From contig JAUVNS010000012.1 in NCBI GenBank assembly GCA_030599585.1, positions 89,919 through 153,918 of the forward strand: a stretch of DNA of 64,000 nucleotides, given 5' to 3'. Under the pieces are notes generated by a model, which was not told where the DNA came from, ran no database searches, and worked only from the letters and a program-made list of their open reading frames with translations. A program made the translations under genes and the position numbers. Of the stretch, positions 1-64,000 are shown one piece after another. This DNA comes from Promethearchaeota archaeon (GTDB lineage: Archaea; Asgardarchaeota; Lokiarchaeia; Sigyniarchaeales; SOKP01). Positions within the stretch are counted from its first letter, which is position 1. Each line of letters starts with the position of its first letter.

Positions 1-2
1 CT

Positions 3-323
3 AAATACGATGAACTTGTGAAATCATTAAGAGAAAATCCTAATTTAAACGCTAAGAATTTCCATCAAACGCTTGACAAAGAAACAAAGAAGATATTTCC
101 TCGTTTAACAGTAGAGGAATTTGATGTTGCAAAATTTGTTGCATTACAAAAGTATATAGAACAACTTGAAGAGGACTTAGCAGAAATGGGCGATGATGCT
201 CAACTGGGAAATATTGATTTACAAAACGCCTTACAGAAACAGCAGCAAACGCTTCAATTGCTTTCCAATGTTTCTAAAATGCTTCATGACACAAGCATGG
301 CAGTGATACGCAAGATCGGATAA
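3..323 (+). CDS. 5'-truncated helical protein; C-terminus resembles the T3SS needle/EspA-like polymerisation helix
   Basis: The frame is open from the window edge (KYDELVKSLR...), so the GTG at 18 is probably not the start. C-terminus is QLGNIDLQNALQKQQQTLQLLSNVSKMLHDTSMAVIRKIG. Confidence 0.6.
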   Translation, partial: KYDELVKSLRENPNLNAKNFHQTLDKETKKIFPRLTVEEFDVAKFVALQKYIEQLEEDLAEMGDDAQLGNIDLQNALQKQQQTLQLLSNVSKMLHDTSMAVIRKIG

Positions 324-400
324 TGAAATGCCAAAGTAGTGGACAAACCTTTTATACAAGACGAATAATATTAAATGAAAAAAAAGAGAGATTGCATTTT

Positions 401-691
401 TTAAATAATCTCGAAGCATGTCTTTAAATCCATGCCGGGGACTAATAATGGAGTTAGTTTTGCGCTAGTTTTTGCTAAATTAGCCATATGTGTTTTCATT
501 GCTTCCCCACTTTCATATTTTTCGTAGAATAAGATTTTGTTTTTGTTATCCTTGCCTTTAACAGTGTGAGGGATATATTCTAAAGTTCCTGATTCAGACG
601 CTTTTACTTGTAAAGCCATTTCTTTTAAAACTTCTTTTGCTTCTTCCATTTTTCCTTCTTTTACTTCAACTATCGCTATGAGTGTTACCAT
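401..691 (-). CDS. ABM / putative quinol monooxygenase family (dimeric alpha-beta barrel)
   Basis: 96 aa with the pattern VKEGKMEEA...ESGTLEY...ILFYEKYES..AMKTH typical of ABM/YgiN proteins; SD-like GAGGA upstream. Confidence 0.8.
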   Translation of the reverse strand: MVTLIAIVEVKEGKMEEAKEVLKEMALQVKASESGTLEYIPHTVKGKDNKNKILFYEKYESGEAMKTHMANLAKTSAKLTPLLVPGMDLKTCFEII

Positions 692-850
692 TTTTATTTA
701 TCCTCGTTATCTAATTTAAAATTACGTAATTAAGTGAAAAATCCATTTAAGTAAAAGTATCCTAAAATAATTATACCTTAAACCTATCTTAAATTATTAT
801 CAATTGAAGTATTACTTAATAAAAGATAAGAAAGTATTAGGAAAGAAATC

Positions 851-2713
851 ATGATTCCAAAAAAGATGGATATCTATCTTCGAGAGCACCTTCCGGAAGC
901 TACTCTAAAAAATAGACTTAAAAAAGATAACGGAAAATGTTATCTAGAATTTACTAACACTGACGAGCACCTTCTATCAAGGTTGGGAATTGTAAGCGAT
1001 AGACTCGGCCCCCAACTTGTAGCCTGTATCTGGGACGAGAGCTCCCAATTAGAAATTGGGGGGTATTTAGTAGTTGATAATCTCTCAATGGGAAGGCCCT
1101 CAATGGGGGGCATTAGAATGTTACCAGAGATTACTCCCGCTGATATACATAACTTAGCTCGAGGTATGACTCTAAAAAACGCAGCTGCTAACCTTCCTTA
1201 TGGGGGGGGAAAATCAGGCATTGTGGCTGAGAGAACCATCTCGTCTGAAGAGCACGACAAAGTCGTTAGCGGTTTTGCCCATTTGATACGACAATATAAA
1301 GATATTTATGTTCCAGGCCCAGATGTTGGAACTAAAGATGCTGATATGAAATTAGTTGCTATAGAAAATGGATTGGATAGCGCTGTATCTAAACCAGCTG
1401 ATATGGGTGGTAATCGAATTGATGAATTAGGCGCTGCTGCGGGAGGAGTTGTAATTGCGTTGCAAACTTTGTTGAAAATTATGCCGCGATTGAGAGTTCT
1501 CCCTCAATTTGCTAATTTAGAAATACCTGAAGGAAGCGATATTACGGTAATCATTCAAGGCTTTGGAGCTGTTGGAGCACATGCCTCACGCATACTGAAA
1601 GAACGAATTTCTGAGGCTAACGTAATAGGTATTAGTGATTTAGAAGGTTATTTATTTAACGAAAATGGGCTTCCAATTGACGAACTTTTTGGTTTATGGA
1701 AAAACATAGGTTTAGTTACTAATACATATTTTGAAGATAAGATTGCACCCGATGGATATAAACATCCAACCAAATTTTCAACAAATGCTAACAACTTACT
1801 TCTTGAGAACGCATTCTGTTTGGTACCTGCTGCTCCAATATTTAATTATTTAGGCGTACGCTCATCTGATAATGCATCGATGTTAGTAGATCGAATGGGA
1901 AAATGGTCTGTAATTATCGAAGGTGCAAATACATACTCTCCAGATCCCAATAGAAAGGCAGCTAGAACTCGCATGGAACAATTAGTATATGGAGAAAAAG
2001 GCGTGATGATAGCTAACGATTATTTAGTTAATTCGGGAGGAGTAATATTTGCTGCTCAAGAACATGTTATCAAAACACCTGACAACCTTCAAATACCAGA
2101 CGAATTATTAGGAAATCGCGAAGCTGTAGAAAAATGGCTAAAGGATCACGAAGATAACTTTGCTGAACTATCGAAACAACGCTTAATAGCGGGAGAGGAA
2201 TATAGAGAAAACGTTATTCACCATAACATGATTGAACTAGTTGATTTATTAGCAGGTAACCCAGACATGTTACCTTGTACAGCTGCTCAGCGAGTAAGCA
2301 TCCAACGACTTTCCGCTAAAGAAAGTCAACGAACTGCTAAGGATATAATGGTTTCGCTTCCAACCATAGATGTGAATAGTAGCATACAAGATGCCGCAAA
2401 ATTAATGATAGATGAAAATAGTGGTATAGTTGCCGTTCTCTCAGAAGGTAAACTTATAGGAGTTGCAACCGATTGGGATATTACAGAAGCAGTTTCCTCT
2501 AATAGTTGTGATGTTAAACTTGATAGAATTATGACTAAAGATGTTATTACAGCTTCTCCGGATTATACGATGCTAGACATTGTACGTGAATTAGAACAAT
2601 ATCAAATATCTGCTATGCCAGTTGTTAAGGACGGAAATGTTTTAGGAAAAGTAAGTTCGGACTTAATTACACAACGTTACGTCTTAAGTCTTTTACAAGA
2701 TCACAGAATTTAG
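851..2713 (+). CDS. Glu/Leu/Phe/Val dehydrogenase with C-terminal CBS pair
   Basis: GGIRM, MTLKNA..LPYGGGKSGI, GPDVGT, IQGFGAVG (NAD binding), EGAN and NSGGV motifs. The C-terminal ~125 aa carry two CBS repeats (AKDIM...; IMTKDVITASPD...ISAMPVV). Confidence 0.85.
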   Translation: MIPKKMDIYLREHLPEATLKNRLKKDNGKCYLEFTNTDEHLLSRLGIVSDRLGPQLVACIWDESSQLEIGGYLVVDNLSMGRPSMGGIRMLPEITPADIHNLARGMTLKNAAANLPYGGGKSGIVAERTISSEEHDKVVSGFAHLIRQYKDIYVPGPDVGTKDADMKLVAIENGLDSAVSKPADMGGNRIDELGAAAGGVVIALQTLLKIMPRLRVLPQFANLEIPEGSDITVIIQGFGAVGAHASRILKERISEANVIGISDLEGYLFNENGLPIDELFGLWKNIGLVTNTYFEDKIAPDGYKHPTKFSTNANNLLLENAFCLVPAAPIFNYLGVRSSDNASMLVDRMGKWSVIIEGANTYSPDPNRKAARTRMEQLVYGEKGVMIANDYLVNSGGVIFAAQEHVIKTPDNLQIPDELLGNREAVEKWLKDHEDNFAELSKQRLIAGEEYRENVIHHNMIELVDLLAGNPDMLPCTAAQRVSIQRLSAKESQRTAKDIMVSLPTIDVNSSIQDAAKLMIDENSGIVAVLSEGKLIGVATDWDITEAVSSNSCDVKLDRIMTKDVITASPDYTMLDIVRELEQYQISAMPVVKDGNVLGKVSSDLITQRYVLSLLQDHRI

Positions 2714-3810
2714 TGAAATTTTAAGATATTATACAACGTATCTCTCTGTGCTGGGCGTTTTCCCGCAGCTTTAATAATTTCAATTATTTCCTCTGGAGAT
2801 AAGTACTCTCCAAATTCCGCACCTGCACTTTTTGATATATTTTCTTCCATTAGTGTCCCAGAAAAATCGTTTACTCCATAATTAAGAGATACTTGAGCAA
2901 ATTTTGGACCCAATTTAACCCAAGAACATTGAATATTCTCAATGTAATTGTTGAAAAAAATTCGTGCTACTGCAAATAATTTTAAATCTGCCATTCCATA
3001 ACTGGGTTTTAGAGGAAATTTTGTTAGCTTAGATAAAAGTGGTTTTTCACTAACGAATGGTAAAGGAACAAATTCGGTAAAACCAGAGGTTTCTTTCTGA
3101 AGGTTCCTTAACACTTCAAGATGTTCTATTCTATCGTGTAAATCTTCAATATGTCCATACATCATAGTTGAAGTTGTAGGGATGCCAAGATTATGGGCGG
3201 ATTTTATCACATCAATCCATTGAGATGTAGTTATTTTATTTGGACATATAATTCTCCTAATTTTATCCACCAAAATTTCAGCAGCAGTTCCAGGCATAGA
3301 ATCTAACCCGGCTTTTTTTAAATCTTTTAAAACATTTTGAACTGAAGTTTCATATATTTTTGCCATATGAAATACTTCTTGAGGGGAAAATGCGTGTGTG
3401 TGCATGTTAGAATCAACTTCCTTTACATTTTTCAGAATTTCTAAGTAGTAATCAAAATTAAGCTCAGGATTTATCCCTCCTTGAATACAAACCTCTGTGC
3501 ACCCCACTTTTTTCGCTTCAATAATATCATCTCTTATTTCGTCTTGAGTTTTTAAAAAACTCTCCTTATTTTTATTTGAAACGCTAAAGGAGCAAAATTT
3601 ACATCCTTGATAACAAACATTTGTAAAATTAATGTTACGGTTAACAACAAACGTTACGAGATTATCTTTCTTCTCATAACAAATACGATCTGAGACTTGT
3701 TGTAGGGCTGTGAAATCCTTACCTGTAAGTTTTAGAAGAGTTAAAGCTTCTTCTGTATTAATTTCGACTGAATCTTCAGCTTTTTTAAGAATCTGTTTTA
3801 TTTCCGACAT
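2710..3810 (-). CDS. cofH: FO synthase subunit CofH (radical SAM)
   Basis: VTFVVNRNINFTNVCYQGCKFC, SMPGTAAEIL, GFTEFVPLPF, NIQCSWVKLG and GTLMEENISKSAGA motifs; adjacent to cofG. Confidence 0.92.
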   Translation of the reverse strand: MSEIKQILKKAEDSVEINTEEALTLLKLTGKDFTALQQVSDRICYEKKDNLVTFVVNRNINFTNVCYQGCKFCSFSVSNKNKESFLKTQDEIRDDIIEAKKVGCTEVCIQGGINPELNFDYYLEILKNVKEVDSNMHTHAFSPQEVFHMAKIYETSVQNVLKDLKKAGLDSMPGTAAEILVDKIRRIICPNKITTSQWIDVIKSAHNLGIPTTSTMMYGHIEDLHDRIEHLEVLRNLQKETSGFTEFVPLPFVSEKPLLSKLTKFPLKPSYGMADLKLFAVARIFFNNYIENIQCSWVKLGPKFAQVSLNYGVNDFSGTLMEENISKSAGAEFGEYLSPEEIIEIIKAAGKRPAQRDTLYNILKFH

Positions 3811-4915
3811 TTTTATTTATATTATCAATCGTTTTTTTAATATTTTCTGGACAAAAACCATGTTTATTTATGTATTTCTTATATATAGGAAGCCTTTCCC
3901 TAAGTTTATACCCGTTACTTTCGCATATCTTTTCTAAGTGGTCAATTTCTGGCCAGGTATGGTTTGGGTTAATGTAATCTAATGTAAAAGGAGATATGCC
4001 TCCAAAATCATCAATTCCCATTTCTAAGGCTTCTTTCTCGTAATTTTGAATTAAGTTAGGTGGAACTTGAATAGCGATGTCATTTCCAAATATTATTTTT
4101 GCAATCCCAGCAGTTTTGAGAGTTTTTTTAATAGATATTAGGTTATTTGGATGATACTTTATTCCCATTTTGTTTGTAAAATTCTGTATTATAACTTCTT
4201 GGATATGATTATATTCAAGATTGATTTCTTTAATTAATAGGAGATCCCTCACGCGATCTGAAAACTTTTCCCCAATTCCTAAGAGTAAACCTGTTGTGAA
4301 AGGAATTTTCAATTTTCCCGCGTTTATAATGTGGTTAATTCTATTTTCTGGAGTTTTACCAGGTGAATTTTCGTGAACTCCACCAATTTTAGAAAGAGAT
4401 TCACAAGTACTTTCAATCATCAATCCCATACTAGCGTTACATTCCTTTAAGCTTTTCAATTGCCTATATGTGAGCATCCCTATATTCGTATGAGGTAATA
4501 GATTTACACCCAATAATTTTTCGCTTAAATTTCTTACAAAATGAAAGAAATCATTAAATTTTCTTTTTTCTAATTCTTTTTGGACTTCTTTGAAACTATC
4601 GGGAAATTCACCTGACATTAATAAAGCTTCTGTACATCCATATCTTATAGCAGTTTGAATAAAATCCTTAATCGTATCCTCTTTAATTAATACAACATTG
4701 TCTTTCTTATTTTCTTTAGGTATATTTTGATTATAAAAACAATATCCGCATTGATTCTGGCAAAAATTTGAAAGGGAAAGTGTAAAGTTTTTGGAAAAAG
4801 TTATAATATTTTGTTCTTCTCTTGGTAACTCCTTTTTTATACTTACAATTTTTTCTCTAAGCTTGTTAATTGATAAATTTTTCAGCTCTTCTATTTTCTT
4901 TGAATCATCCATCAT
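3785..4915 (-). CDS. cofG: FO synthase subunit CofG (radical SAM)
   Basis: ITFSKN, CQNQCGYC, LPHTN, ASMGLM, IPFTTGLLLGIGE, HIQEVIIQNF, IQVPPNL, DDFGGISP..DYINP..WP and LRERLPIY motifs. Confidence 0.92.
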   Translation of the reverse strand: MMDDSKKIEELKNLSINKLREKIVSIKKELPREEQNIITFSKNFTLSLSNFCQNQCGYCFYNQNIPKENKKDNVVLIKEDTIKDFIQTAIRYGCTEALLMSGEFPDSFKEVQKELEKRKFNDFFHFVRNLSEKLLGVNLLPHTNIGMLTYRQLKSLKECNASMGLMIESTCESLSKIGGVHENSPGKTPENRINHIINAGKLKIPFTTGLLLGIGEKFSDRVRDLLLIKEINLEYNHIQEVIIQNFTNKMGIKYHPNNLISIKKTLKTAGIAKIIFGNDIAIQVPPNLIQNYEKEALEMGIDDFGGISPFTLDYINPNHTWPEIDHLEKICESNGYKLRERLPIYKKYINKHGFCPENIKKTIDNINKNVGNKTDS

Positions 4916-5592
4916 TCTTCTTTTTTATAGTTAAGAGTTACATAGTTATTTCTACTACTCACATTAGATAACAAATATCTTGGGCTCTCAATCATTTTTG
5001 CAAATCCCTCTCCTTCTACTAAGCTTACAGCATCTTTACCTCCAGCCATCCAAGGCGCAATTGCAATTCTAATCTCATCTACTAAATTATTTTTTATAAA
5101 ACTCCAATTTAAATTGCCTCCGCCTTCTAAAAGAATTCGCTTTACGCCCTTATGGTATAGAATGGGCATTAAATTAACGACATCAACTCTACGCCCTTTT
5201 CCTGATTGTATAATTTCAATATTTTTAGATTCGAATTCTTTAATCTTCTCGATTGGAGCATTTTCAGTTGTTACTATTATGGTGGGATAAATTTCAGGTT
5301 TAAAAGTTACTACATTTGATTCAATTGGTATTGAAAGCGTGCTATCTAATATTATACGAAAATACCCTTTATGTTCATAAAATTTTATGTGTAGTTTTGG
5401 ATTATCCAGAATAATTGACCCTTTACCAACCATTATAGCATCCACTTCAGTGCGAAGTTTGTGAACCGCTTTCCAATCGCCTTCGTCTGAAATATCTGGA
5501 TCTCCATTTTTAGTGGCAATTTTTCCATCGATTGTCATAGCAGCACTCAAAATTACGTAGGGTCGTTTATTTCCTTTCAAATTCCACCACAC
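4912..5592 (-). CDS. arfC: 2,5-diamino-6-(ribosylamino)-4(3H)-pyrimidinone 5'-phosphate reductase (Rib7/RibD-C)
   Basis: RPYVILSAAMTIDGKIAT, DAIMVG, DNP, LLEGGG and LVDEI motifs. The true start may be the TTG a few codons downstream. Confidence 0.88.
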   Translation of the reverse strand: MWWNLKGNKRPYVILSAAMTIDGKIATKNGDPDISDEGDWKAVHKLRTEVDAIMVGKGSIILDNPKLHIKFYEHKGYFRIILDSTLSIPIESNVVTFKPEIYPTIIVTTENAPIEKIKEFESKNIEIIQSGKGRRVDVVNLMPILYHKGVKRILLEGGGNLNWSFIKNNLVDEIRIAIAPWMAGGKDAVSLVEGEGFAKMIESPRYLLSNVSSRNNYVTLNYKKEE

Positions 5593-6739
5593 CTTTAATG
5601 TAAGTCTTTTTTATATTCTCTGATCTAGTTCTTTGAACAATAATGTTGTAAATACTTTCAGAATCAATCTTATACGTATAATAATTAGGGTTAGAAAGGT
5701 CAACTATAAAGAAATCAGCATATTTTCCTACTGAAATTGATCCGTATTCTTTTTCTAATCCCAAATTTCTAGCAGCAGTAATGGTAACCATTTCTAGTAG
5801 CTCTTTTGAGGAAAAATTCTTACAATCCTTATGAACGGCTAATACTCGGGAAATTCTATATAAATATCGCATTTCTTCGAATAAGTCAATATTGTTAGCC
5901 ATTACATTATCAGTACCAAGACTAATTGGGATTCCAAGATCACAAATCTCATTTATTGGCGGAAATCCACTTCCAAAATAACCGTTACATCTAGGACATA
6001 AGACCAGAGAGATGTTATTTTTTTTAAGTCTTTCCAAATCATCTTTTCTGTAATGAGTTCCATGTATAATGACGTCAATCAGCTGATCATTTATAATTTG
6101 ATTGAAGCGTATCTCGTCTCTCGAGAGTTCAGCATCGTGAGTCGCAACAATTTTGTCTAAATATTCTCTCTTCAAACTTCTGATAATTTCTTTGTTTTCC
6201 GAAGATAATTGATCGTAGCTTGCAAATCCCAGACCATCAGCACTTTTAAGAACGGGTTCAACTTCTGTTGTATCATAAAATCTTCCCAAGATGCGATAGT
6301 TAATCGGAGAATTTTGTAATGCTTCTTTTAAAAGGGCAATGCCAGTTAATCCATTTTCTCTAAAGTCGAAAAACATAGTTATACCGCTTGCGAGCATTTC
6401 TAATGCAGCCTCTCTTATTCCATGCATTTTTATTTCTTTTGAGGTTTTACTTAGTAATACATGTTTGATTCCATTTGGAGGAGCAACCGTTTCTATTAAA
6501 TCTTTATTAAATCCCTGTTCTTTTGCAAAGCTATCACATATGTGAACATGGGAATTGATAAATCCAGGGATCAATAGGGATATCTGTTTTTGTTTGGAGA
6601 GGGTGATATACTCTTCAATATTATCGTAGAATAAGTCTGTGATCTTTCCATTATCATCTAATTCTATTGAAATATTCTTCTTTAATTCTAATCTATCTCC
6701 AATCAAACCAAAGTTACTGCGAATGGTGGTGTTAGACAT
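5567..6739 (-). CDS. Metal-dependent amidohydrolase (deaminase-like)
   Basis: PGFINSHVHICD, DFRE, THDAE, IHGT, LCPRCN, LGTDN and GKYADF motifs; overlaps arfC. Confidence 0.85.
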   Translation of the reverse strand: MSNTTIRSNFGLIGDRLELKKNISIELDDNGKITDLFYDNIEEYITLSKQKQISLLIPGFINSHVHICDSFAKEQGFNKDLIETVAPPNGIKHVLLSKTSKEIKMHGIREAALEMLASGITMFFDFRENGLTGIALLKEALQNSPINYRILGRFYDTTEVEPVLKSADGLGFASYDQLSSENKEIIRSLKREYLDKIVATHDAELSRDEIRFNQIINDQLIDVIIHGTHYRKDDLERLKKNNISLVLCPRCNGYFGSGFPPINEICDLGIPISLGTDNVMANNIDLFEEMRYLYRISRVLAVHKDCKNFSSKELLEMVTITAARNLGLEKEYGSISVGKYADFFIVDLSNPNYYTYKIDSESIYNIIVQRTRSENIKKTYIKGVVEFERK

Positions 6740-6805
6740 AGGATACTCAAACTTTTTTGTTCATTCTATTAAAAAGAATTACCATTAACGACGATAAGGG
6801 CATAT

Positions 6806-7363
6806 TTAGATTTTTAGAAGTTCTAACGCCTCTGATCTGGTAGTAGGATTTGTTTTAAAAATACCTTTTATTGCTGATGTTATCATTATAGGGTTAGATT
6901 GCTTTACACCTCTCATTATCTCACATAAGTGAGTTCCTTTTACGATAACCATCACACCTCTCGGTTTTAAAGCACAGTCCATTAAATAATTAGCAATATC
7001 ATCAGTCATTTTTTCCTGAACATTTAACCGATGTGTAAAATAATTAACGACCCTTACGAATTTTGAAATTCCTAGAAGAAATTCTCCAGGCATATATACG
7101 ATATCAACTGTACCATAAAATGGTAGTATGTGGTGTTCACACATGCTGTAAAATTGAATACCTTTTGATACTATAATCTCACTATACTGCGCTTTAAAGA
7201 TCTTTATAACTTTATCTAAATCCAGCTGATATCCGTCAAAAATTTCACTGTACGAGTTAGCTACTCGTCTTGGAGTTTCTATCGTTGCTGGTCTTAATTC
7301 GTCATTGCCTTCAATTTCTTTAATAAGTTCGGATATTAGTTCTTGAACTCTTTCTTTATTCAT
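6806..7363 (-). CDS. folE: GTP cyclohydrolase I
   Basis: ETPRRVA, SMCEHHILPFYG, GISK, RLNVQE and HLCEIMRGV motifs. Confidence 0.92.
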   Translation of the reverse strand: MNKERVQELISELIKEIEGNDELRPATIETPRRVANSYSEIFDGYQLDLDKVIKIFKAQYSEIIVSKGIQFYSMCEHHILPFYGTVDIVYMPGEFLLGISKFVRVVNYFTHRLNVQEKMTDDIANYLMDCALKPRGVMVIVKGTHLCEIMRGVKQSNPIMITSAIKGIFKTNPTTRSEALELLKI

Positions 7364-7510
7364 TTTTTGAATTACTCTCTTTTTTAACTAATATATATTG
7401 AAATTTAAGAAAATATAAATAAATACTAGAATTAGCTAAAATTCGTCAAAGAATTAAAAAAGACTTTGAGCGTTTAATTTCTTTATTTTCAAGCTTGATC
7501 TTACTGTTTA

Positions 7511-8632
7511 TTATTTCTTCTTTAGGAATTGCTTATAAATTAGCACATAGTTTTTTACACTCACTACTTTAGGATTACGCCTAAAACTAGATGGGATAGG
7601 AGTGCTACAACGGGAACAGAGGTTTGAAGTCCGCATCCAATCTTTAAATTCATCAGCGTGGGAAGGATACCTACACTTTGGACACACAACTACTCCCCGT
7701 CCTCTATCTTCAGGAAGTTTTGGTAATTTAAAACAAAAGATGCACTTAAAATCCTCTAACGTTAAATACGATGCCCTTGGCCTAAAATTAGTCAGATTTC
7801 GAACCTTTGGAGTCGATTTGACTTTAGTTGTACGAGAAATATTTGAAGTTTTAGTTCTAGTAGTTTGTCTACGTGATGTGGGTGTTATTCTTGATGATTT
7901 AGTTCTTGAGCTTGATGTACGCGTAGTTGTCCTAGTAGAGGGAGTTGGATTAGTGACCCTCGTTGTCCGTACACGTTGTCTCTGTGTTGTAGGTGAGGTC
8001 AAATTATTAATCGTTCTAGTACGGTTTGCAATATAATCACGAGTTAATGTTGGTAATGATGAGCTTGTACTAGCAAATCCAAACACTATTACTATTAAAA
8101 TTGTAGCTAATAATAGAAGTAAGAGATTCAAATCCAATGGAAAACTTTCGTTAACGCTGTAAAAACTTATCCAATAGGTTAAAATGAAAATTAAAACAGA
8201 GAAGGATAGAATATATCCCAAGGTTCTCGCTTTTACTGCTTTTGTTCCAAAATATATTACGTTGTATTTTTTAAAACAGCGATATAGAGAGTAAGAGCCA
8301 AATATTATAAAAGGAAAAGCAAAAATAAGGCTCCATAAACTAAAATATAGACCTCCAAGTAGATTCTCTCCTAATACTCCTGTGTAAAAACCCCAAATAG
8401 AATAAAAAATTCCAATACCTAAAGGAACAATGACAAAAAATGCGGTATTATGTGGTGAATTAAACTCACGGTGACGTTTAATGTTTTCAAATATTTTTAA
8501 TGTAAAAATTAACCATAACCCAATTAATAACCAAGTTGCAAAATTAGTAAAAGAATAAGTGAGCAAACCATGAATTACACCAATAATCAGAAATGCGGTA
8601 AATATTATTGTTAAAATTTTATTTTTAACCAT
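7511..8632 (-). CDS. Polytopic (~6 TM) membrane protein with C-terminal RING-type zinc finger; putative E3 ligase
   Basis: Six hydrophobic segments in the first ~190 aa, then a Thr/Ser/Arg-rich linker, then CIFC-x16-CPKC-x4-H-x2-E-x3-W-x6-CSRC. Last gene of the Ubl-E1-E2-JAB run. Confidence 0.75.
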   Translation of the reverse strand: MVKNKILTIIFTAFLIIGVIHGLLTYSFTNFATWLLIGLWLIFTLKIFENIKRHREFNSPHNTAFFVIVPLGIGIFYSIWGFYTGVLGENLLGGLYFSLWSLIFAFPFIIFGSYSLYRCFKKYNVIYFGTKAVKARTLGYILSFSVLIFILTYWISFYSVNESFPLDLNLLLLLLATILIVIVFGFASTSSSLPTLTRDYIANRTRTINNLTSPTTQRQRVRTTRVTNPTPSTRTTTRTSSSRTKSSRITPTSRRQTTRTKTSNISRTTKVKSTPKVRNLTNFRPRASYLTLEDFKCIFCFKLPKLPEDRGRGVVVCPKCRYPSHADEFKDWMRTSNLCSRCSTPIPSSFRRNPKVVSVKNYVLIYKQFLKKK

Positions 8633-8663
8633 GATTTGATATCACCAAAGATGTTTTTTATCT

Positions 8664-9488
8664 TTATTCATCATATTCTAAATATGCTGGTTTTCCATGA
8701 ATAATTGGGTTCATGAATTCCAAAATTTCTGGTAACATTCTCACATCTAAATGCCCCTTAATATCAAAAGGCACTGAGAACCACTTCCGAGTTTTAAAAT
8801 TTGCGCGATAAATTTCAAAACCAAAAGATTTCCCGTTAATTTGATATGGATCGATGACGAGTGCTACAGCTTTATTCCACAATTTCTGATACCTTGCCTG
8901 AGTTCCTAAATCTTCTCTTGACATGAAGCAGCCGTAACTCGGATGGGAATGATACCAGCCTGTAATAAAAAGCCCCTTTTTTTTAATATCTCTGAAAGCT
9001 CTCACATAATTCTTATAATCCTTTATTTCAGCATAAACCGCGGTCCCATGTCCCATTGGATAAGCATCCTCCAAGTGTAAGACTCCTTTAGCACTATCAT
9101 AGTTCCCTGCGAGTAAACCTATTACTTCCACCCAATCATCTCTAGGTATTTTAGAATTAGCATATTTTAAAGAATGGCTCGCGATCTTAAGAATTGCTTT
9201 TGTAGTGATAGCTATCTTAGCTTTAGTTCTCTCGTTACTAGCTACAGTTTTTACTGGTTCCATGGGGATGGGTTCAAGTTTGACTTTATTTGAATGAATA
9301 ATCGGCTTCGCTTTGATAATCTCAGTTGTTATTTCTTCTTGTAATTCTTCTAATTGTAACTCAGTGTATACTTCTTCAAGTAATTCTTTTTTAATTTTCT
9401 CTTTAATTTTTTGTTTTATAGCATCTCTGATTGATTCGCTATTCTTTTCATCGATATTCATTCTAGGTTCACCATTTATCCTTGGCAT
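8664..9488 (-). CDS. JAB/MPN+ metalloprotease (Rpn11/CSN5-like deubiquitinase/maturase)
   Basis: EVIGLLAG...GWYHSHPSYGCFMSREDLGTQ...VALVIDP is an intact JAMM motif; charged N-terminal extension. Confidence 0.92.
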   Translation of the reverse strand: MPRINGEPRMNIDEKNSESIRDAIKQKIKEKIKKELLEEVYTELQLEELQEEITTEIIKAKPIIHSNKVKLEPIPMEPVKTVASNERTKAKIAITTKAILKIASHSLKYANSKIPRDDWVEVIGLLAGNYDSAKGVLHLEDAYPMGHGTAVYAEIKDYKNYVRAFRDIKKKGLFITGWYHSHPSYGCFMSREDLGTQARYQKLWNKAVALVIDPYQINGKSFGFEIYRANFKTRKWFSVPFDIKGHLDVRMLPEILEFMNPIIHGKPAYLEYDE

Positions 9489-9996
9489 ACTTCTTTACTA
9501 AATTTTTAACTTTTTTATCAAAAAATTTCGGATTTTTCATCATTTCTATAGCTGCTTTTTTATTAAACACATCAGTCGGATTAACATATTTTCCTCGAGT
9601 GTTTAACATAGCAATTATTGCATGAACAACTGTAACCGCTGTTTTTGAAGGACTCCATCCTCCTTTTTTGCCAATTAGAGACGGATCTACTAAAGCTAAG
9701 CAAATATTTCTTTGTCCTTTATATTCACTTGGCTTTGGCCAAAAATTTGGGTGCCATATTGGAGTATGCAATCTAACAAAAGGAGGCTGTTTAGGATATT
9801 GAATGGGAAACCTCATTTCTAATTTAAACAATCCTCCAGCATAGGCAGTGCCTTTAGGGCCTTTAATCAATACAGCTAAGTGATCGATACTCTTTTTTTT
9901 TGGATTAAATGGCTTCAATTGAATAATAGTACCCTGTTTTAGCAACTTTTTTAGTCCCGCAAAATCTCGGGAAACTCGACTACTTCTTATACTCAT
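9469..9996 (-). CDS. Ubiquitin-conjugating enzyme E2
   Basis: IKGPKGTAYAGGLF, FPIQYPKQPP, IWHPN, catalytic NICL and WSPS motifs. Confidence 0.93.
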   Translation of the reverse strand: MSIRSSRVSRDFAGLKKLLKQGTIIQLKPFNPKKKSIDHLAVLIKGPKGTAYAGGLFKLEMRFPIQYPKQPPFVRLHTPIWHPNFWPKPSEYKGQRNICLALVDPSLIGKKGGWSPSKTAVTVVHAIIAMLNTRGKYVNPTDVFNKKAAIEMMKNPKFFDKKVKNLVKKYAKDKW

Positions 9997-10051
9997 ATTC
10001 TTAACCCCGTTTTTTTTATTATATTTTAAAATTATGTTTTGAATTAAATTA

Positions 10052-11284
10052 TTATTTAATTTTTAAGGTTACATGAATTTCTCCGCCTTTAAACCCCGCA
10101 ACGGTTAGAAATTCGTAATTCCTTAAATTATTTTGAGTTGGGTTTTGCTCTAAATCTAAAACAATAATATCATTAAAATCCAATAGAGTTATTATCGGTT
10201 CAAATTCAGAATCCAATTCAAATCCATTTCTTTCTAGCGTATTAATTATATTTACGCAAGGTGAACTATCTCTCATTTTAATGGAAACTCGTCTTGCACT
10301 TTTACCACATTGAGAACATTCTGGATTTCTCTTCTTTTCAATGTGGTGTAATTTCATAGTCATCGCATTAAATATAATGTAATTTTTGATGGGCTCACCT
10401 AAGCCCTTGTGACCTTTTTCCCAATGAAGGATTTTAACCGCTTCATGAGATTGTAATGCTGAAATAGTTGCGTTAATCGTAATGATGCCAGGATCGTGGC
10501 GATCAATAATTTTTACGATATCATCTTCAGTATATTCAGGTAAAAAATTATGCTTTATTACATACTCATTCGCAACTTTTTGAATAAATCTAATATCTTC
10601 GATATTTTTAGGATTCGGATCTTTATCAAATTTCTCTTTAAAGGCCATATCCCCTTTAAAAACGCAATGAATTCTTTTTCGAGGGATACCAACTACTGTA
10701 CAAGCTGCCATATCATCATTTTGGATGTCGGGTAATGGATTACATTCATAACATGCATTTTGAAATGGAAATATCGTATATACATGACCATAATAACCAG
10801 AAACCCCTCCATCTACCAAAGGTTTCTTAAATCTAATGCATTGAGCGTTTAAGTTCAACCTTGCATTCATTGAATCAAGACCTCCAATTACAACATCTGA
10901 AGCGTGATAGAGTGCTGGATTTAATCTTTCTAAGGATGTATGATACCCTTTAACAATAATATTAGGATTAATTTCGACCAATTTTCTAGCAGCAATAAAT
11001 GCTTTAGGTTCTCCTAACTTTGCTCCAGCAAAGAGAATTTGACGATTCAGGTTAGAATGTTCAATTATATCAATATCAACAAGATCTATATGACCAACGC
11101 CCAACATACTTAAATTCTTGGCAATTTCACATCCCAAACCACCAACCCCAGCGATTAACACTCTTGAATTTTTAACTAATTTCTGGGACCAACCTTCTAA
11201 ACGAAATTGGCGATCGTATAAGTCTCTCTCTTCTTCTGACATTCCTTTTGTAAAAAAATCTGAATCCTTATGCAATATTATCAC
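10052..11284 (-). CDS. Ubiquitin-like activating enzyme E1 (UBA2/UBA3-like)
   Basis: LYDRQ, GVGGLGCE, SNLNRQ, GLDS..AR, ACYEC, catalytic AACT..GIPR...HC and C-terminal CSQC zinc motifs. Confidence 0.93.
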   Translation of the reverse strand: MIILHKDSDFFTKGMSEEERDLYDRQFRLEGWSQKLVKNSRVLIAGVGGLGCEIAKNLSMLGVGHIDLVDIDIIEHSNLNRQILFAGAKLGEPKAFIAARKLVEINPNIIVKGYHTSLERLNPALYHASDVVIGGLDSMNARLNLNAQCIRFKKPLVDGGVSGYYGHVYTIFPFQNACYECNPLPDIQNDDMAACTVVGIPRKRIHCVFKGDMAFKEKFDKDPNPKNIEDIRFIQKVANEYVIKHNFLPEYTEDDIVKIIDRHDPGIITINATISALQSHEAVKILHWEKGHKGLGEPIKNYIIFNAMTMKLHHIEKKRNPECSQCGKSARRVSIKMRDSSPCVNIINTLERNGFELDSEFEPIITLLDFNDIIVLDLEQNPTQNNLRNYEFLTVAGFKGGEIHVTLKIK

Positions 11285-11364
11285 CTTTAATATTAATCAA
11301 AAAAATAAAAAAATTGAAGGGCTTAATGCCCTTATCATATATTATATTTTATGAAAAGAATTAT

Positions 11365-11697
11365 TTAAAAGTATCCAGCTGTACTCGCTGGGATCAAAAG
11401 AATATCGTCGCCGTTACTAACACTATAGTCTTTTAACTGGCTACCTTCATCCATTGTTACGCCACCAGAACTAATGTGAAAGTCATCTGGATCAAGTCCA
11501 AATAAATTTCCAAGCGTTTGTTTGATATCACTTATGTTATTTGCGTCGTTTACAGTCAACTTTTCCTTCTTTTCACCAGGACCAATAGTTGACATGAAAT
11601 ATAAAGTCAATTTTTTGCCTGTTGAGGGAACTTTGCTTGATGGGGTTTTAGAGCTAACTGGTTCTAATTCCTCATCAAAATCTTCATCAAAACTCAT
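11365..11697 (-). CDS. Ubiquitin-like modifier with acidic N-tail; precursor ends ...ASTAG-YF
   Basis: Beta-grasp pattern (ISDIK...FGLDPDDFHISSGG..MDEGSQLKDYSV..GDDILLIP). First gene of the E1-E2-JAB operon. Confidence 0.88.
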   Translation of the reverse strand: MSFDEDFDEELEPVSSKTPSSKVPSTGKKLTLYFMSTIGPGEKKEKLTVNDANNISDIKQTLGNLFGLDPDDFHISSGGVTMDEGSQLKDYSVSNGDDILLIPASTAGYF

Positions 11698-11958
11698 TCA
11701 AATCACTCCTTTATTTTTTTAATTTAAGTTTTTTTTTAAAACTTAATAATATCACGTTAAAATGATATTAAAAAACCCATTGGAATGATTTTGAAGTTTT
11801 TTGAGTTTTGTTTAAAATGTGAGTATCCATGTTAAAAAACCTAATATAATATATTTATAAATTAAATGAATGTCTATCAATATATATAAATAGGAAAATA
11901 TCGTTTTAGAGAGAAGATTTGATAAAATATATCAGTTAATTCAACCCGTTAAAATAAA

Positions 11959-12642
11959 ATGCTTATGAACACTCCGGATAACCTTCAATCTATTGTTTGT
12001 GATATCATAAAGGAATATCTAAAAAAGAAACCTTTCTTTTCAATAGAAGATATAGTGGTGTTCATCGCTAATAGAGTGAGATCGAATCCTAATCTAAATA
12101 GGAACAGCATTGAACTCATTATTAAAAATCTTATAAAAAAAAGAATTCTGATCCCTGGAACCAAATTAATGAAGAATAATATAATAGAATTACCAATACG
12201 AAACGAAATTTACAACCATATTAAGAAACACCCATCGAACATTAATGAAATAATGAAAGCAATCAATATTGGAAGCAACCAAGCGCTCTGGCATTTGTCC
12301 ACGTTAGAGAAGTTTAGATTTACGCGATCAAAAAAAATCAATAATCAAAGAATGATTTTTGAATATGAATCTAATCCCGATCTAGATGAGTTGTATTACT
12401 ATTTGAAACAGGATGTTGTGCAAGATATTATCAACCTTCTGAAAGAAGAACACAAAACCTTTAAAATCACGGAAATAGCTGCGAATTTAAAAAGAAATTA
12501 CAATACTGTAAAGAAATATCTTGAAATATTAAGAAATCTGAAAATAATAAAAATTGAAAAAAATAAAAAAAGAGTTCTATATAGAATAGACCTAGAGAAA
12601 TATGACAATCTCAAGAAATCAATTATTGATAATGAACTATAA
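11959..12642 (+). CDS. Double winged-helix transcriptional regulator (ArsR-like)
   Basis: RNEIYNHIKKHP..INEI...ALWHLSTL and ITEIAANLKRNYNTVKKYLEIL HTH segments; divergent from the Ubl operon. Confidence 0.75.
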   Translation: MLMNTPDNLQSIVCDIIKEYLKKKPFFSIEDIVVFIANRVRSNPNLNRNSIELIIKNLIKKRILIPGTKLMKNNIIELPIRNEIYNHIKKHPSNINEIMKAINIGSNQALWHLSTLEKFRFTRSKKINNQRMIFEYESNPDLDELYYYLKQDVVQDIINLLKEEHKTFKITEIAANLKRNYNTVKKYLEILRNLKIIKIEKNKKRVLYRIDLEKYDNLKKSIIDNEL

Positions 12643-12721
12643 AAATTACGAATTTATACCAATTGAATTTATAAAATTAGATAATAATTAGAAAATTAGA
12701 TAATACTTTAATCAAAAAATC

Positions 12722-13516
12722 ATGAAGAAAAAATATAGAGTTTTAAATATTATAACTCTTTATGTTGTTTTCGCTTTAATCTATTTGACTTTCTTCCTAT
12801 TACAACTAGATAGTTTACCATTATTCCTCTTTCTAACTATTGGGAGTGTTGCTGTATTATCGACAGGTACGATCTATACCGTCGTTCAATATAAAAGCAG
12901 CCCAGCGAAGAGGATAAAAAAAGACAAATATTATCAAAAGCCAAAATCTATCAAAAGAACTTCGAGTGAACTGATTGAGGATTACCTTGAAGCTATGCCA
13001 TTAATAGATCAATACGCTGACACCACTGAAACCTTTGAAAATATTGATTCAATCGATGATTATATTTTTACTTTTTTCACTCAGGAAGTATTAGATAAAA
13101 TCGATTTGTTAGGGTTTTCAAAAATGGATAAAATCTTTTTTATCAGAGAGATGTTGTATTTTGATGCTGATGAGAGAAAGCAACTTATTGATGATATTTT
13201 GAAAAATAAAGATTTAATTGACGAACAGATAACATACAACCCTCCATTAACCACAATTGGAATGGATGATAAAGTTCGCGTTTATGTAAGATCCTTAGTC
13301 GAACCGGGGGAGAGAACCAAAATCATCATTATTGAAACCTCCGAATTAATAGATATAATCAAGGAGCAAGTTGGAATTCTTTTTGATTATAGTTTGGAAG
13401 ATTTTCATTTATCTTCGGGGGGAATTCTCCTTTCCACAGAAAAGCAAATAAAGGACTATTTTATTGACGATGATGACGAAATTGCTCTGATTCCGTCGAG
13501 AAAAAAAGATAAATAG
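12722..13516 (+). CDS. Membrane-anchored (2 TM) protein with C-terminal ubiquitin-like domain lacking terminal Gly
   Basis: Two N-terminal TM helices. The C-terminal EPGE...IKEQVGILFD...DFHLSSGG...IKDY...DDEIALIP aligns with the two Ubls; ends PSRKKDK. Confidence 0.8.
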   Translation: MKKKYRVLNIITLYVVFALIYLTFFLLQLDSLPLFLFLTIGSVAVLSTGTIYTVVQYKSSPAKRIKKDKYYQKPKSIKRTSSELIEDYLEAMPLIDQYADTTETFENIDSIDDYIFTFFTQEVLDKIDLLGFSKMDKIFFIREMLYFDADERKQLIDDILKNKDLIDEQITYNPPLTTIGMDDKVRVYVRSLVEPGERTKIIIIETSELIDIIKEQVGILFDYSLEDFHLSSGGILLSTEKQIKDYFIDDDDEIALIPSRKKDK

Positions 13517-13532
13517 AATGAGATTTTTTTTC

Positions 13533-15191
13533 CTAGAGATTTCTAATTTCTTGAAACCTACTAATAACCCATTTTTTATCCAAGGCAGCTATGAATGGTG
13601 CAAACCGAGGACCCCTTGTTCTTCCAAGAAACAATTGATAGAGTAGTTCAAAGAATTGATTCATATCCTTACGATTTATTTCTGCTTCTTCTCGTAAGGT
13701 TATCATTTTTTGTTTTATATCTTCCTCAGTCCAGTTTGTTTCTTCGAGTGCTTGTCCAAGATCTAAAACAAAGTTACGTATCTTTTCGTTATACTGCCTT
13801 AAAACAACTGGCGAAACGTGTTTGCTTAATTGTATTCTGAGATGTTTTGGAGAATATTCTGATATTACCCAATTCTTAGCCAGATTTAATCTTTTTTGAA
13901 TATGATCAGTAATCTCCTTTGATGGGCTTTCTTTTAACTTTTCTGTTGCTATTAATTTTTCAATAACTTGTTCAGTTCCCTTTTGGTCAGGAGTTACTAG
14001 TTGGGAATGAATAAGAGCAGTTTGATAGTCAAATTGGAATCCTCTATATTCTGGGATGTCATTATAAAACGCAATTTCATAACTCCTTTGAATTGTATGA
14101 AGTTCTGCTGAATCGGTAAATGATTCTATTTTATGATAGATTCTCTGGGCTCGATCGTATTCTGCAATATAACTCGGGATCTTATCTAAACCCAGAATAA
14201 TGCGTCTTTTTGGAGGTGTTTTGAGATATTTATATTTCAATACTTCTGGTTCAGCATATTCTAACCATTTTGTTGGTGTGAACCCGATGAAACCTGAGCT
14301 TGTCATATCTCCAAAATCTTTTCGACCTTCTGAATAGCCAACCCATTCATTCCAAAATCCATATGGCCCTTTATGATTTAGGACAGATTCTAGAACTTCA
14401 ATACAACTATCACGGGATCCTCCTGGTGTAGCATGGTCCTTTCCATACGGTTCAAAATGTATATCCAGAACGTACCATATTGCCAACCATTCAAGCCGCC
14501 AAGTTAATTTTCCCTTGCTAATATCTGACCATCCGTCGTTCTTGCATTCATCACAGAAATAATGAACTTGGTAGGTATCAAGATTAACTTCCAAAGCTTT
14601 TGTTGTACCTATTCGATTACAATGCTGACATAGTGGATTAATGGGAATCCAATTCTCGGGAAAAGGATTTTCTTTACGAAATTTATTTAAGATTTCTCGA
14701 ACCTTGTCCTTTTTGTTAATAAGCTCGATTACTACATTTTTCATTCTCTCCTGCTGATATAATTCATGAGTTCTGATGATCTGAATGCCTCGTCCAAATT
14801 TGGGCATTGGTACTCCAAAATCTTTCCAATAATAATCCACCCAGGTTTCTTTTTGATTGTTAGGAGAAGGAACATCGATTAAACGCCAGTTAATAAATTC
14901 TTTTGCTTTCTCCAGATCTGGAAACGCATTTAATTGAGCAAGTTTCCCCTTCCATGGGTCTGATGTATAGAGAATTAAATTGTGTGTGGCTTGATATCCC
15001 CGATTTTGGAGTTCATTTACAATCGCATTCGCAAGAACAATCTCTCCTCTTAAGCGTCCGATGTGTTGTTGACCAGATACAGAAATTCCACAATTGCAAT
15101 TAAAATCTTTTATTCCTAGCCAATTCTTTATTAGATCGGATGTTAATTTATCTATCCAATGCTGAGGTTGTATCTTTGGCTTCTCTGTCAT
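13533..15191 (-). CDS. lysS: Lysine--tRNA ligase, class I
   Basis: HWID, SGQQHIGRLRG, KLTWRLEW, EPYGKDH...GGS and C-terminal GPR motifs; KMSSS appears as DMTSS. Confidence 0.93.
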   Translation of the reverse strand: MTEKPKIQPQHWIDKLTSDLIKNWLGIKDFNCNCGISVSGQQHIGRLRGEIVLANAIVNELQNRGYQATHNLILYTSDPWKGKLAQLNAFPDLEKAKEFINWRLIDVPSPNNQKETWVDYYWKDFGVPMPKFGRGIQIIRTHELYQQERMKNVVIELINKKDKVREILNKFRKENPFPENWIPINPLCQHCNRIGTTKALEVNLDTYQVHYFCDECKNDGWSDISKGKLTWRLEWLAIWYVLDIHFEPYGKDHATPGGSRDSCIEVLESVLNHKGPYGFWNEWVGYSEGRKDFGDMTSSGFIGFTPTKWLEYAEPEVLKYKYLKTPPKRRIILGLDKIPSYIAEYDRAQRIYHKIESFTDSAELHTIQRSYEIAFYNDIPEYRGFQFDYQTALIHSQLVTPDQKGTEQVIEKLIATEKLKESPSKEITDHIQKRLNLAKNWVISEYSPKHLRIQLSKHVSPVVLRQYNEKIRNFVLDLGQALEETNWTEEDIKQKMITLREEAEINRKDMNQFFELLYQLFLGRTRGPRFAPFIAALDKKWVISRFQEIRNL

Positions 15192-15324
15192 TCTTACTTA
15201 TCACTTTGAGATAGATGATTATTTATAATAATGAAGAATAAAAGAAAAATTTAATTGGAACTTGTTTTGGTGAGAGTTTCGTTTTCTGTTTTACTAGTGT
15301 TTTTATAAAGTCCTTCCAACTTAT

Positions 15325-15711
15325 TCAACCAGCAATGCTAGCTGGAATTAATAATATATCATCTCCATCAGCTACATTGTAATCGTTAAGGTTAGAGAAT
15401 TCATCCATGGTAACTCCCCCTGAAGACAAATGAAAATCAGATGGATCTAAAGCAAATAAATTCGCTACAGTATCTTTGATGTCTCCAATTTTATTCCCTG
15501 TGAATACAAGCAATTTTTGTTTTTTCTCCCCTGGTCCTATAGTGGATAGAAAAAAAACTGAAATCTTTTTTCCTTCAGGAGACTTTTTGCGTTCTGGGGT
15601 CTTAACTCTAAAATCTTTTGTAGGGTGCTTTGAAGACGGATCGTCAAAATCTTCATCTAAGCTTTCATCAAAATCCTCATCGAATTCTTCGTCGAACTCC
15701 TCTTCATCCAT
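15325..15711 (-). CDS. Second ubiquitin-like modifier, mature C-terminus ...ASIAG
   Basis: Close paralogue of 11365..11697 (STIGPGEKK, DFHLSSGGVTMDE, GDDILLIPAS) with a longer acidic DEEF/DEDF tail. Confidence 0.88.
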   Translation of the reverse strand: MDEEEFDEEFDEDFDESLDEDFDDPSSKHPTKDFRVKTPERKKSPEGKKISVFFLSTIGPGEKKQKLLVFTGNKIGDIKDTVANLFALDPSDFHLSSGGVTMDEFSNLNDYNVADGDDILLIPASIAG

Positions 15712-15889
15712 TGCTTAACACCATAAATTTAGATTATTAAATTTTATATTTCTTTTAAAAATTAATGAAATTTATGTTATATAAATAGACTTCACAACAC
15801 CAATTAATTTCTCAAATTGAAATTACAAACACTTTAGAAATCGAATCAATATAATATTAGTAATAAATTATGTAAGGTTAAGAACTGCC

Positions 15890-16993
15890 ATGAAGGAAAA
15901 ACCTATTCCTAAGTATCAAATTCGAGAAAAAACGCCCGAAGAGCAACTAGAACCCATCCCTAATGCGAAATTACTTAAAAAAATTAAGGAAGAAAGAATT
16001 AAATTAAATAAAGAGAAAACTGAATGGGAACGAATTATTAATAAAATTGAAGGGTCTCAAGATAATATTCAAGATTTAGAAAAAAAAAGAAAAGAAAAAG
16101 AACTTCAAGTGAGAGATCTCCAAAACAAACACGAAAAACTAAAAACTAAATTAGATAATATGAGAAACGAAATAAAAGAAAGTAAATATAATCTCAATGC
16201 AAAAGAAAGGGAGTTAGACCAGAAAAATGCCGACTTAGAGCAATATAAAGAGAGATTAGACGGAATAAGAGGCGAATTAGAAAGCGAGAAGAAATACATA
16301 GAAAAAGAAAAAGAAAAAGCAAAAGACAGAATTAAAGAAATAAAAACCAAGTTACCCGGAATGGAACGGAGAGAGAATGCGTTAGAGAGAACAATCGAAA
16401 AGTTGGAAAACAATTTAATGGATTTACGAAACGAAGGTAAAAGCTTAACGAGAGAGAGAGATAACCTAAACAAAGAAATCAATAGTTTGAGAAGAGAGAT
16501 AATAGATGAAAAAAATCGAATTGATAATGAGAAAAGAAGATTAAAAGATGAAAAGGAAAAGGTTCGCTATAAGAAAAAAGACTTAAGTCTTCAAGCTCGT
16601 GATATTGAGAAAAAAAAAGAGAAATTGGGAAAATTTAAAGAGAATGTAAACCACGACGTAAGAGATTTAGAAAGAAAGAAAAAAGGGCACGAGGCAAGGT
16701 TAAAAGAATTAGACCGGAAAGTACCCAAAGCTGAAGATACTTATTTTTCACTAGAACACAAAATTAATAATTCAGAGAATAAATTGAAAAATTTAAAAAC
16801 CGAAATAAAAAAATTGGAAAAGGAAAAATCGAAAATTGAGGATGATAAATTTTCAATTAGAAAGGAGAGGCAAAGATTAGACAGTGATAAAGAGAGATTT
16901 CTTAGAGAAAAGAAAAGTTTTGAGAGAGAATTAAAAAAGGCAAAAGAAATACCAAAATATAAAATCAAATCAAAAACTCCTTCGAGATATTAA
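15890..16993 (+). CDS. Long charged coiled-coil protein with IPKY(Q/K)I motif at both ends
   Basis: E/K/R-rich heptads over ~320 aa; no globular motif seen. Confidence 0.7.
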   Translation: MKEKPIPKYQIREKTPEEQLEPIPNAKLLKKIKEERIKLNKEKTEWERIINKIEGSQDNIQDLEKKRKEKELQVRDLQNKHEKLKTKLDNMRNEIKESKYNLNAKERELDQKNADLEQYKERLDGIRGELESEKKYIEKEKEKAKDRIKEIKTKLPGMERRENALERTIEKLENNLMDLRNEGKSLTRERDNLNKEINSLRREIIDEKNRIDNEKRRLKDEKEKVRYKKKDLSLQARDIEKKKEKLGKFKENVNHDVRDLERKKKGHEARLKELDRKVPKAEDTYFSLEHKINNSENKLKNLKTEIKKLEKEKSKIEDDKFSIRKERQRLDSDKERFLREKKSFERELKKAKEIPKYKIKSKTPSRY

Positions 16994-17001
16994 TCAGTTA
17001 A

Positions 17002-18051
17002 GTGGGGGGACTTATGAAGATTCCAAAAGGAATTGAAGGCGATTACCTTGAAATAAAAGAAAACCACCTTTTTTTCGATATAAAAGGGTATCACCACCCC
17101 CAAGACCGAAAAATTTGTTTTTTAAGATTTTACCCCGATCAAAATGGGGATAGAATAAAGGAAGGCAAGAAGTATAAAAAAATCTATTCCTTGGATGATA
17201 GATATCTGAAAGTAAGAGAAGAATACCCGCAATATCTTTTTTTTTCAAACGAACTTGATTTAGAACTCCAAGGCGTTAAAATCGGAGACATTAAAAAAAT
17301 ATACACCCCAAGGGATTATTACTATACGCTAATCACGAAGAAACAATTAGTAGGGGTCGAATTAGCTTTAGTACAATTGTGCGAGTTGTTTATTAAGAAA
17401 TGTAAAGTGGATGAGAACTTAATAGGAATATCTGGATCACCCATGGTCGGATTAAATAAAGAAAAGACTGATTTAGATATATTAATATATGGTACTCGCG
17501 AGAGCTTAGAATTTCAAAACAATTTAAAAAAGATCTTTAGTGTATCAAAGGGTTTAAGGAAGTATAGTGCACAAGAATATAAAACTCACTACAATTGGAG
17601 ATTTGGAGGATCTAGCTTTAACTTTGAGAATTTTCTTAAAAGTGAAAAAAGAAAACTCCATCAAGGGAAATATAATGGAACTGATTTTTTTATTCGGTAT
17701 ATTAAAAGCCCGGAAGATTGGAAAGGAAATTTTTACGATTACCAATTTAAGAATCTAGGAAGGATTGAAATACAAGCAAAGATTGTAGATTCATCTGATT
17801 CCATTTTTACTCCCTGCTCTTATAAAATTAAATGTAAAGAAATCATGGATAAAAATCTTATTGTGAATAGCATAAATTTAAACGATATTACTGAAATCAA
17901 CTCCTTTCGCGGGAGGTTTTGTGAACACGCTAAGGATGGAGAAAGCGTATTAGTTAAAGGAAAACTAGAAGAAGTAATTTTCAAAGGTAACCAAAAACAT
18001 CTAAGAATTTTACTCACGGATCAAACTCAAGATATTTTTTGCGTAATATAG
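17002..18051 (+). CDS. Archaeal predicted nucleotidyltransferase (COG1665-like)
   Basis: KGYHHP, GISGS...DLDILIYG (Pol-beta-type GS..DxD) and a C-terminal TPC...SFRGRF.E.A..GE OB-like segment. Confidence 0.7.
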   Translation: MGGLMKIPKGIEGDYLEIKENHLFFDIKGYHHPQDRKICFLRFYPDQNGDRIKEGKKYKKIYSLDDRYLKVREEYPQYLFFSNELDLELQGVKIGDIKKIYTPRDYYYTLITKKQLVGVELALVQLCELFIKKCKVDENLIGISGSPMVGLNKEKTDLDILIYGTRESLEFQNNLKKIFSVSKGLRKYSAQEYKTHYNWRFGGSSFNFENFLKSEKRKLHQGKYNGTDFFIRYIKSPEDWKGNFYDYQFKNLGRIEIQAKIVDSSDSIFTPCSYKIKCKEIMDKNLIVNSINLNDITEINSFRGRFCEHAKDGESVLVKGKLEEVIFKGNQKHLRILLTDQTQDIFCVI

Positions 18052-18153
18052 CTTTAACTATCTTACTAAACATAAAGAAGCGCTTTTTTTCCTAAAACAA
18101 AAAAAATAATAGGAACAAATCATTATTTTTATAAGACATACCTAATTTTTAAA

Positions 18154-19224
18154 ATGATTGAGAGATATAAAAAGTCCGCAGAATTAGACCCGAAAGACGC
18201 AGACGCGTGGATTAACCTCGGGGACGCTTATTACGACGAAAAACTTTTTGATGAAGCTGTAAAAGCATATAAGAAATCAATTGAACTTATTCCCTATTTT
18301 TCAGAAGTATGGAATAATTTAGGCTTGGCGCTCAGTATGATACAAAAGTTCGAAGAAGCTATTGAATGTTATCAAGAAGCGCTTAAAATCGAACCTGACG
18401 ACGCAATTTCTTACTATAACATGGGATTTGCATATGAGGATTTAGAAGATTACGAGAATGCGTTAAAATATTATAAAATCGCATTAGAGTATGAACCAAG
18501 CTACTCAGATGTGTGGAATAATATTGCTTTAATTTATCGAGAAAAAGAACAATATGATGAAGCAATAATATGCTACAAAAAAGCGATAAAAATCAACCCA
18601 GATGAGCTGATGTTATATAACAATCTAGCTATCATCTATTATGATAACCAGAACTTCGAGGAAGCCATAAAAATTTACAAAAAAGCTATTGATCTTAATC
18701 CCAACAATGCGGAATTGTGGTTTGATTTAGGTGACATTGCCTATGAACAAAACGATTACGAATTGGCAATAAACTGTTATATAAAAGCAACTGAACTTAA
18801 CCCTCAATTCATTGAAGCTTGGAATAATTTAGGATTATCCTACACCTTTACGGAAGAATATGAAAAATCTGTCAAGTGCTATGAAGAAGCACTAAGTTTG
18901 CAGTCTGATGACCCAGTTCTTTACGAAAATTTAGCGTTTAGCTTTAGTGCTTTAAATGATTTTGATAATGCCATTTTATATTACCAAAACACTCTTAGAA
19001 TCGATCCTGAGAATATCAATGCGCTTAAGAAATTAGGTCGCATTTATTGCGATGTGAGAAAAAACTATAAAGAGGCAATAAAACATTTCAATCAGATTGT
19101 CGCTTTGGATCCTTCCGAATTAGATTTTTGGGAATCAGCTGTAAGTTGTCACGAAAACCTAGGAAATTTTGAAAAAGCTAAAGAATGGAGCGAAAAAGGG
19201 TCTAGACTAAAAGCAAATGATTAA
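18154..19224 (+). CDS. Tetratricopeptide repeat protein (~10 TPRs)
   Basis: Recurrent 34-aa W.NLG..Y......EEA...Y.KA..L.P units. Confidence 0.92.
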   Translation: MIERYKKSAELDPKDADAWINLGDAYYDEKLFDEAVKAYKKSIELIPYFSEVWNNLGLALSMIQKFEEAIECYQEALKIEPDDAISYYNMGFAYEDLEDYENALKYYKIALEYEPSYSDVWNNIALIYREKEQYDEAIICYKKAIKINPDELMLYNNLAIIYYDNQNFEEAIKIYKKAIDLNPNNAELWFDLGDIAYEQNDYELAINCYIKATELNPQFIEAWNNLGLSYTFTEEYEKSVKCYEEALSLQSDDPVLYENLAFSFSALNDFDNAILYYQNTLRIDPENINALKKLGRIYCDVRKNYKEAIKHFNQIVALDPSELDFWESAVSCHENLGNFEKAKEWSEKGSRLKAND

Positions 19225-19251
19225 TAATCTATTCTAGTTTTAAATTTACTA

Positions 19252-19305
19252 ATGGATTCATTTAATGCTGACTTACACATCCATTCACCTCATTCAAATT
19301 TATGA
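19252..19305 (+). pseudogene. Displaced 5' fragment of an EndoQ/PHP-family gene (MDSFNADLHIHSPHSNL*)
   Basis: Matches the N-terminus MNSYNCDLHIHSHHS of 25020..26330 at protein level with many synonymous differences; upstream AT context is also similar. Confidence 0.8.
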
Positions 19306-19581
19306 GATCTTTCAATAAAATGCTGTAAAATCAGAATAAATCAACATTACAATCTTTGTAGATTTTCTTATGGAAAGCTTGCATTATTTTCGTTACTATT
19401 TATCCCTTCCTTAAATGGATTCAGTCTAAGTTTTATATATTATATTTTAATCAAGTTTACTTTACTTTACTTTACATAGATATTGTAAACCATAATACTG
19501 TATCATGATTTAACAACTATCTTTAAATAAAAGAACAATTTTATATATAATATGAATTTTTAGTTTATTCTATTATGCGAA

Positions 19582-20145
19582 ATGACTCCTATATGGACTG
19601 ACAAAGAAGTTAGCGATCTTAAAGAGAATTACCCTAAAGTATCTTGGGATGAATTGTTAAACTTAATTCCAAAGAGAACAAAAGGAGCAATTAAGAAAAA
19701 AGCCTCGGAATTACAATTAAAAAAAAATACGAATGTTAAATGGACTAAAGAGGAAGAAAATTGCGTAGAAGATTATTTAAAAGGAAAGATCGAATTTCAC
19801 AGATTAAGGGCTCTATTACCAAATAGATCTACCCAATCAATTAACTTAAGAGGAAGAGAAGTGAGCAAAAAACTAGACATTGGTTTCTGTCGTTATTGTG
19901 GTAAATTTTCGAGTGGTGATTCTCAAGAACTAAACACTCATCGATTACAATGTATTAAAAATCCAAAGAGTGATAATTATGTAAAACCTTATGGTTTTGA
20001 TGTGGCTATGAATTATGCAAAAAAGCATAGTGGTTTGCTAGACGAGTTTGCTGATTTATCAGGGATTTTATTTGGATATTCAACTAAAGAAGTCGCAGAT
20101 TATTGCTTAGAAGAAAGATTAAAAAAATATGATTTAATAAAATAA
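19582..20145 (+). CDS. Myb/SANT-like repeat protein with C2HC zinc finger
   Basis: Two repeats, WTDKE..L...RTKGAI and WTKEEE...NRSTQSI, followed by CRYC-x13-H-x3-C. Confidence 0.65.
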   Translation: MTPIWTDKEVSDLKENYPKVSWDELLNLIPKRTKGAIKKKASELQLKKNTNVKWTKEEENCVEDYLKGKIEFHRLRALLPNRSTQSINLRGREVSKKLDIGFCRYCGKFSSGDSQELNTHRLQCIKNPKSDNYVKPYGFDVAMNYAKKHSGLLDEFADLSGILFGYSTKEVADYCLEERLKKYDLIK

Positions 20146-20258
20146 TAAATTTATCAAAATACGCTTTTCTACGTTTTTACATGTATTTCTTATGCTTTAC
20201 GAAGAATATGTTAAGACTACAAGGATATAAAGTTAATTAAAAAAATGTGTGAAAGGAA

Positions 20259-20552
20259 GTGAGTGAAAAAATGTATAGGGAAGGATTTAAAGAAATATTA
20301 AATTTTTATCTGAAGATAAAAAAAAAAGACCAAGCTAATTTAGAAAGAGTTTTAAAGGAAAATGATGAGATAAATATACCGTATTGTATTAGATGTCTGT
20401 GTAGTACCTTGATTCAAATAAAATATAATGAACTAATTTTGGATGGCGTATCGATTATTGAAGCAACAGATTTCTTAATGGACACTTCTAATTGGAAAAA
20501 AACTACGGAAGAAATAAGAACAAAATTTAATGTTCCGAAAAGCGTTTCATAA
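20259..20552 (+). CDS. Hypothetical protein
   Basis: 97-aa ORF with GTG start after AAGGAA; contains CIRCLC. Confidence 0.5.
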   Translation: MSEKMYREGFKEILNFYLKIKKKDQANLERVLKENDEINIPYCIRCLCSTLIQIKYNELILDGVSIIEATDFLMDTSNWKKTTEEIRTKFNVPKSVS

Positions 20553-20712
20553 ATTTTATTTATCAAAACGGGAACTCTAAAGGCATATAATCCCAATTCT
20601 CCAAAACAAGACTTACAAAAGGAATAATATCAAAAAATAATATTTCTTTAAATGTGGTATAAAATGAAAGACAGGGAAATAAATAGAAAATATCCTAGTA
20701 TAACCATAGAAA

Positions 20713-21320
20713 TTAATGCGTAATATCTAAATGATGTGAAAGATCTTCGACTTTCTCGGTTTTAAAATCGCAAAAGGGGCATTTAAATTTCTCCCATAAC
20801 ACTCTAATTGATTTTATATGCGTGTTCCAAACATGATCACGGACAGGACTTCGATCTTTAGATTCAGGATTACGCGCATCTCTTTGATAATTAGATAAAA
20901 TGTCACAATAAGGACATTCCTCGTGTTCCACTATATGTTTAATTTTTATTATATGCGTATTCCAGATATGATCACGCACGAGACTTCTATATTCTGATTT
21001 ATATTCGCAATAAGGACATCCATACAACCCTACAATAATCGCATGATCATGAGTCAAATGATGCAATAAATCTTCTTTCTCTTTTACTGCAAAACCATTA
21101 AGACCGCTATCACAAATAAAGCAAACATACTTTGGTTGTTCTAATGCTTCTAATGCTTCTTGATAAGTTCTTTGGAGGTGCCTTCATCTTGAAAAGGCGG
21201 TATACCGACATCGTGTCTATGATATAAATGAGCTTTTAAGGATTCTTTTTTTTTTGATGCAAAACCATAAAATTTAAAGGGACATACATAATAAACTTGA
21301 TTTAAGTCAAACTCTCTCAT
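20713..21320 (-). pseudogene. Frameshifted multi-C2H2 zinc-finger gene
   Basis: ATG at 21320 gives MREFDLNQVYYVCPFKFYGF...HLYHRH and then stops. After a frameshift near 21180 the frame continues YVCFICD...HLTHDH, CPYC..HIWNTH, CPYC..HVWNTH, CPFC..HLDITH. Confidence 0.75.
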
Positions 21321-21556
21321 TTAAATTAACCTAAGTTATGAATTTTTGTTGTTAAAGATATTAACACACATTATATTTAAAGCGCGAACGGGTAGAGTGA
21401 TTAGTGAATTAAGATCAAGCAAATTCAGAATTTAGCATTAAAATTTTTCCCATTATATTTAGGGTATTCTTAAAATAAGAAATAGAGATGGGAAATGTAT
21501 CGCGAAGGAAACCGAAGGAGTTTTCCTTGTAAAATAAACAAGTATAATATTAAATC

Positions 21557-23641
21557 TTAAATCGCAATAACTTTCCCGATAACTTTTTTAACGAACTTTT
21601 TACCAATCGTTTTAAGCCCCTTTTTAACCAAGTCTTTCATGGTAATATTTCCTGCCTTATAGTCCTGGTACGCGTCCTTAATCTTTACCCAGTCTGAAGC
21701 GAGACGATCCTTAAGATACGACTCGATATCTTCTTGATTATTAAGGATAACTTCAATTTGCGAAGTGTATTCCTTGATAAGCTCGGTATCGCTCTTGATG
21801 TCGTCTAGTTTAATGCTGAAGTCTCTAAGTAAATCGGTAACTTTTTCAGCTCTATCGCTCATCGCTTTTACGACTAATTTAGAACCTTCCTCTGCTTTTT
21901 GGACCGCAACCGAAAGAGCGACGTCTTGTTTGTCGTATAACCCTTCAGCAAACGCTTCAAACATGAAGTAATTTTCGTTCTGAGTCGCCTGAATGTTTTT
22001 TAGTAAAGCAAAATTACAATTCTTTACGACTTGCTCAATTTTTGCTTCTAATGCGGTAATATCAAGATCGCTATCAATAATTAACTTCTTATCTTCCATA
22101 AATTGCGTTTTCATGTCAAACTCTTGCTTACTGATTTCCTTGGGAGTGAGAAGGTTACAAACGTAACAGATTTCAAATGGTTCAATATGTGAAGATTGTT
22201 GCGTGCCTGTTGGGTCAGTATATGATACGATTCCCTCAACAGTATCACCTACGCAACTCTCTGTTCCCATTAACTTGAATGTAGGACTTTCAAGTGAGCC
22301 CGGTTTTAACATATCGATTTTGTATTTGTCCTTATCGGCGGTTAATCCTCCCGGAATTGACGTAAGAAGAATCTGGATGTTGTTTATGACCAATTCAGAA
22401 TTATTTTTAACTTTTACTTTGTAAAAAAAGACGCTCTGATCTCCCTCAACTTTCCAATCCCCGCCTCTTAATACATCTATCTTTTTTTTATTAAATGCCG
22501 TAGAAGATAAGGCCGAGAAAGCATCTATTACAGGAGTGGGGGGTTTAACAGCAGATGGTTCTTTAAATATAATCGTATTTCCCTTGATTTGACCATATAA
22601 TTGTTTATTATATATCATATATTCTAGTAAATCTCCTAAATCGCTTAAATCGATACCGGTCTTATCTTGAATCCTTTTAAATTTCAATTCTTTATATATT
22701 GAAGTTGAATTGGTGATGAACTCGGTTGTATCCTTCTTGATTTTTTCTAAATTTTCTTTATATAATCTTTCCTTCTCTCTTTCTTTTTCTAATCTTTCTT
22801 GTTTTTTTCTTTCTTTCTCTAATCTTTCTTGTTTTTTTCTTTTCTTTTGACAATATTGAAGAAACTTTTGAGGTTGAATGGCATACCCGAATTTTCCTTT
22901 CAAACCTCTTAATTCCTTAATAATCGCTTCCGGTATAATATTCCCTCCAAGATAGACGAATTTTAAGTCCGTGAGTTTGTCCAATCCCCTTATCTCGGTA
23001 ATTTGATTATTGTAAAGATTTAACGTTTGTAGATACGCGAGTTTGTCCAAATCCTTTATCTCGGTAATTTGATTGTTGTCAAAAAATAACCCTATTAAGT
23101 TCGTGAGAGCGTCCAAGCCCTTTATCTCAGTAATTTGATTTTTGGAAAGATGCAACAGTTGTAAGTTCGTGAGGGCGTCCAAGCCTTTTATCTCGGTAAT
23201 TTGATTATCGCCAAGAAATAACTTTTGTAAGTTCGTGAGTTTGTCCAAGCCCTTTATCTCGTTAATTTGATTATCGGCCAGATGTAATTTTTGTAAGTTC
23301 ATGAGTTTGTCCAAGCCCTTTATCTCGTTAATTTGATTATTGTGAAGATTTAACGTTTGTAAGTTCGTGAGTTTGTCCAAGCCCTTTATCTCGTTAATTT
23401 GATTATTGTGAAGATTTAACGTTTGTAAGTTCGTGAGTTTGTCCAAGCCCTTTATCTCGGTAATTTGATTAACGGCAAGAAAGGGTACACCTCTTGTGCT
23501 TCCTAAGTCTAACTTTTGTAAGTTCGCAAGGGCGTCCAAGCCCTTTATCTCGGTAACGTCTTTAATTCCCTTAGAATTTAAATCTAACATTCCGTCCTTA
23601 ACTTCTATTTTCTCTCCTTTAACTACGACATAGGACGCCAT
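21557..23641 (-). CDS. LRR (SDS22-type) - coiled coil - PCI-like - coatomer/adaptin appendage-like multidomain protein
   Basis: About 9 22-aa LRRs (LTNLQTLNLHNNQINEIKGLDK), then YKELKFKRI...LEYMI..KQLYGQI (PCI-like), then an Ig-like + platform-like segment (VKVKNNS...LTPKEISKQEF). Confidence 0.8.
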   Translation of the reverse strand: MASYVVVKGEKIEVKDGMLDLNSKGIKDVTEIKGLDALANLQKLDLGSTRGVPFLAVNQITEIKGLDKLTNLQTLNLHNNQINEIKGLDKLTNLQTLNLHNNQINEIKGLDKLMNLQKLHLADNQINEIKGLDKLTNLQKLFLGDNQITEIKGLDALTNLQLLHLSKNQITEIKGLDALTNLIGLFFDNNQITEIKDLDKLAYLQTLNLYNNQITEIRGLDKLTDLKFVYLGGNIIPEAIIKELRGLKGKFGYAIQPQKFLQYCQKKRKKQERLEKERKKQERLEKEREKERLYKENLEKIKKDTTEFITNSTSIYKELKFKRIQDKTGIDLSDLGDLLEYMIYNKQLYGQIKGNTIIFKEPSAVKPPTPVIDAFSALSSTAFNKKKIDVLRGGDWKVEGDQSVFFYKVKVKNNSELVINNIQILLTSIPGGLTADKDKYKIDMLKPGSLESPTFKLMGTESCVGDTVEGIVSYTDPTGTQQSSHIEPFEICYVCNLLTPKEISKQEFDMKTQFMEDKKLIIDSDLDITALEAKIEQVVKNCNFALLKNIQATQNENYFMFEAFAEGLYDKQDVALSVAVQKAEEGSKLVVKAMSDRAEKVTDLLRDFSIKLDDIKSDTELIKEYTSQIEVILNNQEDIESYLKDRLASDWVKIKDAYQDYKAGNITMKDLVKKGLKTIGKKFVKKVIGKVIAI
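22965..23555 (-). repeat. Near-identical 66-bp tandem repeats encoding LRR units
   Basis: The block gtttgtccaagccctttatctcg(t/g)taatttgatt recurs at mostly 66-bp spacing within the CDS. Confidence 0.9.
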
Positions 23642-24050
23642 TTTAATTTACCTGCCTATTCAACTTCTTCTCTCTAAAACGGTATACTTATTTTTTCTTC
23701 TTTAGTACATGCCCACTATTCTCTCTTAACTGCTGTATCATTAATTGTTTTTAGTACGGATGTTTTATCTCATAACTCATATTTAAACATTTGTTACTTT
23801 TCCTTAGATTTTATATAACCAAGTATAATGCAACTTCCATTATTACATTTATTTTAATCGATATCAATTCTTGGAAACATTTAAATACCAATTCTAAGAT
23901 AAAAAATTAGAAAAATTAAATTCAGGATTTTTCATCAAAAATTATCGATTATTAATAAAAAAGGTGGAATTTACGACGTTTCCTAACAAATCTTTTTGTA
24001 GGTTTGTCTTTTATTTGCTATAAATCCCCCAGTTTAAAAAGTATTCAAAT

Positions 24051-24524
24051 TTAATCTTTAAAAAAATCATCTAGCGATTTAGAAACCAAAAAAGCGAAGA
24101 AGGGCTGAAGATCAACGTATGCTAATGCTTGTTGCATGTCTCCATCTACCACTAAATTATCTGACATATAAACTTCAACGAATTTGTCATATGGAGGTAA
24201 TTTCCAATCTGGCAAGTCTATCTCGCTAGAGAATATTTTTGACCACATTGCACTTGTTAAAGATACGGTAGCGCTTGGATCGTTAACCATTCCTTCACCA
24301 CAATCTATCCATCTATCCTCCATTTTTAACCAATATTCATAATCTGCGTCCGTAATTACGAGCTGAACCGCTATTGCACAAGCGTCTTCTAATTCCCAAT
24401 ATATTTCCTCGCTTTTCTTAGCCATCTGCTTAACAAACTCGCATATTTTAAAACCATCAGACGGTTTACTTACGCCTTTTTTTCTTATTTCTTTTATTTC
24501 TTCTATTAAATTCGAGTCAACCAT
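24051..24524 (-). CDS. SCP2 sterol/lipid-binding domain protein
   Basis: VQLVITD...EYWLK...GEG...PSATVSLT...YMSDNLVVDGDMQQAL, an SCP2-like pattern. Confidence 0.7.
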   Translation of the reverse strand: MVDSNLIEEIKEIRKKGVSKPSDGFKICEFVKQMAKKSEEIYWELEDACAIAVQLVITDADYEYWLKMEDRWIDCGEGMVNDPSATVSLTSAMWSKIFSSEIDLPDWKLPPYDKFVEVYMSDNLVVDGDMQQALAYVDLQPFFAFLVSKSLDDFFKD

Positions 24525-24703
24525 TTTTTATTTCGACCTTATATCAGTGCATTAATGTGATTATAGATTAGATTACTTTTTTAATTTATTTTAATATAAT
24601 ATCTTTTATCAACAAAAAGTGAGAATTATCACTCACCGGAAACTTTGAAAAATAAACTTTCCAATTTATTTCTGCTAATTACAATTTCTGTATGAAAGTT
24701 TTT

Positions 24704-24766
24704 TTTCCAGTTTATTATGGAAAATTTCCAGTTTATTTTGGAAAATTTCCAGTTTATTATGGAAAA
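24704..24766. repeat. Three tandem 21-bp internally palindromic repeats TTTCCAGTTTATT(A/T)TGGAAAA
   Basis: Units at 24704, 24725 and 24746, each TTTCCA-N8-TGGAAA. Confidence 0.9.
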
Positions 24767-25019
24767 TTACAAATCTTTTGACGAAAACATCAATTACAAC
24801 TTTGCTTATAGCAATTGCTGGTCTAGTCGTATTGCGGACGCATTCGAGATAGACGAATTCGAAAAATCTTTTAAGCTTATTTCTCAATACTTCCAGAAAG
24901 CAGAGAAAGGAGGCGATGATAAAAAATGAGAGAATATAAAATTCTTTTAATCATAAGTTTAACACAATTTCTATTTAAGAGCAAATACTATTTAACGGAT
25001 TAGGGTTTAAGTTTAACTA

Positions 25020-26330
25020 ATGAATTCTTACAACTGTGACCTTCATATACACTCCCATCATTCGATCGGAACCTCTAAAAATCTTAATTTAGATACTATA
25101 GCTCAAACATCCAAAAAGAAGGGGCTTCATATCCTTGGGACGGGCGATGTCTTACAGCCCGATTGGCTAAAATATTTAGAAAAAAATCTGAGACAAGATA
25201 GGGATGGGGCTTTTTCTTATAAAGGCATTAACTTTATTCTTCAGAGCGAACTTGAAGATCAAGAAAGTATCCATGAACTAGTTTTTTTCCCCGATTTTTC
25301 AACCGTAAGAGAAGTCCAAAAAAAGCTTGAACCATATTCAAAAAATATTTTGGGTGAATGGGGTGGTCGCCCAAGAGTAAATTTACCTCCTCCGGAACTA
25401 GTTGATATCATTACTGATTTTGGAGCAATGATAGGTCCTGCTCATGCTTTTACTCCATTTAGAGCAATTTTTCGCCAAAATAAATACGCAACTCTCGAAC
25501 AATGCTATCAAGATGCCGTTAAAAAAGTTAAATTTTTAGAATTAGGGCTCTCTGCTAATACAGATTTAGCTGATAAATTAGATTCTCTTAAAAACGTATC
25601 TTTTCTAAGCAATAGCGATGCGCACTCTGAAAGTCCCCGCTCTTTAGGTAGAGAATTCAACAAAATAAAAATGGAAGACCCTTCGTTTGATGAACTAGTA
25701 TTAGCCTTAGAAAGGAAAAATCAGCGCAAAATTGAATTAAACGTAGGACTTAACCCGAAGTTGGGAAAATATTATAATATGTTCTGCAACAAATGTAGAA
25801 GGAGAGTAATGTTCGGTAAATCAGAAAAAACTGGAGATACTCTTTTTAATGAATATACTATTTCAGAAGAATTCATAAAAATCGTATCAGAAAACCCTGT
25901 AAATGCGAGAAAAGAATACATAAACAATGTTTCCAAAGGGAAAATTGTGTGTCCTGCGTGTAAAGAAAAAATTAACAAAAACATCAAAATTAAATTAGGA
26001 GTCAGTGAAAGAATAGATGTTATATCTACCTCAGACGAACCAATACATCCAAATCATCGGCCTCCATACATCAATGCGGTTCCTTTAATAGATATAATTC
26101 GCGCGGTTAAAAAAATTAAGAGCACTAACAGTGTAACAGTTTTAAGATTTTATGATAAAATGTTAAATGCACTAGGCACCGAATTTGATATTTTAATTGA
26201 TATAGAAATTGAAGAAATCAAAAAATTTGACGAAAAAATTGCCACAATTATCGAAGCAATAAGAAATAATAAAGTTGAATACACCCCTGGTGGAGGTGGG
26301 ACTTATGGACAAATTCAACTCGAACTATAA
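25020..26330 (+). CDS. PHP-domain endonuclease Q (TIGR00375-like)
   Basis: DLHIHS, GTGD, GPAHAFTP, ELGLSA, LSNSDAHS, LGREFN, P.LGKY..C..C, CPAC, KLGV..RI, HRPPY and PGGGGTYG motifs. Confidence 0.88.
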   Translation: MNSYNCDLHIHSHHSIGTSKNLNLDTIAQTSKKKGLHILGTGDVLQPDWLKYLEKNLRQDRDGAFSYKGINFILQSELEDQESIHELVFFPDFSTVREVQKKLEPYSKNILGEWGGRPRVNLPPPELVDIITDFGAMIGPAHAFTPFRAIFRQNKYATLEQCYQDAVKKVKFLELGLSANTDLADKLDSLKNVSFLSNSDAHSESPRSLGREFNKIKMEDPSFDELVLALERKNQRKIELNVGLNPKLGKYYNMFCNKCRRRVMFGKSEKTGDTLFNEYTISEEFIKIVSENPVNARKEYINNVSKGKIVCPACKEKINKNIKIKLGVSERIDVISTSDEPIHPNHRPPYINAVPLIDIIRAVKKIKSTNSVTVLRFYDKMLNALGTEFDILIDIEIEEIKKFDEKIATIIEAIRNNKVEYTPGGGGTYGQIQLEL

Positions 26331-26399
26331 CTTTCTAAAGAATAATTTAAATTGCTGTAAATAAAAAAGGCTTAGTTAATATAAAAATTAAAATTTTGG

Positions 26400-26666
26400 C
26401 TATATTTCAAACTCTAAATTAAGATTTAAAAGTTCTCCACATTTAGAGCAAGTCATGAAATCAAAAATTTTAAACGCTACAACCATAAGCTCTAAATCTT
26501 TTCTAGGAAATCGATTTTTAAACTTTTTTAGATAATCTCCGGAAGGACAGCTAATGATCGCTCGGACGTTAATTATGTCCTCCACTTCTGGACTATCAAA
26601 AGCTTGTTCAGTTGTATTCTTATTCATTTCAATTTCCATAAAATCAACCCCGAGCATATAAGACAT
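26400..26666 (-). CDS. Small hypothetical protein with Cys motif (CPSG...CSKCG)
   Basis: ORF with a probable Zn-ribbon; likely start is the ATG of MEIEM after GGGGTTGA. Confidence 0.55.
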   Translation of the reverse strand: MSYMLGVDFMEIEMNKNTTEQAFDSPEVEDIINVRAIISCPSGDYLKKFKNRFPRKDLELMVVAFKIFDFMTCSKCGELLNLNLEFEI

Positions 26667-26844
26667 GAAAGTTCAGTCATATAAATTTATCTATATCGAA
26701 ATATGTCCTTTTTATCACACGAACAAGTTGAAATTAGATGGTTATTCAGTGTTACCTAAATAACACCTATATTAATAATATTAATTTTGATATGTATTAT
26801 TAGCGTATTATATAGCTAATTACTCCATATTATGGTAATGATTA

Positions 26845-27987
26845 ATGGAAAACGATGAATTTGATCTAAGCAATATAGTAAAATCGCGTGACTCAGTTAG
26901 GACAAGGTTTAATGAGATAGCGCGTCAAAATGTTAAATCAGCTAATGTGTCAAATCTAGATGACGACACTTATCTAGCAGATCTGCTAAAAGTTTTAAAA
27001 ATTAAGTCTTTAGTTGTTGGAGTCGGTGGAGCGGGGAATAATACCGTATCAAGAATGCTCGACGTTGAGTCTGATTGGATCGAGACCCTCACTATTAATA
27101 CTGATGCTCACGATTTATATTACTCAAATTCTAACAAGAAACTTTTAATCGGAAAAGAGATTTGCAACGGACTAGGGTCTGGTAACGATCCTAGCATTGG
27201 TACTGCGGCTGCCGAAGAAGATGTAGATCGCCTTTCTCAAGTGTTAAACGCTGACGTAGTTTTCCTTACTTTTGGCTTGGGAGGTGGCACCGGTACTGGA
27301 GCAGCACCTATTATTGCTCGCGAAGCGAAAAAAAATAATGCCACGGTTGTGTCGTTTTGTTCCGTTCCTTTTAGATCTGAAGGAGTTGAACGAAGTTTAA
27401 GAGCAAGAAAAGGTCTTGAGGAACTTATGAAATATAGTGACACGTTAATCCCTATCCCAAACGATAATCTTCTCCGTTTTAACCAAAAACTTCCTGTTCT
27501 AGCTGGTTTTAAAATAATGGATGAAGTATTAATTCGATCCATTAAAGAAATAATAAATTTGATAAATAACTGTGGTTTGATTAATATTGATTACGCAGAT
27601 GTTAGAAAAGTGTTAGAAAAAAAGGGAAATTATCCTTCTGGGCTAATAGGTATTACAGAATCTATGGGAGAAGAAGTTGATCTAATAAGAAAGGCTAAAC
27701 TAGCATTACACAATCCTCTTTTAGAACCTGATACAAAAAAAGTAGACAAATGCATAGTTTCTGTTTCTGGCGATCATCGGTTATCCCTATCAAAAATAGA
27801 CAAAGTTATCTCAACAATTTCCAACGAAATTCCAGAAACAGCGTCTCTTAAATTCGGAACTTCCTTAAATCCAGCTCTCGGATCTAAAATTAGGATTATG
27901 GCGTTAGGTCGAGGCCCAATCTCGCCGTACGTTCAAGCGGCAATAGATGGGACTGAATTTCCACACTCTAACATAAGCCAACTTTAA
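26845..27987 (+). CDS. ftsZ: Cell division protein FtsZ
   Basis: VGVGGAGNN, INTD, GLGGGTGTGAAP signature, PF..EG..R, IPND.L and T7 loop GLINIDYADV. Confidence 0.93.
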   Translation: MENDEFDLSNIVKSRDSVRTRFNEIARQNVKSANVSNLDDDTYLADLLKVLKIKSLVVGVGGAGNNTVSRMLDVESDWIETLTINTDAHDLYYSNSNKKLLIGKEICNGLGSGNDPSIGTAAAEEDVDRLSQVLNADVVFLTFGLGGGTGTGAAPIIAREAKKNNATVVSFCSVPFRSEGVERSLRARKGLEELMKYSDTLIPIPNDNLLRFNQKLPVLAGFKIMDEVLIRSIKEIINLINNCGLINIDYADVRKVLEKKGNYPSGLIGITESMGEEVDLIRKAKLALHNPLLEPDTKKVDKCIVSVSGDHRLSLSKIDKVISTISNEIPETASLKFGTSLNPALGSKIRIMALGRGPISPYVQAAIDGTEFPHSNISQL

Positions 27988-28107
27988 TAATATTCTATAC
28001 AATATCAGAATCTAATAATCTTTTTTCATCCTTCCATAACCTTTTTTTTAAAAAATCCTTATAATTCATATTAATTGCATCAAGGTGAATCTATAATAGG
28101 AAATAAA

Positions 28108-28545
28108 ATGCCTGAAGAAGATTTAAAAAAAGTAATCCGCGATTTTTTAGACAAAAGAAAGATACTCGTACTCTGTACTTGTTTAGATAATACGCCTCGC
28201 GCAACTCCTATGGATTTTTACATGGATAAGAAATCTAATGATTTTAATATATATGTAGGACCTGCTCCTGGGAGAAAAGTAAAAAATATCGAAGAAAATC
28301 CAAATGTCAGTATTGGAATATATACGCCAATGGACACGGGTAAAATACAGGGTATGCAAATTACCGCATCCGGGAAAGAAAGGCTGATCTTTTTAAAGGA
28401 AGGGGATAAAGAATTTGATAAGGTTCAAAAAATAGTGCGGGGAAAAAGAAAGCTTCTCTTGAAGATCATTCCAGAGAAAATTGAACTTCTCGATTATGAT
28501 TTTATAAAAGATGGATATTCACGCCTTCAATATTTAGATTTCTAG
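28108..28545 (+). CDS. Pyridoxamine 5'-phosphate oxidase-like (split-barrel flavin-binding) protein
   Basis: LCTC.DNTPRATP and RKVKNIEENPNVSI motifs; ATG at 28108 preferred to TTG at 28075. Confidence 0.78.
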   Translation: MPEEDLKKVIRDFLDKRKILVLCTCLDNTPRATPMDFYMDKKSNDFNIYVGPAPGRKVKNIEENPNVSIGIYTPMDTGKIQGMQITASGKERLIFLKEGDKEFDKVQKIVRGKRKLLLKIIPEKIELLDYDFIKDGYSRLQYLDF

Positions 28546-28631
28546 TAAAATTAAATCTCTATTTAGAATTTCTTAAGAGTAAAAGCACAGTTATATTTTT
28601 AAGCCCTATTTACTTTATTTTATGTATAATT

Positions 28632-28783
28632 ACGGATGTGGATGTTATGAATGAAAAATCTAAATTTTTAGTTTCAACACCAAATTTCATAGAGATCATA
28701 TCCGAGATTATTATTCAGTAAAATCCTTTTCCTCGTGAAACGATTTTCGAAAGAAATATCCACATCCCGTTTCACAGAGAAAA
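28632..28783 (+). promoter_or_regulatory. Structured ileS leader (candidate attenuator) with alternative stems
   Basis: Stem A pairs 28632-28646 with 28755-28770; stem B pairs 28727-28742 with 28768-28783. TATA-like TTTTTAAG lies about 30 nt upstream of 28632. Confidence 0.6.
28647..28721 (+). CDS. Ile-rich leader peptide MNEKSKFLVSTPNFIEIISEIIIQ upstream of ileS
   Basis: 24 codons; six Ile codons (ATA, ATC, ATA, ATT, ATT, ATT) in the last ten; purine-rich GGATGTGGA just upstream. Confidence 0.65.
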   Translation: MNEKSKFLVSTPNFIEIISEIIIQ

Positions 28784-28850
28784 TTAGAACATTTATACGC
28801 TTTTAAACTAAAATTTCAGATAGATACAATAACAACATGAGGTTAGTTAT

Positions 28851-31706
28851 ATGTCATATATTAAAAAGGAAGAAGAAATAATTCAGTTTTGGAAAGAAAA
28901 CAAGATATTCGAAAAGAGCGTCGAGTATAGATCAAAAAACCCCCCGTACATATTTTACGATGGGCCTCCATTTGCCACAGGGTTACCCCATTATGGAAAC
29001 ATATTAAGTATCGTAACAAAAGATGTATTTCCAAGGTATTGGACAATGAAAAATCATCGTTGCGAAAGAAGATGGGGATGGGATTGTCACGGGCTCCCTA
29101 TAGAAAGCATTTGCGAACGAGAATTAAAAATAAAGCAGAAGAACGAAATTTACGAGATGGGATTAAGTGAATTTAACGAATTCTGCAGATCGAAAGTTCT
29201 ATGGTACGCCAATGAATGGAAAAATACCGTTGATCGGATGGGTAAATGGATAGAATTTGATAATGCTTATAAAACAATGGATAATTCGTATATGGAAACG
29301 ATTTGGTTTATATTTAAGAAGATATATGATGAAGGATATGTCTATAAAGGCAAAAAAGTTCTTCTCTATTGCCCTAGATGCGAAACCCCACTCTCAAATT
29401 TTGAAATATCTATGGATAACAGCTACAAGGACATTACCGAAAAATCTGTTATAGCGAAGTTCAAATTAAAGGGTGATTCAAATACATATTTACTTGCTTG
29501 GAGTACCACGCCATGGACATTAATTGGTAATATAGCGTTAGCAGTAAATAGTAAACTTGATTATGTAAAAGTTAGGGTTGGAGAGGAATTTTTGATTTTA
29601 ATAAAAACTAGAATAGATTTAATAGGCGAGAATTATGAAATAGTTGATAATTTTAAAGGAGAATCTTTACTCAATAAACCTTATGAACCGTTGTATCAAG
29701 TTTCTGTTGATACTGAGAAAGTAGGTCATTTTATTATTGATGGTGGCGAAGAAGTCTTATCAGATGAAGGTACGGGAATAGTACATATGGCTATTTATGG
29801 TGAATTTGATTACAAAATGATTAATAAGTACGATATGCCGATAATCCAGCATATTGATAAACAAGGTAAATTATCTGACGGTCCTGATGACTGGAAAGGT
29901 ATGTGGTTTAAAGATGTCGATAAAGTGGTACTAAATGATTTAAATAGTCGAAATCTTTTATTTGATACAGAAGACTACACTCACTCTTATCCTTTCTGTT
30001 ATAGATGTGATACACCTCTAATTTATAACGCACTTGATGCTTGGTTCATAGAAATTCAGAAAATAAAGGCTAGGCTTCTAAAAACTAATGAGCGAATCAA
30101 TTGGTATCCTAAAGAAGTTACGAAAAGATACAAATACATAATAGAAACTGCTCCTGATTGGTGTATATCGAGAAATCGATTTTGGGCTACAGCGATGCCA
30201 ATATGGACATGCGTGCATTGTAATACAATTAAAGTAATCGGTTCTGTAAATGAACTTCAAGCCCACGCAATCGAGATTGTTGATGATAATCTAGATCTAC
30301 ACAGGCACATCGTAGATGATATTCATTTGAAATGTTCTGAATGTGGAAATATAATGAACCGCATACCTGAAGTTTTTGATTGCTGGCTCGAATCGGGCTC
30401 AATGCCGTTTGCTGCAAAGCATTACCCTTTTGAGAATGTTGACTGGTTCAAGCACAATTTCCCTAGTGATTTTGTGTCAGAATATATTGGACAAACGAGG
30501 GCTTGGTTCTACTACATGCATGTAATCTCAATTCTGATGTTTGATGAGATCCCGTTTAAAAATGTCGTAGTAAATGGTAATATACTCGCTGAAGATGGAG
30601 CCAAAATGTCAAAATCAAAAAAAAATTTTGCTGAACCGTCTCTAATAATAGGAAGATACGGAGCTGACGCCTTAAGGATTTATCTTATGGCGTCCCAGTT
30701 AATGCGAGCAAAAGATTTAAACTTTAAAGAAGAAAGCGTTAAGCAAATCTATCGAAGATTTAATTTACTATTGTTTAATGTTCTAAAATTTTATTCTTTA
30801 TTTGAGATTAACAATTTATCTGTAGAAAACTCCAATTCAGAGCATATTTTAGATAAGTGGATTCTAAATTTAGTGAATGATCTTACTCTGGATGTGACTC
30901 AGCGATTAGATGACTACGATACTCAGGAAACAAGCAAGTTAATTATTAATTTCGTTGAAGAATTATCAACTTGGTACATCAAAAATAGTAGAACTAGATT
31001 TAAAAGCGAAATAATAAGCGAAAAGCTAGCAGCGATGAATACCTTGACATACGTACTTCACGTTTTGTCGAAAATCATAGCACCAATAACGCCCTTCATT
31101 TCTGAAATGATATATCAGAAATTGAAGGAAAGAAATTTAGTAAAATACGAATCCGTGCATTTAGACCTATGGCCAGATTTTGATCAAAGTTTATCCGTTC
31201 CAAATCTACAGACTAAAATGAATTTAACTAAGGAAATAGTTCAAAAATCTTTGGAATTAAGAGAAAAGGTCAAAATACCTTTACGACAACCGCTGAAAAA
31301 GATTGTGCTGAAAGGAGTAAGTTTGGACGATGAATTTTTAGATTTAATTAAAAAAGCATTAAATGTGAAAGAAGTTTTAATAAAAAATGAAGATGCATCT
31401 GAATTAACTGTAGAATTGGATACAGAAATCACGAGAGAACTGAAACTAGAAGGAATAGCTAGAAACTTGATAAGAAATATTAATAATCACAGGAAGAAAA
31501 TGAAGCTATCGACGAAAAATAGAATAAGATTATATCTAAATGCTGAAGACGATGATATTTTAGAAGCCATATCTAAACACCAAAACTACATCAAAAAAAT
31601 GGTACAAGCAGAAGTAATTTTTAATAAGATAGATAATAATAGAGATATTAAGACATTTAAAGTAAACCAAAGCGAAGTTTCAACTTATCTCGAGGTAATA
31701 ACTTAA
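28851..31706 (+). CDS. ileS: Isoleucine--tRNA ligase (type 2 / eukaryote-like)
   Basis: FYDGPPFATGLPHYGN, GWDCHGLPIE, WSTTPWTL, GTGIVH, DWCISRNRFW and KMSKS motifs. Confidence 0.95.
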   Translation: MSYIKKEEEIIQFWKENKIFEKSVEYRSKNPPYIFYDGPPFATGLPHYGNILSIVTKDVFPRYWTMKNHRCERRWGWDCHGLPIESICERELKIKQKNEIYEMGLSEFNEFCRSKVLWYANEWKNTVDRMGKWIEFDNAYKTMDNSYMETIWFIFKKIYDEGYVYKGKKVLLYCPRCETPLSNFEISMDNSYKDITEKSVIAKFKLKGDSNTYLLAWSTTPWTLIGNIALAVNSKLDYVKVRVGEEFLILIKTRIDLIGENYEIVDNFKGESLLNKPYEPLYQVSVDTEKVGHFIIDGGEEVLSDEGTGIVHMAIYGEFDYKMINKYDMPIIQHIDKQGKLSDGPDDWKGMWFKDVDKVVLNDLNSRNLLFDTEDYTHSYPFCYRCDTPLIYNALDAWFIEIQKIKARLLKTNERINWYPKEVTKRYKYIIETAPDWCISRNRFWATAMPIWTCVHCNTIKVIGSVNELQAHAIEIVDDNLDLHRHIVDDIHLKCSECGNIMNRIPEVFDCWLESGSMPFAAKHYPFENVDWFKHNFPSDFVSEYIGQTRAWFYYMHVISILMFDEIPFKNVVVNGNILAEDGAKMSKSKKNFAEPSLIIGRYGADALRIYLMASQLMRAKDLNFKEESVKQIYRRFNLLLFNVLKFYSLFEINNLSVENSNSEHILDKWILNLVNDLTLDVTQRLDDYDTQETSKLIINFVEELSTWYIKNSRTRFKSEIISEKLAAMNTLTYVLHVLSKIIAPITPFISEMIYQKLKERNLVKYESVHLDLWPDFDQSLSVPNLQTKMNLTKEIVQKSLELREKVKIPLRQPLKKIVLKGVSLDDEFLDLIKKALNVKEVLIKNEDASELTVELDTEITRELKLEGIARNLIRNINNHRKKMKLSTKNRIRLYLNAEDDDILEAISKHQNYIKKMVQAEVIFNKIDNNRDIKTFKVNQSEVSTYLEVIT

Positions 31707-31742
31707 TATAGCCAACGCATAATCAAATGTAATAATTTGGCT

Positions 31743-33398
31743 TTAGCTGTTGTTGGATAAAAATTTTTTTATTTTTTCTTCAATATATTCTTTTAACAAA
31801 TAGTAAGGTAAATCTCCACTTCTAAGAATAGTATCATGAAAGAACTTTAGACTGAATTTATCCCCCATTTTTTCTTCCACCTCCCGTCGTAAATCTTCAA
31901 TTAAGAGCTTTCCAACGAGATACGACAGTTCATATCCTGGAATAGATGTAAAATCTAATATCGCTGCTATAGCTGCTGTTTCTTCCGTTGCTAAAACATT
32001 CATTAACATTTGACTAGCATCTAACATTGTTCGTTGTTTACAGTGTAATTGGATGTCCAATATTAGATCCATAGCGTATTGTAACTGGAATCCCGAAATT
32101 AATTGCTGAGATTTCACAGGATCGTTATAAAATCCTTCTTGTAACATCATTTCCTCGCAATATACTGCCCATCCTTCTGTAGTTTCACTAGCTACTCCTA
32201 GATCAGAAGTAACTCCTAATAATCGAATGGGAGGAGCAAATCCATTACTGCAAACAAAATCCAAATGGTGTCCAGGATAAGCTTCATGAACCATTAAATG
32301 AGATATTAGGGTATAAGAAAGTCGTTCTTTTTGTGTAGGGCTAATCATAAAAATTCCAGGTTGTTCTCCACTATAATAAGGTGGTTCATAATATGCTGCA
32401 GTAACAATACTTGGGATAAGGTGGGGAGGAGTTTCTATGATAACCAACTTCTCTTGAGGAATGGAAACAAGATCATGGGATTCTACGAACTCTTTTGCTC
32501 GTTTTGCTTCAATCCGAGTGTACTCAAAGACATCTTGAAAAGTAGGAATCAGATCTTCTTTAAAAAAAGCTTCAATTGCCTCGTTAAGGGTTTTCGTAGG
32601 ATATAACTCCTTGGTAATTTGTTTTATTTTTTTAAAAGCAGAACTAAATAACTTATTTCCTTTTTTTAAGAGTGTTTTTCGATCCCAAGGAAGTTTCCGT
32701 AAACTCAACATTACATCGAATTTTTCAGGTCCTAAAGCCCAGGCAAAATCATCGTCATCTACGGGTAAACTTTTTATCCATTCTATATGAGCTTGGATGT
32801 GTGGTTGAACCTCTTTAATGGTTTTTAGCAATCTACTTTTCACAGATTCGGTAACTTCTGATGGTTCATTGTAAGCTTCAGTAACCGTTTGTAAAAATTT
32901 GGGAGTTTTTTGAATTTGCTCTAAAGCCAAATCTCTCCATACTAGTGGAATTGGAGCCTTATCGAAACGGGATTGAAATTCCTCTAAATATTTAGGTAAA
33001 TGGGTTAAGTGGGTGATGATTGCTTCTGCTACACTAGTAACTGGTCCCTTTCGTTGGAATAAGAGAAAGGAAATCTCTTGAAAATATGCTAATCCATTGG
33101 GGTGTTTTTTCCATAAGGGAAACGCCTTGTGCATGAACAAGTTGATATTGTGAAAATAGCTCATTGTTTTTAGTGATATTTGATTTTCGAAATTTAATTT
33201 TTTACCATCTAATTGCTTAAGCTCATCAATCCATTCGCTAAAAAACTTAAGATTCTCTACAATATGTTCTTTCGTTCCTGATTCTACTACTCTTTCATAT
33301 TCTTCCTTGCCTAACTTGACAGCAATTCTTGCGTTATGCTCAAAGAATTCTTCCATACCTCTAGTGACTATAATATCGAATTTTTGGTCTTCATTCAT
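31743..33398 (-). CDS. DUF885 family metallopeptidase-like protein
   Basis: AAYY.PP, HEAYPGHH, EGWA.Y.E, PG..LSY..G and FHD.IL..G.LP motifs. Confidence 0.85.
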   Translation of the reverse strand: MNEDQKFDIIVTRGMEEFFEHNARIAVKLGKEEYERVVESGTKEHIVENLKFFSEWIDELKQLDGKKLNFENQISLKTMSYFHNINLFMHKAFPLWKKHPNGLAYFQEISFLLFQRKGPVTSVAEAIITHLTHLPKYLEEFQSRFDKAPIPLVWRDLALEQIQKTPKFLQTVTEAYNEPSEVTESVKSRLLKTIKEVQPHIQAHIEWIKSLPVDDDDFAWALGPEKFDVMLSLRKLPWDRKTLLKKGNKLFSSAFKKIKQITKELYPTKTLNEAIEAFFKEDLIPTFQDVFEYTRIEAKRAKEFVESHDLVSIPQEKLVIIETPPHLIPSIVTAAYYEPPYYSGEQPGIFMISPTQKERLSYTLISHLMVHEAYPGHHLDFVCSNGFAPPIRLLGVTSDLGVASETTEGWAVYCEEMMLQEGFYNDPVKSQQLISGFQLQYAMDLILDIQLHCKQRTMLDASQMLMNVLATEETAAIAAILDFTSIPGYELSYLVGKLLIEDLRREVEEKMGDKFSLKFFHDTILRSGDLPYYLLKEYIEEKIKKFLSNNS

Positions 33399-33515
33399 TA
33401 TCTAATCATCTCATTTACGAATTGGATTTATTATTAAAGGTTAATTGCGTTAGATTCAAACATAACAGAGAAAAAAAAAAATTTGTTGTTATATTTTAAA
33501 TGTTAATTTTTAAAA

Positions 33516-33824
33516 CTATTTCTTTAAAAATTCTTTAATGGCATCCTCAGCTTCCGTAAGTAACTCCACTTTATATGTATATCCTTCTACAGAAGCATAA
33601 AAGCTATATCTTTTAGCTAAAGCAGCCATACTTTCAACGATTTTATCATCTGGACACTCATATACCGCGTATGACTTTAGGCCTTCATCAGTTATTTGTG
33701 CGATCCAATTTTCTACCTTTTTAAGGAAGTCAGGGTAAGCAGGCTTGTCAGTTCTCATATATGTTTTGACAGATTCGTTCAACTTATGGTGAGGGGTTTT
33801 TCCAACTATCATAATTTTTACCAT
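33516..33824 (-). CDS. Small hypothetical protein (possible alpha-beta barrel)
   Basis: 102-aa ORF with GAGTGA SD-like site; no diagnostic motif. Confidence 0.6.
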   Translation of the reverse strand: MVKIMIVGKTPHHKLNESVKTYMRTDKPAYPDFLKKVENWIAQITDEGLKSYAVYECPDDKIVESMAALAKRYSFYASVEGYTYKVELLTEAEDAIKEFLKK

Positions 33825-34022
33825 ATTGTTTTCACTCTTTTAACTATTTTTTAATTTTGGATTCGAAATGTTAAGAAATAATATGAGAATTCTCTATAAA
33901 AACTTTAACAATTTCGTCAAAAAACCATTATGGTTATGTGGTAACACCTTTCAAATTTGAAGGACTTAATTTAGAGAAAAAGATTTTAGGAAAACATTAA
34001 TTGTATAAATTAATAATATCAG

Positions 34023-37010
34023 ATGATCATCAATACTTCTCTTTTGATTAACATGTTATCCGATGAAGATAGAACGCAATTAAAAAGCGCCATTAACGAT
34101 AAAGAGCTCAAAAAAATATTTAAAACAATAGCATCAAAGAATCCTGATGAATTTTTTCCAACCCAAGAACTTAGGCAATTGGGATACATAAGAAAGCAAT
34201 GCGAATGTTGTGGTACTTATTTCTGGACCACCATCCGTGAAAGGAAAGTATGTGGAGAGCCCGTATGTTCTGGTGGTTTTCAAGTCACAGAAAACAACCC
34301 CGTTAAAAAAAAACTGTCATATATAGGTGTTTGGGAAAAAATTGTCGAAGTACTTGAGCCGAGGGGGTACGTCCCTATTAAAAGGTACCCATGCGTAGCA
34401 AGATGGGACCCCACTTCAGAATTCACTATAGCCTCAATTTCTGCTTTTCAACCTTATGTTATTACGGGTGAAGTTGAGCCCCCTGCAAAAAAGTTAATAA
34501 TCCCTCAATTTTGTTTAAGATTTAACGATATTGAAAATGTAGGATTGACCGGTTCACATAATACAGGGTTCGTAATGATAGGACAGCACGTTTTCGTGCC
34601 ACCTGAAGAGTGGAACCAAGGAGAACTCTTTTTAGATATTCATGCTTTTATCCACGAAGGCGTAGGTTTACCTAAACAAGAAATCACGATTCACGAAGAC
34701 AGTTGGGCAGGAGGTGGCTCCTTTGGATGCAGTCTTGAATTTTTTAGTCGAGGTGTTGAATTGTTCAATCAAGTATATACTATGTTCGAGCAAACTCCAG
34801 ATGGACCCCAAGAGCTGAATATAAAAGTTTTAGATATGGGGATGGGTCACGAGCGTGTAGCATGGTTCTCCCAAGGAACCCCAAACATTTACGAAGCAAC
34901 ATTTCCAGATGTTATCTCTAAATTAAAAGACATTACTAAAGTTAAAACACATTTTGAGTTGTATAACGAATTTTCAAGGTATTCAGCTTACTTAAACATA
35001 GACGAAGTAGACGACATGGATGCTGCCTGGGAGAAAGTAGGAACTGAGCTTAAAATAGATGTAAATGAGCTAAAAAAAAAGATTTTACCTATGACAGCAC
35101 TATATTCCATCGCTGATCATGCGAGAACTTTATTGTTTGCAATTAACGATGGAAAACTCCCTTCTAATGTAGGTGGTGGATATAATCTTAGAGTTATTTT
35201 AAGGCGCGCTCTAAACTTTATCGATAAATTCGGTTGGGATATTGAAATTTCGGACGTTTGCAATTGGCACGCGAAAGAACTGAAGGGCCTATTTCCAGAA
35301 GTTTCTGGACGGTTAGATGAAATAAAGAAGATTTTGAACGTAGAAAAAGAGAAGTATTATACTACAAGAAGAAAAGCAAGTAAAATGTTAGAAAAATTAC
35401 TTGCCAAGGGAGATATTTCGACCGAAACATTGATAGAAATTTATGATTCCAGAGGAATAAATCCAGAGATGGTTAAAGACGCTGCGACCAAATTTGGCAA
35501 AAAAATCAAAATTCCTGACAATTTTTATAGTTTAGTAGTAGAAAGGCACGAAAATAAGGAAAAGATCAACGCTATATCTGACGAAATCAAGCTAGATTTA
35601 AGCAATGTTTTAGAAACCAAATCTCTTTACTATTACGATTATACCAAGACATCTAACAATGCTAAAGTTTTAAAACTAGTTGGAAACAATGTGGTCCTTG
35701 ATCAATCCGTTGCATATCCTACTTCAGGTGGTCAATTGCACGATATTGGAACAATAAACGGTCAAAAATTCAATAGTGTGTTGAAGCAAGGTAATTACAT
35801 TATTCACGTTTTATCTGAAAAACCTAAATTCAAAGAAGGAGAGATGGTAAAAGTTGAAGTTGATAAAAAATGGCGTACGCAACTTTCTCAACATCATACT
35901 GCTACTCATATTGTAAATGCTGCAGCTCGATTTGTATTAGGGAGCCATATTAATCAAGCTGGAGCTAAGAAGACTATGAAACATTCCAACTTGGACATTA
36001 CCCATTACGAACAAATTTCTCGAGAAGATTTATTAAAAATAGAAAAAAAAGCAAATGAAATTGTTGATAGCGCAATTGATATGAAACTATTTTTTCTTCC
36101 CCGCTCTGAAGCTGAGCAAAAATATGGTATGGCAATTTACCAAGGAGGTGCTGTTCCTGGAAAAAACATTAGAATCGTTGAGATTCCAGGTGTGGATGTG
36201 GAAGCTTGTGGTGGGACGCACTTGAATAACACTTCTGAGGCAGGAAGAATTAAAATAATTAAAACTCAAAAAATTCAAGATGGTATCGTGAGATTGACCT
36301 TTACTGCAGGATCTGCCACTAAGGAACTTGAAGCAGAAGAATCTCAAAACTTAACCCAATTACAATCATTCTTGGACATTCCTCAAAATAAGATCGTAGG
36401 GAGAGTTGAAGAATTACTAACTAAGTGGAAAAACTTAAATAAAGCATTACAGACCGGAAAACTTGATGAAACGGATATGGTTCTGAATTCAAGTAATATA
36501 ATTGAAGTGGAAATCTTAACTGAATTATCTCGAATTCTAAATACTAAAATAGAAGATATTTACTCGAAAGTAAAAAAATTATACGACGAATGGAACGGTG
36601 CTAAGGCAAAATTAAAAGAAGTGGAAAACTTACTTGACGAAAAATTTATCGATACTCTTATAAAATCAGCTTTTTCACTAAACGAGTCTAAAATGATTCT
36701 TAAATCCTTTGAAAATCTTACTCCAAACGATCTTAAGAATCTAAGCGTGAAAATTCTCCGTAAATCTGAAGATTTAAACACAATTTTTATCAATAAAGAT
36801 GAGAAAGGTATAACTATAATTGGAATGGTAGGAAAAGGGCTTTTAAAAAGTTCCGACTTCAATATGGGAAATTTTGTGAAAAATATCGCTTCGAGATACA
36901 ACGGTAAGGGTGGTGGCAAGGTTGATTATGGGCAAATATTTATCGGGGATAAGGAATTAAATGTTGAAGATCTGGTTAACCACATAAAAGAGGAACTAAT
37001 AAATAGTTAA
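34023..37010 (+). CDS. alaS: Alanine--tRNA ligase (archaeal type)
   Basis: CECC...C zinc region, ARW...FTIASI, QFCLRF.D, DMGMG.ER, HHTATH, IYQGG, EACGGTH and GKGGG motifs; likely start is ATG 34053. Confidence 0.95.
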   Translation: MIINTSLLINMLSDEDRTQLKSAINDKELKKIFKTIASKNPDEFFPTQELRQLGYIRKQCECCGTYFWTTIRERKVCGEPVCSGGFQVTENNPVKKKLSYIGVWEKIVEVLEPRGYVPIKRYPCVARWDPTSEFTIASISAFQPYVITGEVEPPAKKLIIPQFCLRFNDIENVGLTGSHNTGFVMIGQHVFVPPEEWNQGELFLDIHAFIHEGVGLPKQEITIHEDSWAGGGSFGCSLEFFSRGVELFNQVYTMFEQTPDGPQELNIKVLDMGMGHERVAWFSQGTPNIYEATFPDVISKLKDITKVKTHFELYNEFSRYSAYLNIDEVDDMDAAWEKVGTELKIDVNELKKKILPMTALYSIADHARTLLFAINDGKLPSNVGGGYNLRVILRRALNFIDKFGWDIEISDVCNWHAKELKGLFPEVSGRLDEIKKILNVEKEKYYTTRRKASKMLEKLLAKGDISTETLIEIYDSRGINPEMVKDAATKFGKKIKIPDNFYSLVVERHENKEKINAISDEIKLDLSNVLETKSLYYYDYTKTSNNAKVLKLVGNNVVLDQSVAYPTSGGQLHDIGTINGQKFNSVLKQGNYIIHVLSEKPKFKEGEMVKVEVDKKWRTQLSQHHTATHIVNAAARFVLGSHINQAGAKKTMKHSNLDITHYEQISREDLLKIEKKANEIVDSAIDMKLFFLPRSEAEQKYGMAIYQGGAVPGKNIRIVEIPGVDVEACGGTHLNNTSEAGRIKIIKTQKIQDGIVRLTFTAGSATKELEAEESQNLTQLQSFLDIPQNKIVGRVEELLTKWKNLNKALQTGKLDETDMVLNSSNIIEVEILTELSRILNTKIEDIYSKVKKLYDEWNGAKAKLKEVENLLDEKFIDTLIKSAFSLNESKMILKSFENLTPNDLKNLSVKILRKSEDLNTIFINKDEKGITIIGMVGKGLLKSSDFNMGNFVKNIASRYNGKGGGKVDYGQIFIGDKELNVEDLVNHIKEELINS

Positions 37011-37191
37011 ACTTTTCACAACATCCAATAGAAATTTTTAATAATATAATATATATTTTTCTTTGCATCATGCAAAGTTTGCCTTCTTCTAACTTCTACT
37101 TATATTTTCTATCTATATAGATTCTATATACTATGTCGAAATCGTTTAAATCAAGTTATAATATTATTTTAACTAAGATAAAAAAGAAAAT

Positions 37192-37368
37192 ATGAGATTA
37201 AATATGCTTGAAGTATTATTAGAAAATTCAACAGAAAAAAAGGAAGACAATTCAAAACTCAAGAAGAATCTAACAGAACCCTCGCTTGAGAAATCTATTG
37301 ATATTGATAACATGATAGACCTGCTTAATCTCGATATTGTTAAAATATTAAAATATAATAGAATATAA
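37192..37368 (+). CDS. Possible small hypothetical protein (58 aa)
   Basis: Manual translation MRLNMLEVLLENSTEKKED...KYNRI; below the ORF-track cutoff and without a motif. Confidence 0.3.
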   Translation: MRLNMLEVLLENSTEKKEDNSKLKKNLTEPSLEKSIDIDNMIDLLNLDIVKILKYNRI

Positions 37369-37382
37369 TGGTGAAATTTATA

Positions 37383-37544
37383 GTGAAATTAGTATATCAA
37401 GAATTTTTATGCCCTGAATGCGGCCAAATTAGGTGGCTAAAGGTTAAAAATATGTGCGTAGATTGTAAAGATAAATTGTTTTTAGATAAAATATCTCAAT
37501 CTAGGAAAGTATTACACATTTTTAATGAGCAAATATGTGTATGA
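37383..37544 (+). CDS. Small CPxCG-type zinc-finger protein (53 aa)
   Basis: GTG start after GGTGA; MKLVYQEFLCPECGQIRWLKVKNMCVDCKDKLF... Confidence 0.6.
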   Translation: MKLVYQEFLCPECGQIRWLKVKNMCVDCKDKLFLDKISQSRKVLHIFNEQICV

Positions 37545-37714
37545 GAAATGGGCAAATTATAGCCTTTTAAACTCATTTTAAGAGTAATTTTTTTTGTAGC
37601 GATTTATTAGTAAAATTTTTCTAAGTGTAAATTAACATTCTTTAATATAGTTTAAAATTTAATGTGCATTAAGATTAAATAAAAATAATCTAAAATAAGA
37701 GTAAATGTGCTAAA

Positions 37715-37804
37715 ATGGTTAACCTCATACAAATAAGCGATTTGCACTATGGTTCTGAGTTTGTGCCTAAAAAAACTTCGGTAATTCTAGATATTCTTTC
37801 TTGA
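37715..37804 (+). pseudogene. Displaced 5' fragment of a metallophosphoesterase gene (MVNLIQISDLHYGSEFVP...)
   Basis: The first 18 codons match MVEIIHISDLHYGSEFVP of 38090..38896 with synonymous recoding, then diverge and stop. Confidence 0.8.
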
Positions 37805-38089
37805 AATTTTCCTTTACGAGTCAAAAATTTGTGGAGCGATCAAGAGATTAATTTATTGCTAAAAAATATCGATCTTAGCGTCATTAAATCGTGTTTAATT
37901 AGATTTCAAGATAAATCATACCGCGTTTTTTGATAAAGTTAATTTCGTCTTACTACCTAGTGCTAACCCGTATAACTTTTTTTAGTAAATCTTTTTTGAT
38001 AAATTTAAAAATCATTCTTGTATGATTTAGTTATATAAGTGTTCTACATTTTTGGTTACTTCAAATTAATTTTTCTTAGATGAGAAATA

Positions 38090-38896
38090 ATGGTTGAAAT
38101 TATTCATATTTCTGACTTACATTATGGTAGTGAGTTTGTACCTGAATATATGGAAAATGTTATAAGCTATATTGAACGTACAATCCCAGATGTAGTTGTA
38201 TGTACAGGGGATTTAATTCATAAGGGAAGGATAACTCAATTTCGCGCGATTCTTCCTTATATTAAGAAAATAAGGGATATCACCAAATTCCTAGTTGTGC
38301 CAGGCAACCACGATGCGAAAAATTCAGGTCTAATTTACTTCGAGAAATTAATTGGGCCCCGTCGCTTCAGATATATTAATGAAGAATTGGATACAGTAAT
38401 TATCGGAGTTTGTTCAGCGAGGGATGATATGAGCGAAGGAATGGTCGGAGACGAACAGCTCGACTTTATGGGAAGATCTATTAACAAAAACTTAGAAAAT
38501 AGGATAATGGCACTCCACCATCACTTAATACCTGTACCTCTTTCAGGGCAAAAATTTACAACCGTAAGAGATGCTGGAGAAATGCTTGAATTTACCCAAT
38601 TATTTGAAATTGATTTAGTTTTAATGGGACATAGACACGTTCCACACGCTTACGTAATCGGACCTACAACATTCCTCTACTGTGGTACATCTGCCTCCAA
38701 TAAAGTGAGAGCAGATGATAGTCCTAGCTTCAATCACATTATTTTAGATGAGGGTGATATCGAAGTCTATATGGTTAATTCAATAAATCTCGAAAAAAAT
38801 CTACTATTAGAGCGAAAATTAAGCCGAACAACATTTGTTCGACCTCGAAGAACCCGGATAGAGCACTTATTGAGCTCTGCTGTGTGGGATGATTGA
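38090..38896 (+). CDS. Calcineurin-like metallophosphoesterase (CpdA/Icc-like)
   Basis: ISDLH, TGDL, PGNHD, LHHH and GHRH motifs. Confidence 0.9.
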   Translation: MVEIIHISDLHYGSEFVPEYMENVISYIERTIPDVVVCTGDLIHKGRITQFRAILPYIKKIRDITKFLVVPGNHDAKNSGLIYFEKLIGPRRFRYINEELDTVIIGVCSARDDMSEGMVGDEQLDFMGRSINKNLENRIMALHHHLIPVPLSGQKFTTVRDAGEMLEFTQLFEIDLVLMGHRHVPHAYVIGPTTFLYCGTSASNKVRADDSPSFNHIILDEGDIEVYMVNSINLEKNLLLERKLSRTTFVRPRRTRIEHLLSSAVWDD

Positions 38897-39318
38897 TAAT
38901 GCCAAAACCTATAACTCCTTTAGTAGCTGTTGATGCAGTTATAAGATTTAAAAACGCTTCTATTGTGTTAATTCGTAGAAAAAATCCCCCTTTTGTAGGA
39001 GAATTAGCTTTACCTGGAGGATTTGTTGATGTCGGTGAGAGCGTCGAGGACGCTTGTATTAGAGAAGCTTATGAAGAAACAAATATCCATGTGAATATAA
39101 TTAAGCTTATTGGCGTATTTAGCAAAAAATTTAGAGATCCCAGAGGGCACACAATTTCAATTGCTTTCTTGTGTGAACCATTAACAGATTCAGAGAAGCC
39201 TAAAGCTAAAGATGACGCTCAGTCTTTAGAAATTGTAAATTTTACAGATATCTCATCTTTAAAACTAGCGTTTGATCATAAGGATATCATAAATGCGTCA
39301 GGTATTATTAAGAATTAG
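38893..39318 (+). CDS. NUDIX hydrolase (ADP-ribose pyrophosphatase-like)
   Basis: LPGGFVDVGESVEDACIREAYEET Nudix box, RDPRGH and LAFDH motifs. Confidence 0.9.
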   Translation: MIMPKPITPLVAVDAVIRFKNASIVLIRRKNPPFVGELALPGGFVDVGESVEDACIREAYEETNIHVNIIKLIGVFSKKFRDPRGHTISIAFLCEPLTDSEKPKAKDDAQSLEIVNFTDISSLKLAFDHKDIINASGIIKN

Positions 39319-39333
39319 ACTGTATATTATCAT

Positions 39334-40107
39334 TCAATCGAAAATCTTTTTATAACAGTCACAACAAGGAATTCCGAGACTAATTTTATTGGAGTAATCA
39401 AATCTAATTTCCTCAATGTTATTAACTAATCTGATTAAACTCTCTTTTAATCTCAAAGCATTAGGATCTGATGTATTTTTATACATATTTTTTAATCCAA
39501 CATTGTTATGGATTCTCTTTTTGCAGATGGGGCATCGATCAAAGAAACTTTTTAACCTAGTCAGTTGCTCGTCTTCTTTATTATAAGTTAAACGGAACTG
39601 TGATAAATTGTGTTCTGGTTGTAATGTTTTAATTAATTTCTTAAATATTTCCTCTAAATTTTCTTCTACACTTAATATCGAAGTGTGCTCGAAATATATA
39701 AGGTCTTCCTTAGCAATCAAATTATTAATCGCTTCTTCTGATACTTCCCTATTTGCTAAATTGGCTTTGATCCCAATCAAAATAATAGGGATTTCATTCA
39801 CATCCTCTTTAAAAAGAGTTATCCACCTATTTAAGTCTGAAAAAGATTCTCTATTAGATAAATCAAAGCATAACAATCCCGCACAAGCTCCTCGACAGAA
39901 TACAGGAAAAAGAAACCTAAATCTTTTGCGATCTTTCAAATCCCAGACGATAAACCGATAATTATCATCTTCATTAACATGGCATTCCACAGATTTAAAA
40001 GAAACCCCAATTGGGCTTCCATTATCTTCATAAGTATCAAGAACTGTATTTTTCCCCGAGGCAGGTGATCCTCCTAAAACCAATTTTAACTTATAAGATT
40101 TGGACAT
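39334..40107 (-). CDS. Degenerate Rab-like small GTPase with C-terminal Cys cluster
   Basis: KLKLVLGGSPASGKNT, IGVSF, IVWDLKD..RFRFL..., LLCFDLS..ESF and IPIILIGIKAN; C-terminal CPIC...CCDC. Confidence 0.75.
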   Translation of the reverse strand: MSKSYKLKLVLGGSPASGKNTVLDTYEDNGSPIGVSFKSVECHVNEDDNYRFIVWDLKDRKRFRFLFPVFCRGACAGLLCFDLSNRESFSDLNRWITLFKEDVNEIPIILIGIKANLANREVSEEAINNLIAKEDLIYFEHTSILSVEENLEEIFKKLIKTLQPEHNLSQFRLTYNKEDEQLTRLKSFFDRCPICKKRIHNNVGLKNMYKNTSDPNALRLKESLIRLVNNIEEIRFDYSNKISLGIPCCDCYKKIFD

Positions 40108-40194
40108 TTTAGCTATTCTCGTTCATTACTCGAGGACATATTATAAGACATCATGATCTGATAGAAATTCACTCTAAAAAATATTACTCTTATG

Positions 40195-40587
40195 TCACTT
40201 AATTTCAAATAAATTTCCATAAGAATCTTTTAAAAACAAGTAGAAGCCATCTTTATTTTTTCTAGGTACTTGAATCACTTCAAAATTTAATTTCTTCGCT
40301 CTCTCGATTAATCTAGTTCGATCCTCAACGATTAAGCAAGTATGGGTAAATCTATCGAGTGCTTGATTTTTATCGTCAGTTATAAAAGCTTCTACGCTCA
40401 AATCTTCATTTTCGTATCTAATAATCCTTTGGGCTTTCTTAATATTGAAAAATTGTTCCATAAGGTCTTCAGAGACAACAAAATCTCTTTCTTTTTTCAG
40501 TTCCAAAAGATCACTGAAAAATTCATCAGCCTCTTCTTCGCTATTTGAGCTTACCGCAATATGCTCTATCTTCAAACTTTTCATCAC
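40195..40587 (-). CDS. VOC/glyoxalase family protein
   Basis: IEHIAV, THTCLIV and FLKDSYGNLFEI motifs. Confidence 0.8.
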   Translation of the reverse strand: MMKSLKIEHIAVSSNSEEEADEFFSDLLELKKERDFVVSEDLMEQFFNIKKAQRIIRYENEDLSVEAFITDDKNQALDRFTHTCLIVEDRTRLIERAKKLNFEVIQVPRKNKDGFYLFLKDSYGNLFEIK

Positions 40588-40711
40588 TTTTAATTTTGAG
40601 TTTTTCTGAAATTTATTAACGTATTACTTATCTTAAATGAAACTTTAATAATTTTTAGTGTTTAATATTTATTGATATAAAGAGTAGTAGCTAAAGTTAA
40701 GGGATTTATGG

Positions 40712-41578
40712 ATGACGAATGTAACTTCAGAAGTGTTTTTAACCAAACTATTTAGTGTTGTATACAAACTTTATACGATTGCAAAAACACAATCAGATCG
40801 TTTAAAAAAGGAATGGGACGAAAATTTCGCTTCATTACCGGAACAACCTCATTTAGTTCGTTCCATTAAGGCTGAAAAAGAAAAATTTCTAATTGATATA
40901 GATTATCGAATTAAAGTTTTAAACACGATAAAGCTATCATTTGAGGATGGATTTCACTCTATAAAATCCATATTAACTGCTCTTTTTCATTCGTATTTTA
41001 AGGATTCAGATATCTTTACACAGAATTTTAGTAAAAACGATCAAAAAATTCTCAAATATTTAGTAGGAAAAGAAATTTTGGGAAATTTAATTCAGTATAA
41101 TCAACTCGATCATGAAACAGTACCACTAAAATATAACATTCTAGCAAGAAATTATTTATTGATCAAGTTTAAAGAACAGAGCGCCACAAGTATTAATGAT
41201 AACATAAAAAAAATCAACATAAATCTTAAACTCCCAGCGCTGAAAAAAAGTTTAAACGAGATAATTGCTGACGGATTTTTCAAAAAGAATAAGGTAGGCA
41301 AACATACTTATTACAGCTTACAGCAGGAATTAGAATTATCGGAAAAAGGTAAATTAACTTACAATCAAATTATACGACCAATAGTAGATTGGCCAACTTT
41401 GTTTTATCGTAGCTATTATAATGTGAGAGAATTAAATGTCACAGTGAATGGCGATTGTAAGCACCCCGAATTTTTGAATAAAGTACTGCTAAAGGCTGCT
41501 ACACAAGGATATACTGCTTGTCACTACGTATTTAAGAATCTAGTCAAGTACTACGAGAAATTAAAAGAAGAATCGTAG
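40712..41578 (+). CDS. Hypothetical protein (helical, with possible winged helix)
   Basis: 288-aa ORF; LKKSLNEIIADGF...YYSL...LSEKG resembles a wHTH. Confidence 0.6.
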   Translation: MTNVTSEVFLTKLFSVVYKLYTIAKTQSDRLKKEWDENFASLPEQPHLVRSIKAEKEKFLIDIDYRIKVLNTIKLSFEDGFHSIKSILTALFHSYFKDSDIFTQNFSKNDQKILKYLVGKEILGNLIQYNQLDHETVPLKYNILARNYLLIKFKEQSATSINDNIKKININLKLPALKKSLNEIIADGFFKKNKVGKHTYYSLQQELELSEKGKLTYNQIIRPIVDWPTLFYRSYYNVRELNVTVNGDCKHPEFLNKVLLKAATQGYTACHYVFKNLVKYYEKLKEES

Positions 41579-41607
41579 TGGTTTTCCTCTGTGAATAATA
41601 AGTTTGC

Positions 41608-42519
41608 TTAAATTGTTGAAAAACTTCTCGTTTTCCTAACAGGAATATTAAACTCTTCAAGCAACGGAATAAGATGTTTTTTATCTTGAGAATTTGTACC
41701 CTTCCAATCCACTACAAAATAATCTATTTTTTCTAACGTGTTATCAATCATCATTCTGATTAATCTCTCGTTTAATTCTTGGATGTAATACTTAGGGCAG
41801 ATAAATGAAAGTGCAATGTTATGATTGGTTATTAACCTATTAAAATTAGGTGCGTAGTGAGTGCCACCGAATCCTAAACCAACTTGCTGAGTATTATCTT
41901 CTTTGAAATCCAGATATTTAAATACTGTGTTGACAATAGCATTTGCAGTGAGTTCACCTGCTTCCTTAATTAACCATTCTTGTTTACTACTCCCTAATTC
42001 CATAAATATTAATGGAATATCTAAAGTGGTTGGTCCATGATGAGTTACTTCCATATCTAAAGAAAAATCAGGAATATTGAATTTCTCGATTTGTTCTCTT
42101 AACGATTCAACGCCTGCCTTATGTAGTAGAGCGCTTGTTTTGGACAAATCTTGAGGCTTTCCACCAAAATCTGCATTGTTGACCCAATTACCGGTAGTAT
42201 GAGCTAAAAATGCGGGTCGTGCTGTTTTAGATGTGTGTCGGCTCGCAAATATTATTAAATCAGGGGTGAGATTAGTTCCACTAACATTGAGCTTTTCAAG
42301 GAATATTAAAGGTTCCGTTGTCAAACCTAAAAAAATTTGATTTTCATTAAGAAATTTATCATTTGTCCCTTCAAATGATGAATTCTCTAACCTAAATAAC
42401 GAATTTTCCTGCCAAATCGTACCAGTCTCTATGAAAGAATAATGTTTAGAATTTAAAAATACTTCTCGCATATTCATGGAAGCCTTATCTTCTTCCGAGT
42501 TGATTATAAAGAATTGAAT
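41608..42519 (-). CDS. dtdA: D-aminoacyl-tRNA deacylase (archaeal DTD2)
   Basis: FASRH, HTTGN, EVTHHGPT, FMELGS...W and GFGGTHYAP motifs. The conserved N-terminal S..D.AS.N lies upstream of the ATG at 42477, pointing to an ATT start at 42519. Confidence 0.88.
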   Translation of the reverse strand: MQFFIINSEEDKASMNMREVFLNSKHYSFIETGTIWQENSLFRLENSSFEGTNDKFLNENQIFLGLTTEPLIFLEKLNVSGTNLTPDLIIFASRHTSKTARPAFLAHTTGNWVNNADFGGKPQDLSKTSALLHKAGVESLREQIEKFNIPDFSLDMEVTHHGPTTLDIPLIFMELGSSKQEWLIKEAGELTANAIVNTVFKYLDFKEDNTQQVGLGFGGTHYAPNFNRLITNHNIALSFICPKYYIQELNERLIRMMIDNTLEKIDYFVVDWKGTNSQDKKHLIPLLEEFNIPVRKTRSFSTI

Positions 42520-42630
42520 TGAGCACCACCAAAAAATTTTAATCTAGTTAATTAAAAAATCAATTTTATCTTTAAAAGATATCCCTAAATTCTAAAAACC
42601 TTTTAAATTAGATTTGTATCAAATTATGTA

Positions 42631-43593
42631 ATGCCTATTAGTTTTGCATATATTGCTATTATTTCAGTGGTATTTGGTGCGCTTTTTTTCGTAGTAGATT
42701 TTTACGAACGAAAACATCCTAAACTCAATATTTCGTTAATCGCAGGAATTTCTATCTCTTATTTCTTCTTAGTCCTCCTTCCAGAAATTGCCGAAAATAT
42801 ACCCGTATTTCCATTTGAGCTCACAATTTTTGAATACCTATTTGTACTGATTGGCTTTGTATTTGTCCACACTTCTGAAAAATTGATTTTACAAAAAGTA
42901 GAGTCTAAATCGCAAAGGAGAATGCGTAAATTAATCGAAAAAGAAAAAATCTTACAAGATGTTGAAGAAAATATCGAGAATATATTAACCAGAGAATTAG
43001 AAAAAGAAGATTTTGACAACGAAGCTCTGAAAGATATAGCCCAAACAATAGCTGAATTACATAAACAAGGTGAAGAGTTCAAAAAAGAAATAAACCCATA
43101 TAAGGCTAAGATTCAAACACACATCAACCACGATTTAAGCAATCTACGCTTTTTTTCTAATTTTTCATACCATCTTCTCGTAGGGATTATTGTAGTAGGG
43201 TTATTAGGGTTTGATATAATCAGTGGGATACTATTCTTCTTATTTGCCTGGTTTCGAGCAATTATAACAAACAGATCAGAAACCCATATCATATTTACCG
43301 ATCTGGAAATCTACGATACTTATGATATTGATGAGAATATCACGAGAAAATACATCCTTGCTTTTTCGAATTTTATAGGTGTTTTAATCGGATTGATTTT
43401 AGATTTATTAGCGTTTGAATACACTGAAATGTTTTATGTTTTATTTTCATTCATCTCGGGCGTAATATTATATACGATTGTTCGAGAAATAATTCCTGAA
43501 AAAGAAAAAGGAAATCCATCATATTTTCTCATTGGATTCGTTGGATTTACAATTGTAATATTTGTCATAAATATTCTCACACATTTTATGTGA
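42631..43593 (+). CDS. ZIP-like membrane protein with large coiled-coil insertion
   Basis: AGISISY..L.LLPE and SF.SG.ILY...REIIPE ZIP-like segments around an ~85-aa charged helical insert. Confidence 0.65.
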   Translation: MPISFAYIAIISVVFGALFFVVDFYERKHPKLNISLIAGISISYFFLVLLPEIAENIPVFPFELTIFEYLFVLIGFVFVHTSEKLILQKVESKSQRRMRKLIEKEKILQDVEENIENILTRELEKEDFDNEALKDIAQTIAELHKQGEEFKKEINPYKAKIQTHINHDLSNLRFFSNFSYHLLVGIIVVGLLGFDIISGILFFLFAWFRAIITNRSETHIIFTDLEIYDTYDIDENITRKYILAFSNFIGVLIGLILDLLAFEYTEMFYVLFSFISGVILYTIVREIIPEKEKGNPSYFLIGFVGFTIVIFVINILTHFM

Positions 43594-43816
43594 TAAACCC
43601 CCCCTAAGTAAATCCATCTTTTTAAAAAAATTATAGAAAGTAAGCCGTTTCTTATAATTAGAAAATAAATAGGGCGAATCTGTTATTTTTCTTAACTTAA
43701 AAGTTTAAAAATTTTAAAGCTATCAAGTATAGATTTATATTATCATATAGTTTTGAACTATCTGGCAATGTGCATAAAAAAAAGAATGAAAAATATTAAA
43801 TCTAAGGAGTAAAGCG

Positions 43817-44392
43817 ATGATAAAAAAAAGCTTTAAGGAAATATTAGGAATTGATGATGACGACTATAAGATCATTGAAATGATGGAAAAAGATCCAGAC
43901 ATTACTCATAGTAAGATAGCAATAGAAATTGAAAAGTCTCAACCGGCAGTAGGGGCGCGGATTATTAAATTAGAGCGAAAACATTTATTGACTAAACAAA
44001 TCGGGTTTAATTTAAAGAAGGTAGATATTAAGACTGTAATAGTTTTCGTCTCAACAAAGGATGTGGAAACGATAGTAAGAAAAATTGAAAAATGCCCTTT
44101 CATTAACCACGCATTTAAGATTTCCGGAGAATTTAACTTGTTATGCTTCATTTCTGCCTCCGATCTTCAAACAGTCGAAAAATTAGTAGATTTATGCTTT
44201 AGAAAAGATCCAAACGTAATTAATGTAAAGACTAATATCATAATTGATTCTGTGCATGATTTTGTTATTCCTATTGATTTTCAGATTGAAAAATTCGATT
44301 TTCATTCAAATATATGTGGTCCTGATTGTAATATGAATGTAAATCTCCCTAAGTATAAATTTGATGTTTCTCAAGAAGAAGTCGAAGAATAA
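43817..44392 (+). CDS. Lrp/AsnC family regulator
   Basis: DDDDYKII...THSKIA...SQPAVGARI.KLE HTH plus RAM domain; C-terminal CGPDC. Confidence 0.88.
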   Translation: MIKKSFKEILGIDDDDYKIIEMMEKDPDITHSKIAIEIEKSQPAVGARIIKLERKHLLTKQIGFNLKKVDIKTVIVFVSTKDVETIVRKIEKCPFINHAFKISGEFNLLCFISASDLQTVEKLVDLCFRKDPNVINVKTNIIIDSVHDFVIPIDFQIEKFDFHSNICGPDCNMNVNLPKYKFDVSQEEVEE

Positions 44393-44405
44393 AAAAAAGA
44401 TGTTC

Positions 44406-44963
44406 TTAATCTATATTTTTAGCTAATCCTTTCAGTTTAGCCATTTCAAACTTACAGTTGGCACCACAGCCTTCTTCTAACGTAGGAGTATGTTCTTCGC
44501 TTTTGAAATCGATAGGTAGAATAAAATCTTTACTAATTTCTGTGATCATATTCATCGAGACTGAATTAACATCAGGATTACTTCTAAAGTGGTAATTTAC
44601 TATGTTATCCAGTTTGTCAAGTTTAGAACTAGAGAGTAAAATACAGATATTATGGGGACCACTTAACCTAAATGCGTTCAACATGAATGGACAGTACTTA
44701 GCCATTTCAAGAATCTCGTCTGGGCGTTTTGTATTCAGCTCCACCATGCTTAAAAATAAATCTACCTTCTTAAAATTAATACCTGGCTGAAACTGGAGAA
44801 TTCCCTCTTTCTCTAGCTTCTTTATTCTCATCCCAACAGTTGGCTGAGACCTATTAATTTTTTCGGCAATTTGAGTATGGGTTAGGTTCGGATCGTCTTG
44901 TACTAATGTAATAATTTTGCGATCGATATCATCGAGTTTTAATTTGGCTGAAATCATATCCAT
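44406..44963 (-). CDS. Lrp/AsnC family regulator
   Basis: LDDIDRKII...THTQIA...SQPTVGMRIKKLEKEG HTH plus RAM domain; C-terminal CGANC. Confidence 0.88.
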   Translation of the reverse strand: MDMISAKLKLDDIDRKIITLVQDDPNLTHTQIAEKINRSQPTVGMRIKKLEKEGILQFQPGINFKKVDLFLSMVELNTKRPDEILEMAKYCPFMLNAFRLSGPHNICILLSSSKLDKLDNIVNYHFRSNPDVNSVSMNMITEISKDFILPIDFKSEEHTPTLEEGCGANCKFEMAKLKGLAKNID

Positions 44964-45123
44964 TTCCTATTATTAATTTTAATTCTTTATTTAGATAATA
45001 ATCTTACAAATTAAAAATATACTTATATTTTATAAATTATGAAAAAAACTACAACAACTAATTTAAAATACCAGTTTAAAAGGAATTCGCTCATATCATA
45101 AAAAATAAATTAATTTTTGGCAC

Positions 45124-45363
45124 TTAATCAATAGTTATAGCTCTCAATTTGCATGCGGTTGTACAGATATGACATTTAATGCAGTGATCTTCTCTTTCTT
45201 CTACAACGACGCACATAGGTTCAGAATCTTTATGCAAAACTTCATAAATTCCTCTAAAGCAAGCATCTTCACACGAAAAAGCTTCGCATCTTTTACACTT
45301 ATTAATATCAATGTGATGGAACTTATAACTCACAATTTTGCTTTTATCGGGTGTGTCACTCAT
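45124..45363 (-). CDS. 2x[4Fe-4S] ferredoxin
   Basis: CKRC....CEDAC and CIKCHICTTAC motifs. Confidence 0.85.
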   Translation of the reverse strand: MSDTPDKSKIVSYKFHHIDINKCKRCEAFSCEDACFRGIYEVLHKDSEPMCVVVEEREDHCIKCHICTTACKLRAITID

Positions 45364-45465
45364 TATATTAGTTAAAAGTCAAACTCCATTTATCTCTATA
45401 GTTTATACAATATAATGAAATTTATTTAAATCAATTTAATATAACTTTAATTAACTAATCCCATT

Positions 45466-46149
45466 TTGAGTAGTTTTAGAATGCATGACAGTAAGATACC
45501 TCTTTTTGAAATCCCAAATCTCCAAAAGGGAGTTTTTTTAACTCGACCAAATCGATTTGTAAGCGAAATTAAATATAATAATCAAATAAAATCCGCTCAT
45601 ATTCACGATCCTGGGCGCTTAACAGAGTTGTTAACTAAGGGAAAAGAAGTTTTGTTTACTGATTCTCGTGGTAAATTAGATTATTATGTAAAAGCTGTAA
45701 AGCACGAAAATGAATGGATATTAATTGATACTGCTCTTCATTCAAAAATCGCATTGAGAGTTTTTCCACACTTACCAGAAATTGCTAAAGTATCAGAAAT
45801 AAGAAAAGAAGTGCCGCTTGGTAAAAGTAGGATAGATTTTGTGTTAGATGGCGTTCCATTAGAAGTAAAGGGAGTTACTCTCGTAAAAGGGGATTTAGCG
45901 TTATTTCCCGACGCTCCTACTGAGCGTGGAACGAGACACGTACAAGAAATTATCGACAATAATGGGATGCTTTTATTTCTGGTGTTTCGTGAAGCTTCTA
46001 AATTTAAACCGAACTTTGACACTGATCCAAAATTTTTCAATAAATTGTCTGAAGCGAGAAAGAAAAACGTAAGAATCTTTGTAGTACAACTCAGTTTTGA
46101 TGGGAAAACGATATATTACAATGGAAATATCCCATTAGCAGACTTTTAA
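45466..46149 (+). CDS. sfsA: SfsA family DNA/RNA nuclease
   Basis: RPNRF, HIHDPGRL.EL, SRIDF, EVKGVTL and FPDAPT.RG.RH motifs. Confidence 0.9.
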   Translation: MSSFRMHDSKIPLFEIPNLQKGVFLTRPNRFVSEIKYNNQIKSAHIHDPGRLTELLTKGKEVLFTDSRGKLDYYVKAVKHENEWILIDTALHSKIALRVFPHLPEIAKVSEIRKEVPLGKSRIDFVLDGVPLEVKGVTLVKGDLALFPDAPTERGTRHVQEIIDNNGMLLFLVFREASKFKPNFDTDPKFFNKLSEARKKNVRIFVVQLSFDGKTIYYNGNIPLADF

Positions 46150-46184
46150 ATTAGGATAATTTTAAGTGAAGAGAATAGAGAAGT

Positions 46185-46484
46185 TCATTTGTTTTTTTTC
46201 TTTTTCTTTTTTCGTTTCTTGACATGATCTTCCGGTTCTGGAGTGATGTCCACATCAACTTCAGCGATAATAAAAGCTAGCAAAATAGGTCCTGCGTTAG
46301 AATAGCGAGGATCAGTAAAGGCGCTAAATTTTATGTCTTTTACTTTACAGTTCTTATCGCTCTGTCTTAGGATCATTAAGTTTTTATTAACTTTACGCGT
46401 AAACTCTGCGGGAGAATCTGTTCCGCCGACAGCAAATACCTGCTCCATCCTTACTATCTGAGGAATTGGAGTTTCATCTTCCAT
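46185..46484 (-). CDS. Hypothetical protein with polybasic C-terminus
   Basis: 99 aa ending KKRKKKKKKNK. Confidence 0.6.
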   Translation of the reverse strand: MEDETPIPQIVRMEQVFAVGGTDSPAEFTRKVNKNLMILRQSDKNCKVKDIKFSAFTDPRYSNAGPILLAFIIAEVDVDITPEPEDHVKKRKKKKKKNK

Positions 46485-46599
46485 AATTTTTTTACCAATT
46501 TTTTGCTTCTTCTAATAAAAATTAAATGTCTCTGTTTTATAATTATTAGCCTTTTTTCACTTGGATATAAAACTAAGAATTTAGTGAAGAATAAATTAA

Positions 46600-47544
46600 T
46601 TAATAATCAATATTCATTCCTTTAATATAATCGAAGGCTGAATATGCTGCTACAACCCCTTCTGCTACTCCTGTAATTGCCTGCTTAAATGGTGCGTCAG
46701 CAACATCACCAGCAGCGAAAATACCTGGGATGTTTGTTTCCGACTTTCTATTGATTATAATTTCGTCCTTTTGATTTGTTTCTACACCTATACGTTTTGC
46801 TAGATCTGAGTTAGGTATAGACCCTACTTCGATAAAAACGCCATCCACTTCAAATTCTGTACCATTATCGAAAATAACTGACTTAACAGTATTTTCTCCT
46901 TTAATCTCTACGATATTGGTTTTATAAATGATTTCAATTTTGTGATTTTCCTCTACTCTTTTCTTATTTATTGGTTCAGCGCGTATCTCTTCGCCACGAT
47001 AAATGATATAAACCTTCTTTACATTCTGAGATAGAAATAACGCTTCTTTTGCAGCAGAATCACTTCCACCCACTACGCATACGGTTTTATCTTTGTAAAA
47101 TGGACCGTCGCATGTGGCACAATAAGACACCCCCCTTCCAGCAAAATCCTCTTCACCCGGGATTCCCAACTTCTTCCTTTCCGATCCTGTGGCGATAACC
47201 ACACTTTTTGCTTTAAATTTTTGAAAAAATGAGTGCAAAATGAAGTGCTCGTCCGCTTTTTCTATGCTTCTTATCTCGTCTGTGATGTAAGGGATGCTCA
47301 AGGAATTCATGTGGTCTTTAAACATATCCATTAACCCTTGACCGCTTGTAGAGGTGATTCCAGGATAATTTTCTACAAGATGAGTAGTGGCAATCAAACC
47401 TCCAAAAATTTTCCCTATAACTAATATGTCCAATGCAAATCGAGCGGCATAGATAGCACATCCTATCGCAGTTGGTCCACCGCCTAAAACAATAAGATCG
47501 TAAGTCTTTTCTAGATCAATGCCTTCCATATCAATGTTAAACAT
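46600..47544 (-). CDS. trxB: Thioredoxin-disulfide reductase
   Basis: GGGP, VENYPG, ATGS, GVSYCATCDG, VVGGSDSA and FAAGDV motifs. Confidence 0.93.
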   Translation of the reverse strand: MFNIDMEGIDLEKTYDLIVLGGGPTAIGCAIYAARFALDILVIGKIFGGLIATTHLVENYPGITSTSGQGLMDMFKDHMNSLSIPYITDEIRSIEKADEHFILHSFFQKFKAKSVVIATGSERKKLGIPGEEDFAGRGVSYCATCDGPFYKDKTVCVVGGSDSAAKEALFLSQNVKKVYIIYRGEEIRAEPINKKRVEENHKIEIIYKTNIVEIKGENTVKSVIFDNGTEFEVDGVFIEVGSIPNSDLAKRIGVETNQKDEIIINRKSETNIPGIFAAGDVADAPFKQAITGVAEGVVAAYSAFDYIKGMNIDY

Positions 47545-47591
47545 TCTTAATTCCTCTTTTTATGTTATATTTAATAATTATATCTTTTTAT

Positions 47592-48245
47592 TCATAAAGT
47601 CTTATTTATGAGTTCATATAAAAGCTCCTCAGCAGTTATATCACCAATTAGCTTTTTATCTTCATTAACGATTAAAGTTGGAACCGTCGTAACATTATAC
47701 TGTTCACTAATATCAAGATAAGCCATTATGTCAATAATAATTGTACGTAATTTACCTTCTGATGCTAACGCAAACTGACTGCAAATTGATATAACAGTAG
47801 AACAATACGCACAATAATCAGTAATTAATACCTTTATAATTGTAGGACTAATTTTGTTCAGATTCTCTCTGATAACGTTTTCATAATAATTAGGAGTTCC
47901 AGTAAGTACCATTAATGCCTGCACAAAAGGTTGAATTTTTGCCGCCGACGGTACAGCTAAATAACGAATTATGACCTGATCTTTAGCATTTGTCATTAAA
48001 ATCGTAGGTGCTTGTTGAATTTCATACTTTTTAGCAAGATCAGAATTAGTTTCCAGTTTATATTCTTCTATTTTGAGCATTCCGTTAGAAGCTTTTTGAT
48101 ATATGTCCATAACCTCAATCATTTTTACGGATTCTTGAAGATTCTTCGATGAAGTAAAGATTTTCAATGTTACTGGCTTACTTAGTTTTTTAATCTCTTC
48201 ACGAATCATTCTCTTATAAGCATTTGATATCGGCAATTTTTTCAC
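47592..48245 (-). CDS. Protein disulfide oxidoreductase (PDO/AhpF-N-like); N-terminal CXXC absent
   Basis: Two Trx folds but only the C-terminal CAYC; paralogue of the next two genes. Confidence 0.8.
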   Translation of the reverse strand: MKKLPISNAYKRMIREEIKKLSKPVTLKIFTSSKNLQESVKMIEVMDIYQKASNGMLKIEEYKLETNSDLAKKYEIQQAPTILMTNAKDQVIIRYLAVPSAAKIQPFVQALMVLTGTPNYYENVIRENLNKISPTIIKVLITDYCAYCSTVISICSQFALASEGKLRTIIIDIMAYLDISEQYNVTTVPTLIVNEDKKLIGDITAEELLYELINKTL

Positions 48246-48370
48246 ATCTTCAAAATTTTATTTCAAGGCTCAATATTCTCTTATTCGGTATATAATAAAA
48301 GAAATCAAAATTCTGCTTGAAAGATTAAATAAATAATTGTTTGGTATCGACTTCTATAATGTATTTTAAA

Positions 48371-49054
48371 TTAGTATTGTACTTTTATGTTTCCTCCGAT
48401 AAGCGCTCGTAGTATATCCTGTGCCCCAACCATTCCAACGAGGGTTTTCTTATCGTTTATAACTGTGTAAGGCACTCCCGAAGCGTCATAATATTGTCCT
48501 ATATCCGGATTCGCCATTATATCAACGATTACAGTCCTAATTTTCCCATCAGACGCAAGTGCAAACTGAGAGGCTGTAGCTACAACACTTGGACAATACG
48601 GACAGGTTTCTGTTATCATTACTTTGATAATTGATGGTTTAATACGATCGAGATTTTGTTTTATTGTGGCTTCGTAATAATTTGGCGCTCCCGCAAATGT
48701 AAAAAGTGATTGGATAAATGGTTGGATTTCACCGCCTTGTGGAGCTGCTAAATAACGAATTAATTCTTTACCGTCGTCATTAATAAATAAAATCGTCGGT
48801 ACCCGTTGAATATCGTAGCGCTTTGCGAATTCAGGATTATCATCTATAGAAAGTTCCTCTATCGTTAACATCCCATTCGAACTTTTTTCATAAATCCTTA
48901 GGAGTGACATAAATTGTCCACAATCCATGCAAGCTCTTATTTTACTCCCATCTGCTTCCGTTCGCTGTGATGTAAAAACTTTTAGCTTCACGGGTTTAGT
49001 GAGCTTCGCCATTTCTCTTTTAATAATTTCCTTATATTTATCATCTTGAGACAT
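48371..49054 (-). CDS. Protein disulfide oxidoreductase (PDO/AhpF-N-like)
   Basis: CMDC and CPYC sites, RVP and GVP cis-Pro loops, G.E motif. Confidence 0.88.
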   Translation of the reverse strand: MSQDDKYKEIIKREMAKLTKPVKLKVFTSQRTEADGSKIRACMDCGQFMSLLRIYEKSSNGMLTIEELSIDDNPEFAKRYDIQRVPTILFINDDGKELIRYLAAPQGGEIQPFIQSLFTFAGAPNYYEATIKQNLDRIKPSIIKVMITETCPYCPSVVATASQFALASDGKIRTVIVDIMANPDIGQYYDASGVPYTVINDKKTLVGMVGAQDILRALIGGNIKVQY

Positions 49055-49080
49055 ATTTAAAATACCTCTTAGAACAAAGA

Positions 49081-49818
49081 TTATGCATACATTCCTCCAA
49101 AATCTCTTTGACCTTTTGTTAATTTATCTAACAAATCCTGTGGAGTAAACATTCCAACAATCCGATCCTTCTCGTTTACAACTGTGAGTGGGACGCCCTG
49201 AACTTCATACTTCCTTGCGATGTCAGGATTTAAACTAACATCAATAACTTCTGCTGTTATCTTCCCTTTAGAAACAATAGCGAATAATGTTAAAACTGGA
49301 ACGGTCGCTGGACAATATGGGCAAGTAGGGGTTATGAAAATTTTCATCTCTGATTTATCGATTTTTTTAAGATGAGTTAGAATTTGGTCGGCATAATACG
49401 GTCTTACCCCGCTAAAATATTGAATTGAATTTAGAAAGGGGACAAATTCAGAACCAGTAGGGTGTGCTGAATAGCGGATAATTTCCTGACCGTCATCATT
49501 AACGAATAAAATAGCCGGAATTCGGTTAACATTGTATTTTTCTGCTTCTTCTTGATTTTCTTCAATGGATATCTCTTCAATACTCAACTTTCCGTTTGAT
49601 AGTTCCTCAAGTGTTTTTAACAAATTATAGGCTCCTTCACATGACATGCATGCTCTTTTTTTGGAGCCATCTTCCAGCGTTTTAAAATCGGTAAATAATT
49701 TCAGCGTTACTTTATGTTTTAATTTCATCATTTCTCTCTTAACATTATCAAGTTCATTTGGGGAAAATAACATCATCAAATCACCAATTATATTTCTTTC
49801 TATTGTGAATAATCTCAT
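49081..49818 (-). CDS. Protein disulfide oxidoreductase (PDO/AhpF-N-like)
   Basis: CMSC and TPTCPYCP sites, P.GSEF and VQGVP; start is probably ~14 codons downstream after GGTGAT. Confidence 0.88.
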   Translation of the reverse strand: MRLFTIERNIIGDLMMLFSPNELDNVKREMMKLKHKVTLKLFTDFKTLEDGSKKRACMSCEGAYNLLKTLEELSNGKLSIEEISIEENQEEAEKYNVNRIPAILFVNDDGQEIIRYSAHPTGSEFVPFLNSIQYFSGVRPYYADQILTHLKKIDKSEMKIFITPTCPYCPATVPVLTLFAIVSKGKITAEVIDVSLNPDIARKYEVQGVPLTVVNEKDRIVGMFTPQDLLDKLTKGQRDFGGMYA

Positions 49819-49953
49819 CTACTCTTAAAATTTTTATTCGTTTAAAATATAAAAAACTTCATTATTAATCGACTTCAAGATAAGCTTTTATATAAATTGC
49901 TTTAAGAAAAATAGAGGGTTAAGTAGAACTTTTTCCACTCCCTTAAACTATGT

Positions 49954-50952
49954 TTAATCAATTAACAACTCACACATATTTTTAAGCTTCTGTTTAGCTC
50001 TGTTTTTTCTCCCATAGAATTTCAAAATCCAATACGCATCAGGGCAATAGGTGGTGATATAAGTATTATTATCTGCAATTTCTGAATTAAGATTTTCAAA
50101 ATCTTTTAATTCTTTCATTCTCTTAATCGCAATCATCTCAGATATATCTGTTCGTAGTTGGTGTCCAACGCCTCCTCCACAACAATTATGCGGGACTGGT
50201 GAAACATTATATCCACTATCTTCATATAACTTTTTTAAGTCTTCTTCTATACCAGGAAACTCAATATATTTTAACGGGCAGGCGTGTTGAATCATAAGAT
50301 TTCCTTTATCTTTTCCGGTTATGGGAGTTAAATATTGAGTAAAATACTCTATTTTAATTCCTAACTCTTGGTAGTGTTTTTTAAGCACCATGTAGCAACT
50401 TGGACAAACAGTAATTATTTTTTCGAATCCCATTTCAATAAAAAGCTTTTTATTTCTCTCAACTAAGAGATCATAAGTATTAATTTCTCCAGTACATAAA
50501 ATTGGATAACCACAACATATTTCTTTTTCTAAAATGTTAAAATCTACATTTTTACTAAGCAAATACTTTGCGATGTTTTCGCCATATTTCGGAGTTTTAA
50601 CGGTAGTAAAACAACCAAAGTATAACAATGTCTTACTTTTTACGTTAATACCTTCTATAGGTTTGATGCGACTCTTATTTAATTTAAATGGGGTTCCGTA
50701 TTTTTTAAGAACTTCAATTTGCTCATCTAGGCCTTCAATTTTGTTTCCATCTTTTAAGAACTTTTGTTTTAGTAGGAATCGCTCGTAATGCGTACCACAA
50801 GCTCCGCAATGAACGCAATTATATAATCTAAGATAGTCTCCTTGATTGAACTTATAATCGTCCTTCGTTTCTAATAATTTTAATACCTCTTCGTTTGTAA
50901 CGAAATTATCTGGATCGACATCCCTACAAGGACAATTATAATCTTCAGTCAT
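49954..50952 (-). CDS. CCG-domain Fe-S protein (HdrB/HdrD-like)
   Basis: CVHCGAC, YFGC, EICCG, CPSC, QHAC, CCGGG and YCP motifs. Confidence 0.85.
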   Translation of the reverse strand: MTEDYNCPCRDVDPDNFVTNEEVLKLLETKDDYKFNQGDYLRLYNCVHCGACGTHYERFLLKQKFLKDGNKIEGLDEQIEVLKKYGTPFKLNKSRIKPIEGINVKSKTLLYFGCFTTVKTPKYGENIAKYLLSKNVDFNILEKEICCGYPILCTGEINTYDLLVERNKKLFIEMGFEKIITVCPSCYMVLKKHYQELGIKIEYFTQYLTPITGKDKGNLMIQHACPLKYIEFPGIEEDLKKLYEDSGYNVSPVPHNCCGGGVGHQLRTDISEMIAIKRMKELKDFENLNSEIADNNTYITTYCPDAYWILKFYGRKNRAKQKLKNMCELLID

Positions 50953-50961
50953 TTTACCATT

Positions 50962-51945
50962 TTATAGTAGTAATTCAAATAGATCCTTAGCTTTTGGGCT
51001 TATTTTGCATAATTTGCTATACCTTGATAAAACCCACCAACAACTCGGACAGTACGTCGTCGAATAATCACCTCCAGCTGTATCGAAATCGCTCATTCGT
51101 TTATTTGCAACTTTGTCGATTACATCAGTTCGATGCATATAACCAAGACCACCACCGCAGCACCAATGAGGTATGTCTACAACTTCATATCCACTTTTTT
51201 CTAAAATGTTATTTACCAGTTTATCAACCCCCTTCCTGCCACGGTTCATTAGTTGGCAAAGATGTTGTACTCCTACCTTTCCCGATTTTTTAATATCAGA
51301 GGGTTTCAAATAATCAGATATATATTTAAATTCAGTAGTCGATTTCATTGAAGGTTTATAATATTTATTGAAAAGAAAATAGCACGCAGGGCATAAACAG
51401 ATTACGGTTTTGAATTCTTCGAAAATCTCAATATTTTCCTTTTTACAAATTTCAAATTCTTCATTACAACCTGAAGCAAACCAGGGCCATCCGCAACATA
51501 TCTCTTTTTCTAAGATTGTAAAATCTACATTTTGATTAAGCAAATATTCAAGCGAATGAACAGTATATTTAGGTATTCGTATAGTAGAAAGACAACCCAT
51601 GTAAAAAAGAGTATCAGATTCCGCAGGAATTCCTTCAGGTCTTCTAATTCGCATCTTATTTGAAGGATAGGGAGTGCGATATTTCCGGAAACATTCTATC
51701 ATATCCTCAAGGCCGTCGACCGTATTACCATCTTCGAGATATTTTTGTTTTAAAAGTAGGCGTTCTTCTTCTGTTTCACATTCACCACAATGAACGCAAT
51801 TATAAAGTTTGTAATAGTCATCTTGTTCAAATTTAAATTTATCTTGGTTTTTGATTAAATCTCTGACATCGCTATCACTCAAAAAGTTTCCAGGGTCAAC
51901 TTCGTCGGTAGGAAAATTTTTTCTCCCTTTAATTCTTTCCTTCAT
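50962..51945 (-). CDS. CCG-domain Fe-S protein (HdrB/HdrD-like), paralogue of neighbour
   Basis: CVHCGEC, YMGC, EICCG, CPAC, QHLC, CCGGG and YCPSC motifs. Confidence 0.85.
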   Translation of the reverse strand: MKERIKGRKNFPTDEVDPGNFLSDSDVRDLIKNQDKFKFEQDDYYKLYNCVHCGECETEEERLLLKQKYLEDGNTVDGLEDMIECFRKYRTPYPSNKMRIRRPEGIPAESDTLFYMGCLSTIRIPKYTVHSLEYLLNQNVDFTILEKEICCGWPWFASGCNEEFEICKKENIEIFEEFKTVICLCPACYFLFNKYYKPSMKSTTEFKYISDYLKPSDIKKSGKVGVQHLCQLMNRGRKGVDKLVNNILEKSGYEVVDIPHWCCGGGLGYMHRTDVIDKVANKRMSDFDTAGGDYSTTYCPSCWWVLSRYSKLCKISPKAKDLFELLL

Positions 51946-52049
51946 GAGAATCTCTATTAATTTAATTAATAATCTCTAAATTAAATTAAGTAATCCAAAA
52001 TAATTAAAAAATATTTAAAAAAAAGTTCTTGAGATCAATATTAATTACT

Positions 52050-52205
52050 TTATTCTTTTTTCAGCTTTACGGCCGTTCTTTGAAGCCCTACTTCTTTATT
52101 TGCAGGAATGGGACTACCACAATTGTCTTTTTTTCCATCGTTAGTCTCAAAAGCTTTATCTAATTCGGCTTCCAACTCTTCGTCTGTTAGTTCTTTATTA
52201 TTCAT
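52050..52205 (-). CDS. Small hypothetical protein (51 aa)
   Basis: Manual translation MNNKELTDEELEAELDKAFETNDGKKDNCGSPIPANKEVGLQRTAVKLKKE; co-oriented with the redox cluster. Confidence 0.5.
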   Translation of the reverse strand: MNNKELTDEELEAELDKAFETNDGKKDNCGSPIPANKEVGLQRTAVKLKKE

Positions 52206-52328
52206 ATATTATTATGAGAACTCGGAATATTTAAGCCTTTTTTTTATAAATATAAAAAATCGATAATTCCTAACAAATAATTAATCCTTCTGGTAAAAAT
52301 CTAAAGAACAGAACAAGAAGATTATAAT

Positions 52329-52694
52329 TTATTTATTAAAATGGTCTAAAACTGCTTTTTCCTTTTCTATAGGTCGTCTCTCAGGCACATTAACAAATTC
52401 GGCCTTTATTGTTTCATAAAAGTCTGAACGCATATACAAATTACAATAACAAGCTCCAAATTCCTTCACATCATCAGAGGCATAATCACACGGACATATT
52501 AAATCTCGATCTAAATCTCTATTTCCTGAAGCAAGACGACATGGACAAGATTGATAGCCGTACGATTTTTTATTCTCAACTAACCCATCAATTAAGTCAT
52601 TAAACGTACCTTGGTCTTTGTTTAGCACCCAACTGTTTTTCTGGCTAACCATTCCTACATATTCTTTCATGCCTTCGGTTGTTTCCATGTCCAT
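52329..52694 (-). CDS. Ferredoxin-thioredoxin reductase catalytic subunit-like
   Basis: GL..NK..YG..CPCR...D..CPC......G.CYC motif set. Confidence 0.92.
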   Translation of the reverse strand: MDMETTEGMKEYVGMVSQKNSWVLNKDQGTFNDLIDGLVENKKSYGYQSCPCRLASGNRDLDRDLICPCDYASDDVKEFGACYCNLYMRSDFYETIKAEFVNVPERRPIEKEKAVLDHFNK

Positions 52695-52695
52695 T

Positions 52696-53022
52696 TTAAT
52701 TTCCTCCTTGATTTATTAAATTTTCTAATTTAGTTGGATCGTAACCAACAACAAATTTATCATCGCATACAACAAATGGATATGATATTCTATCTGGCTT
52801 GTAGTTTTCTCTCAAATACGTTAGCACTTTTGATTTTTCGCTCGGATCAATTTTATCAACGTCCACATAACGATATTTAATCTTTTTGTCGTTCAAATAT
52901 TGTTTACACTTCTTGCACCACATGCACGTAGATAGCGTAAAAATCGTCCACTCTTGCGAGTCATTTTCACCAATAACGCTGTGAGTTAATTTCTCAATAA
53001 ATTCTGGAAACATATCATTCAC
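52696..53022 (-). CDS. Glutaredoxin family protein
   Basis: FTLSTCMWCKKC, ISYP and VVGYD motifs; coupled to FTR. Confidence 0.88.
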   Translation of the reverse strand: MNDMFPEFIEKLTHSVIGENDSQEWTIFTLSTCMWCKKCKQYLNDKKIKYRYVDVDKIDPSEKSKVLTYLRENYKPDRISYPFVVCDDKFVVGYDPTKLENLINQGGN

Positions 53023-53054
53023 TCTTTATAATTATTACTTTAAGATGATTATTA

Positions 53055-53510
53055 TTAGATTTTACTATTTTTTCTAAGATTTTCCTTCCAATTAGGGTCT
53101 ATACATTCAATAGCCTCTTCTGTGAGCTTCTTTAAATCGCTTTCACACGATCTTGATAGTAAACCCAAATGTTCTAAAGCCCTTTTATCCCCAATCTTCA
53201 TCAAACTCTCAACAATCAAAAATAAAAGGCTTTTATCTTGTTCGCTTTCTTGCTTTTCTAGTTCTTTTTTCAATATCTCTACGATAACCATAGTCGCCTT
53301 AGCATCTTTAACTTCTCCCATAGCTTCGATAATTCTGTTTATAACTATTGGGTCTTCTTCTGAATTTAAGGCTCTTACTAATATATTTGTCGCTCTCCCG
53401 TCTTTGAAATGTCCTATCTGCCTTGCAGCAGAAGCACGTTCCATTATTTTACCATGAAATAAATTTTTAATAGCGAGATTGTACTCGTTATCTCGAGAAT
53501 TAGAATCCAT
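53055..53510 (-). CDS. HEAT/PBS-lyase-like repeat protein
   Basis: RASAARQIG..D.RA...L..AL, EAMGEV.D..A and ESLMKIGDKRA repeats. Confidence 0.8.
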   Translation of the reverse strand: MDSNSRDNEYNLAIKNLFHGKIMERASAARQIGHFKDGRATNILVRALNSEEDPIVINRIIEAMGEVKDAKATMVIVEILKKELEKQESEQDKSLLFLIVESLMKIGDKRALEHLGLLSRSCESDLKKLTEEAIECIDPNWKENLRKNSKI

Positions 53511-53685
53511 TATGTTAGTAAAATTTTGATTAGTAAAAAGTTTGATTTTTATAAATTATTAAATCTAAGCGTATTATTGGTTAATATCTACGAAATTTTA
53601 AGGAAAAAACATTTGATATAAAACTAATCACGTCTTAAATATAATCTATATAAAAACAAATTTCGTTTAATATTACAATATTACT

Positions 53686-54729
53686 ATGCCAAAAGAGGTC
53701 ATCCTCGCCTTAAGTTATTTTGATTCAATATTGGGTCCTAACCTACTTTATTCTAGTTCCCCATTAAATCCTAAAGAACATCCCGATTTAGGTAGAATTC
53801 TGGAATTCACTGATGAAGAAGGAAATTTTATCTTTACTTTTAGAAAGTACCAAACTATTAATCACATTTTCTATATTGACTCCGAATTTGCGCGAGGGGG
53901 AAAAGAGTTACTTATGATCACCTACATGATTCGAGCTGCTTACTTCAAAGACGAAATTACAGATGTATACAATTACTTGAATTCTAAAGCCCTTGATTTA
54001 GAATCCTACGCTTCTGAACTTAAAAAGCTTCAAGCACTTACAGAATTACTACATGGTCATAAAAATCGTATAAATGAAAAGAATATTCTTAATTTAGCAT
54101 CGAAAGGCTTTAAAACAATTTTTATGACTCTTTTTAATAAATATTTAGAAAAGATGAGTCCAAAGATAGATTTAACTACTCATTCATTAAATAAAGGAAA
54201 CTTAAAGAAAATTTATGTTTTTGGACCAGTAGAAGCAGGAAAAACTACATTCGTTAAAAATTTAGAGGTTATACAATTCCTACAATACAAAAACAACGAA
54301 ATGAAACGAAGTCTGTCAAGTAAAATATATGATTTTATAATTGATAACATCGAAGTTTTGACTTACGAATGTATTGATGAGGATACGGATGATGAAAAAA
54401 CGAGATTGTACGAAGATTGTATAGATAATGCTCAAGGCTTCATTTTAATCTATAATGCCTCTAGTAAAGACTCGATTAAAGATACACTTGAAATGTTCCA
54501 GTTAGTATTAAATAGATGTCAGGATAAGGGGGATTCTATACCAATACTTATTATTGGTAATAAATTTCACGACAAAGAAGAATTGCCGCCTGATTTGATA
54601 CTTGAGAATTTTGAACTGAATGAATTAGCTGAGTGTGGGTTATTGATCCAATCCTATTCCATTAATGTTCTTAGCGAAGATGAAAAAATAATTGAAGCAA
54701 TTCGCTGGCTTTTAATGCAAATAATATAG
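53686..54729 (+). CDS. Longin/uDENN-like domain fused to small GTPase domain
   Basis: N-terminal LSYFDSILGP.LLY and FARGG.E motifs; C-terminal GPVEAGKTT, AQGFILIY and IPILIIGNKFH. Confidence 0.72.
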   Translation: MPKEVILALSYFDSILGPNLLYSSSPLNPKEHPDLGRILEFTDEEGNFIFTFRKYQTINHIFYIDSEFARGGKELLMITYMIRAAYFKDEITDVYNYLNSKALDLESYASELKKLQALTELLHGHKNRINEKNILNLASKGFKTIFMTLFNKYLEKMSPKIDLTTHSLNKGNLKKIYVFGPVEAGKTTFVKNLEVIQFLQYKNNEMKRSLSSKIYDFIIDNIEVLTYECIDEDTDDEKTRLYEDCIDNAQGFILIYNASSKDSIKDTLEMFQLVLNRCQDKGDSIPILIIGNKFHDKEELPPDLILENFELNELAECGLLIQSYSINVLSEDEKIIEAIRWLLMQII

Positions 54730-54892
54730 GATACTGTTTTTCTTTAATTGAAAGATTTTCTCATTTGAAAAATTATAAATAATTTATAATCAGTCTTCAT
54801 AGAATTACGATTAATTATTATATCTTGACTTCATCGTTTTATGAATTAGAAGCTAAACCTTTTTTATATGGCGTAGATATGTAATAAATATT

Positions 54893-55183
54893 ATGTCAGA
54901 AATGCAAGTTCCAATTATTATTACAAAAGAAGACTGTCACAGATGTCATGAACTTATGGAATGGCTTGATGAGCGAAAAGTTAATTATATTGAGAAAGAC
55001 ATAGAGGACGAAGAATTCGTTCATAAATTGTTACACGATAAAAACTTCACTAAAACGTTCTGTGACGCTGATGGGTGTATTGTAAATACACCAGTTGTGA
55101 TTATGAAAGGAAAATATTGGTTTAAAGAGCTCTGGGGTATCTCAGGACTCAGAGAAAAAGAAGCTAAGAAACTTTTTTTGTAA
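54893..55183 (+). CDS. Glutaredoxin-like protein
   Basis: CHRC and NTPV motifs plus an extra FCDADGC. Confidence 0.75.
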   Translation: MSEMQVPIIITKEDCHRCHELMEWLDERKVNYIEKDIEDEEFVHKLLHDKNFTKTFCDADGCIVNTPVVIMKGKYWFKELWGISGLREKEAKKLFL

Positions 55184-55275
55184 AGTAAACTCACAGTTTT
55201 TTCTTTTGCTTATTTTTTAATTTAGGAATTAGTTTTCCAACTCTTAGCAAGTGTAAGCTTTAATATTCTATTCGT

Positions 55276-55878
55276 TTAAAGACCTTTAAGTTCTGCAAGT
55301 CTTTTTATAACTTTTCTAATCGCTCTTAACCCTTCTTCATCGTTTTGAACACCTTCCTTACCTTTATCATTACTCCATAAAGAGGCACCCAAATTAGCCC
55401 CGAACGCTCCACCTGAAACGGAAATAACATGGTTTTGTTGGTAGAAATCTAATATATTTCTTATCGCAATTTCTTGCCCACCATTCCTATCTCCTCCTAC
55501 CGCAAGAGCTAATCCATACTTATCTTTAAATACATCAGGATTTTTAGCCACTAATCCACGACAGCGATCAAGTAATGTTTTAAGCTGCCCTGACATAGTT
55601 CCTTGAAAAACTGGCGTTCCAAAAAGTAAAAATTTCGATTCTTCTAATTTAGTGTAAAGTTCTGAAATATCATCGTCGTTAATGCATCCTTTTTTCATTC
55701 TGATACAATAATCGCAGTGAGTACAAAACTTTATTTCTTTGCCTCTTACCGTCCAGTATTCAATTTCAAAACTAAATTTTTCGGCTGCATAGTTTAATGC
55801 GTATTGCACAGCAAAATCTGTTCCTTGTTTTCTGGGGCTTCCACAAATGCCTAACAGTAAATTCTTGTTTTCCACCAT
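55276..55878 (-). CDS. Iron-sulfur flavoprotein (Isf / flavodoxin family)
   Basis: GSPRK, CTHCDYC.....C, GTPVF and GG.RNGGQE motifs. Confidence 0.9.
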   Translation of the reverse strand: MVENKNLLLGICGSPRKQGTDFAVQYALNYAAEKFSFEIEYWTVRGKEIKFCTHCDYCIRMKKGCINDDDISELYTKLEESKFLLFGTPVFQGTMSGQLKTLLDRCRGLVAKNPDVFKDKYGLALAVGGDRNGGQEIAIRNILDFYQQNHVISVSGGAFGANLGASLWSNDKGKEGVQNDEEGLRAIRKVIKRLAELKGL

Positions 55879-55968
55879 AATAATAATATTACATAATTCT
55901 ATCTTTAATTATTACTATTCATTTTTAATCTAAAAAATGTTTTAAATTCTTCATGACTACAAATAACG

Positions 55969-56622
55969 ATGGAATCGTCCAAATCGAGCTTAGCAAGAAT
56001 TAAAATTAAATTTCCAGATCAGTTGTGGATTTCTGAGATTTTCAAAAACTTTCGAGATATCCGAATGGAAATTGAACATTTTCTTCCCTACGATTTTGAA
56101 AACTCAATAGGTAATTCTATAATTGAAATTTTTCACTACAATATCGATTTAATAATGGAGAAAGTTAAAAACCATAAATCTGTTATTGATATCAGCATTC
56201 TAGAAAAGGATGATAAACGGGTTAGATTCAATGTTAAAACTAAGGATCCCTTTCTTTTGTATGCGATAATTAGATGTGGCGTTTTAGTTAATTTCCCCGT
56301 GCGAGTTAGAGACGGATATGCGTATTGGCGGTTAGTTTCAAAGAGGGAGAGTATAGACAAACTTTTAACGCTATTTGATCAGAAAGGTGTCGAATATAAA
56401 CTTCTCAGAATTGGAAATTCTCCCTATAACGTTGACGACGATAAGAATAAGCTAACATTAGATGAATCTACCATCCTGAATAAAGCTATAGCTTCAGGTT
56501 TTTTTGAAATTCCAAGAAAAATTTCTTTAGAGGAATTAGCGAATGAGTTAGGAAAATCAAAATCTGCCTTATCTGTTACTCTTAGAAAAATAATAAAAAA
56601 AAAAGTCATGTTCGAGATGTAG
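55969..56622 (+). CDS. Bat-like (HTH_10) transcriptional regulator
   Basis: C-terminal LT..E..IL..A...GFFEIPRKISLEELA.ELG.SKS..S..LRK. Confidence 0.88.
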   Translation: MESSKSSLARIKIKFPDQLWISEIFKNFRDIRMEIEHFLPYDFENSIGNSIIEIFHYNIDLIMEKVKNHKSVIDISILEKDDKRVRFNVKTKDPFLLYAIIRCGVLVNFPVRVRDGYAYWRLVSKRESIDKLLTLFDQKGVEYKLLRIGNSPYNVDDDKNKLTLDESTILNKAIASGFFEIPRKISLEELANELGKSKSALSVTLRKIIKKKVMFEM

Positions 56623-56676
56623 CTACTTGTAAATTGAGTATACTTTACTGATTTACAAGCCTTCTAATTTCTAATT

Positions 56677-57186
56677 TTAATAATGCTCTTGAATTTGTTC
56701 TCCCAAAAAAGCTGCGACTTTGGAAATATTGAAAGGCCATACATAGGAGAACTGAGTGTTAGGGAATTTTTTTCGCGCTCTTTCGATAGCTTCTGGGATA
56801 TCTTTTTCTGAGTGTTCGCCGCCACGAGTCATCATAGGAGTTATTACGATAATTTTTGCAGAACCGACCTTGTGGGCTGCATCGAAAGCTTCTTCCAAAG
56901 AAGGAGAACAAAATTCATTAAAACCAACTATTACTTCATAACCAGACTGACTTGATATTTCTTCAGCTAATTCGTTTGATGCGTAAAAGTATGAGTCATT
57001 ATCTTGAGTTCGTGGCCAATTCCGCATTTTATGGTCTAATTCTTCGTATTGTTGCTGCATAGCTGGAGGGGGTGGTCCTGGCATATTTTCTAAACGTGAA
57101 TGGAGCATAAAATAATCGAGAGTTTCTTTTTGAGGAAAATCACTAGGTGGCATTCCATGCATCGCTAGAATTATAACAATTTTCAT
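56677..57186 (-). CDS. CbiX/SirB-like chelatase domain protein
   Basis: LAMHG, GFNEFCSPSL and TPMM..GGEH...DIP motifs. Confidence 0.8.
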   Translation of the reverse strand: MKIVIILAMHGMPPSDFPQKETLDYFMLHSRLENMPGPPPPAMQQQYEELDHKMRNWPRTQDNDSYFYASNELAEEISSQSGYEVIVGFNEFCSPSLEEAFDAAHKVGSAKIIVITPMMTRGGEHSEKDIPEAIERARKKFPNTQFSYVWPFNISKVAAFLGEQIQEHY

Positions 57187-57324
57187 GATACTATTATAAA
57201 TTTTAAATTAAAGTTAAAACTTTTCAATTAGACGATAAGAAGTGTGAAAAACTTAGAAAAAAATATTATTACATCCCAAACTGGGTTAAAATACGCTCAT
57301 AAAATAAAAATAAGTAAAAAAAAT

Positions 57325-58185
57325 TTAAAGCCATTCTTCCTTTAAAATATCTCCTTTCACGCCAATAACAACATATTTTATCGGAACTTTTCTGATTGCC
57401 CTCTTTGCTCCTTCTTGTACTAATCCTAATAATCCAGAACAACATGGTACATCCATGATCGCAACAGTAAGCGTGTTAATCTTAGCTCCATCTATTAACG
57501 TTTTGATTTTTTCAATGTAAACTTCTTTGCCTTGGTCAAGTTTTGGACACGCTATAGCAATAGACTTGGAACTTAAGAAATCTCTGTGAAAATCTCCATA
57601 AGAATAAGCAACACAGTCAGCAGAAATTAATACATCAGCACTTTGAAAATATGGAGCATTAGGATTGATTAGATGCATTTGAACTGGCCATTGTCGTAAA
57701 GTAGATGATATTTTTCCAGTTGATTCATTTTGAACTTCAGACTCATCAAAAACCATCGTTTGAGAGGATGGGCAACCACATTGAGATGAATGATCTACTT
57801 GCTTTACTTCTTTTTGAACCGTAGGTTCATCAAATTCCATCGTCTGACAACCACATTGGTGAGAATGTTCAGCAACGATTTGTTTAACTTGTTCTAATTC
57901 TACTTCTTCCTTACTTTTTAAAGATTCTAATCGTTTTTCAACAGCTTCCTCGTTAAATTCTGCGGCTTCTCTTTCAATTATTTCAAGGGCACCTGTAGGA
58001 CATCCTTGAATACACGCACCTAAGCCATCACAGAAAAGATCATTGACAACTTTAGCCTTTCCGTCGATAATTTCAAGGGCGGCTTCAGCACAATCTACGA
58101 TACAATTACCGCAGCCTGTACAGAGTTCTTCATCAATTTTAATAATTTTTCGTATAACTTTATTTTGATGTTCTATTTCAGTCAT
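57325..58185 (-). CDS. 4Fe-4S dicluster protein with Cys-rich C-terminal domain
   Basis: CTGCGNC...C, CDGLGAC...CP, QWPVQ, ADC, ACPKLD and VPCCSG motifs, with a duplicated HS(H/S)QCGC linker. Confidence 0.82.
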   Translation of the reverse strand: MTEIEHQNKVIRKIIKIDEELCTGCGNCIVDCAEAALEIIDGKAKVVNDLFCDGLGACIQGCPTGALEIIEREAAEFNEEAVEKRLESLKSKEEVELEQVKQIVAEHSHQCGCQTMEFDEPTVQKEVKQVDHSSQCGCPSSQTMVFDESEVQNESTGKISSTLRQWPVQMHLINPNAPYFQSADVLISADCVAYSYGDFHRDFLSSKSIAIACPKLDQGKEVYIEKIKTLIDGAKINTLTVAIMDVPCCSGLLGLVQEGAKRAIRKVPIKYVVIGVKGDILKEEWL

Positions 58186-58308
58186 ATTTAGATCAAGTGG
58201 AAAACATTATATATTTTTAATTTCGAACATGTTCTTTTCGGCTTGAATTGTGCTATTTTTCAATGTATAATAAAAACCTTAAAATAAAATAATAAAGGTA
58301 TAAAAAAT

Positions 58309-59649
58309 ATGGAAAAAATAATTATCGTTGGTAATAATGTAGCCGGAACCTTTACCGCTCAGAATATTCGATTTCTCAATGAAGATGTTGATATTGAAAT
58401 TTTTACTCAAGAACTGTATCCTTATTATACCAGAATTAAATTACCCGAAGTTATATCTGACAAAGTTAAAGTTGACGATTTAATCGTTTTTAAAGATGAT
58501 TGGTATACGAATAAAAAGATTAAGTTAAACCTCAATAAAAGAGTAATAAAAATCGAGCCGCAACAGAAGCAATTATTTATTGAAGGAGACAACGAACCTG
58601 TTACTTATGATAAGTTAATATTAGCTTTGGGTAGTGTTCCCAATATCCCTCCGATTAATAACGCACGGGAAATGATTGGAAAAGGAGTATTTACTTTACG
58701 AACAATAAAAGATATTATAGATATTAAAAACTATATTGAAAAGACCAAAGCTAAAAAGGCTATTATAATTGGAGGGGGGTTGCTTGGGTTAGAATTAGCT
58801 AGCCAAATAAAAGATACCAATTTAGACACTACCGTAGTCGAATTTTTTCCAAAATTACTTCCTCGACAGCTGGATGACGAATGTAGCGCCATGCTTAAAG
58901 GGGAGATTGAATCTAAAGGTATAAAGATTGTATTAAACGCAGCAACTGAAGAAATCCTTGGTAATGGATATGTTACTGGAATTAAATTAAAAGACGGGCA
59001 AACATTTGAAGCTGATATTATCTTAATCCAAGCAGGAATTAGAGCCACAATAGATCTTGCTCAAAACTCTGGAATAGAAACGAATAGAGGTATCGTTGTT
59101 GATGAATTTTTAGAAACTAGTGAAAAAAATATCTTCGCCGTAGGTGATTGCGTTGAATATAAGAATCAAACATGGGGAATAATTCCTGCTTGTATGGAAC
59201 AGTCTAAAATAGTTGCGGCATCTGCCTTGGGTTTAAGAAAGATTGAGTACAAAGGAACGACACCTAAAAATACTTTAAAAATTGTTGGTTTAGAATTAAC
59301 TTCAATCGGAATTTTTGATCCTTCACAGGAATTAGGAGGTGGTTGGGAAATCTTAAAAAAAGCTGATAAAGAAGACTGTTGCTACCAGAAATTAATCCTT
59401 AAGGACAACAAACTCAAGGGGGCAATTCTTTTTGGAGACACTAACGCAATGTCGTTTGTGTACAATAAAATGGAACAAGATGTAACTAAGAAAGAACTAA
59501 TGGAAATCCTTGAACTATATCTCTATAAATGTTCCAATTGTGGTGCGGAATACGATGAAACAAAAATGGAAATTCTCTTCGAAAACTTACCAGAAGATTG
59601 GAAATGTCCAAATTGTAAACACTTGAAGGAAGGTTTCGAAAAAATATAA
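58309..59649 (+). CDS. NAD(P)H:rubredoxin oxidoreductase-like flavoprotein with C-terminal rubredoxin
   Basis: IIGGGLLGLE and FAVGDC motifs; C-terminal CSNC...LPEDWKCPNC. Confidence 0.88.
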   Translation: MEKIIIVGNNVAGTFTAQNIRFLNEDVDIEIFTQELYPYYTRIKLPEVISDKVKVDDLIVFKDDWYTNKKIKLNLNKRVIKIEPQQKQLFIEGDNEPVTYDKLILALGSVPNIPPINNAREMIGKGVFTLRTIKDIIDIKNYIEKTKAKKAIIIGGGLLGLELASQIKDTNLDTTVVEFFPKLLPRQLDDECSAMLKGEIESKGIKIVLNAATEEILGNGYVTGIKLKDGQTFEADIILIQAGIRATIDLAQNSGIETNRGIVVDEFLETSEKNIFAVGDCVEYKNQTWGIIPACMEQSKIVAASALGLRKIEYKGTTPKNTLKIVGLELTSIGIFDPSQELGGGWEILKKADKEDCCYQKLILKDNKLKGAILFGDTNAMSFVYNKMEQDVTKKELMEILELYLYKCSNCGAEYDETKMEILFENLPEDWKCPNCKHLKEGFEKI

Positions 59650-59665
59650 ATTCTAAGTGATTTTT

Positions 59666-59806
59666 ATGGCAATTTATCGATGTAAAAGATGCAATTATCT
59701 CTATATTGACGAAGAACAAAAAGTTCCTTTTGAGACGGTTGGCGAAGACTATAAATGTCCGAGGTGCCGGGCTTCTAAGAGATTTTTTGTAAAGAAAAAT
59801 ACATAA
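59666..59806 (+). CDS. Rubredoxin-like protein (46 aa, basic)
   Basis: Manual translation MAIYRCKRCNYLYIDEEQKVPFETVGEDYKCPRCRASKRFFVKKNT. Confidence 0.85.
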   Translation: MAIYRCKRCNYLYIDEEQKVPFETVGEDYKCPRCRASKRFFVKKNT

Positions 59807-59838
59807 TAAACTAAAAATAAATTTAAGGTTGATGAGCA

Positions 59839-61461
59839 ATGGCTTACGATATAATTATTAAAAATGGTAAGATTATTGATGGAGCGGGAAACCCTTGGTA
59901 TTGGGGTGAAATAGGTATTGAGAATGGGAAAATAGCAAAGATAGCTCCAAAAATAAAATATGACGCTAAAAAGGTAATTGATGCAAACGGAATGATTGTT
60001 TGTCCAGGTTTTATTGATATTCATTCTCACACTGATTATATCTTACCGGTTAGCAGGAGCCAAGAATCTACCTTATGCCAAGGAGTAACTACCGCTGTAG
60101 TAGGTATGTGTGGCGATGGAATGGCGCCTATCCCGAAGGGAAGGGAAGAAGAATTTAAAAAAAGAGTAGGAACATTAGACCCTGCTCTTGCTCAGCTAGA
60201 ATACCCTTACCATACTTACGCAGAATATTTAGTTTATAACGAAAAGAAACGGAATTCTGCGAATCTGGTTTTTTTTGTAGGTTATGGAAATTTGCGATGG
60301 GCTGGTGGACAAAGTGGTGAAAATCGTCCTGCTGACCTAATAGAACTTCAAAAAATGAAGCAATTTTTACGGGAAGCAATGGAAGCTGGAGCTTTTGGGA
60401 TGAGTACAGGTTTAATTTATGCTCCTCAAGTGTATGCGAAAACAGAAGAAATAATTGAATTAGCCAAAGTAATTGCTAAATATAATGGATTATATTTTTC
60501 TCACATCCGTGGTGAGGGAGCATCAGTTTTAAAAGCCGTAGGTGAAGTCATTGAAATCGTTGAGAAATCTGGTTGTGTTGGAGGGCAAATAGCTCATCAT
60601 AAAGTTTCTGGTGAACCGTATTGGGGCACTAGCAAGGAAACTATAAAGTTGATTGAAGAAGCAAACGAGCGGGGGTTAAGTATAACCTGTGATCAATATC
60701 CATATAATCGTGGCATGTCTGGACTGATGACAGCTCTTCCTCCATGGGTACGCGAGGGAGAGAATGAAGAAATTTTGAATCGTATAAAGAAACCAGAAAT
60801 TCAAGATCGTATAAGAAAAGAAGTCAAAGAAGGTATTAAAGGATGGGAAAATTGGATTCGTGATGAGGGTTTTCATAACTTGTTTATCTCAACTGTTATT
60901 GACGATAAATGGAAAGATATCATAGCAAAGAATATTACTGAAATCACTAAAATTAAAGGATTATCAGACGATTTCGATACCTTTTTTACTATATTAATTG
61001 ACAATGAACTTAGTGTTATGATAACAATACAAAGCATGGGAGAAGAAGATATTCGTAGAATCATGACGAGCCGTTATCAAATGGTTGGAACGGATGGTTT
61101 TGGATTCCCTGCTGCCTTCAGTTCTGGAGCATTTCATCCTCGTTGTTTTGGAACATATCCTCGAATTCTGGGTAAATATGTCAGAGAAGAAAAAGTTTTG
61201 ACTTTAGAGCAAGCGATTCGTAAAATGTCATCGTTTCCAGCCCAACGACTTGGACTCCATGACAGAGGGCTTGTTAGAGAAGGTAATTGGGCTGATTTAG
61301 TTATCTTTGATCCCGATAAGGTTATTGATAAAGCAACCTATGAACAACCATACCAACTTCCTGAAGGTACTCCATATGTTATTGTTAATGGCGTTATCGT
61401 CGTCGAAAGAGGAAAAAAGAATAGAAAAGCTCCAGGAAAAGTAATACTTCGCCCTACCTAA
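59839..61461 (+). CDS. N-acyl-D-amino-acid deacylase (D-aminoacylase)
   Basis: PGFIDIHSHTD, GMCG, GMSTGL.Y.P, SHIRGE, DQYPY, HPR..GT.PR and ADLV.FD motifs. Confidence 0.9.
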   Translation: MAYDIIIKNGKIIDGAGNPWYWGEIGIENGKIAKIAPKIKYDAKKVIDANGMIVCPGFIDIHSHTDYILPVSRSQESTLCQGVTTAVVGMCGDGMAPIPKGREEEFKKRVGTLDPALAQLEYPYHTYAEYLVYNEKKRNSANLVFFVGYGNLRWAGGQSGENRPADLIELQKMKQFLREAMEAGAFGMSTGLIYAPQVYAKTEEIIELAKVIAKYNGLYFSHIRGEGASVLKAVGEVIEIVEKSGCVGGQIAHHKVSGEPYWGTSKETIKLIEEANERGLSITCDQYPYNRGMSGLMTALPPWVREGENEEILNRIKKPEIQDRIRKEVKEGIKGWENWIRDEGFHNLFISTVIDDKWKDIIAKNITEITKIKGLSDDFDTFFTILIDNELSVMITIQSMGEEDIRRIMTSRYQMVGTDGFGFPAAFSSGAFHPRCFGTYPRILGKYVREEKVLTLEQAIRKMSSFPAQRLGLHDRGLVREGNWADLVIFDPDKVIDKATYEQPYQLPEGTPYVIVNGVIVVERGKKNRKAPGKVILRPT

Positions 61462-61665
61462 ACTCAATAAGTTTAAATTCAAGAATTATAAACTTTTTTC
61501 TCAGAAATTAAGATGATTTATCCTTTATCATCTTCAATTTTCAAGCTTAAAGGCTATAGGTTAATTAGATTAATTTATAAAATATTAAATTAATATTTTT
61601 AATATATATTCAATTAACAAATCCATAAATACAAATTAATTAAATTAAAAGAAAGGTAGTTTAAA

Positions 61666-61806
61666 GTGGCTAAATGGGAATGTGGCGCTTGCGGATATGT
61701 TTACGACGAAGAAAAAGAAGGGACTAAGTTCGAAGATCTCCCTGATGATTATATATGTCCAGTTTGCGGCGTAGACAAGAGTTTCTTTACAAAAATCTCA
61801 GATTAA
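61666..61806 (+). CDS. Rubredoxin (46 aa)
   Basis: GTG start after AAGGT; [46 protein letters not shown]. Confidence 0.92.
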
Positions 61807-61990
61807 ACCTAATTACTTAATTTTATTTTCTTATTTTTTTCTTTTATATTTAGCGATAAATCATTCCTTTGTTTAAATTTGGCTTAAAACTTCTAAAATT
61901 TATAAGATAAATAAATTAAATTTATTAAAAACAGACAAAAAAATAACTTAAATAACAACAAATAATCCAAAAATTGGAATTTAAAAAAAT

Positions 61991-63199
61991 ATGACTCATT
62001 TAGAATTATTGAAAGATATATGGTATGTTGGTTATGTAGATTTTGAAGTAAGAAATTTCCACGGATACTCCACTCATAGAGGTTCCTCCTATAACGCTTA
62101 TATAGTAAAATCAGGAGATAAAACGGTATTAATAGACACAGTTAAGCGTCCATATTTCGAATATTTTTTGGATAAAATAAAACAGGTATGTGATCCCGCA
62201 GAAATTGATTATTTAATCATGGATCACATTGAGATGGACCATTCCGGGTCTTTCCCGTTAATTTTAAAACACATACCTAACGCAGAAATAATTGCTTCTG
62301 CTAGAGGGGTTGATGTTCTAAAGAGCCATTTCCATCAAGAAATTGATGCTGAAGTTTTCAATAGAATTCGAGCCGTTAAGAATGGAGACACTTTGGATAT
62401 TGGAAATGGTAAAAAATTCACATTCGTACCGATACCCATGATACATTGGCCAGATAGCATGGTAGCATTTATGAGCGACGATAATGGGAAAAATGTCCTG
62501 TTTTCTAGCGATGCTTTCGGACAACATATTGCAACCTCTATGCGTTGGGACGATGAAAATGACATGTGTGAGATTATGGAAGAAGCGGAAAAATACTATG
62601 CTAATATTTTACTTCATTTATCGGGACTTATTGCAAAAACACTTCCCGTAGTCGGAGCATTGCCTATTGATGTTGTCTGTACTGCTCATGGAATTTGTTG
62701 GAGAAAAAACATCCCAGAGATATTAGAGAAGTATAGGAAATGGTCAAGCGGAGAAATCGAAGAAAAAAGCGTATTAATCGTTTACGATACAATGTGGGAG
62801 AGTACAGCTAAAATTGCTAAAGCATTAACGAAAGAAATTCGTCATAGAGGTGTTCCAGTTAAAAGATTCAGATTGACTCAAGCAGATTATTCTGATGTTA
62901 TTACTGAGGCAATGAAGGCAAAAGCAATATTGATTGGAAGCCCTACCCTAAACAATGGACTTTACCCATCTGTTGCAGAATACTTATGTTATCAAAAAGG
63001 CTTGAAACCTATAAATAAAGTCGGATTAGCATTTGGTTCTTACGGCTGGTCAGGTCAAGCTGCTCAAGAAATAGCTGACCAAATGAAGGCTGCTGGGATA
63101 GATGTTATGGACGAATTAATTAAGATTAAATTCGTTCCGAAAGCAGAGGATTTAGATTTTAAAGATATTGTTGATAAATTAATAGAAAAAATGAAATAA
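61991..63199 (+). CDS. fprA: Flavodiiron protein FprA
   Basis: H.E.DH, HWPD, SSDAFGQH and HG motifs plus flavodoxin YDTMWEST, GSPTLN and FGSYGWSG. Confidence 0.93.
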   Translation: MTHLELLKDIWYVGYVDFEVRNFHGYSTHRGSSYNAYIVKSGDKTVLIDTVKRPYFEYFLDKIKQVCDPAEIDYLIMDHIEMDHSGSFPLILKHIPNAEIIASARGVDVLKSHFHQEIDAEVFNRIRAVKNGDTLDIGNGKKFTFVPIPMIHWPDSMVAFMSDDNGKNVLFSSDAFGQHIATSMRWDDENDMCEIMEEAEKYYANILLHLSGLIAKTLPVVGALPIDVVCTAHGICWRKNIPEILEKYRKWSSGEIEEKSVLIVYDTMWESTAKIAKALTKEIRHRGVPVKRFRLTQADYSDVITEAMKAKAILIGSPTLNNGLYPSVAEYLCYQKGLKPINKVGLAFGSYGWSGQAAQEIADQMKAAGIDVMDELIKIKFVPKAEDLDFKDIVDKLIEKMK

Positions 63200-63215
63200 A
63201 TAGAGGTTAAAAAAA

Positions 63216-64000
63216 ATGGATTTTAATTTAACAGAAGCACAACTAGCTTTACAAAAGAAAGCTAGAGAGTTTGCAGTAAAGGAAGTTCTACCTACCTCCT
63301 TCAGTTATGACGAGCATGAAGTTATGCCAATGAAAGTCATTGAAAAAGCGTGGAAGGCAGGACTAACAAATTTGGGTGTTCCCAAAGAATACGGTGGGCA
63401 AGGATATGGTTTAATGGAATCTGTAATAGTAGTCGAAGAAATTGCGGCTGCGTGTCCTGGAACTGCTACATCAATTTTTGATAACGATTTAGGTTCAGGA
63501 CCTATAGTAATTGGAGGGAACGAAGAACAAAAGAATAGGGTATTAAAGGATATAACAGAAAATTTCAAACTAATCGCTTTTGCTACTTCTGAACCAGGAA
63601 TGGGTAGCGACGTAGCTGGAATGCAGTGTCGCGCTGAAAAAGATGGAAAAGATTTTATATTAAATGGAACTAAATATTGGATAACTAACGCAGGATATTC
63701 TGATTATATCACCGTTTTTGCAACGACTGATCCAGAGAAAAAACATCGTGGTATAGCAGGATTCATTGTACCAACTGATTACGAAGGAGTTAAGACTGGA
63801 CCTCATATACCAAAATTAGGCCAACGAGCATCTAATACTTGTTCTGTTGTATTGAAAGATGTGAGAATACCTGAAGAAAATGTATTGGCAAAACCGGGTC
63901 GAGGATTTCTTTTAGCTATGCAAACATTTCAAAAAACTATACCTGACGTCTCAGCTTTTGATGTAGGGTGCGAAAGGTCAGCTATGGAATATGCCATTGA
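63216..64000 (+). CDS. Acyl-CoA dehydrogenase (3'-truncated by window end)
   Basis: MDFNLTEAQ..., VPKEYGGQG, FATSEPGMGSD, LNGTKYWITN and KLGQRAS motifs. Confidence 0.9.
   Translation, partial: MDFNLTEAQLALQKKAREFAVKEVLPTSFSYDEHEVMPMKVIEKAWKAGLTNLGVPKEYGGQGYGLMESVIVVEEIAAACPGTATSIFDNDLGSGPIVIGGNEEQKNRVLKDITENFKLIAFATSEPGMGSDVAGMQCRAEKDGKDFILNGTKYWITNAGYSDYITVFATTDPEKKHRGIAGFIVPTDYEGVKTGPHIPKLGQRASNTCSVVLKDVRIPEENVLAKPGRGFLLAMQTFQKTIPDVSAFDVGCERSAMEYAI

Follow-up and report, generated by a model that had tools for sequence, protein, structure and literature searches.

In Candidatus Caldiarchaeum subterraneum, the operon that encodes Ub, E1, E2 and Rpn11 also carries a RING gene, srfp (CSUB_C1477), whose product has the ligand motif C-X2-C-X11-C-X2-C-X4-H-X2-C-X10-C-X2-C (PMC3082918). 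Srfp has been reconstituted and is an experimentally demonstrated E3, and its residue R69 was given special mention (PMC5654768). In this paper we describe an operon of the same kind in an Asgard archaeon, found in a window of 64,000 nucleotides (the whole stretch of DNA analysed), whose last gene encodes a protein with membrane helices and a C-terminal RING (TM-RING); the searchable literature yielded no account of this protein. The operon is likely to be a self-contained, eukaryote-type conjugation pathway for a ubiquitin-like modifier (Ubl) with a dedicated E3 built into the cytoplasmic membrane. Its genes and the parts of TM-RING are as follows.

11365..11697, minus strand: Ubl precursor, 110 aa, beta-grasp; PF00240, 22.1 bits
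10052..11284, minus strand: E1 (ThiF fold), 410 aa; ThiF, 193.5 bits
9469..9996, minus strand: E2 (UBC fold), 175 aa; UQ_con, 88 bits
8664..9488, minus strand: JAMM/MPN+ metalloprotease, 274 aa; JAB PF01398, 50.9 bits
7511..8632, minus strand: TM-RING ORF, 373 aa; six TM helices, disordered linker and C-terminal zinc domain
8063..8632, minus strand: TM-RING residues 1-190, predicted six-helix membrane domain (hydropathy, AF2)
7781..8062, minus strand: TM-RING residues 191-284, predicted disordered tether (composition, pLDDT 31-48)
7514..7780, minus strand: TM-RING residues 285-373, predicted srfp-type RING finger followed by a C-terminal helix (AF2, Foldseek, ligands)

Reading of the ORFs confirmed five tightly spaced genes on the minus strand, with 80 nt between Ubl and E1, 55 nt between E1 and E2, a 20-nt overlap of E2 and JAMM, and 31 nt between JAMM and TM-RING, and the initial annotation was right to describe a complete, co-oriented operon of Ubl, E1, E2, JAMM and RING genes. 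The linkage of the last gene, whose loss in relatives would have told against that description, is kept: TM-RING lies downstream of E2 and JAMM in 77/77 close loci and in all 20 of the distant loci fetched, and in the 77 close loci the JAMM gene is immediately upstream of it on the same strand. The distant loci include other families and other Asgard classes, where TM-RING identity falls to 23-40% and gene order is kept. The full order Ubl-E1-E2-JAMM-TMRING was found in 63 of 64 loci with sufficient flank, and one lineage carries the operon in two parts, E2-JAMM-TMRING and Ubl-E1. Across the phylum, TM-RING is the sole RING gene retained in the operon, which was found in 138 of 301 sampled Asgard genomes with stable synteny and housekeeping genes at its flanks. 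Next to the operon lie a wHTH gene, transcribed divergently, and a gene for a TM protein whose Ubl domain is non-conjugatable. Close relatives conserve this pair; in the distant loci no such pair was seen adjoining the operon, whereas TM-RING is always present.

The Ubl has a beta-grasp core and, at its N-terminus, an acidic tail that is disordered and carries SKTP motifs. Its match to the Pfam ubiquitin family is slightly below the cut-off of 25.4 bits, and a fused homologue scores 29.3 bits on the same model. The C-terminus reads LLIPASTAG followed by YF; LLIPASTAG is invariant in 13 homologues and is followed by 0-16 variable residues, two of the genes ending exactly at its Gly. The best PDB match of the E1 is SAE2/UBA2 (133 bits), followed by UBA1 and UBA3, and its segment AACTVVGIPRKRIHC, with the putative catalytic Cys195 within CT..PR..HC, aligns with the catalytic-Cys segment of human SAE2/UBA2, PGCTIRNTPSEPIHC. 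By sequence, then, the E1, which also has a C-terminal extension, is of the eukaryotic type, and the UBA2/UBA3-like motif first read from it is borne out. The E2 aligns with Ubc15, UBE2R and UBE2T, its H82-P83-N84 and C99 matching the HPN motif and the active-site Cys of E2s of known structure, as had been proposed; a 7-residue insert separates the two. The protease has an N-terminal extension rich in Lys and Glu and, as first reported, an intact JAMM motif (E121...H180-S-H182-x7-S190-x2-D193), and it is probably both the Ubl-precursor peptidase and a deconjugase.

TM-RING has six hydrophobic segments (6-24, 30-48, 64-82, 92-110, 137-155 and 170-188), which AF2 models as helices 2-25, 28-57, 60-84, 99-121, 135-160 and 168-186 with pLDDT 70-93. 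Loops rich in Lys and Arg alternate in its relatives, at the N-terminus, loop 2, loop 4 and the C-terminus, which indicates an N-in/C-in topology with the RING on the cytoplasmic side. Hydropathy, charge and modelling thus support a polytopic membrane protein with a cytoplasmic C-terminal RING. Invariant residues of the membrane domain include S59, N62, W80, G81, T84, W100, P107 and Y127. In the positively charged, disordered tether of about 100 aa, 26 of 95 residues are Thr, 18 are Arg and 12 are Ser, in agreement with the six helices and T/S/R-rich linker of the initial annotation; its length and basic charge are conserved, and its composition depends on lineage (T/S/R, K/E/R or P/A/Q).

The C-terminal domain has the ligands C297-x2-C300-x16-C317-x2-C320-x4-H325-x2-E328-x10-C339-x2-C342, and also W332. 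Its AF2 model (pLDDT 88.5) has as its 50 best Foldseek PDB matches RING and U-box domains, save a few fingers of IFT-A and GATOR2 that resemble a RING, and VIA likewise; the best is 3lrq (E 4e-3, probability 1.0, TM 0.57), and the RING of HRD1 (6f98) is among them. On Pfam zinc-finger models the domain itself scores 13-18 bits, including 14.0 bits against a cut-off of 29.1 on PF14446 Prok-RING_1, the family matched by most of the domains compared (67/105, best E-value 8e-07). A distant full-length member of the family (P0220) and soluble cousins score above the zf-RING_2 cut-off (29.8-33.3 against 27.3 bits). From model and sequence together we take the Cys-rich domain to be a true RING of the archaeal srfp type, not a RING-H2 or RING-CH, and the possibility that it lacks a RING fold is answered. 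All 105 domains share the seven Cys/His ligands and Trp332 without exception. At the sixth position the Glu that had been flagged as unusual is real, occurring in 97/97 TM-family domains, while all 8 soluble cousins have His, a split expected of a metal ligand. Conservation makes it most likely that Glu328, in place of the usual ligand, still completes zinc site 1, an unusual way for a RING to hold its structural zinc; alternatively, Glu328 may serve in E2 contact, since the co-fold described below sets it beside E2 residue 116. Directly behind the last Cys stands the linchpin residue, which is Arg or Lys in most active RINGs and in 7/8 soluble cousins; in the TM family it is Asn, Asp, Ser or Gly, never Arg or Lys, so activation of E2~Ubl may be weak or differ in mode.

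When the RING domain was co-folded with the operon's E2, as the initial annotation had suggested, the pair scored 0.61 against 0.19 for the best control. Of 80 solved complexes, 58 reach the score mark, as do 2 of 110 mismatched pairs, in a calibration that differs from our co-fold both in its alignments, ours being our own, and in the zinc, which we included. Contact agreement between runs was 100% and partner pLDDT at least 86. Helix 1 (residues 3-10), loop 4 (68-69) and loop 7 (108-118) of the E2 meet RING residues 298-302, 328-336 and 338-343, which in the model is the canonical RING-E2 placement; RING-E2 being a textbook pair, the score may reflect likeness to, or memory of, solved complexes.

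In the mechanism that we propose, JAMM would trim the Ubl precursor after STAG, because the AG is invariant, the tail is variable and Caldiarchaeum Rpn11 sets a precedent. Conservation of the catalytic motifs suggests that E1 would then adenylate the Ubl, hold it as a thioester on Cys195 and hand it to Cys99 of the E2. TM-RING would sit in the membrane by its six helices, both ends inside, with its RING on the flexible basic tether; the E2 would be bound through both zinc loops and the helix that bears Trp332, and Ubl would thereby be passed to proteins embedded in the membrane or located at it, possibly with the ligase among them. Selection of those substrates, or of partners, is probably the task of the conserved membrane domain.

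TM-RING could instead be a non-catalytic receptor or scaffold that docks E2, or E2 and JAMM, at the membrane without activating E2~Ubl, much as yeast Cue1 docks Ubc7. The missing basic linchpin, present in the soluble cousins, and the non-canonical sixth ligand agree with such a role, and three soluble RING cousins encoded in the same genome could provide catalysis. Against it, the canonical E2-binding residues (Ile298/Phe299, Trp332 and the Cys339-Cys342 loop) are all retained, Arg341, which touches E2 loop 7 in the model, is conserved in 86/105 domains, no other RING gene is kept in the operon, and U-boxes and some RINGs function without a basic linchpin; we judge a purely docking role unlikely. 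Were TM-RING mainly a target or sensor, modified with Ubl for instance on its loops or tether, the modification would govern how much of it is present or what it signals, and the signalling could run together with the wHTH regulator and the adjacent membrane protein with the Ubl domain. Conservation of that pair beside the operon in close relatives fits such a role, as does the auto-modification common in RING E3s, of which autoubiquitination of Hrd1 is a reported case (PMC6914336). The absence of the wHTH/TM-Ubl pair beside the distant loci, and an invariant E2-binding surface that a target role leaves unexplained, make this role highly improbable.

A true ERAD-type machine, with a Hrd1-like channel or membrane thinning, extraction, Ubl tagging and Cdc48/proteasome degradation of misfolded membrane or secreted proteins, would suit a cytosolic RING placed after a polytopic domain, as in Hrd1 and gp78, and a membrane domain more conserved than an anchor needs, with polar and aromatic positions that never vary; both Cdc48 and the 20S proteasome do occur in archaea (PMC13328587). 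The membrane domain matched no known fold, with Hrd1 within noise, and nothing was found that connects the operon with Cdc48, the proteasome or retrotranslocation. We regard such a machine as very unlikely. PADLOC E1-E2 models match the E1 with scores of up to 53.8 bits, and 18 bits are reached by a JAB model, as might be expected if the operon served in defence against viruses like the Bil or CBASS-Cap2/Cap3 modules of bacteria; yet the matches are limited to the generic adenylation domain, with none to E2, Ubl or TM-RING, and the E1 is far closer to eukaryotic SAE2, UBA1 and UBA3. Neither presence/absence variation between close strains nor a defence-island setting was seen for the locus, whose wide occurrence, stable synteny and housekeeping flanks are unlike a mobile island, and defence rather than housekeeping tagging is extremely improbable. 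We retain the membrane-bound conjugation pathway as the likely reading, and an Asgard operon with a six-helix, RING-bearing membrane protein implies that membrane-bound ubiquitin ligases are probably older than eukaryotes.

Srfp and TM-RING both come from Ubl-E1-E2-JAMM operons; the ligand spacing of the two is equal save for loop 1 (X11 in srfp, x16 in TM-RING) and ligand 6, the Ile and Trp that bind the E2 are retained, and the Pro motifs of E2 loops 4 and 7 are present. Srfp is small and soluble, whereas TM-RING adds the N-terminal membrane domain and tether, has Glu in place of Cys at ligand 6 and lacks the basic linchpin that srfp has in R69; the modifier ends in Ala-Gly here and in Gly-Gly in Caldiarchaeum. 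In 2011 Burroughs, Iyer and Aravind reportedly tied Prok-RING_1 to Ub/E1/E2/JAB neighbourhoods, some bacterial members having TM helices; the six-TM domain, tether and Glu ligand lie outside that family as it is said to have been described. The RING E3 of the Helarchaeial ESCRT/ubiquitin cluster is soluble, with no membrane domain reported, and binds UEV-Vps23 through an N-terminal loop in a system with Gly-Gly ubiquitin (bioRxiv 10.1101/2023.07.25.550441), unlike the polytopic TM-RING and its system. With Hrd1 and gp78 (RING-H2) and MARCH and Doa10 (RING-CH, C4HC3), TM-RING shares a multi-pass domain and a cytosolic RING; no sequence or fold relationship to their membrane domains was detectable. 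Its ligand order, C4-H-x-C2, resembles RING-CH, but its spacing is x2/x4 against x1/x7, and its RING is C-terminal on a long tether, in which MARCH and Doa10 differ. Archaea have no ER, so TM-RING would act at the cell membrane. Thus, of the initial interpretation, the complete operon, polytopic last gene, RING fold and linkage stand, and the ERAD-like label holds as an analogy of architecture only.

The window (G000:C28:89919-153918, on contig C28 of its own genome, G000) has a G+C content of about 32% and belongs to an Asgard genome. Five minus-strand open reading frames lie exactly where the initial annotation had placed a ubiquitin-like conjugation operon (bit scores from Pfam):

11697..11365, minus strand, Ubl, 110 aa; ubiquitin, 22.1 bits
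11284..10052, minus strand, E1, 410 aa; ThiF, 193.5 bits
9996..9469, minus strand, E2, 175 aa; UQ_con, 88 bits
9488..8664, minus strand, JAMM protease, 274 aa; PF01398 (JAB), 50.9 bits
8632..7511, minus strand, TM-RING protein, 373 aa

The gaps are 80 nt (Ubl to E1), 55 nt (E1 to E2) and 31 nt (JAMM to TM-RING), and the E2 and JAMM genes overlap by 20 nt. Pfam supports four of the five; the ubiquitin score of the Ubl is just under the cut-off, and a fused homologue of this Ubl reaches 29.3 bits on the same family. The solved structures closest to the E1 are eukaryotic SAE2/UBA2 (133 bits), then UBA1 and UBA3. Its segment AACTVVGIPRKRIHC matches the catalytic-Cys segment of SAE2 in the alignment, which identifies Cys195 as the catalytic cysteine; with the ThiF adenylation domain (193.5 bits) and this SAE2-aligned Cys195 in CT..P...HC, the UBA2/UBA3-like catalytic segment described earlier is upheld. 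The HPN/Cys arrangement ascribed to the E2 is likewise present, as His82-Pro83-Asn84 and Cys99 match their counterparts in solved E2s and do not vary among 11 orthologues, and the JAMM metal site E...HxHx7Sx2D, which had been called intact, can be read from the sequence as Glu121, His180, His182, Ser190 and Asp193. Residues 1-85 of the JAMM protein (window 8664-9488, minus strand) form a Lys/Glu-rich, probably coiled N-terminal extension whose size differs among lineages; in distant homologues the alignment starts only at about residue 86.

In 13 homologues the Ubl ends in LLIPASTAG, which never varies, plus a tail of 0 to 16 residues that show no conservation, and two of these genes terminate right at the Gly. 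The combination of an invariant motif and a variable tail marks the window copy (...STAG-YF) as a precursor with a mature Ala-Gly end. The operon Ubl thus does not have the Gly-Gly end for conjugation, its conserved terminus being Ala-Gly, and because its beta-grasp match is also weak (22.1 bits) it is regarded as a Ubl ending in one Gly and not as ubiquitin proper. By analogy, we infer that the operon JAMM protease trims the Ubl precursor; the precedent is Caldiarchaeum Rpn11 (PMC6043591).

Relatives of the modifier occur nearby and in other genomes. A second, longer Ubl paralogue (window 15325-15711, minus strand; 128 aa) has an acidic FDE-repeat N-tail and terminates ...LLIPASIAG directly before the stop codon, which makes it a ready-made mature form of the operon modifier; a class I lysyl-tRNA synthetase-like gene (13533-15191) lies between it and the operon. 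In two loci from another family of the order (L013:2225-3964, plus strand; L014:9691-11448, minus strand), genes convergent on the TM-RING gene encode proteins of 579-585 aa with a vWA domain and a C-terminal Ubl copy (Pfam VWA 26.6 bits, ubiquitin 29.3 bits). These proteins end in ...STAG plus a tail of 6-16 residues and are natural Ubl fusion precursors.

The fifth product had been described as a protein of about six TM helices with a long linker and a C-terminal RING. The ligands of its zinc domain (residues 285-373) are C297-x2-C300-x16-C317-x2-C320-x4-H325-x2-E328-x10-C339-x2-C342. Since RING matches to the full-length model were short and local and the Foldseek search of that model against the PDB (nothing at E <= 1e-3) was uninformative, the domain was folded alone; the AF2 model has a pLDDT of 88.5, and the top 50 Foldseek and VIA matches to this predicted structure are all RING, U-box or RING-like fingers. 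In Pfam the window domain scores 13-18 bits on Zn_ribbon_15, Prok-RING_1 and zf-RING_2, and its 13-14 bits on the last two are under both cut-offs. The zf-RING_2 cut-off of 27.3 bits is passed by P0220, a distant full-length member of the family (29.9 bits), and by soluble cousins, which are related RING domains without the membrane part (29.8-33.3 bits), so that the window domain belongs to a curated RING profile by transitivity only. Over 105 domains (97 of the membrane family and eight soluble cousins), the commonest Pfam family is Prok-RING_1 (67 members, best E 8e-07), and seven Cys/His ligands together with Trp332 are invariant. Beyond the weak sequence score of the window copy, four lines of evidence, transitive Pfam membership, motif spacing and conservation among them, agree with the RING fold that had been proposed.

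An unusual Glu had been pointed out at the sixth ligand position, and it is found in all 97 membrane-family domains; the eight soluble cousins all have His. This exclusive Glu/His alternation is the pattern that would be expected of a metal ligand, and Glu328 could bind zinc. In the co-folded model described below it sits beside E2 residue 116, and it may serve to contact the E2 instead of binding zinc. U-boxes are members of the RING/U-box superfamily without any ligands.

The Trp of the RING helix contacts E2s in known complexes, and an E2-binding surface is present here, with Ile at position 298 in 92/105 domains, Trp332 in 105/105, and Ser or Pro at position 340; all three positions belong to the interface predicted by co-folding. 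When the RING domain was co-folded with the operon E2 and two zinc ions, using our own alignments and riding zinc and so departing from the calibration of the tool, the score was 0.61 against 0.19 for the best control; the mark is attained by 58 of 80 solved complexes and by 2 of 110 mismatched pairs. Three runs gave 100% contact agreement, with partner pLDDT >= 86. The predicted interface is canonical, joining helix 1 (3-10), loop 4 (68-69) and loop 7 (108-118) of the E2 to RING residues 298-302, 328-336 and 338-343. The model supports binding of the operon E2 by the RING domain, and because RING-E2 complexes have been solved in abundance, the pass may reflect likeness to them.

Six hydrophobic segments precede the RING domain and are modelled by AF2 as six long helices (pLDDT 70-93). 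They are followed by a tether of 95 residues (26 Thr, 18 Arg, 12 Ser) that AF2 leaves disordered (pLDDT 31-48); across lineages its length and basic charge are constant while its composition shifts between T/S/R, K/E/R and P/A/Q. In relatives with six helices called, Lys and Arg are abundant at the N-terminus, in loops 2 and 4 and on the C-terminal side; loops 1, 3 and 5 have almost none. By the positive-inside rule this alternation places both termini, and hence the zinc domain, in the cytoplasm. Eight residues of the membrane domain (S59, N62, W80, G81, T84, W100, P107 and Y127) show no variation in 22 sequences, a degree of conservation that, as judged from the alignment, exceeds the needs of a mere anchor. 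A family profile run against all PDB sequences gave only compositional matches, of the last TM helix and charged tether to ATP synthase subunit b, and an ESM Atlas feature search with residues 1-200 gave no usable match. The Atlas fold search recovered, at TM 0.47, the Promethearchaeota family to which the protein itself belongs; the remaining entries scored TM 0.20-0.27, too low to serve as evidence, and most of them are RING proteins of eukaryotes, a DUF2921+RING family among them. A second copy of the membrane domain lacking a RING was sought in the window's genome and not found at E <= 1e-5.

The TM-RING family is narrow. A search of 5.8 billion clusters at E <= 0.01 yields 367 proteins, which carry either no name or the label 'hypothetical' and lack any Pfam domain; a search of 1.84 billion at E <= 1e-3 yields 133 representatives. 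Within the Asgard phylum 138 of the 301 genomes sampled gave a match at E <= 1e-5, counting weaker matches to the RING domain only: 59/68 in the family to which the window belongs, 6/7 in its sister, and counts such as 26/28, 18/21 and 8/11 in families of other Asgard classes. Certain other Asgard families (0/76, for example) gave no match at this threshold. Among 80 close loci the JAMM gene is directly upstream of the TM-RING gene in 77 of 77, and the complete Ubl-E1-E2-JAMM-TMRING order is kept in 63 of the 64 with enough flank. The same order recurs in 20 distant loci, where TM-RING identity is 23-40%; in one distant lineage the operon is split into E2-JAMM-TMRING and Ubl-E1. The initial annotation had staked its reading on linkage to the operon in relatives, and the close and distant loci alike sustain it. 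TM-RING is the fastest-evolving gene of the operon, with a median identity of 58% versus 89% for E2.

Two further loci were seen in these searches. In the complete 4.36-Mb genome of a member of the sister family (L021, about 9199-9321; G032:C1:594201-594320), an intergenic RING relic of about 40 residues with an in-frame stop is flanked by two unrelated genes, the operon being absent from the 19-kb stretch around the match; it looks like the remnant of a lost TM-RING gene. A TM-RING gene copy with 82% identity is on a contig named 'Candidatus Nanopelagicaceae bacterium' (L047, DATKTW010000176.1), which is almost certainly Asgard DNA wrongly assigned to an actinobacterial MAG.

Divergent from the operon are a protein with two wHTH domains (ArsR/SdpR-like; window 11959-12642, plus strand) and a membrane protein with a C-terminal Ubl domain resembling the operon Ubl (12722-13516, plus strand); the latter domain ends ...IPSRKKDK without a terminal Gly and so is not conjugatable. 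The pair is kept in close relatives (L012, L020); distant loci do not have it next to the operon. Elsewhere in the genome, contig C34 (L032) carries a second E2 (7407-7916, plus strand; 169 aa) and, 1.7 kb away, an E1-like gene of the ThiF type (9625-11205, minus strand; 526 aa), and contig C47 (L036:1453-1743, plus strand) encodes a 96-aa precursor of the ubiquitin family in which ...QAGG is followed by 14 further residues, which suggests a second, Gly-Gly-type Ubl pathway in this organism. Three soluble RING paralogues are encoded on C3 (L033:6562-7092, minus), C21 (L034:6160-6735, plus) and C24 (L035:5718-6857, minus); one of them combines His as ligand 6 with a basic linchpin, another has an N-terminal RING-H2-like finger passing zf-RING_2, and another is a vWA (Ssl1-like) protein with C-terminal RING-like fingers. 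Given the second E2/E1-like pair, the Gly-Gly pro-Ubl, the soluble cousins and the second Ala-Gly Ubl, the membrane ligase is part of one of at least two Ubl pathways.

From gene content, catalytic motifs, RING fold, conservation, synteny and topology signal, all obtained by computation, we infer the biochemical steps, substrates and downstream fate of what is probably a Ubl cascade with a membrane-embedded RING ligase. The pro-Ubl would be trimmed by JAMM, and the Ubl charged by E1 (Cys195) and then by E2 (Cys99). The membrane-embedded, srfp-type RING on its flexible basic tether would recruit E2~Ubl and aim Ubl transfer at proteins in or at the cell membrane, substrates or partners being selected by the conserved six-helix domain.

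In most active RINGs the residue after the last Cys is Arg or Lys and locks E2~Ub; such a basic linchpin is a hallmark of active RINGs and is not defining for the fold. The window protein has Ser343, neither basic nor Asn, after ligand 8, and the TM family has Asn (35), Asp (33), Ser (12) or Gly (8) there and never Arg or Lys; in the soluble cousins it is Arg or Lys in 7/8. Immediately before the last Cys, Arg341 is present in 86 of 105 domains; it contacts E2 loop 7 in the co-folded model and may compensate for the missing linchpin. That the TM-RING protein is a non-catalytic E2 receptor is an unlikely reading, and that it is a self-regulated sensor a very improbable one. The ERAD-like architecture proposed earlier stands as far as a polytopic protein with a cytosolic RING is concerned. 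Its remainder does not: the Atlas returns only the protein's own family, the basic linchpin is missing, in the loci read the operon is not accompanied by any Cdc48, proteasome or Der1-like gene, and the finger is neither RING-H2 nor RING-CH. Hrd1 and gp78 have RING-H2 domains (C3H2C3), unlike the C4-H-E-C2 ligand order found here. The RING-CH of MARCH/Doa10 is an N-terminal C4HC3 finger with C-x-C-x7-H spacing placed before the TM helices, whereas the TM-RING finger is C-terminal, has C-x2-C-x4-H spacing and carries Glu as ligand 6. A genuine Hrd1-like extraction machine has little probability. The idea that the operon is a defence module is the least credible and was rejected, since the PADLOC matches are confined to the generic E1 adenylation domain.

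It is conceivable, if rather doubtful, that Asgard archaea tag integral membrane proteins with Ubl through a polytopic RING ligase for extraction and degradation or for ESCRT-dependent sorting, and that this family is a surviving representative, or even a relative, of an ancestral membrane E3. If so, membrane-protein ubiquitylation, including the logic of ERAD, MARCH and Tul1-type ligases and of ubiquitin-dependent cargo sorting, predates eukaryotes, with a bearing on the origin of eukaryotic membrane E3s. The archaeal ubiquitin operons characterised so far have small soluble RINGs, and a conserved operon-encoded membrane ligase assigns the Asgard system to a site in the cell. The purpose of archaeal ubiquitylation thereby becomes a matter of testable questions, namely which membrane proteins carry an Ala-Gly remnant and whether tagging leads to the proteasome, Cdc48 or ESCRT. 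The domain, a RING that naturally has Glu in a zinc position and lacks a basic linchpin, also informs the minimal requirements of RINGs.

Burroughs et al. 2011 and Pfam PF14446 are said to include some bacterial operon RINGs with TM helices. No literature description of the six-TM, tethered, Glu-variant RING of Asgard operons was found, and a mention in Spang 2015 or Burroughs 2011 is possible. Ub/E1/E2/RING/JAMM operons with small soluble RING proteins are known in Aigarchaeota and Asgard archaea (PMC3082918, PMC5654768, PMC6043591), and a Helarchaeial E1/E2/soluble-RING cascade has been reconstituted (10.1101/2023.07.25.550441). The small RING finger protein (srfp) of the Caldiarchaeum operon, for which E3 action has been shown (PMC5654768), has the motif C-X2-C-X11-C-X2-C-X4-H-X2-C-X10-C-X2-C (PMC3082918). 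It shares with the TM-RING protein an operon containing Ubl, E1, E2 and a JAMM/Rpn11-like gene, as well as identical spacings of x2, x2, x4, x2, x10 and x2; it differs in loop 1 (11 residues versus 16) and in ligand 6 (Cys versus Glu). The srfp is small and soluble, whereas the TM-RING protein is 373 aa long and includes six TM helices and a tether, and for this reason it is classed as a variant and not as an ordinary srfp-type member.

What the first reader, a model, noticed from the sequence alone, without database searches (positions are those of the whole stretch)
11365..15711. Two Ala-Gly-terminated ubiquitin-like modifiers: one precursor (AG-YF), one mature (AG-stop), both with acidic N-tails
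Seen: the paralogues end LLIPASTAG|YF and LLIPASIAG*, with no di-Gly, and have SUMO-like acidic disordered N-termini with repeated FDE(D/E) units. Established: single-Gly termini occur in UFM1 (RIIPRDRVG|SC, two residues removed) and ATG8; the IP-x3-A-G|xx ending here parallels that UFM1 pattern. Inference: the operon's JAB trims YF to license paralogue 1, while paralogue 2 (separately transcribed, upstream of lysS) is conjugation-ready. That would give protease-gated and constitutive modifiers sharing one E1.
Basis: partly seen in the sequence, partly recalled or inferred. Interest (0 to 1): 0.78.

Follow-up and report, generated by a model that had tools for sequence, protein, structure and literature searches.

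The report
Asgard ubiquitin-like tags ending Ala-Gly
Two small ubiquitin-family protein tags of a Loki-type Asgard archaeon do end in Ala-Gly instead of ubiquitin's Gly-Gly, a trait fixed across a large Asgard family.

Summary
Observation confirmed. Window 11365-11697(-) encodes 110 aa ending LIPASTAG+YF. Window 15325-15711(-) encodes 128 aa ending LIPASIAG+stop. The two are 60% identical, and both model as ubiquitin beta-grasps with disordered acidic N-arms.

The S-x-A-G end is invariant or nearly so in every homologue set I read, drawn from many Asgard families. It is followed by 0-7 unconserved residues in free Ubls. Tandem poly-Ubl genes join their units exactly after AG.

The AG aligns with ubiquitin G75-G76. 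The nearest fold is Caldiarchaeum ubiquitin. The enzymes are canonical: a UBA2/UBA1/UBA3-like E1, a UBC E2 and an Rpn11-like JAB. This is a ubiquitin variant, not a UFM1 analogue.

The "protease-gated versus constitutive" reading is only partly supported:
- Of 20 congeneric genomes, 7 show this pattern, 8 have both tags mature and 5 have both capped.
- The tail state changes at least 7 times on the tree, and JAB was present in all four related loci checked.
- The stable paralogue difference is the N-arm: 28 vs ~53 aa, and 2 vs 4 Phe-acidic units.
- lysS is a local insertion.

A separate GG-type Ubl with its own E1/E2 exists elsewhere in the genome, so both AG tags plausibly share the operon E1.

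This scan has already reported the family on other genomes, and my independent tests agree.

The parts
11365..11697 (-). Ubl1: 110-aa ubiquitin-type modifier precursor. N-arm is residues 1-27 (11617-11697), beta-grasp 28-103 (11389-11616), conserved tail A-S-T-A-G 104-108 (11374-11388), cap Y-F (11368-11373), TAA stop.
15325..15711 (-). Ubl2: 128-aa paralogue that ends at the Gly. N-arm is residues 1-48 (15568-15711), beta-grasp 49-123 (15343-15567), tail A-S-I-A-G (15328-15342), TGA stop.
11641..11658 (-). Lys-Thr-Pro arm motif of Ubl1 (V-S-S-K-T-P, residues 14-19)
15595..15612 (-). Lys-Thr-Pro arm motif of Ubl2 (F-R-V-K-T-P, residues 34-39)
11300..11333 (-). GC hairpin plus long T-run between Ubl1 and E1. 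Candidate terminator or attenuator, kept with compensatory changes in relatives.
10052..11284 (-). E1 (ThiF fold, C-T...P-R...H-C catalytic-Cys segment, two CxxC pairs)
9469..9996 (-). E2 (UQ_con, HPN...Cys)
8664..9488 (-). JAB/Rpn11-like metalloprotease with an intact H-x-H-x7-S-x2-D motif
7511..8632 (-). Multi-pass membrane protein with a C-terminal Cys/His zinc-binding (RING-like) domain. Candidate E3.
   Evidence: no Pfam RING hit; the assignment is by pattern and by conserved operon position
12722..13516 (+). Membrane-anchored protein whose C-terminal domain is a third member of the Ubl family without a terminal Gly (non-conjugatable)
11959..12642 (+). Winged-helix regulator, conserved between Ubl1 and the membrane Ubl in the genus
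15890..16993 (+). Coiled-coil protein divergent from Ubl2, conserved beside the Ubl across the order. It carries the same Lys-Thr-Pro motif at both ends (15920-15937 and 16964-16981).

Best explanation
Both genes encode members of a large Asgard family of ubiquitin-type modifiers. Their mature C-terminus is Ser-x-Ala-Gly, which is ubiquitin's tail with the penultimate Gly replaced by Ala.

Proposed mechanism:
1. The terminal Gly is adenylated by the operon's canonical E1 and passed as a thioester to the E1 Cys and then to the UBC-type E2.
2. It is transferred to Lys residues with the help of the membrane-anchored RING-like protein.
3. The Rpn11-like JAB removes any residues encoded after the Gly and reverses conjugation.

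These enzymatic steps are inferred by homology. They are not shown here.

In this genome Ubl1 needs trimming of Y-F and Ubl2 does not. That difference is a labile character of the family, not the functional distinction between the paralogues. The distinction that is conserved lies in the disordered N-arm: about 28 aa with two Phe-acidic units and weak charge in Ubl1, against about 53 aa with four units and a charge near -17 in Ubl2. Both arms keep a Lys-Thr-Pro motif.

The AG end probably keeps this pathway separate from a second, Gly-Gly-type Ubl/E1/E2 set in the same cell.
For: Fold and homology:
- AF2 models of both proteins are ubiquitin beta-grasps.
- The Foldseek top hits are Caldiarchaeum ubiquitin 6FNO/6FJ7, then ubiquitin, ISG15 and NEDD8.
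- The family profile hits ubiquitin chains in the PDB and aligns AG with G75-G76.
- phmmer reaches eukaryotic polyubiquitins.

Conserved reactive end:
- AG is invariant with variable tails.
- Tri- and di-Ubl genes join their units exactly after AG.
- vWA-Ubl and HerA-like-Ubl fusions keep the Ubl domain C-terminal. The HerA-like one ends at AG, and the vWA ones carry 6-14 more residues.

Enzymes:
- ThiF E1, UQ_con E2 and JAB are in one co-oriented cluster.
- JAB's best solved relative is CsRpn11.
- The E1's best relatives are SAE2, UBA1 and UBA3.
- The cluster is syntenic across three families of the order.
- The family was found in 122 of 301 genomes sampled from the phylum.

Tail lability:
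- At least 7 state changes on the tree.
- Per-genome combinations are 8 none/none, 7 tail/none and 5 tail/tail.
- Identical cores occur with and without a tail.
- JAB is retained in genomes where both tags are already mature.

Arm difference.

Second pathway:
- A GG-type Ubl sits on another contig.
- A second E1 and E2 lie together on C34.
- They are conserved in genomes that have only one AG-type Ubl, and are linked to the GG Ubl in one genome.

Precedent: capped pro-ubiquitin is inert to E1, and Rpn11 trims it (PMC5654768, PMC6043591).
Against: - No biochemical or proteomic evidence of conjugation exists for any member that I could find.
- The two window proteins score below Pfam's ubiquitin cut-off (22.1 and 16.3 against 25.4 bits).
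- CsRpn11 processes a penultimate Gly-to-Ala mutant much more slowly, and bulky residues just after the cleavage site block it (PMC6043591). An Ala at P2 and a Tyr at P1' would therefore need an adapted protease.
- Tail presence is biased between the paralogues: 20 of 28 Ubl1-clade copies are capped against 5 of 21 Ubl2 copies, and the reverse combination (Ubl1 mature, Ubl2 capped) was not seen.
- The RING assignment has no Pfam support.
Confidence: 0.7

Rival explanations
1. One reading: Ubl1 is a protease-gated modifier licensed by JAB, and Ubl2 is a constitutively ready one. The pair would give two regulatory modes on one E1.
For: - In this genome Ubl1 is capped and Ubl2 is not.
- 7 of 20 congeneric genomes share the pattern and none shows the reverse.
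- Capped forms are commoner in the Ubl1 clade.
- Y-F is the commonest cap among close homologues (33 of 120).
- A bulky residue just after the cleavage site slows or blocks CsRpn11 (PMC6043591), which could make the cap rate-limiting.
Against: - 13 of 20 genomes have both tags capped or both mature.
- There are at least 5 state changes inside the Ubl1 clade alone.
- Identical cores carry no tail in one genome and a seven-residue tail in another.
- Caps are unconserved in sequence and length.
- The GG-type Ubl of the same archaea shows the same lability.
- JAB is kept where nothing needs trimming.
Confidence: 0.2
2. The two paralogues belong to different pathways: Ubl1 uses the operon E1/E2, and Ubl2 uses the second E1/E2 pair on contig C34.
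For: A second canonical E1 (526 aa) and E2 (169 aa) lie about 1.7 kb apart with no Ubl gene beside them. Ubl2 is not in the operon.
Against: - The second E1 is conserved in genomes that have a single AG-type Ubl.
- Those genomes also keep a GG-type Ubl, and in one genome it lies within a few kb of the E1b-like gene.
- Ubl1 and Ubl2 share the same last eight residues apart from one position.
- Ubl2 sits at the ancestral position next to the coiled-coil gene of the same locus.
Confidence: 0.08
3. The proteins are non-covalent ubiquitin-like adaptors. The conserved end is a binding epitope, not a conjugation site.
For: - A non-conjugatable membrane-anchored paralogue exists in the same locus.
- Ubiquitin's I44, K48 and K63 equivalents are not kept (alignment).
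- No conjugates have been demonstrated.
Against: - The invariance stops exactly at a Gly and is followed by free variation or a stop.
- Head-to-tail poly-Ubl genes exist.
- The genes are strictly linked to an E1 with a catalytic Cys segment, an E2 with HPN-Cys and an intact JAMM protease.
Confidence: 0.05
4. This is a UFM1-like system: a single-Gly modifier with a two-residue propeptide.
For: The Ile-Pro-x4-Gly spacing and a two-residue extension resemble UFM1 (sequence; the UFM1 ending is recalled from general knowledge).
Against: - No Ufm1 Pfam match in the three Ubls or anywhere in the genome.
- The E1 is much closer to UBA2/UBA1/UBA3 (E about 1e-38 to 1e-33) than to UBA5 (about 1e-14).
- The E2 is UQ_con.
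- UFM1 is absent from the listed best fold matches.
- The same spacing holds for ubiquitin itself.
Confidence: 0.02

Closest known systems
Caldiarchaeum subterraneum ubiquitin operon (CsUb, E1-like, E2-like, small RING finger protein, CsRpn11; PMC5654768, PMC6043591)
   Same: - The gene set is the same.
- CsUb is the best fold match of Ubl1, and CsRpn11 is the best solved relative of the JAB.
- The modifier is encoded with a short C-terminal cap.
   Different: - CsUb ends Gly-Gly and has no acidic N-arm.
- Its RING protein is small and soluble. Here the RING-like domain sits on a multi-pass membrane protein.
- Here there are two free paralogues plus a membrane-anchored non-conjugatable one.
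Eukaryotic ubiquitin and polyubiquitin genes
   Same: - Beta-grasp fold and detectable sequence homology.
- Equal tail length.
- Precursors with extra C-terminal residues.
- Relatives of this family occur as head-to-tail poly-Ubl genes.
   Different: - The penultimate Gly is Ala.
- The I44 patch, K48 and K63 are not conserved.
- There is a three-residue longer beta1-beta2 loop.
- Each unit carries a long disordered N-arm.
SUMO-2/3
   Same: - A disordered N-terminal arm carrying a conserved Lys.
- The best solved relative of the E1 is SAE2/UBA2.
- Lower-ranking fold matches to SUMO1.
   Different: - No Gly-Gly and no psi-K-x-E motif.
- The arm is much more acidic and repetitive.
- Sequence similarity is weaker than to ubiquitin.
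Helarchaeial pro-ubiquitin system (10.1101/2023.07.25.550441)
   Same: An Asgard E1/E2/RING set with a capped modifier, reconstituted in vitro.
   Different: That modifier ends Gly-Gly plus four residues. It corresponds in type to the separate GG Ubl found on another contig of this genome.
UFM1
   Same: A single terminal Gly and a short propeptide.
   Different: Different Ubl family, E1 type (UBA5) and E2 type (UFC1). None of these is matched here.

Membership tests
Ubiquitin-type conjugatable modifier (ubiquitin family, PF00240) | Beta-grasp fold of ubiquitin topology | tested here: met
   The AF2 models show strands and helices in ubiquitin order. Foldseek probability is 1.00 to CsUb, ubiquitin, NEDD8 and ISG15.
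Ubiquitin-type conjugatable modifier (ubiquitin family, PF00240) | Sequence homology to ubiquitin | tested here: met
   The family profile hits single ubiquitin chains at about E 1e-5 and polyubiquitin at 1e-48. phmmer finds polyubiquitins. Many homologues carry PF00240. The two window proteins themselves are below the Pfam cut-off.
Ubiquitin-type conjugatable modifier (ubiquitin family, PF00240) | C-terminal Gly-Gly | tested here: not met
   Ala-Gly in both proteins and in nearly all family members. There is one GG exception among the representatives.
Ubiquitin-type conjugatable modifier (ubiquitin family, PF00240) | Conserved terminal Gly, exposed directly or after removal of a variable extension | tested here: met
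Ubiquitin-type conjugatable modifier (ubiquitin family, PF00240) | Covalent attachment through an E1-E2(-E3) cascade | not testable with these tools
   Only the genes are seen: an E1 with a catalytic Cys segment, an E2 with HPN-Cys, JAB and a RING-like protein.
Caldiarchaeum-type archaeal ubiquitin operon | Linked Ub, E1, E2, RING and Rpn11-like genes | tested here: met
   The RING is assigned by Cys/His pattern only.
Caldiarchaeum-type archaeal ubiquitin operon | Small soluble RING finger protein | tested here: not met
   The zinc-binding domain is at the C-terminus of a 373-aa protein with several hydrophobic helices.
UFM1 system | Ufm1-family modifier | tested here: not met
   No PF03671 match in the Ubls or in the whole genome at E up to 0.1.
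UFM1 system | UBA5-type E1 and UFC1-type E2 | tested here: not met
   The E1 matches UBA2/UBA1/UBA3 about 20 orders of magnitude better than UBA5. The E2 is UQ_con.
SUMO | Gly-Gly end, psi-K-x-E acceptor consensus read by the E2 | tested here: not met
   There is no GG end. The arm motif is x-S-K-T-P, not psi-K-x-E. Whether the Lys is an acceptor is untested.

The most novel reading that the evidence does not exclude
The invariant Lys of the x-S-K-T-P motif is the acceptor site recognised by this pathway. The motif is present in the N-arm of nearly every family member and at both ends of the conserved neighbouring coiled-coil protein, and the Lys is never replaced by Arg. If so, the arms would allow SUMO-2/3-like chain building and the coiled-coil protein would be a dedicated substrate. 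The paralogues would differ in arm valency. The Ala-Gly end would insulate the system from the co-resident Gly-Gly ubiquitin pathway. That would mean two orthogonal ubiquitin-type codes existed before eukaryotes.
Probability: 0.2. Interest if true: 0.75.

Novelty: new variant of a known kind. Interest (0 to 1): 0.5.

Why it matters
Asgard ubiquitin systems are the reference point for how eukaryotic ubiquitin signalling arose. This family shows three things:
- A complete, canonical-looking E1/E2/RING/Rpn11 set can be built around a tag whose penultimate Gly is Ala.
- Such a set coexists with a Gly-Gly system in one cell.
- Capped, uncapped, tandem and fused precursor forms all occur, as in eukaryotes.

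There is also a practical point. The last Lys or Arg of Ubl1 is 19 residues before the end, so tryptic di-Gly remnant proteomics would be blind to these conjugates.

In the papers I could search the Loki ubiquitin gene cluster is catalogued, but I found no description of the Ala-Gly end or of the arms.

Tried and rejected
- UFM1 analogy: rejected.
- Functional link of Ubl2 to lysS: rejected. In two congeneric loci the membrane-Ubl gene and Ubl2 are adjacent with no lysS between them. Only this genome and its closest relative show the extra gap.
- Ubl2 served by the second E1: made unlikely.
- Proteome-wide use of the Lys-Thr-Pro motif: only 6 ORFs of at least 80 aa match the strict pattern genome-wide, about the number expected from composition by my own rough estimate. 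Two of the six lie in this locus, and the rest look like chance. The motif is local to this system, not a general signal.
- Genomic context of the tri-Ubl gene: only contigs of about 1.2 kb were found.
- PDB entries named 'putative ubiquitin' (8HM1-3) turned out to be Bacteroides ubiquitin homologues, not Asgard proteins.
- Literature searches for an Ala-Gly or non-di-Gly Loki modifier, or for Asgard polyubiquitin genes, found nothing specific.
- A docking of the N-arm onto its own beta-grasp was not predicted. The arms stay at low confidence.

Full report
**What is there**

The window is AT-rich, about 32% GC. By the names attached to close homologues it comes from a Promethearchaeota (Loki-type Asgard) archaeon.

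On the minus strand, five co-oriented genes run from 11697 down to 7511:
- Ubl1 (110 aa)
- a ThiF-fold E1
- a UQ_con E2
- a JAB/MPN+ protease with an intact metal-binding motif
- a multi-pass membrane protein with a C-terminal Cys/His zinc-binding domain

Ubl2 (128 aa) lies 3.6 kb further on, on the same strand. Between the two lie a winged-helix regulator, a membrane protein whose C-terminal domain is a third, Gly-less member of the same Ubl family, and a class I lysyl-tRNA synthetase.

**What the proteins are**

AlphaFold2 models of both give a confident ubiquitin-topology beta-grasp. It is preceded by an arm without secondary structure and followed by a five-residue flexible tail.

- The best structural matches of Ubl1 are Caldiarchaeum ubiquitin alone and in complex with its Rpn11. 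Next come ubiquitin variants, ISG15, ubiquitin, NEDD8 and, lower down, SUMO1. UFM1 is not among the listed best matches.
- A profile of 32 family members finds ubiquitin in the PDB by sequence. It places the family's I-P-x-S-T-A-G on ubiquitin's V-L-R-L-R-G-G, so AG corresponds to G75-G76.
- An exhaustive phmmer search with the Ubl1 core returns family members at 40-75% identity and then eukaryotic polyubiquitins.
- In the same alignment the equivalents of ubiquitin I44, K48 and K63 are Ser, Val/Arg and an acidic or small residue. The beta1-beta2 loop is three residues longer.

**The Ala-Gly end is a family character and marks the mature terminus**

In all of the following sets the sequence up to the Gly is invariant or nearly so, while 0-7 unrelated residues or a stop follow (up to 14 in the vWA-Ubl fusions):
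- 120 close homologues
- about 60 genomic copies from 32 related genomes
- the 50%-identity representatives
- copies fetched from six further families of the phylum

Two metagenomic proteins are head-to-tail arrays of three and two complete units (acidic arm, Lys-Thr-Pro motif, beta-grasp). In them each AG is followed directly by the next unit's arm. This is the arrangement of eukaryotic polyubiquitin genes.

The domain also occurs at the C-terminus of vWA and HerA-like proteins. The HerA-like fusion ends at AG, and the vWA fusions carry 6-14 more residues.

The family was found in 122 of 301 genomes sampled from the phylum. It was present in most genomes of some families and in none of others.

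**The enzymes are canonical, not UFM1-type**

- JAB's best solved relative is CsRpn11, followed by eukaryotic Rpn11 and CSN5.
- The E1's best relatives are SAE2/UBA2, UBA1 and UBA3. UBA5 scores some twenty orders of magnitude worse.
- The E2 is UBC-type with HPN and Cys.
- Pfam's Ufm1 model matches nothing in the Ubls or in the genome.

I could not confirm that for this genome with that model.

**Is the capped/uncapped pair a design?**

A tree of 56 Ubl cores shows a strongly supported Ubl1 clade (100/99). It lies among Ubl2-type sequences of the same genus. The single-copy genes of two other families branch outside, so the duplication is recent.

- The tail state needs at least 7 changes on this tree: 5 inside the Ubl1 clade and 2 among Ubl2.
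- Two genomes with identical Ubl1 cores carry no tail in one and a seven-residue tail in the other.
- Among 20 genomes with both paralogues, 8 have both mature, 7 match this window and 5 have both capped. The reverse of the window's pattern was not seen.
- All seven single-copy genes have a one- or two-residue cap, so capping is probably ancestral and is lost repeatedly by a stop arising after the Gly.
- The GG-type Ubl of the same archaea shows the same behaviour, with tails of 13, 1, 1, 0 and 1 residues.
- JAB is retained in loci where both tags are already mature. Trimming therefore cannot be its only role, and deconjugation, as shown for CsRpn11 (PMC6043591), is the likely main one.

It is still true for this genome that Ubl1 must lose Y-F before activation and Ubl2 need not. 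In Caldiarchaeum the capped form is inert to E1 (PMC5654768). There is a bias towards capped Ubl1. A bulky residue just after the cleavage site slowed or blocked CsRpn11 (PMC6043591). I therefore leave the gating idea at about one in five.

**What does distinguish the paralogues**

| | Ubl1-clade arms | Ubl2 arms |
|---|---|---|
| Length | 28-29 residues | 45-58 residues |
| Phe-acidic units | 1-2 (median 2) | 2-4 (median 4) |
| Net charge | about -3 | about -17 |

Both arms keep one or two copies of a Lys-Thr-Pro motif with consensus V/I/P, K/S/A, S, K, T, P. Of 93 arms examined, 83 have Lys-x-Pro and 72 have Lys-Thr-Pro, and none of those without Lys-Thr/Ser-Pro carries Arg-Thr/Ser-Pro instead.

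The same motif stands at both ends of the coiled-coil protein encoded divergently from Ubl2. That gene is a conserved neighbour of the Ubl across three families of the order. Genome-wide, only six ORFs match a strict form of the motif.

An earlier follow-up of this scan reads the Lys as the attachment site. I confirm the pattern but cannot test that reading.

**Locus history and pathway assignment**

In the genus, the conserved order is:
- membrane RING-like, JAB, E2, E1, Ubl1 (one strand)
- regulator, membrane Ubl (other strand)
- Ubl2 (first strand)
- coiled-coil, a 349-aa protein, a TPR protein

lysS sits between the membrane Ubl and Ubl2 only here and, by spacing, in the closest relative.

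Elsewhere the genome has a Pfam-significant ubiquitin-family gene ending Gly-Gly plus 13 residues. It also has a second canonical E1 and E2 lying together. These are conserved in genomes that have a single AG-type Ubl. In one genome the GG Ubl lies within a few kb of the E1b-like gene. By elimination, both AG tags most likely use the operon E1.

**Comparison with what is known**

The Loki ubiquitin gene cluster is catalogued (PMC9192718). The Caldiarchaeum and Helarchaeial systems have been reconstituted (PMC5654768, PMC6043591, 10.1101/2023.07.25.550441), and all of those involve Gly-Gly tags. I found no paper describing the Ala-Gly end, the arms or the poly-Ubl genes.

This scan has already reported the family on several other genomes. 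My results were obtained independently on this window and agree with those reports.

**Verdict**

- It is wrong about the UFM1 analogy and the lysS link.
- It is weak on gating as a conserved design.

Noticed in passing
P0121 (372 aa) and P0122 (250 aa), metagenomic proteins; loci L088, L089: These are head-to-tail arrays of three and two complete AG-type Ubl units. Each unit has its own acidic arm, and the units are joined directly after Ala-Gly, so they are polyubiquitin-like precursor genes in this archaeal family. The repeats are only about 50-60% identical, so an assembly artefact is unlikely. The contigs are about 1.2 kb, so there is no context.
   Followed up: partly
G000 contig C47:25945-26235 (locus L066:1453-1743) and contig C34 (locus L087:4407-4916 and 6625-8205): A separate Gly-Gly-type ubiquitin-family gene (96 aa, GG followed by 13 residues) and a second canonical E2 and E1 pair. 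They are conserved in related genomes, and the tail after GG is as variable as in the AG family.
   Followed up: partly
window 11300-11333 (-): A GC hairpin followed by a long T-run lies between the Ubl1 stop and the E1 start. It is kept, with different stem sequences, in two congeneric genomes and in one genome of another family of the order; a fourth related locus lacks it. It may terminate most Ubl1 transcripts, so that the tag is made in excess of its enzymes.
   Followed up: partly
window 15890-16993 (+): The coiled-coil protein carries an I-R/K-E/S-K-T-P motif within 20 residues of both ends. Its gene neighbours the Ubl in three families of the order.
   Followed up: partly
window 13533-15191 (-): The class I lysyl-tRNA synthetase gene is inserted between the membrane-Ubl gene and Ubl2. 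It is absent from this position in two congeneric loci.
   Followed up: yes
L054:692-2155 (-) and P0139: The AG-type Ubl domain is fused to the C-terminus of a vWA-domain protein (next to the membrane RING-like gene in another family) and of a HerA-like ATPase.
   Followed up: partly
window 12722-13516 (+): The membrane-anchored paralogue of the Ubl ends without Gly. It is conserved in the genus between the regulator and Ubl2.
   Followed up: partly
G000 contigs C35, C23, C9, C52: Five further JAB-domain ORFs of 319-515 aa exist in the genome besides the operon one. They could also act on Ubl precursors or conjugates.
   Followed up: no

Follow-up and report, generated by a model that had tools for sequence, protein, structure and literature searches.

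A membrane-anchored, non-conjugatable ubiquitin-like protein linked to a winged-helix gene and a ubiquitin-like operon in Lokiarchaeia

The window analysed here (64,000 nt of contig JAUVNS010000012.1 from a Promethearchaeota archaeon) carries a ubiquitin-like conjugation operon on the minus strand (7511..11697), in which the gene of a free modifier, Ubl1 (11365-11697), comes first and is followed by those of an E1 (10052-11284), an E2 (9469-9996), a JAB protein (8664-9488) and a membrane RING protein (7511-8632). Divergent from this operon, as the earlier note on this DNA had described, lies the gene of a 227-aa tandem winged-helix protein (11959..12642, plus strand), and 79 nt downstream in the same direction begins the membrane-Ubl gene (12722..13516, plus strand; 264 aa), which is the subject of this study. 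The gene of Ubl2, a second free modifier ending in IAG (15325..15711, minus strand), is in most relatives directly convergent to the membrane-Ubl gene; in the present genome and in its nearest relative (G264) the two are separated by the gene of a class I LysRS (13533-15191). No RNA family was found by Rfam in 11300-16000 at E<=1.

The membrane-Ubl protein consists of a membrane hairpin, a basic linker, a tail domain and a non-conjugatable ubiquitin-like domain (UBL). The three-part anatomy given in the earlier note (TM pair, helical middle, C-terminal domain) is thus correct, and what it overlooked is the probable role of the middle region as partner of the winged-helix protein, together with a locus-specific promoter element common to the membrane-Ubl gene and the Ubl1 operon. 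The two N-terminal TM helices were borne out by hydropathy and AlphaFold2: Kyte-Doolittle windows mark hydrophobic segments at residues 7-29 (12740..12808, plus strand) and 33-55 (12818..12886, plus strand), preceded by MKKKYR and followed by a linker of charge +10, and AlphaFold2 places helices at 2-26 and 32-57. TM helix 1 occupies the position of the signal peptide in paralogues and fits their architecture. TM helix 2, nearly invariant in the alignment of relatives (LTIGSVAVLSTxTIYTV), is part of a conserved TM-plus-tail module, and paralogue alignments begin within it. Because of the flanking MKKKYR and the +10 linker, an N-in/C-in topology is predicted, which would leave the rest of the protein in the cytoplasm; the outer loop comprises six residues only by hydropathy and AlphaFold2, and there is no extracellular sensor domain. 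The juxtamembrane linker (residues 56-80; 12887..12961, plus strand) is basic and appears disordered from its sequence and from a pLDDT below 50 in residues 58-90. No Pfam or NCBIfam match was obtained outside the UBL. The family contains 401 proteins at E<=0.01, and the best 120 of these 401 are 59–100% identical and named only as "hypothetical" or "Ubiquitin-like domain-containing".

The UBL occupies residues 184-259 (13271..13498, plus strand). In BLASTP, residues 184-260 are 36% identical to Ubl1 (E 2e-17) and 38% identical to Ubl2 (E 1e-15). AlphaFold2 modelled residues 184-258 at pLDDT 78-91 in the order beta-beta-alpha-beta-beta-beta, so that the C-terminal domain is a beta-grasp in the model, as membership in the Ubl family had led the earlier note to expect, and not some other fold. 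In Foldseek, the domain superposes on ubiquitin, NEDD8 and ISG15 over about 75 residues (TM 0.8-0.92, rmsd 1.0-1.9 A, probability 1.00) and on Caldiarchaeum ubiquitin 6fno_D with TM 0.78. Its score against Pfam ubiquitin (PF00240) is 17.7 bits, below the gathering cut-off of 25.4 bits; Ubl1 and Ubl2 are likewise under this cut-off, and a precomputed PF00240 match is present in some members of the membrane-Ubl family. Among the motifs that the three proteins had been said to share, PGE is found in all of them and DFHLSSGG is identical in Ubl2 but reads DFHISSGG in Ubl1, and the counterpart of DDEIALIP reads GDDILLIP, so this motif is common only in part. Modifier-type motifs are retained in the beta1-beta2 loop, beta3-beta4 and beta5, and the motifs common to the UBL and the free modifiers are invariant throughout the family. 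Lys200, Lys214 and Lys244 are conserved as well. The UBL is not preceded by KSKTP, a motif that stands before the domain in the free modifiers.

The protein terminates in IPSRKKDK (RKKDK and stop codon at 13499..13516, plus strand), the Gly-less end that had been read earlier, and in all 22 aligned relatives, as in distant members, the sequence after beta5 is free of Gly. Since the C-terminal Gly is absent, the protein cannot be activated by E1 and is a UBL-domain protein, not a modifier. In the phylogenetic tree, all conjugatable Ubls form one clade with 99/99 support, which does not include the UBL domains of the family; these sit on a long branch, and a recent duplication of Ubl1 or Ubl2 as their source was rejected on this placement. 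The closest sequence found (48% identity) is the UBL of a zinc-ribbon/coiled-coil protein ending in IPSRVAG.

Between linker and UBL lies the tail domain (residues 81-165; 12962..13216, plus strand), a small helical domain recognized from profile matches, from adjacency and fusion to winged-helix (wHTH) genes and from its AlphaFold2 core, with the motif LSxxDKxxFIxEMLxLxxxERxxLIxxML. This cytoplasmic domain is previously undescribed in the literature searched. A profile built on residues 80-165 recovers paralogues, the reciprocal search recovers the tail of the membrane-Ubl protein, and the tail profile also matches the C-terminal ends of numerous membrane proteins of Asgard archaea; the module common to all of these is a TM helix plus a helical tail of ~85 aa (FIxEML...ER...L). 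The paralogues carry large ectodomains, whereas the membrane-Ubl protein lacks one and has a UBL on the cytoplasmic side; small relatives with TM and tail and no UBL exist as well. Modelled alone, the tail domain reached a pLDDT of 69, with a core at 76-87. In a broad comparison with known structures its highest Z was 5.6, which is under the noise threshold given for models made of helices; anti-sigma entries at Z 4.0-4.4 were rejected as noise, and the domain is assigned to no fold. The zinc finger beside some tail domains was considered as a RING and discarded, having no Pfam match.

The neighbouring 227-aa protein is of the ArsR/SmtB/SdpR-like DNA-binding type according to Pfam, NCBIfam and PDB-profile matches and contains two to three tandem winged helices. 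Its profile matches (ArsR/SmtB, SdpR, Lrs14, Sso10a) are all DNA-binding types, and for this reason an ESCRT-II reading of the tandem winged helices was rejected. It is 27–30% identical to two paralogues that also flank tail proteins. In the source genome, all 3 tail proteins adjoin the 3 members of one winged-helix subfamily, which score 333-382 bits, while other members of the winged-helix family score at most 66 bits. Across 26 genomes, including those of other families, a winged-helix gene is close to 21 of 24 tail matches, nearly always within ~600 bp. The distance is 400 bp or less in 27 of 40 paralogous loci (473 bp in one more), where tail and winged-helix genes occur in both orders, and a winged-helix gene adjoins the membrane-Ubl gene in every orthologous locus (20/20). 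Furthermore, three natural fusions have the order ectodomain-TM-tail-wHTH. The tail domain and the preceding helix thus form a family-specific module, and across one Lokiarchaeial family the tail is systematically encoded beside, and at times fused to, one winged-helix subfamily; this pairing of the middle domain is the strongest evidence in the locus.

Linkage to the Ubl system was checked by co-occurrence. Four genera provided 20 loci, and in every one of these a free Ubl gene adjoins the membrane-Ubl gene; the complete E1-E2-JAB-RING operon stands beside it in 15 of the 20. In line with the earlier note, the distribution of the protein is thus not independent of the operon; indeed, the family was found only beside Ubl genes. 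In sister genera, RING-JAB-E2-E1-Ubl is intact and faces a coiled-coil gene directly, with neither membrane-Ubl protein nor regulator. The operon of these genera, with its membrane RING, does without the membrane-Ubl protein, which is a lineage-specific addition met in a single Lokiarchaeial family only. The family was not found in three genomes of the same order that are single contigs. In one split locus (G207), the membrane-Ubl gene stays with the regulator, apart from E1-E2-JAB-RING.

An element of ~30 nt is common to the promoters of the Ubl1-E1-E2-JAB-RING operon and of the membrane-Ubl gene. Its core, ATTCCAnTGGAAT, abuts a TATA-like box and is preceded by TTCAAA/TTCCAA repeats 10 bp apart, and at both promoters it has the same orientation, pointing to the downstream gene. 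Site 1 (11764..11800, minus strand) reads AAAACTTCAAAATCATTCCAATGGGTTTTTTAATATC toward Ubl1 and lies ~65 nt before the Ubl1 ATG; site 2 (12642..12678, plus strand) reads AAAATTACGAATTTATACCAATTGAATTTATAAAATT toward the membrane-Ubl gene, 43 nt before the ATG, and is in this genome a degenerate copy of 11 bits, the consensus of the relatives being AAAACTTCAAATTTATTCCAATGGAATTTATATTTTA. In 16 aligned loci of two genera (g1, g2) site 1 is a conserved block, and it is degenerate in two others (g6, g7). Across three genera the element is kept while the surrounding intergenic DNA has diverged. With a position weight matrix (PWM), site 1 reaches 58.9 bits and the second-highest match in the 4.85-Mb genome 18.7 bits, and no other place has a high score. 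After the copies of the site-1 type, the next match is the membrane-Ubl spacer in 18 of 18 loci (g1, g2, g7). Additional copies precede the E2 gene of one genus and, where Ubl1 is present as two tandem genes, both of these.

The element is absent from the sister genera that lack the regulator, and no PWM score above 0 was obtained in eight loci without the cassette; since the loci are related and the cassette probably arose once, this co-occurrence of element and regulator reflects few independent events. In the split locus the element is perfect at both halves, and it lies there inside a duplicated segment of ~165 bp that is ~95% identical throughout, so its preservation is weak evidence of selection. 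No common upstream motif was seen in the paralogue cassettes of ~450 aa, which are preceded by another gene. A factor other than the winged-helix protein could bind the element.

From the above, we think it slightly more probable than improbable that the membrane-Ubl protein docks the winged-helix regulator at the membrane and that its pseudo-modifier domain couples this docking to the conjugation machinery. Sequestration and autoregulation of the regulator are what we infer from the gene pairing, the fusions and the shared promoter element. The winged-helix protein would bind the shared element and control both the operon and the membrane-Ubl promoters, acting either as repressor or as activator, and the tail domain would keep it membrane-bound in the manner of SdpI with SdpR, or of anti-sigma factors with their sigma factors. 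Given an outer loop of six residues in place of the large ectodomains of the paralogues, the signal would have to be cytoplasmic and the UBL would be the sensor, although this role of the UBL as input domain is purely conjectural. In the most likely mechanism, the UBL would serve the pathway's own enzymes as a pseudo-substrate or a pseudo-modifier; candidate readers are E2~Ubl plus the membrane RING, JAB, or E1. How far the anchor is occupied or turned over would then depend on how the conjugation system stands, and with it the release of the regulator and operon transcription. Permanent tethering of a winged-helix protein is possible, as the fused forms show, and docking would therefore not have to inactivate it.

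A stronger version of this docking scheme, which we regard as doubtful, is a homeostatic loop: in the tethered pseudo-ubiquitin, the membrane RING pathway would have a substrate or sensor of its own, whose modification, extraction or occupancy would free the regulator and thereby reset the transcription of both the sensor gene and the Ubl-E1-E2-JAB-RING operon. Such a loop would amount to the control logic of NRF1 or Spt23/Mga2 in a prokaryote, made from different parts. NRF1/NFE2L1 and yeast Spt23/Mga2 are membrane-tethered transcription factors under ubiquitin-system control, and the likeness proposed here is a membrane-bound regulator that controls the genes of its own system and is made available through a membrane RING pathway. 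There is no homology, however; regulator and anchor are usually separate proteins here, and the anchor contains its ubiquitin-like moiety from the start and does not receive it later.

For docking as such, the closest parallel is SdpR/SdpI of Bacillus subtilis, where an ArsR-type autorepressor is sequestered at the membrane (PMC2910880). In both cases the gene of an ArsR-type winged-helix regulator adjoins that of a membrane protein, docking being conjectured for the archaeal pair; the membrane partners are not homologous, and the archaeal system differs in having tandem winged helices and a cytoplasmic UBL as putative input. The SdpR model NF033789 gives the winged-helix protein 35.9 bits against a cut-off of 100, which is general ArsR-like similarity, so the comparison is a mechanistic analogy and not membership. 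As in anti-sigma/sigma pairs such as RsgI-SigI, the paralogues combine a constant docking module with variable sensor domains. The operon beside the gene is of the same type as the Ub-E1-E2-RING-Rpn11 operons of Caldiarchaeum subterraneum (PMC5654768, PMC6043591); as far as is known, these differ in that their modifiers are free and their RING protein is small and soluble. No description of a membrane-tethered archaeal UBL or of a regulator of an Asgard Ub operon was found in the full-text literature searched.

The earlier note had proposed an ERAD-like adaptor for the membrane RING, with eukaryotic membrane UBL proteins as precedent. In its general form, the tethered UBL would recruit or titrate E1, E2, JAB, an AAA ATPase or the proteasome beside the polytopic RING ligase, with the regulator as a mere neighbour, and we hold this to be unlikely. 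The anatomy, the beta-grasp fold, the lost Gly and the Ubl linkage were rightly recognized; against an obligatory role speak the sister genera, where the membrane RING operon is intact without the protein, and the split locus, where the protein segregates with the regulator and not with E1-E2-JAB-RING. The tail domain and its wHTH pairing and fusion would be left unexplained too. On the other hand, the UBL retains the free-modifier motifs, the gene stands beside the operon in 15 of 20 loci, and the promoter element held in common with the operon means that the gene is probably co-expressed with it; such co-regulation fits an adaptor role equally well. HERP/Usa1 and TMUB1/2 are membrane UBL proteins of ERAD in eukaryotes with an N-terminal UBL, and HERP/Usa1 scaffolds Hrd1. 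They share with the archaeal protein the combination of a UBL and membrane helices in a genome also encoding a polytopic RING ligase, but the domain order is reversed (UBL C-terminal here), nothing outside the UBL is similar and the archaeal RING operon exists without the membrane-Ubl protein, so the comparison holds as an analogy only. A further precedent is offered by MUB (plants) and UBL3 (animals), which likewise present a non-conjugatable ubiquitin fold on the cytoplasmic membrane face, and MUBs bind specific E2s in MUB:E2 complexes and inhibit E2~Ub formation (PMC4996978). Their anchor is a C-terminal CaaX prenylation, with no TM helix, tail domain or linked transcription factor, whereas the membrane-Ubl protein has no Cys in its C-terminal region and is anchored by the N-terminal TM hairpin. 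The adaptor or decoy role and the docking of a regulator are compatible with each other and not mutually exclusive.

Three other explanations concern the UBL or the element. If the beta-grasp were a dimerisation or regulator-binding surface unrelated to conjugation, the protein would still be a regulatory anchor, with its signal coming from the membrane or elsewhere. The position of the UBLs outside the conjugatable clade on a long branch, from which a diverged function may be read, and the small TM-plus-tail relatives without a UBL agree with this, but we consider it improbable in view of a family confined to the vicinity of Ubl genes, a promoter element common with the Ubl1 operon and free-modifier motifs invariant across the family. 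Alternatively, the protein might mimic cargo, a permanently "ubiquitylated" membrane tail that recruits Ub receptors of the UEV/ESCRT-I type to the membrane; its architecture is like that of in-frame Ub-cargo fusions. Lokiarchaeial UEV-domain proteins do bind ubiquitin in two-hybrid assays, but Ub and ESCRT genes lie in separate clusters in Lokiarchaeota (PMC9192718). No ESCRT gene occurs in the conserved neighbourhood of the membrane-Ubl gene, the UBL is a diverged branch without the KSKTP pre-domain motif, and the pairing with the regulator would go unexplained, all of which makes this mimicry very improbable. Finally, two related sequences of ~37 nt, inverted and ~880 bp apart, flank the winged-helix gene in a cassette that is an insertion relative to the sister genera, as terminal repeats of a mobile unit would, and the element copies need not then be operators. 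We give this almost no credence: only one place in the genome scores high and further copies are absent from it, there is no transposase, the repeats outlast their diverged flanks in three genera, and the extra copies before E2 and duplicated Ubl1 always point toward the downstream gene and abut a TATA-like box.

Asgard archaea carry eukaryote-like ubiquitin operons, and the docking of a regulator by the membrane-Ubl protein would offer a concrete circuit for their control. Its parts would be a dedicated regulator, a ~30-nt element at exactly two promoters and a membrane anchor with a dead copy of the modifier as input domain. Anchor, regulator and DNA element are small, and the soluble tail, the UBL and the regulator should be practical to produce and assay in vitro. 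Beyond this locus, the link that the tail domain makes to winged-helix proteins recurs in dozens of surface proteins of Lokiarchaeia, and this may represent a kinase-free route from membrane to gene. The family also indicates that UBL-domain proteins, as distinct from modifiers, and the membrane tethering of ubiquitin folds exist outside eukaryotes.

The target ORF (12722-13516, + strand) encodes a protein of 264 aa, in which hydropathy places two membrane segments at residues 7-29 and 33-55, separated by a loop of six residues (QLDSLP). This TM pair is bordered by MKKKYR on the N-terminal side and by a linker of net charge +10 on the other, so both termini should be cytoplasmic according to the positive-inside rule. 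In the AlphaFold2 model, built from a 53-row alignment, we found a helical hairpin (residues 2-26 and 32-57), a disordered linker (58-90), a helical region (81-161) and a C-terminal domain (pLDDT 78-91) with strands at 184-191 and 198-205, a helix at 210-221, and strands at 228-232 and 252-258. Foldseek superposed this last domain on ubiquitin, NEDD8, ISG15 and Caldiarchaeum ubiquitin with a probability of 1.00 (TM 0.8-0.92 on the target, rmsd 1.0-1.9 A). Its identity is 36% to the free modifier Ubl1 (11365-11697, -; E 2e-17) and 38% to the second one, Ubl2 (15325-15711, -; E 1e-15), while the two modifiers share 60%. The free modifiers end in IPASTAG-YF and IPASIAG and the target in IPSRKKDK, and no Gly follows beta5 in 22 aligned target relatives or in distant members. 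The earlier note had described a membrane-tethered, Gly-less member of the Ubl family, and the hydropathy, the identity to both modifiers, the C-terminus and the modelled ubiquitin-like domain all bear this out. Invariant columns are numerous in TM2, in the UBL and in the latter half of the middle domain, and all three modules are under strong constraint.

A word-indexed search returned 401 relatives at E<=0.01; the best 120 of the 401 are 59-100% identical to the target, come almost all from Lokiarchaeota/Promethearchaeota bins or sediment metagenomes, and include none with a functional name. Across the phylum, 46 of 301 genomes contain a full-length match, and every one of these belongs to the family of the window (own genus, 23 of 28; second genus, 20 of 22; two further genera, 2 of 5 and 1 of 2). 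A tree of 51 UBL domains sets the membrane-tethered UBLs on a long branch of their own, outside the 99/99-supported clade of every conjugatable Ubl. The closest sequence found to the target UBL (48% identity) belongs to a soluble zinc-ribbon/coiled-coil protein, whose UBL ends in IPSRVAG (L031:9819-10601, -).

Several other members of the Ubl family were observed. The library protein P0134 (372 aa) carries three ubiquitin-like repeats in one chain, each ending in HSTAG or FSTAG with an acidic spacer after it, and is the product of a polyubiquitin-like precursor gene of this family. A 602-aa protein with a Walker-A motif (GSGKT) ends in a conjugatable UBL (LLIPASTAG); its gene (L032:1910-3718, +) adjoins the Ubl operon in a genome of the same phylum but a different family, and such an ending might in principle allow the entire enzyme to be joined to targets. 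AG-ending UBLs are also fused to other domains in P0141, P0144, P0149 and L031:9819-10601 (-), one being preceded by a weak Roadblock/LC7 match (16.3 bits vs a cut-off of 23) and others by a zinc-ribbon plus coiled-coil domain; the relatives P0185 and P0216 no longer have this Gly. The motif [IV]-[KR]-[ST]-K-T-P precedes the UBL in free and fused modifiers (11365-11697, 15325-15711, P0134, P0141, P0144 and P0149) and also lies near both termini of the conserved coiled-coil neighbour (15890-16993; IREKTP..., ...KSKTPSRY), and proteins with this motif possibly share a binding partner. The membrane-tethered UBL has a conserved Y-x-P-P in place of the motif.

Synteny was compared in 20 loci from four genera. 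The leftward block RING-JAB-E2-E1-Ubl1 (7511-11697, -) is followed by the rightward genes of the winged-helix (wHTH) regulator (11959-12642, +) and the membrane Ubl, and beyond these lie Ubl2 (leftward) and then coiled-coil, 349-aa and TPR genes (rightward). The regulator adjoins the target in every locus (20 of 20). Co-occurrence with the Ubl operon, which had been put forward as a check, was found as at least one free Ubl gene beside the target in 20 of 20 loci and the full enzyme operon in 15 of 20, with contig ends cutting two more. One genus keeps no more of the operon beside the target than a short RING and Ubl1, and genome G207 has the enzyme operon at a distance of 36 kb from the regulator, target, Ubl2 and coiled-coil gene, which remain together. 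A class I LysRS gene (13533-15191, -) separates the target from Ubl2 in two genomes only, that of the window and that of its nearest relative (G264), and the two genes are directly convergent in the other compared loci with Ubl2. In sister genera of the family and in a second family of the phylum, RING-JAB-E2-E1-Ubl directly faces the coiled-coil gene, and these loci contain no regulator, membrane Ubl or second Ubl. The cassette is therefore an insertion specific to this lineage, placed in the divergent promoter region, and since the sister loci keep the RING operon without it, the membrane RING ligase does not need the cassette.

The spacer between Ubl1 and the regulator contains a block, GATATTAwAAAACCnnTTGGAATGATTTTGAAGTTTT. 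Among the aligned loci, the 16 from genera g1 and g2 keep it, the three from g6 and g7 have a degenerate form, and the flanks have diverged. With a weight matrix derived from the aligned sites, 11764-11800 scored 58.9 bits and the next best position in the 4.85-Mb genome 18.7. After copies of this type (site 1), the next match falls on the opposite strand of the ~80-nt spacer between the regulator and the membrane Ubl (site 2) in 18 of 18 loci from three genera. Site 1, read towards Ubl1, is AAAACTTCAAAATCATTCCAAtGGGTTTTATAATATC (about 65 nt before its ATG), and site 2, read towards the membrane Ubl, is AAAACTtCAAATTTATTCCAATGGAATTTATATTTTA (about 45 nt before its ATG). Each site contains a TTCAAA/TTCCAA pair 10 bp apart, the palindrome ATTCCAnTGGAAT, which is perfect in many site-2 copies, and a TATA-like box directly after; in the window itself, the copy at site 2 (12642-12678) is weaker. 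A third copy precedes E2 in one genus, a locus with two tandem Ubl1 genes has one copy before each, and no weight-matrix score above 0 was obtained in eight loci without the cassette. Given the second copy, the membrane-Ubl gene would have a separate promoter of the operon's type, the putative archaeal promoters at both sites being assigned by eye. The element travels with the regulator; most simply, the winged-helix protein would bind it, and the regulator probably acts on this shared element.

Two further observations concern the element and the G207 locus. A match to its 17-nt core, TTGGAAAGATTTTGGAG, lies at 14813 (-) in the LysRS gene, 1.3 kb from the target; it is one of only eight genome-wide at <=2 mismatches and may be due to chance. 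The two halves of the G207 locus (L015:8560-8730 and L074:9783-9890) share a duplicated segment of ~165 bp (about 95% identical) with the first ~20 codons of Ubl1, its promoter and the element, and similarity stops just past the element. Beside the relocated operon, two 84-aa reading frames (L074:9968-10222, - and 11923-12177, -) show RING-H2-like Cys/His spacing, CIICHEII...CHFCGN..HSKCI..W....CPFC.

When the window's genome was searched with the target, the two Ubls and two ~450-aa proteins matching residues 29-163 were recovered. Both ~450-aa paralogues contain a signal peptide, an ectodomain, one TM helix and a C-terminal tail domain, and each directly adjoins a ~227-aa protein 27-30% identical to the winged-helix protein 11959-12642. 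A profile search of 1.84 billion representatives found many proteins, 165-2081 aa long, that end in the TM-plus-tail module, which now and then has an unclassified zinc finger with eight ligands, or a J domain, next to it. The tail domain is nearly confined to the window's family (57 of the 60 genomes with a match are members), with up to 13 matches per genome in two genera; modelled by itself it forms a small helical bundle, for which no structural match rose above noise. Two tandem tail domains occur in several large surface proteins (G153:C261, G144:C38, G246:C159, G132:C4, G204:C21 and G030:C70). No Pfam family matched the zinc finger, C-x2-H-x10-C-x2-C-x4-C-x2-C-x9-C-x2-C; in P0155, P0223 and the L043 genes it stands N-terminal to the tail, in P0173 C-terminal to it. 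Locus L043 (G273:C157:19200-30700) has one winged-helix gene and after it three finger-plus-tail genes, two with a TM helix.

The window's genome has three tail proteins and seven winged-helix family members. The three members beside tail proteins form a distinct subfamily (333-382 bits vs <=66 for the rest), and the other four have their own TM helices, such as G000:C34:112824-114077 (+) and G000:C22:177119-177823 (+), or neighbour polytopic membrane proteins, so membrane attachment seems a general theme of the family. In 26 related genomes, including those of other families, a winged-helix gene is close by for 21 of 24 tail matches (nearly all within about 600 bp), and it lies within 400 bp in at least 27 of 40 further paralogous tail loci (very long genes being covered on their downstream side only), with one more at 473 bp; all these loci are paralogous cassettes, not independent events. 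The linkage persists down to 20-30% identity, the genes occur in both orders, and three proteins of one genome carry ectodomain, TM, tail and a complete winged-helix protein in one reading frame, which together argue for a direct functional partnership. The tail and regulator are very probably partners, most simply by physical contact. The winged-helix protein resembles the DNA-binding ArsR/SmtB, SdpR, Lrs14 and Sso10a proteins, by which an ESCRT-II reading of it was ruled out.

From these sequence comparisons, we propose that the membrane Ubl docks the regulator at the membrane, that the regulator would control both the operon and the anchor gene, and that the cytoplasmic UBL may supply the input, because the target has no ectodomain. 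The enzymes of the conjugation pathway would read the UBL as a pseudo-modifier or pseudo-substrate, with which Lys200, Lys214 and Lys244, shared with the free modifiers, are compatible; anchor occupancy or turnover, and hence regulator availability, would follow the state of the conjugation system. The role of the UBL as coupling input is tentative, and the whole statement, an anchor that docks the regulator and a UBL that couples its availability to conjugation, is held with slightly better than even confidence.

The earlier note had read the protein as an adaptor or decoy. This is compatible with docking, but it does not account for the tail domain, the fusions or the segregation at the split locus, and the RING operon of sister genera works without a membrane Ubl; we consider it unlikely. 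Weaker than this are the readings that the UBL is unrelated to the conjugation pathway, which is improbable, that it mimics cargo for ESCRT-type receptors, which is very improbable, and that the inverted element copies represent a mobile element, which we regard as the least credible of all. For the docking of a regulator, SdpR/SdpI is the closest mechanistic precedent (PMC2910880), and MUB is a precedent for a tethered ubiquitin fold acting on E2s (PMC4996978).

Taken singly, proteins with a UBL domain, tethered ubiquitin folds and regulators docked at a membrane are already known. In the literature searched, no description was found that combines a TM hairpin, a new candidate docking domain, a dead paralogue of the locus's own modifier, a dedicated regulator and a two-promoter element inside an Asgard ubiquitin-like operon. 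The combination appears restricted to one family, and the mechanism is putative.

Follow-up and report, generated by a model that had tools for sequence, protein, structure and literature searches.

A conserved Ile-codon leader with alternative RNA pairings, a candidate gauge of tRNA-Ile charging, upstream of an accessory isoleucyl-tRNA synthetase gene in Asgard archaea

Can a translating ribosome serve as a gauge of tRNA charging for an aminoacyl-tRNA synthetase (aaRS) gene in an archaeon? The question is raised by a short Ile-rich ORF that precedes an isoleucyl-tRNA synthetase (IleRS) gene in a 64,000-nt stretch of DNA from an Asgard archaeon (Promethearchaeota archaeon, assembly GCA_030599585.1, contig JAUVNS010000012.1, positions 89,919 to 153,918; hereafter the window), for which an initial annotation, made from the letters alone, had proposed ribosome-dependent attenuation. 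Leader-peptide attenuation is a textbook bacterial mechanism, which needs coupled transcription and translation. The analysis described here points to a cis-acting leader, dedicated to the synthetase gene, on which a translating ribosome probably gauges charged tRNA-Ile; the direction and the route of the output are put forward with far lower confidence.

A short Ile-rich ORF upstream of an accessory IleRS gene

The upstream ORF (uORF) extends from an ATG at 28647 to a TAA at 28719-28721 (28647-28721 of the window, plus strand), and its 24 codons plus stop encode MNEKSKFLVSTPNFIEIISEIIIQ. As the initial annotation had reported, Ile makes up six of the last ten codons; the 3´ end reads ATT ATT ATT CAG TAA, with the putative regulatory run ATT ATT ATT (28707-28715, plus strand) one codon ahead of the stop. 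The uORF ends 129 nt before the ATG of the IleRS gene at 28851, in line with the ~130 nt given before. The uORF and all of the RNA arms described below are present in 31/31 orthologous loci from two genera, on the same strand and 126-174 nt upstream of the synthetase gene, such that the uORF, the Ile run and the stems, proposed from a single sequence, are indeed conserved in relatives. The frame is kept open at all 31 loci and the remaining two frames at none (0/31). Counted from the homologous start, which is ATG (GTG in one locus), the uORF has 20-24 codons, mostly 24. The ATT ATT ATT run is invariant at the nucleotide level at all loci; in the sister genus the uORF mostly ends IIII-stop and in the genus of the window III-x-stop. 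The N-terminal residues K-F-L of the peptide are common to both genera and the codon changes are synonymous, with the conserved Leu at position 8 encoded by TTA, TTG or CTG. The uORF is conserved and looks translated, translation being predicted from the conservation of the frame.

Across the 31 loci, Ile accounts for 62% of the last ten uORF residues, Val for 2% and Leu for 0%, and the last five codons comprise 95 ATT, 15 ATC and no ATA. Genome-wide, ATA makes up 33% of the Ile codons, and it is the most frequent Ile codon elsewhere within the same uORFs. Since it lacks ATA, the run uses solely codons read by tRNA-Ile(GAU). The Ile density is also beyond that of random short ORFs, a doubt that the initial annotation had itself raised: among the 11,259 ATG-started ORFs of 20-30 codons in the whole genome, six have at least six Ile in the last ten codons, and two of the 11,259 combine this with III within the last five. 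A chance origin of the Ile run is excluded. No uninterrupted membrane-spanning hydrophobic stretch (~18 residues) was found in the ileS2 leader peptides, every tail variant of which contains E, S, K or T, and the peptide appears too polar for a membrane helix or for a small hydrophobic membrane peptide or type I toxin.

The gene downstream (28851-31706, plus strand) encodes an IleRS of 951 aa, with a TIGR00392 match of 806 bits and the HYGN and KMSKS motifs. It had been taken for the ileS of this organism, a designation that has to be revised. The genome encodes a second IleRS of 1062 aa (contig C34), which is 34% identical to the product of the window's gene and resembles the IleRS seen across the relatives searched. 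Judged by these comparisons, the window's gene is an accessory paralog, here called ileS2, and not the housekeeping ileS. Orthologs of ileS2 (64-87% identity) occur in 8/41 other genomes of the window's genus and in 29/54 of the sister genus, and none were found among ~300 other sampled genomes of the phylum; the nearest homologs beyond the clade (56-60% identity) are on Micrarchaeia-labelled and other small-genome contigs. A Shine-Dalgarno (SD)-like GAGGT precedes ileS2 (28839-28843, plus strand), and a GGTG/GGAG motif is kept 7-8 nt before the start in relatives.

Upstream of the leader, the loci show five synteny groups with unrelated DNA, from which it follows that the leader travels with ileS2. 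A search of 135 family genomes with a motif pattern composed of arm A (see below), the ATT run and A' gave one match per genome in 35 of them, every match lying beside ileS2 (for one of the 35, at a contig edge, ileS2 is cut off there), and zero matches were obtained in family genomes without ileS2 or with a reversed control pattern. An nhmmer profile of the leader detected a single copy in the window's genome. The leader is also found at two more distant metagenomic loci, where IleRS2 is 63-65% identical. It is absent upstream of a 59% IleRS2 homolog, and no leader was found at IleRS2 homologs further removed (56-60% identity; from Micrarchaeia, from a 1-Mb contig of bacterial appearance and from other sources). 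A pattern scan of metagenomes returned at least 120 loci; among the matches listed, nine were true leaders according to nhmmer and the rest were chance matches, such that little diversity was added. In the window, the gene just upstream of the leader (28075-28545) matches PPOX-class F420-dependent oxidoreductases only weakly (E = 1e-5), and it is the upstream neighbour solely in the window's closest relatives.

Alternative pairings of the leader RNA

The pairings of the leader center on arm A (ACGGATGTGGAT, 28632-28643, plus strand), an SD-like segment 4 nt 5´ of the uORF start, whose GGATGTGG core is invariant in the 31 loci and whose flanking positions vary in concert with two alternative partners. 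One of these partners, A'' (TCATATCCG, 28696-28704, plus strand), lies within the uORF directly 5´ of the Ile run and was absent from the two-stem description of the initial annotation. The long-range partner, A' (ATCCACATCCCGT, 28758-28770, plus strand), is 50-60 nt 3´ of the uORF stop, inside the loop of a hairpin (hairpin B) formed by B5' (28727-28742, plus strand), which begins 6 nt past the stop, and B3' (28768-28783, plus strand). For the window, stem A joins 28632-28643 to 28758-28770 by a perfect 10-bp core (GGATGTGGAT/ATCCACATCC) and ACG/CGT over a one-base bulge, with a duplex energy of -19.8 kcal/mol; the pairing claimed before, there given as about 15 bp, is real and covaries. Stem B (28727-28742 with 28768-28783) is as claimed and likewise covaries, with 8 bp, two mismatches flanking a G-U, and 5 bp in the window (-15.8 kcal/mol) and up to 15 bp in the sister genus. 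The CGT common to A' and B3' makes for an overlap of 3 nt. With the segments in the order A-B5'-A'-B3' and no linker left, A:A' and B:B' cannot both pair in full, as had been recognized at the outset.

Support for each helix was counted in an alignment of the 31 sequences from the two genera (A2). For A:A'' (columns 50-59 with 114-123), 95% of the cells are paired and three pairs show compensatory change; for B5':B3' (columns 147-161 with 191-205), the values are 92% and six pairs; and for A:A' (columns 50-60 with 181-193), 98% and three pairs, the compensatory changes coming mostly from few lineage splits, with few independent events (~four for arm A). When the partners were slid by one to three columns, all of the controls gave 27-59% paired. 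Columns 192-193 covary with arm A (50-51) and also with B5' (159-160). The base of arm A is AC in one genus and GT in the other, the same difference is seen in B5', and there are matching changes in A'', A' and B3'; at locus L037, a G-to-A change in arm A has C-to-T counterparts in both A'' and A'. Pairing at the level of RNA is favored over a DNA palindrome because G-U pairs are conserved.

RNAalifold, given 15 sister-genus sequences, predicted A:A'' together with B:B' unaided, and A:A'' is also present in the minimum-free-energy fold of the window. When a 30-nt ribosome footprint centered on the Ile run was masked as single-stranded, the predicted fold became A:A'; in this model, a ribosome that stalls at the Ile codons would lie over A:A''. 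For the window, A:A'' plus B:B' are together predicted to be more stable than A:A', which in turn is predicted to be more stable than A:A'' alone, a calculated balance that is suited to a switch. The window region taken alone does not fold better than shuffled sequences (z = -1.6 and -1.4 for the two strands), and a permissive Rfam search of 28000-29400 found no T-box and returned a single, meaningless lncRNA match. The case for an RNA element accordingly rests on the comparison between loci.

Promoters, proposed switch and output

Two conserved blocks upstream of the uORF are candidate promoters. Block 1 (GTTATATTTTTAAG, 28590-28603, plus strand) is BRE/TATA-like, lies ~52 nt before the uORF start and corresponds to the near-invariant columns 7-20 of A2; it is conserved across the two genera amid otherwise unrelated upstream flanks. 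Block 1 is likely the promoter of the leader transcript, and a start ~25 nt downstream would include arm A. Block 2 (beginning TTTACTTTATTTTA, 28610-28625, plus strand) is TATA-like, lies ~28 nt before the uORF ATG and is conserved in A2, with the same geometry as the TATA box of the apparently leaderless leuS2 leaders described below; as a promoter it could render the uORF leaderless and leave arm A outside the transcript. We favor the distal start, from block 1, given the covariation of arm A. A third block, TATA-like or T-rich, is located between the leader and ileS2 (28791-28800, plus strand), with an equivalent T-rich block in the sister genus (T7 and T5 runs). This conserved block sits 55-75 nt before ileS2 and could be either the gene's own promoter or an oligo-T termination site. 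For 268 well-defined gene starts, no positional signal for a promoter motif or a TATA-to-start distance was found, k-mer enrichment being dominated by A/T runs. Matches to sigma-70 promoters were set aside as irrelevant for archaea.

In the model that we favor, the two folds would report on the supply of charged tRNA-Ile. When Ile-tRNA is plentiful, the ribosome would finish the uORF and depart, and A:A'' and hairpin B, the predicted thermodynamic ground state, would form. When Ile-tRNA(GAU) is scarce, the ribosome would stall on the Ile run and cover A''; in the sister genus it would also extend over the base of hairpin B. Arm A, freed of A'', would then be captured by A' as it emerges from the polymerase, which would keep hairpin B from closing. 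Since neither end state leaves arm A unpaired, reading of the gauge would probably be mainly a one-time, co-transcriptional event. The step to which we give the least weight is that the A:A' state raises ileS2 expression, such that a back-up synthetase would be turned on once charging of tRNA-Ile fails. This might occur by read-through at a point 3´ of hairpin B where the RNA is otherwise terminated or processed, in a factor-dependent or oligo-U-dependent manner.

Two other output routes were tried and rejected. A scan for terminators found no hairpin-plus-U terminator between the uORF and ileS2, and the bacterial route of this type was dropped; the sequence 3´ of hairpin B is A-rich, and a run of at least five T between the uORF and ileS2 is absent from most loci of the window's genus, the window included. 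The second route, unmasking of the ileS2 ribosome-binding site, was dropped with the finding that the predicted SD access is unchanged: the mean unpaired probability of the SD and start region was 0.45 for the free and 0.46 for the stalled state (31 loci, masked footprint), and for B5', B3' and A' in duplex with the start region of ileS2, the mean z values relative to shuffles were -0.7, 0.3 and 0.0. An anti-SD role for A', as a mimic that pairs with the ileS2 SD sequence, seemed possible by eye at some loci of the window's genus; the sister genus offered no such pairing, and the idea was rejected. For the ribosome-dependent attenuator of the initial annotation, this means that the sensor half stands, with a conserved uORF, an Ile run and exclusive covarying helices, but that neither a bacterial-type terminator nor predicted SD sequestration was found.

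The same ribosome-read switch could also have an opposite or different output; for example, ileS2 might be repressed on starvation through the loading of a termination factor or nuclease on single-stranded B arms. Variants of this explanation are control of leader RNA stability alone and an sRNA released from the leader. All of these would draw on the same support for the sensor architecture, since the sequence sets no polarity and no terminator or SD sequestration ties either state to ON or OFF. However, to our knowledge, low charging leads to induction in every characterized aaRS leader system (T-box, pheM), and a spare synthetase that is repressed at the moment when charging fails has no obvious use. 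We consider these outputs, taken jointly, unlikely.

A parallel Leu-run leader, competing readings and known systems

The initial annotation had proposed to look for cognate-codon uORFs at other aaRS genes, and a screen of the window's own genome found one. A 30-codon uORF ending VLLQALLLSLL precedes an accessory leucyl-tRNA synthetase (LeuRS) gene, leuS2, by 156 nt (genome G000, contig C21, ~128704-128914 for the Leu-run uORF plus hairpin, minus strand; loci L063/L064). The Leu-run uORF is present in 18/18 orthologous leuS2 loci, and Leu contributes 58% and Ile 0% of its final ten residues. The hairpin directly 3´ of the uORF shows compensatory changes in 6/10 pairs and has a loop with an invariant CTTTTTCTTTT, and a TATA box is located ~26 nt before the uORF ATG, a distance that suggests that the uORF is leaderless. 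The accessory LeuRS paralog occurs in 18/61 sampled family genomes, and LeuRS1, which has no such leader, in 56/61. No cognate-run uORF was found at the housekeeping IleRS1, ValRS and LeuRS1 genes. This reciprocal case, a Leu run with LeuRS, supports amino-acid specificity of the leaders. A genome-wide search for uORFs that precede long ORFs and encode a homopolymer run at the C-terminus gave ~400 candidates; 20 of the downstream genes were annotated and all were non-cognate, and one Thr-run candidate preceded the PheRS beta chain. The candidates other than those at ileS2 and leuS2 are noise, and these two alone are cognate.

Additional copies of the Leu-type family are found in the same genome. 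One, with an Ile/Leu/Val tail, precedes an FrhB/FdhB-like gene and an AAA ATPase gene (contig C20, 394649-394869, minus strand) and is conserved in relatives, where its tails are rich in I, V and L. On contig C40, two copies stand in tandem (~200810-200960 and 201412-201593, plus strand), followed by ORFs of 64 and 59 residues, and a truncated duplicate of the leuS2 leader lies at 132261-132344 of contig C21 (minus strand). The genes downstream of these family members (FrhB-like, 59-64-aa ORFs) have no known link to branched-chain amino acids. Some of the tails are hydrophobic enough for membrane helices, and some Leu-type members may be small protein genes.

These copies bear on the reading in which the ileS2 uORF is an independent gene, with a functional 24-residue peptide or trans-acting transcript, ileS2 being expressed from its own promoter and the linkage of the two reflecting co-inheritance. 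Related Leu-type members that precede unrelated genes and carry membrane-helix-like tails would be in keeping with such a gene, as would the TATA-like or T-rich block that follows the leader ahead of ileS2 and the K-F-L N-terminus maintained across genera through synonymous changes. Against this, the adjacency to ileS2 is strict (same strand, 126-174 nt, 31/31) despite five upstream contexts, and a solitary leader was never found; the E, S, K and T residues inside the tail make it too polar, as judged from composition, for a membrane helix; a constraint on the peptide leaves unexplained why the Ile run is fixed at the nucleotide level and avoids ATA; and the match of Ile with IleRS and, reciprocally, of Leu with LeuRS would have to be a coincidence. 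We regard an independent gene as quite unlikely. We consider it highly improbable that the ORF is incidental and that the leader works as a structured RNA recognized by a protein, a tRNA or a small ligand, in the manner of a riboswitch or T-box, for while the helices are conserved and covarying and the cores GGATGTGG and CCACATCC are invariant, as in a binding site, there is no Rfam family match (T-box included), the frame, length, start codon and terminal Ile run are conserved with the other frames closed, and one helix partner falls exactly beneath the modeled footprint of the stalled ribosome.

The preferred reading, a cis-acting gauge of charged tRNA-Ile read by the ribosome, may have a wider reach, though here we are more doubtful than convinced. 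Leaders of the Ile type at ileS2, along with those of the Leu type and of a mixed Ile/Val/Leu type at leuS2 and further genes, could together form an Asgard family regulon of ribosome-read branched-chain gauges, turning on spare, possibly inhibitor-resistant synthetases via an archaea-specific output (aCPSF1/FttA-like factor-dependent termination, or RNA processing gated by the post-stop hairpin). If true, such a regulon would give Archaea their first defined attenuation mechanism and would show directly that transcription-translation coupling is used for regulation there.

Ribosome-mediated attenuators of bacteria include trpL, ilvL and thrL of E. coli and, for an aaRS operon, pheM-pheST. Like these, the ileS2 leader has a short, translated-looking ORF with a run of cognate codons and a target in the metabolism of the same amino acid, and two segments, one overlapping the ORF and one downstream, compete for the same partner, with the position of the ribosome predicted to select the fold. 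Unlike these, it belongs to an archaeal host, does not have a GC-rich hairpin plus U-tract terminator and is linked to an accessory aaRS paralog; moreover, the common partner, arm A, is 5´ of the ORF, where it doubles as the SD-like site, and the Ile run comes right at the 3´ end of the ORF. By its sequence features the sensor resembles a bacterial leader-peptide attenuator, but we do not assign the element to that family because the terminator that defines it was not found.

The T-boxes of actinobacterial ileS genes sequester the SD sequence (Seliverstov et al., 2005, PMC1262725). Like the leader, they precede an IleRS gene, and, as proposed here for the leader, they use alternative RNA structures to sense the charging of tRNA-Ile in cis, but a T-box has no translated ORF and itself binds the uncharged tRNA. 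In mycobacteria, leaderless poly-Cys uORFs act as attenuators (bioRxiv 10.1101/834739). As for these uORFs and for the translational attenuation of ermC and cat, we propose that stalling on a short uORF remodels the mRNA, and the Leu-type leaders of this genome look leaderless, as do the mycobacterial Cys uORFs. In those systems, however, the stalled ribosome exposes a downstream ribosome-binding site, whereas here the predicted SD access is constant and the gene is 126-174 nt away. The Rho-dependent tnaC-tnaA leader of E. coli has its critical codons at the 3´ end of the leader ORF, as does the ileS2 leader, and in both a ribosome by the stop would shield RNA downstream; tnaC differs in that it senses free tryptophan through the nascent peptide and not tRNA charging. 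The factor-dependent terminator of archaea, aCPSF1/FttA, offers a possible tnaC-like analogy, and no recognizable termination-factor site was found at the leader.

A literature search returned bacterial attenuators, ileS T-boxes and mycobacterial Cys uORFs and found no published leader-peptide gauge in archaea. A conserved, covarying leader with cognate codons in the closest prokaryotic relatives of eukaryotes would show the archaeal ribosome as a metabolite sensor. The leader would also offer a concrete, testable system for the control of archaeal RNA polymerase or mRNA fate without bacterial-type terminators, and it suggests that duplicated Asgard aaRS genes are conditionally expressed back-ups and not redundant copies.

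Several features of ileS2, its homologs and the tRNA genes were noted in passing. ARAGORN detected 17-21 tRNA genes in the genome, which is rated 100% complete, a census too incomplete to list the tRNA-Ile species; many of the tRNA genes are probably intron-interrupted or otherwise atypical. At 13/22 sister-genus loci (L038, L039, L042-L045, L047, L048 and L053-L057), ATT (ATA in one) replaces the ATG of ileS2, 7 nt after the GGTG SD motif, and an in-frame GTG is present three codons upstream, consistent with either a near-cognate AUU start or a shifted start. On one metagenomic contig (L062), a tRNA-Ile gene with the anticodon UAU (1002-1078) is located ~120 nt upstream of a 60%-identical IleRS2 homolog, which hints that this IleRS type may accompany unusual AUA decoding in some lineages. 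Finally, on a 1.07-Mb contig (L060, 1-4041), a 58%-identical IleRS2 homolog is preceded, at a distance of 3 nt, by a HisRS gene and followed by a sigma-70 region-4 gene, a bacterial-looking context that points to horizontal spread of this IleRS type.
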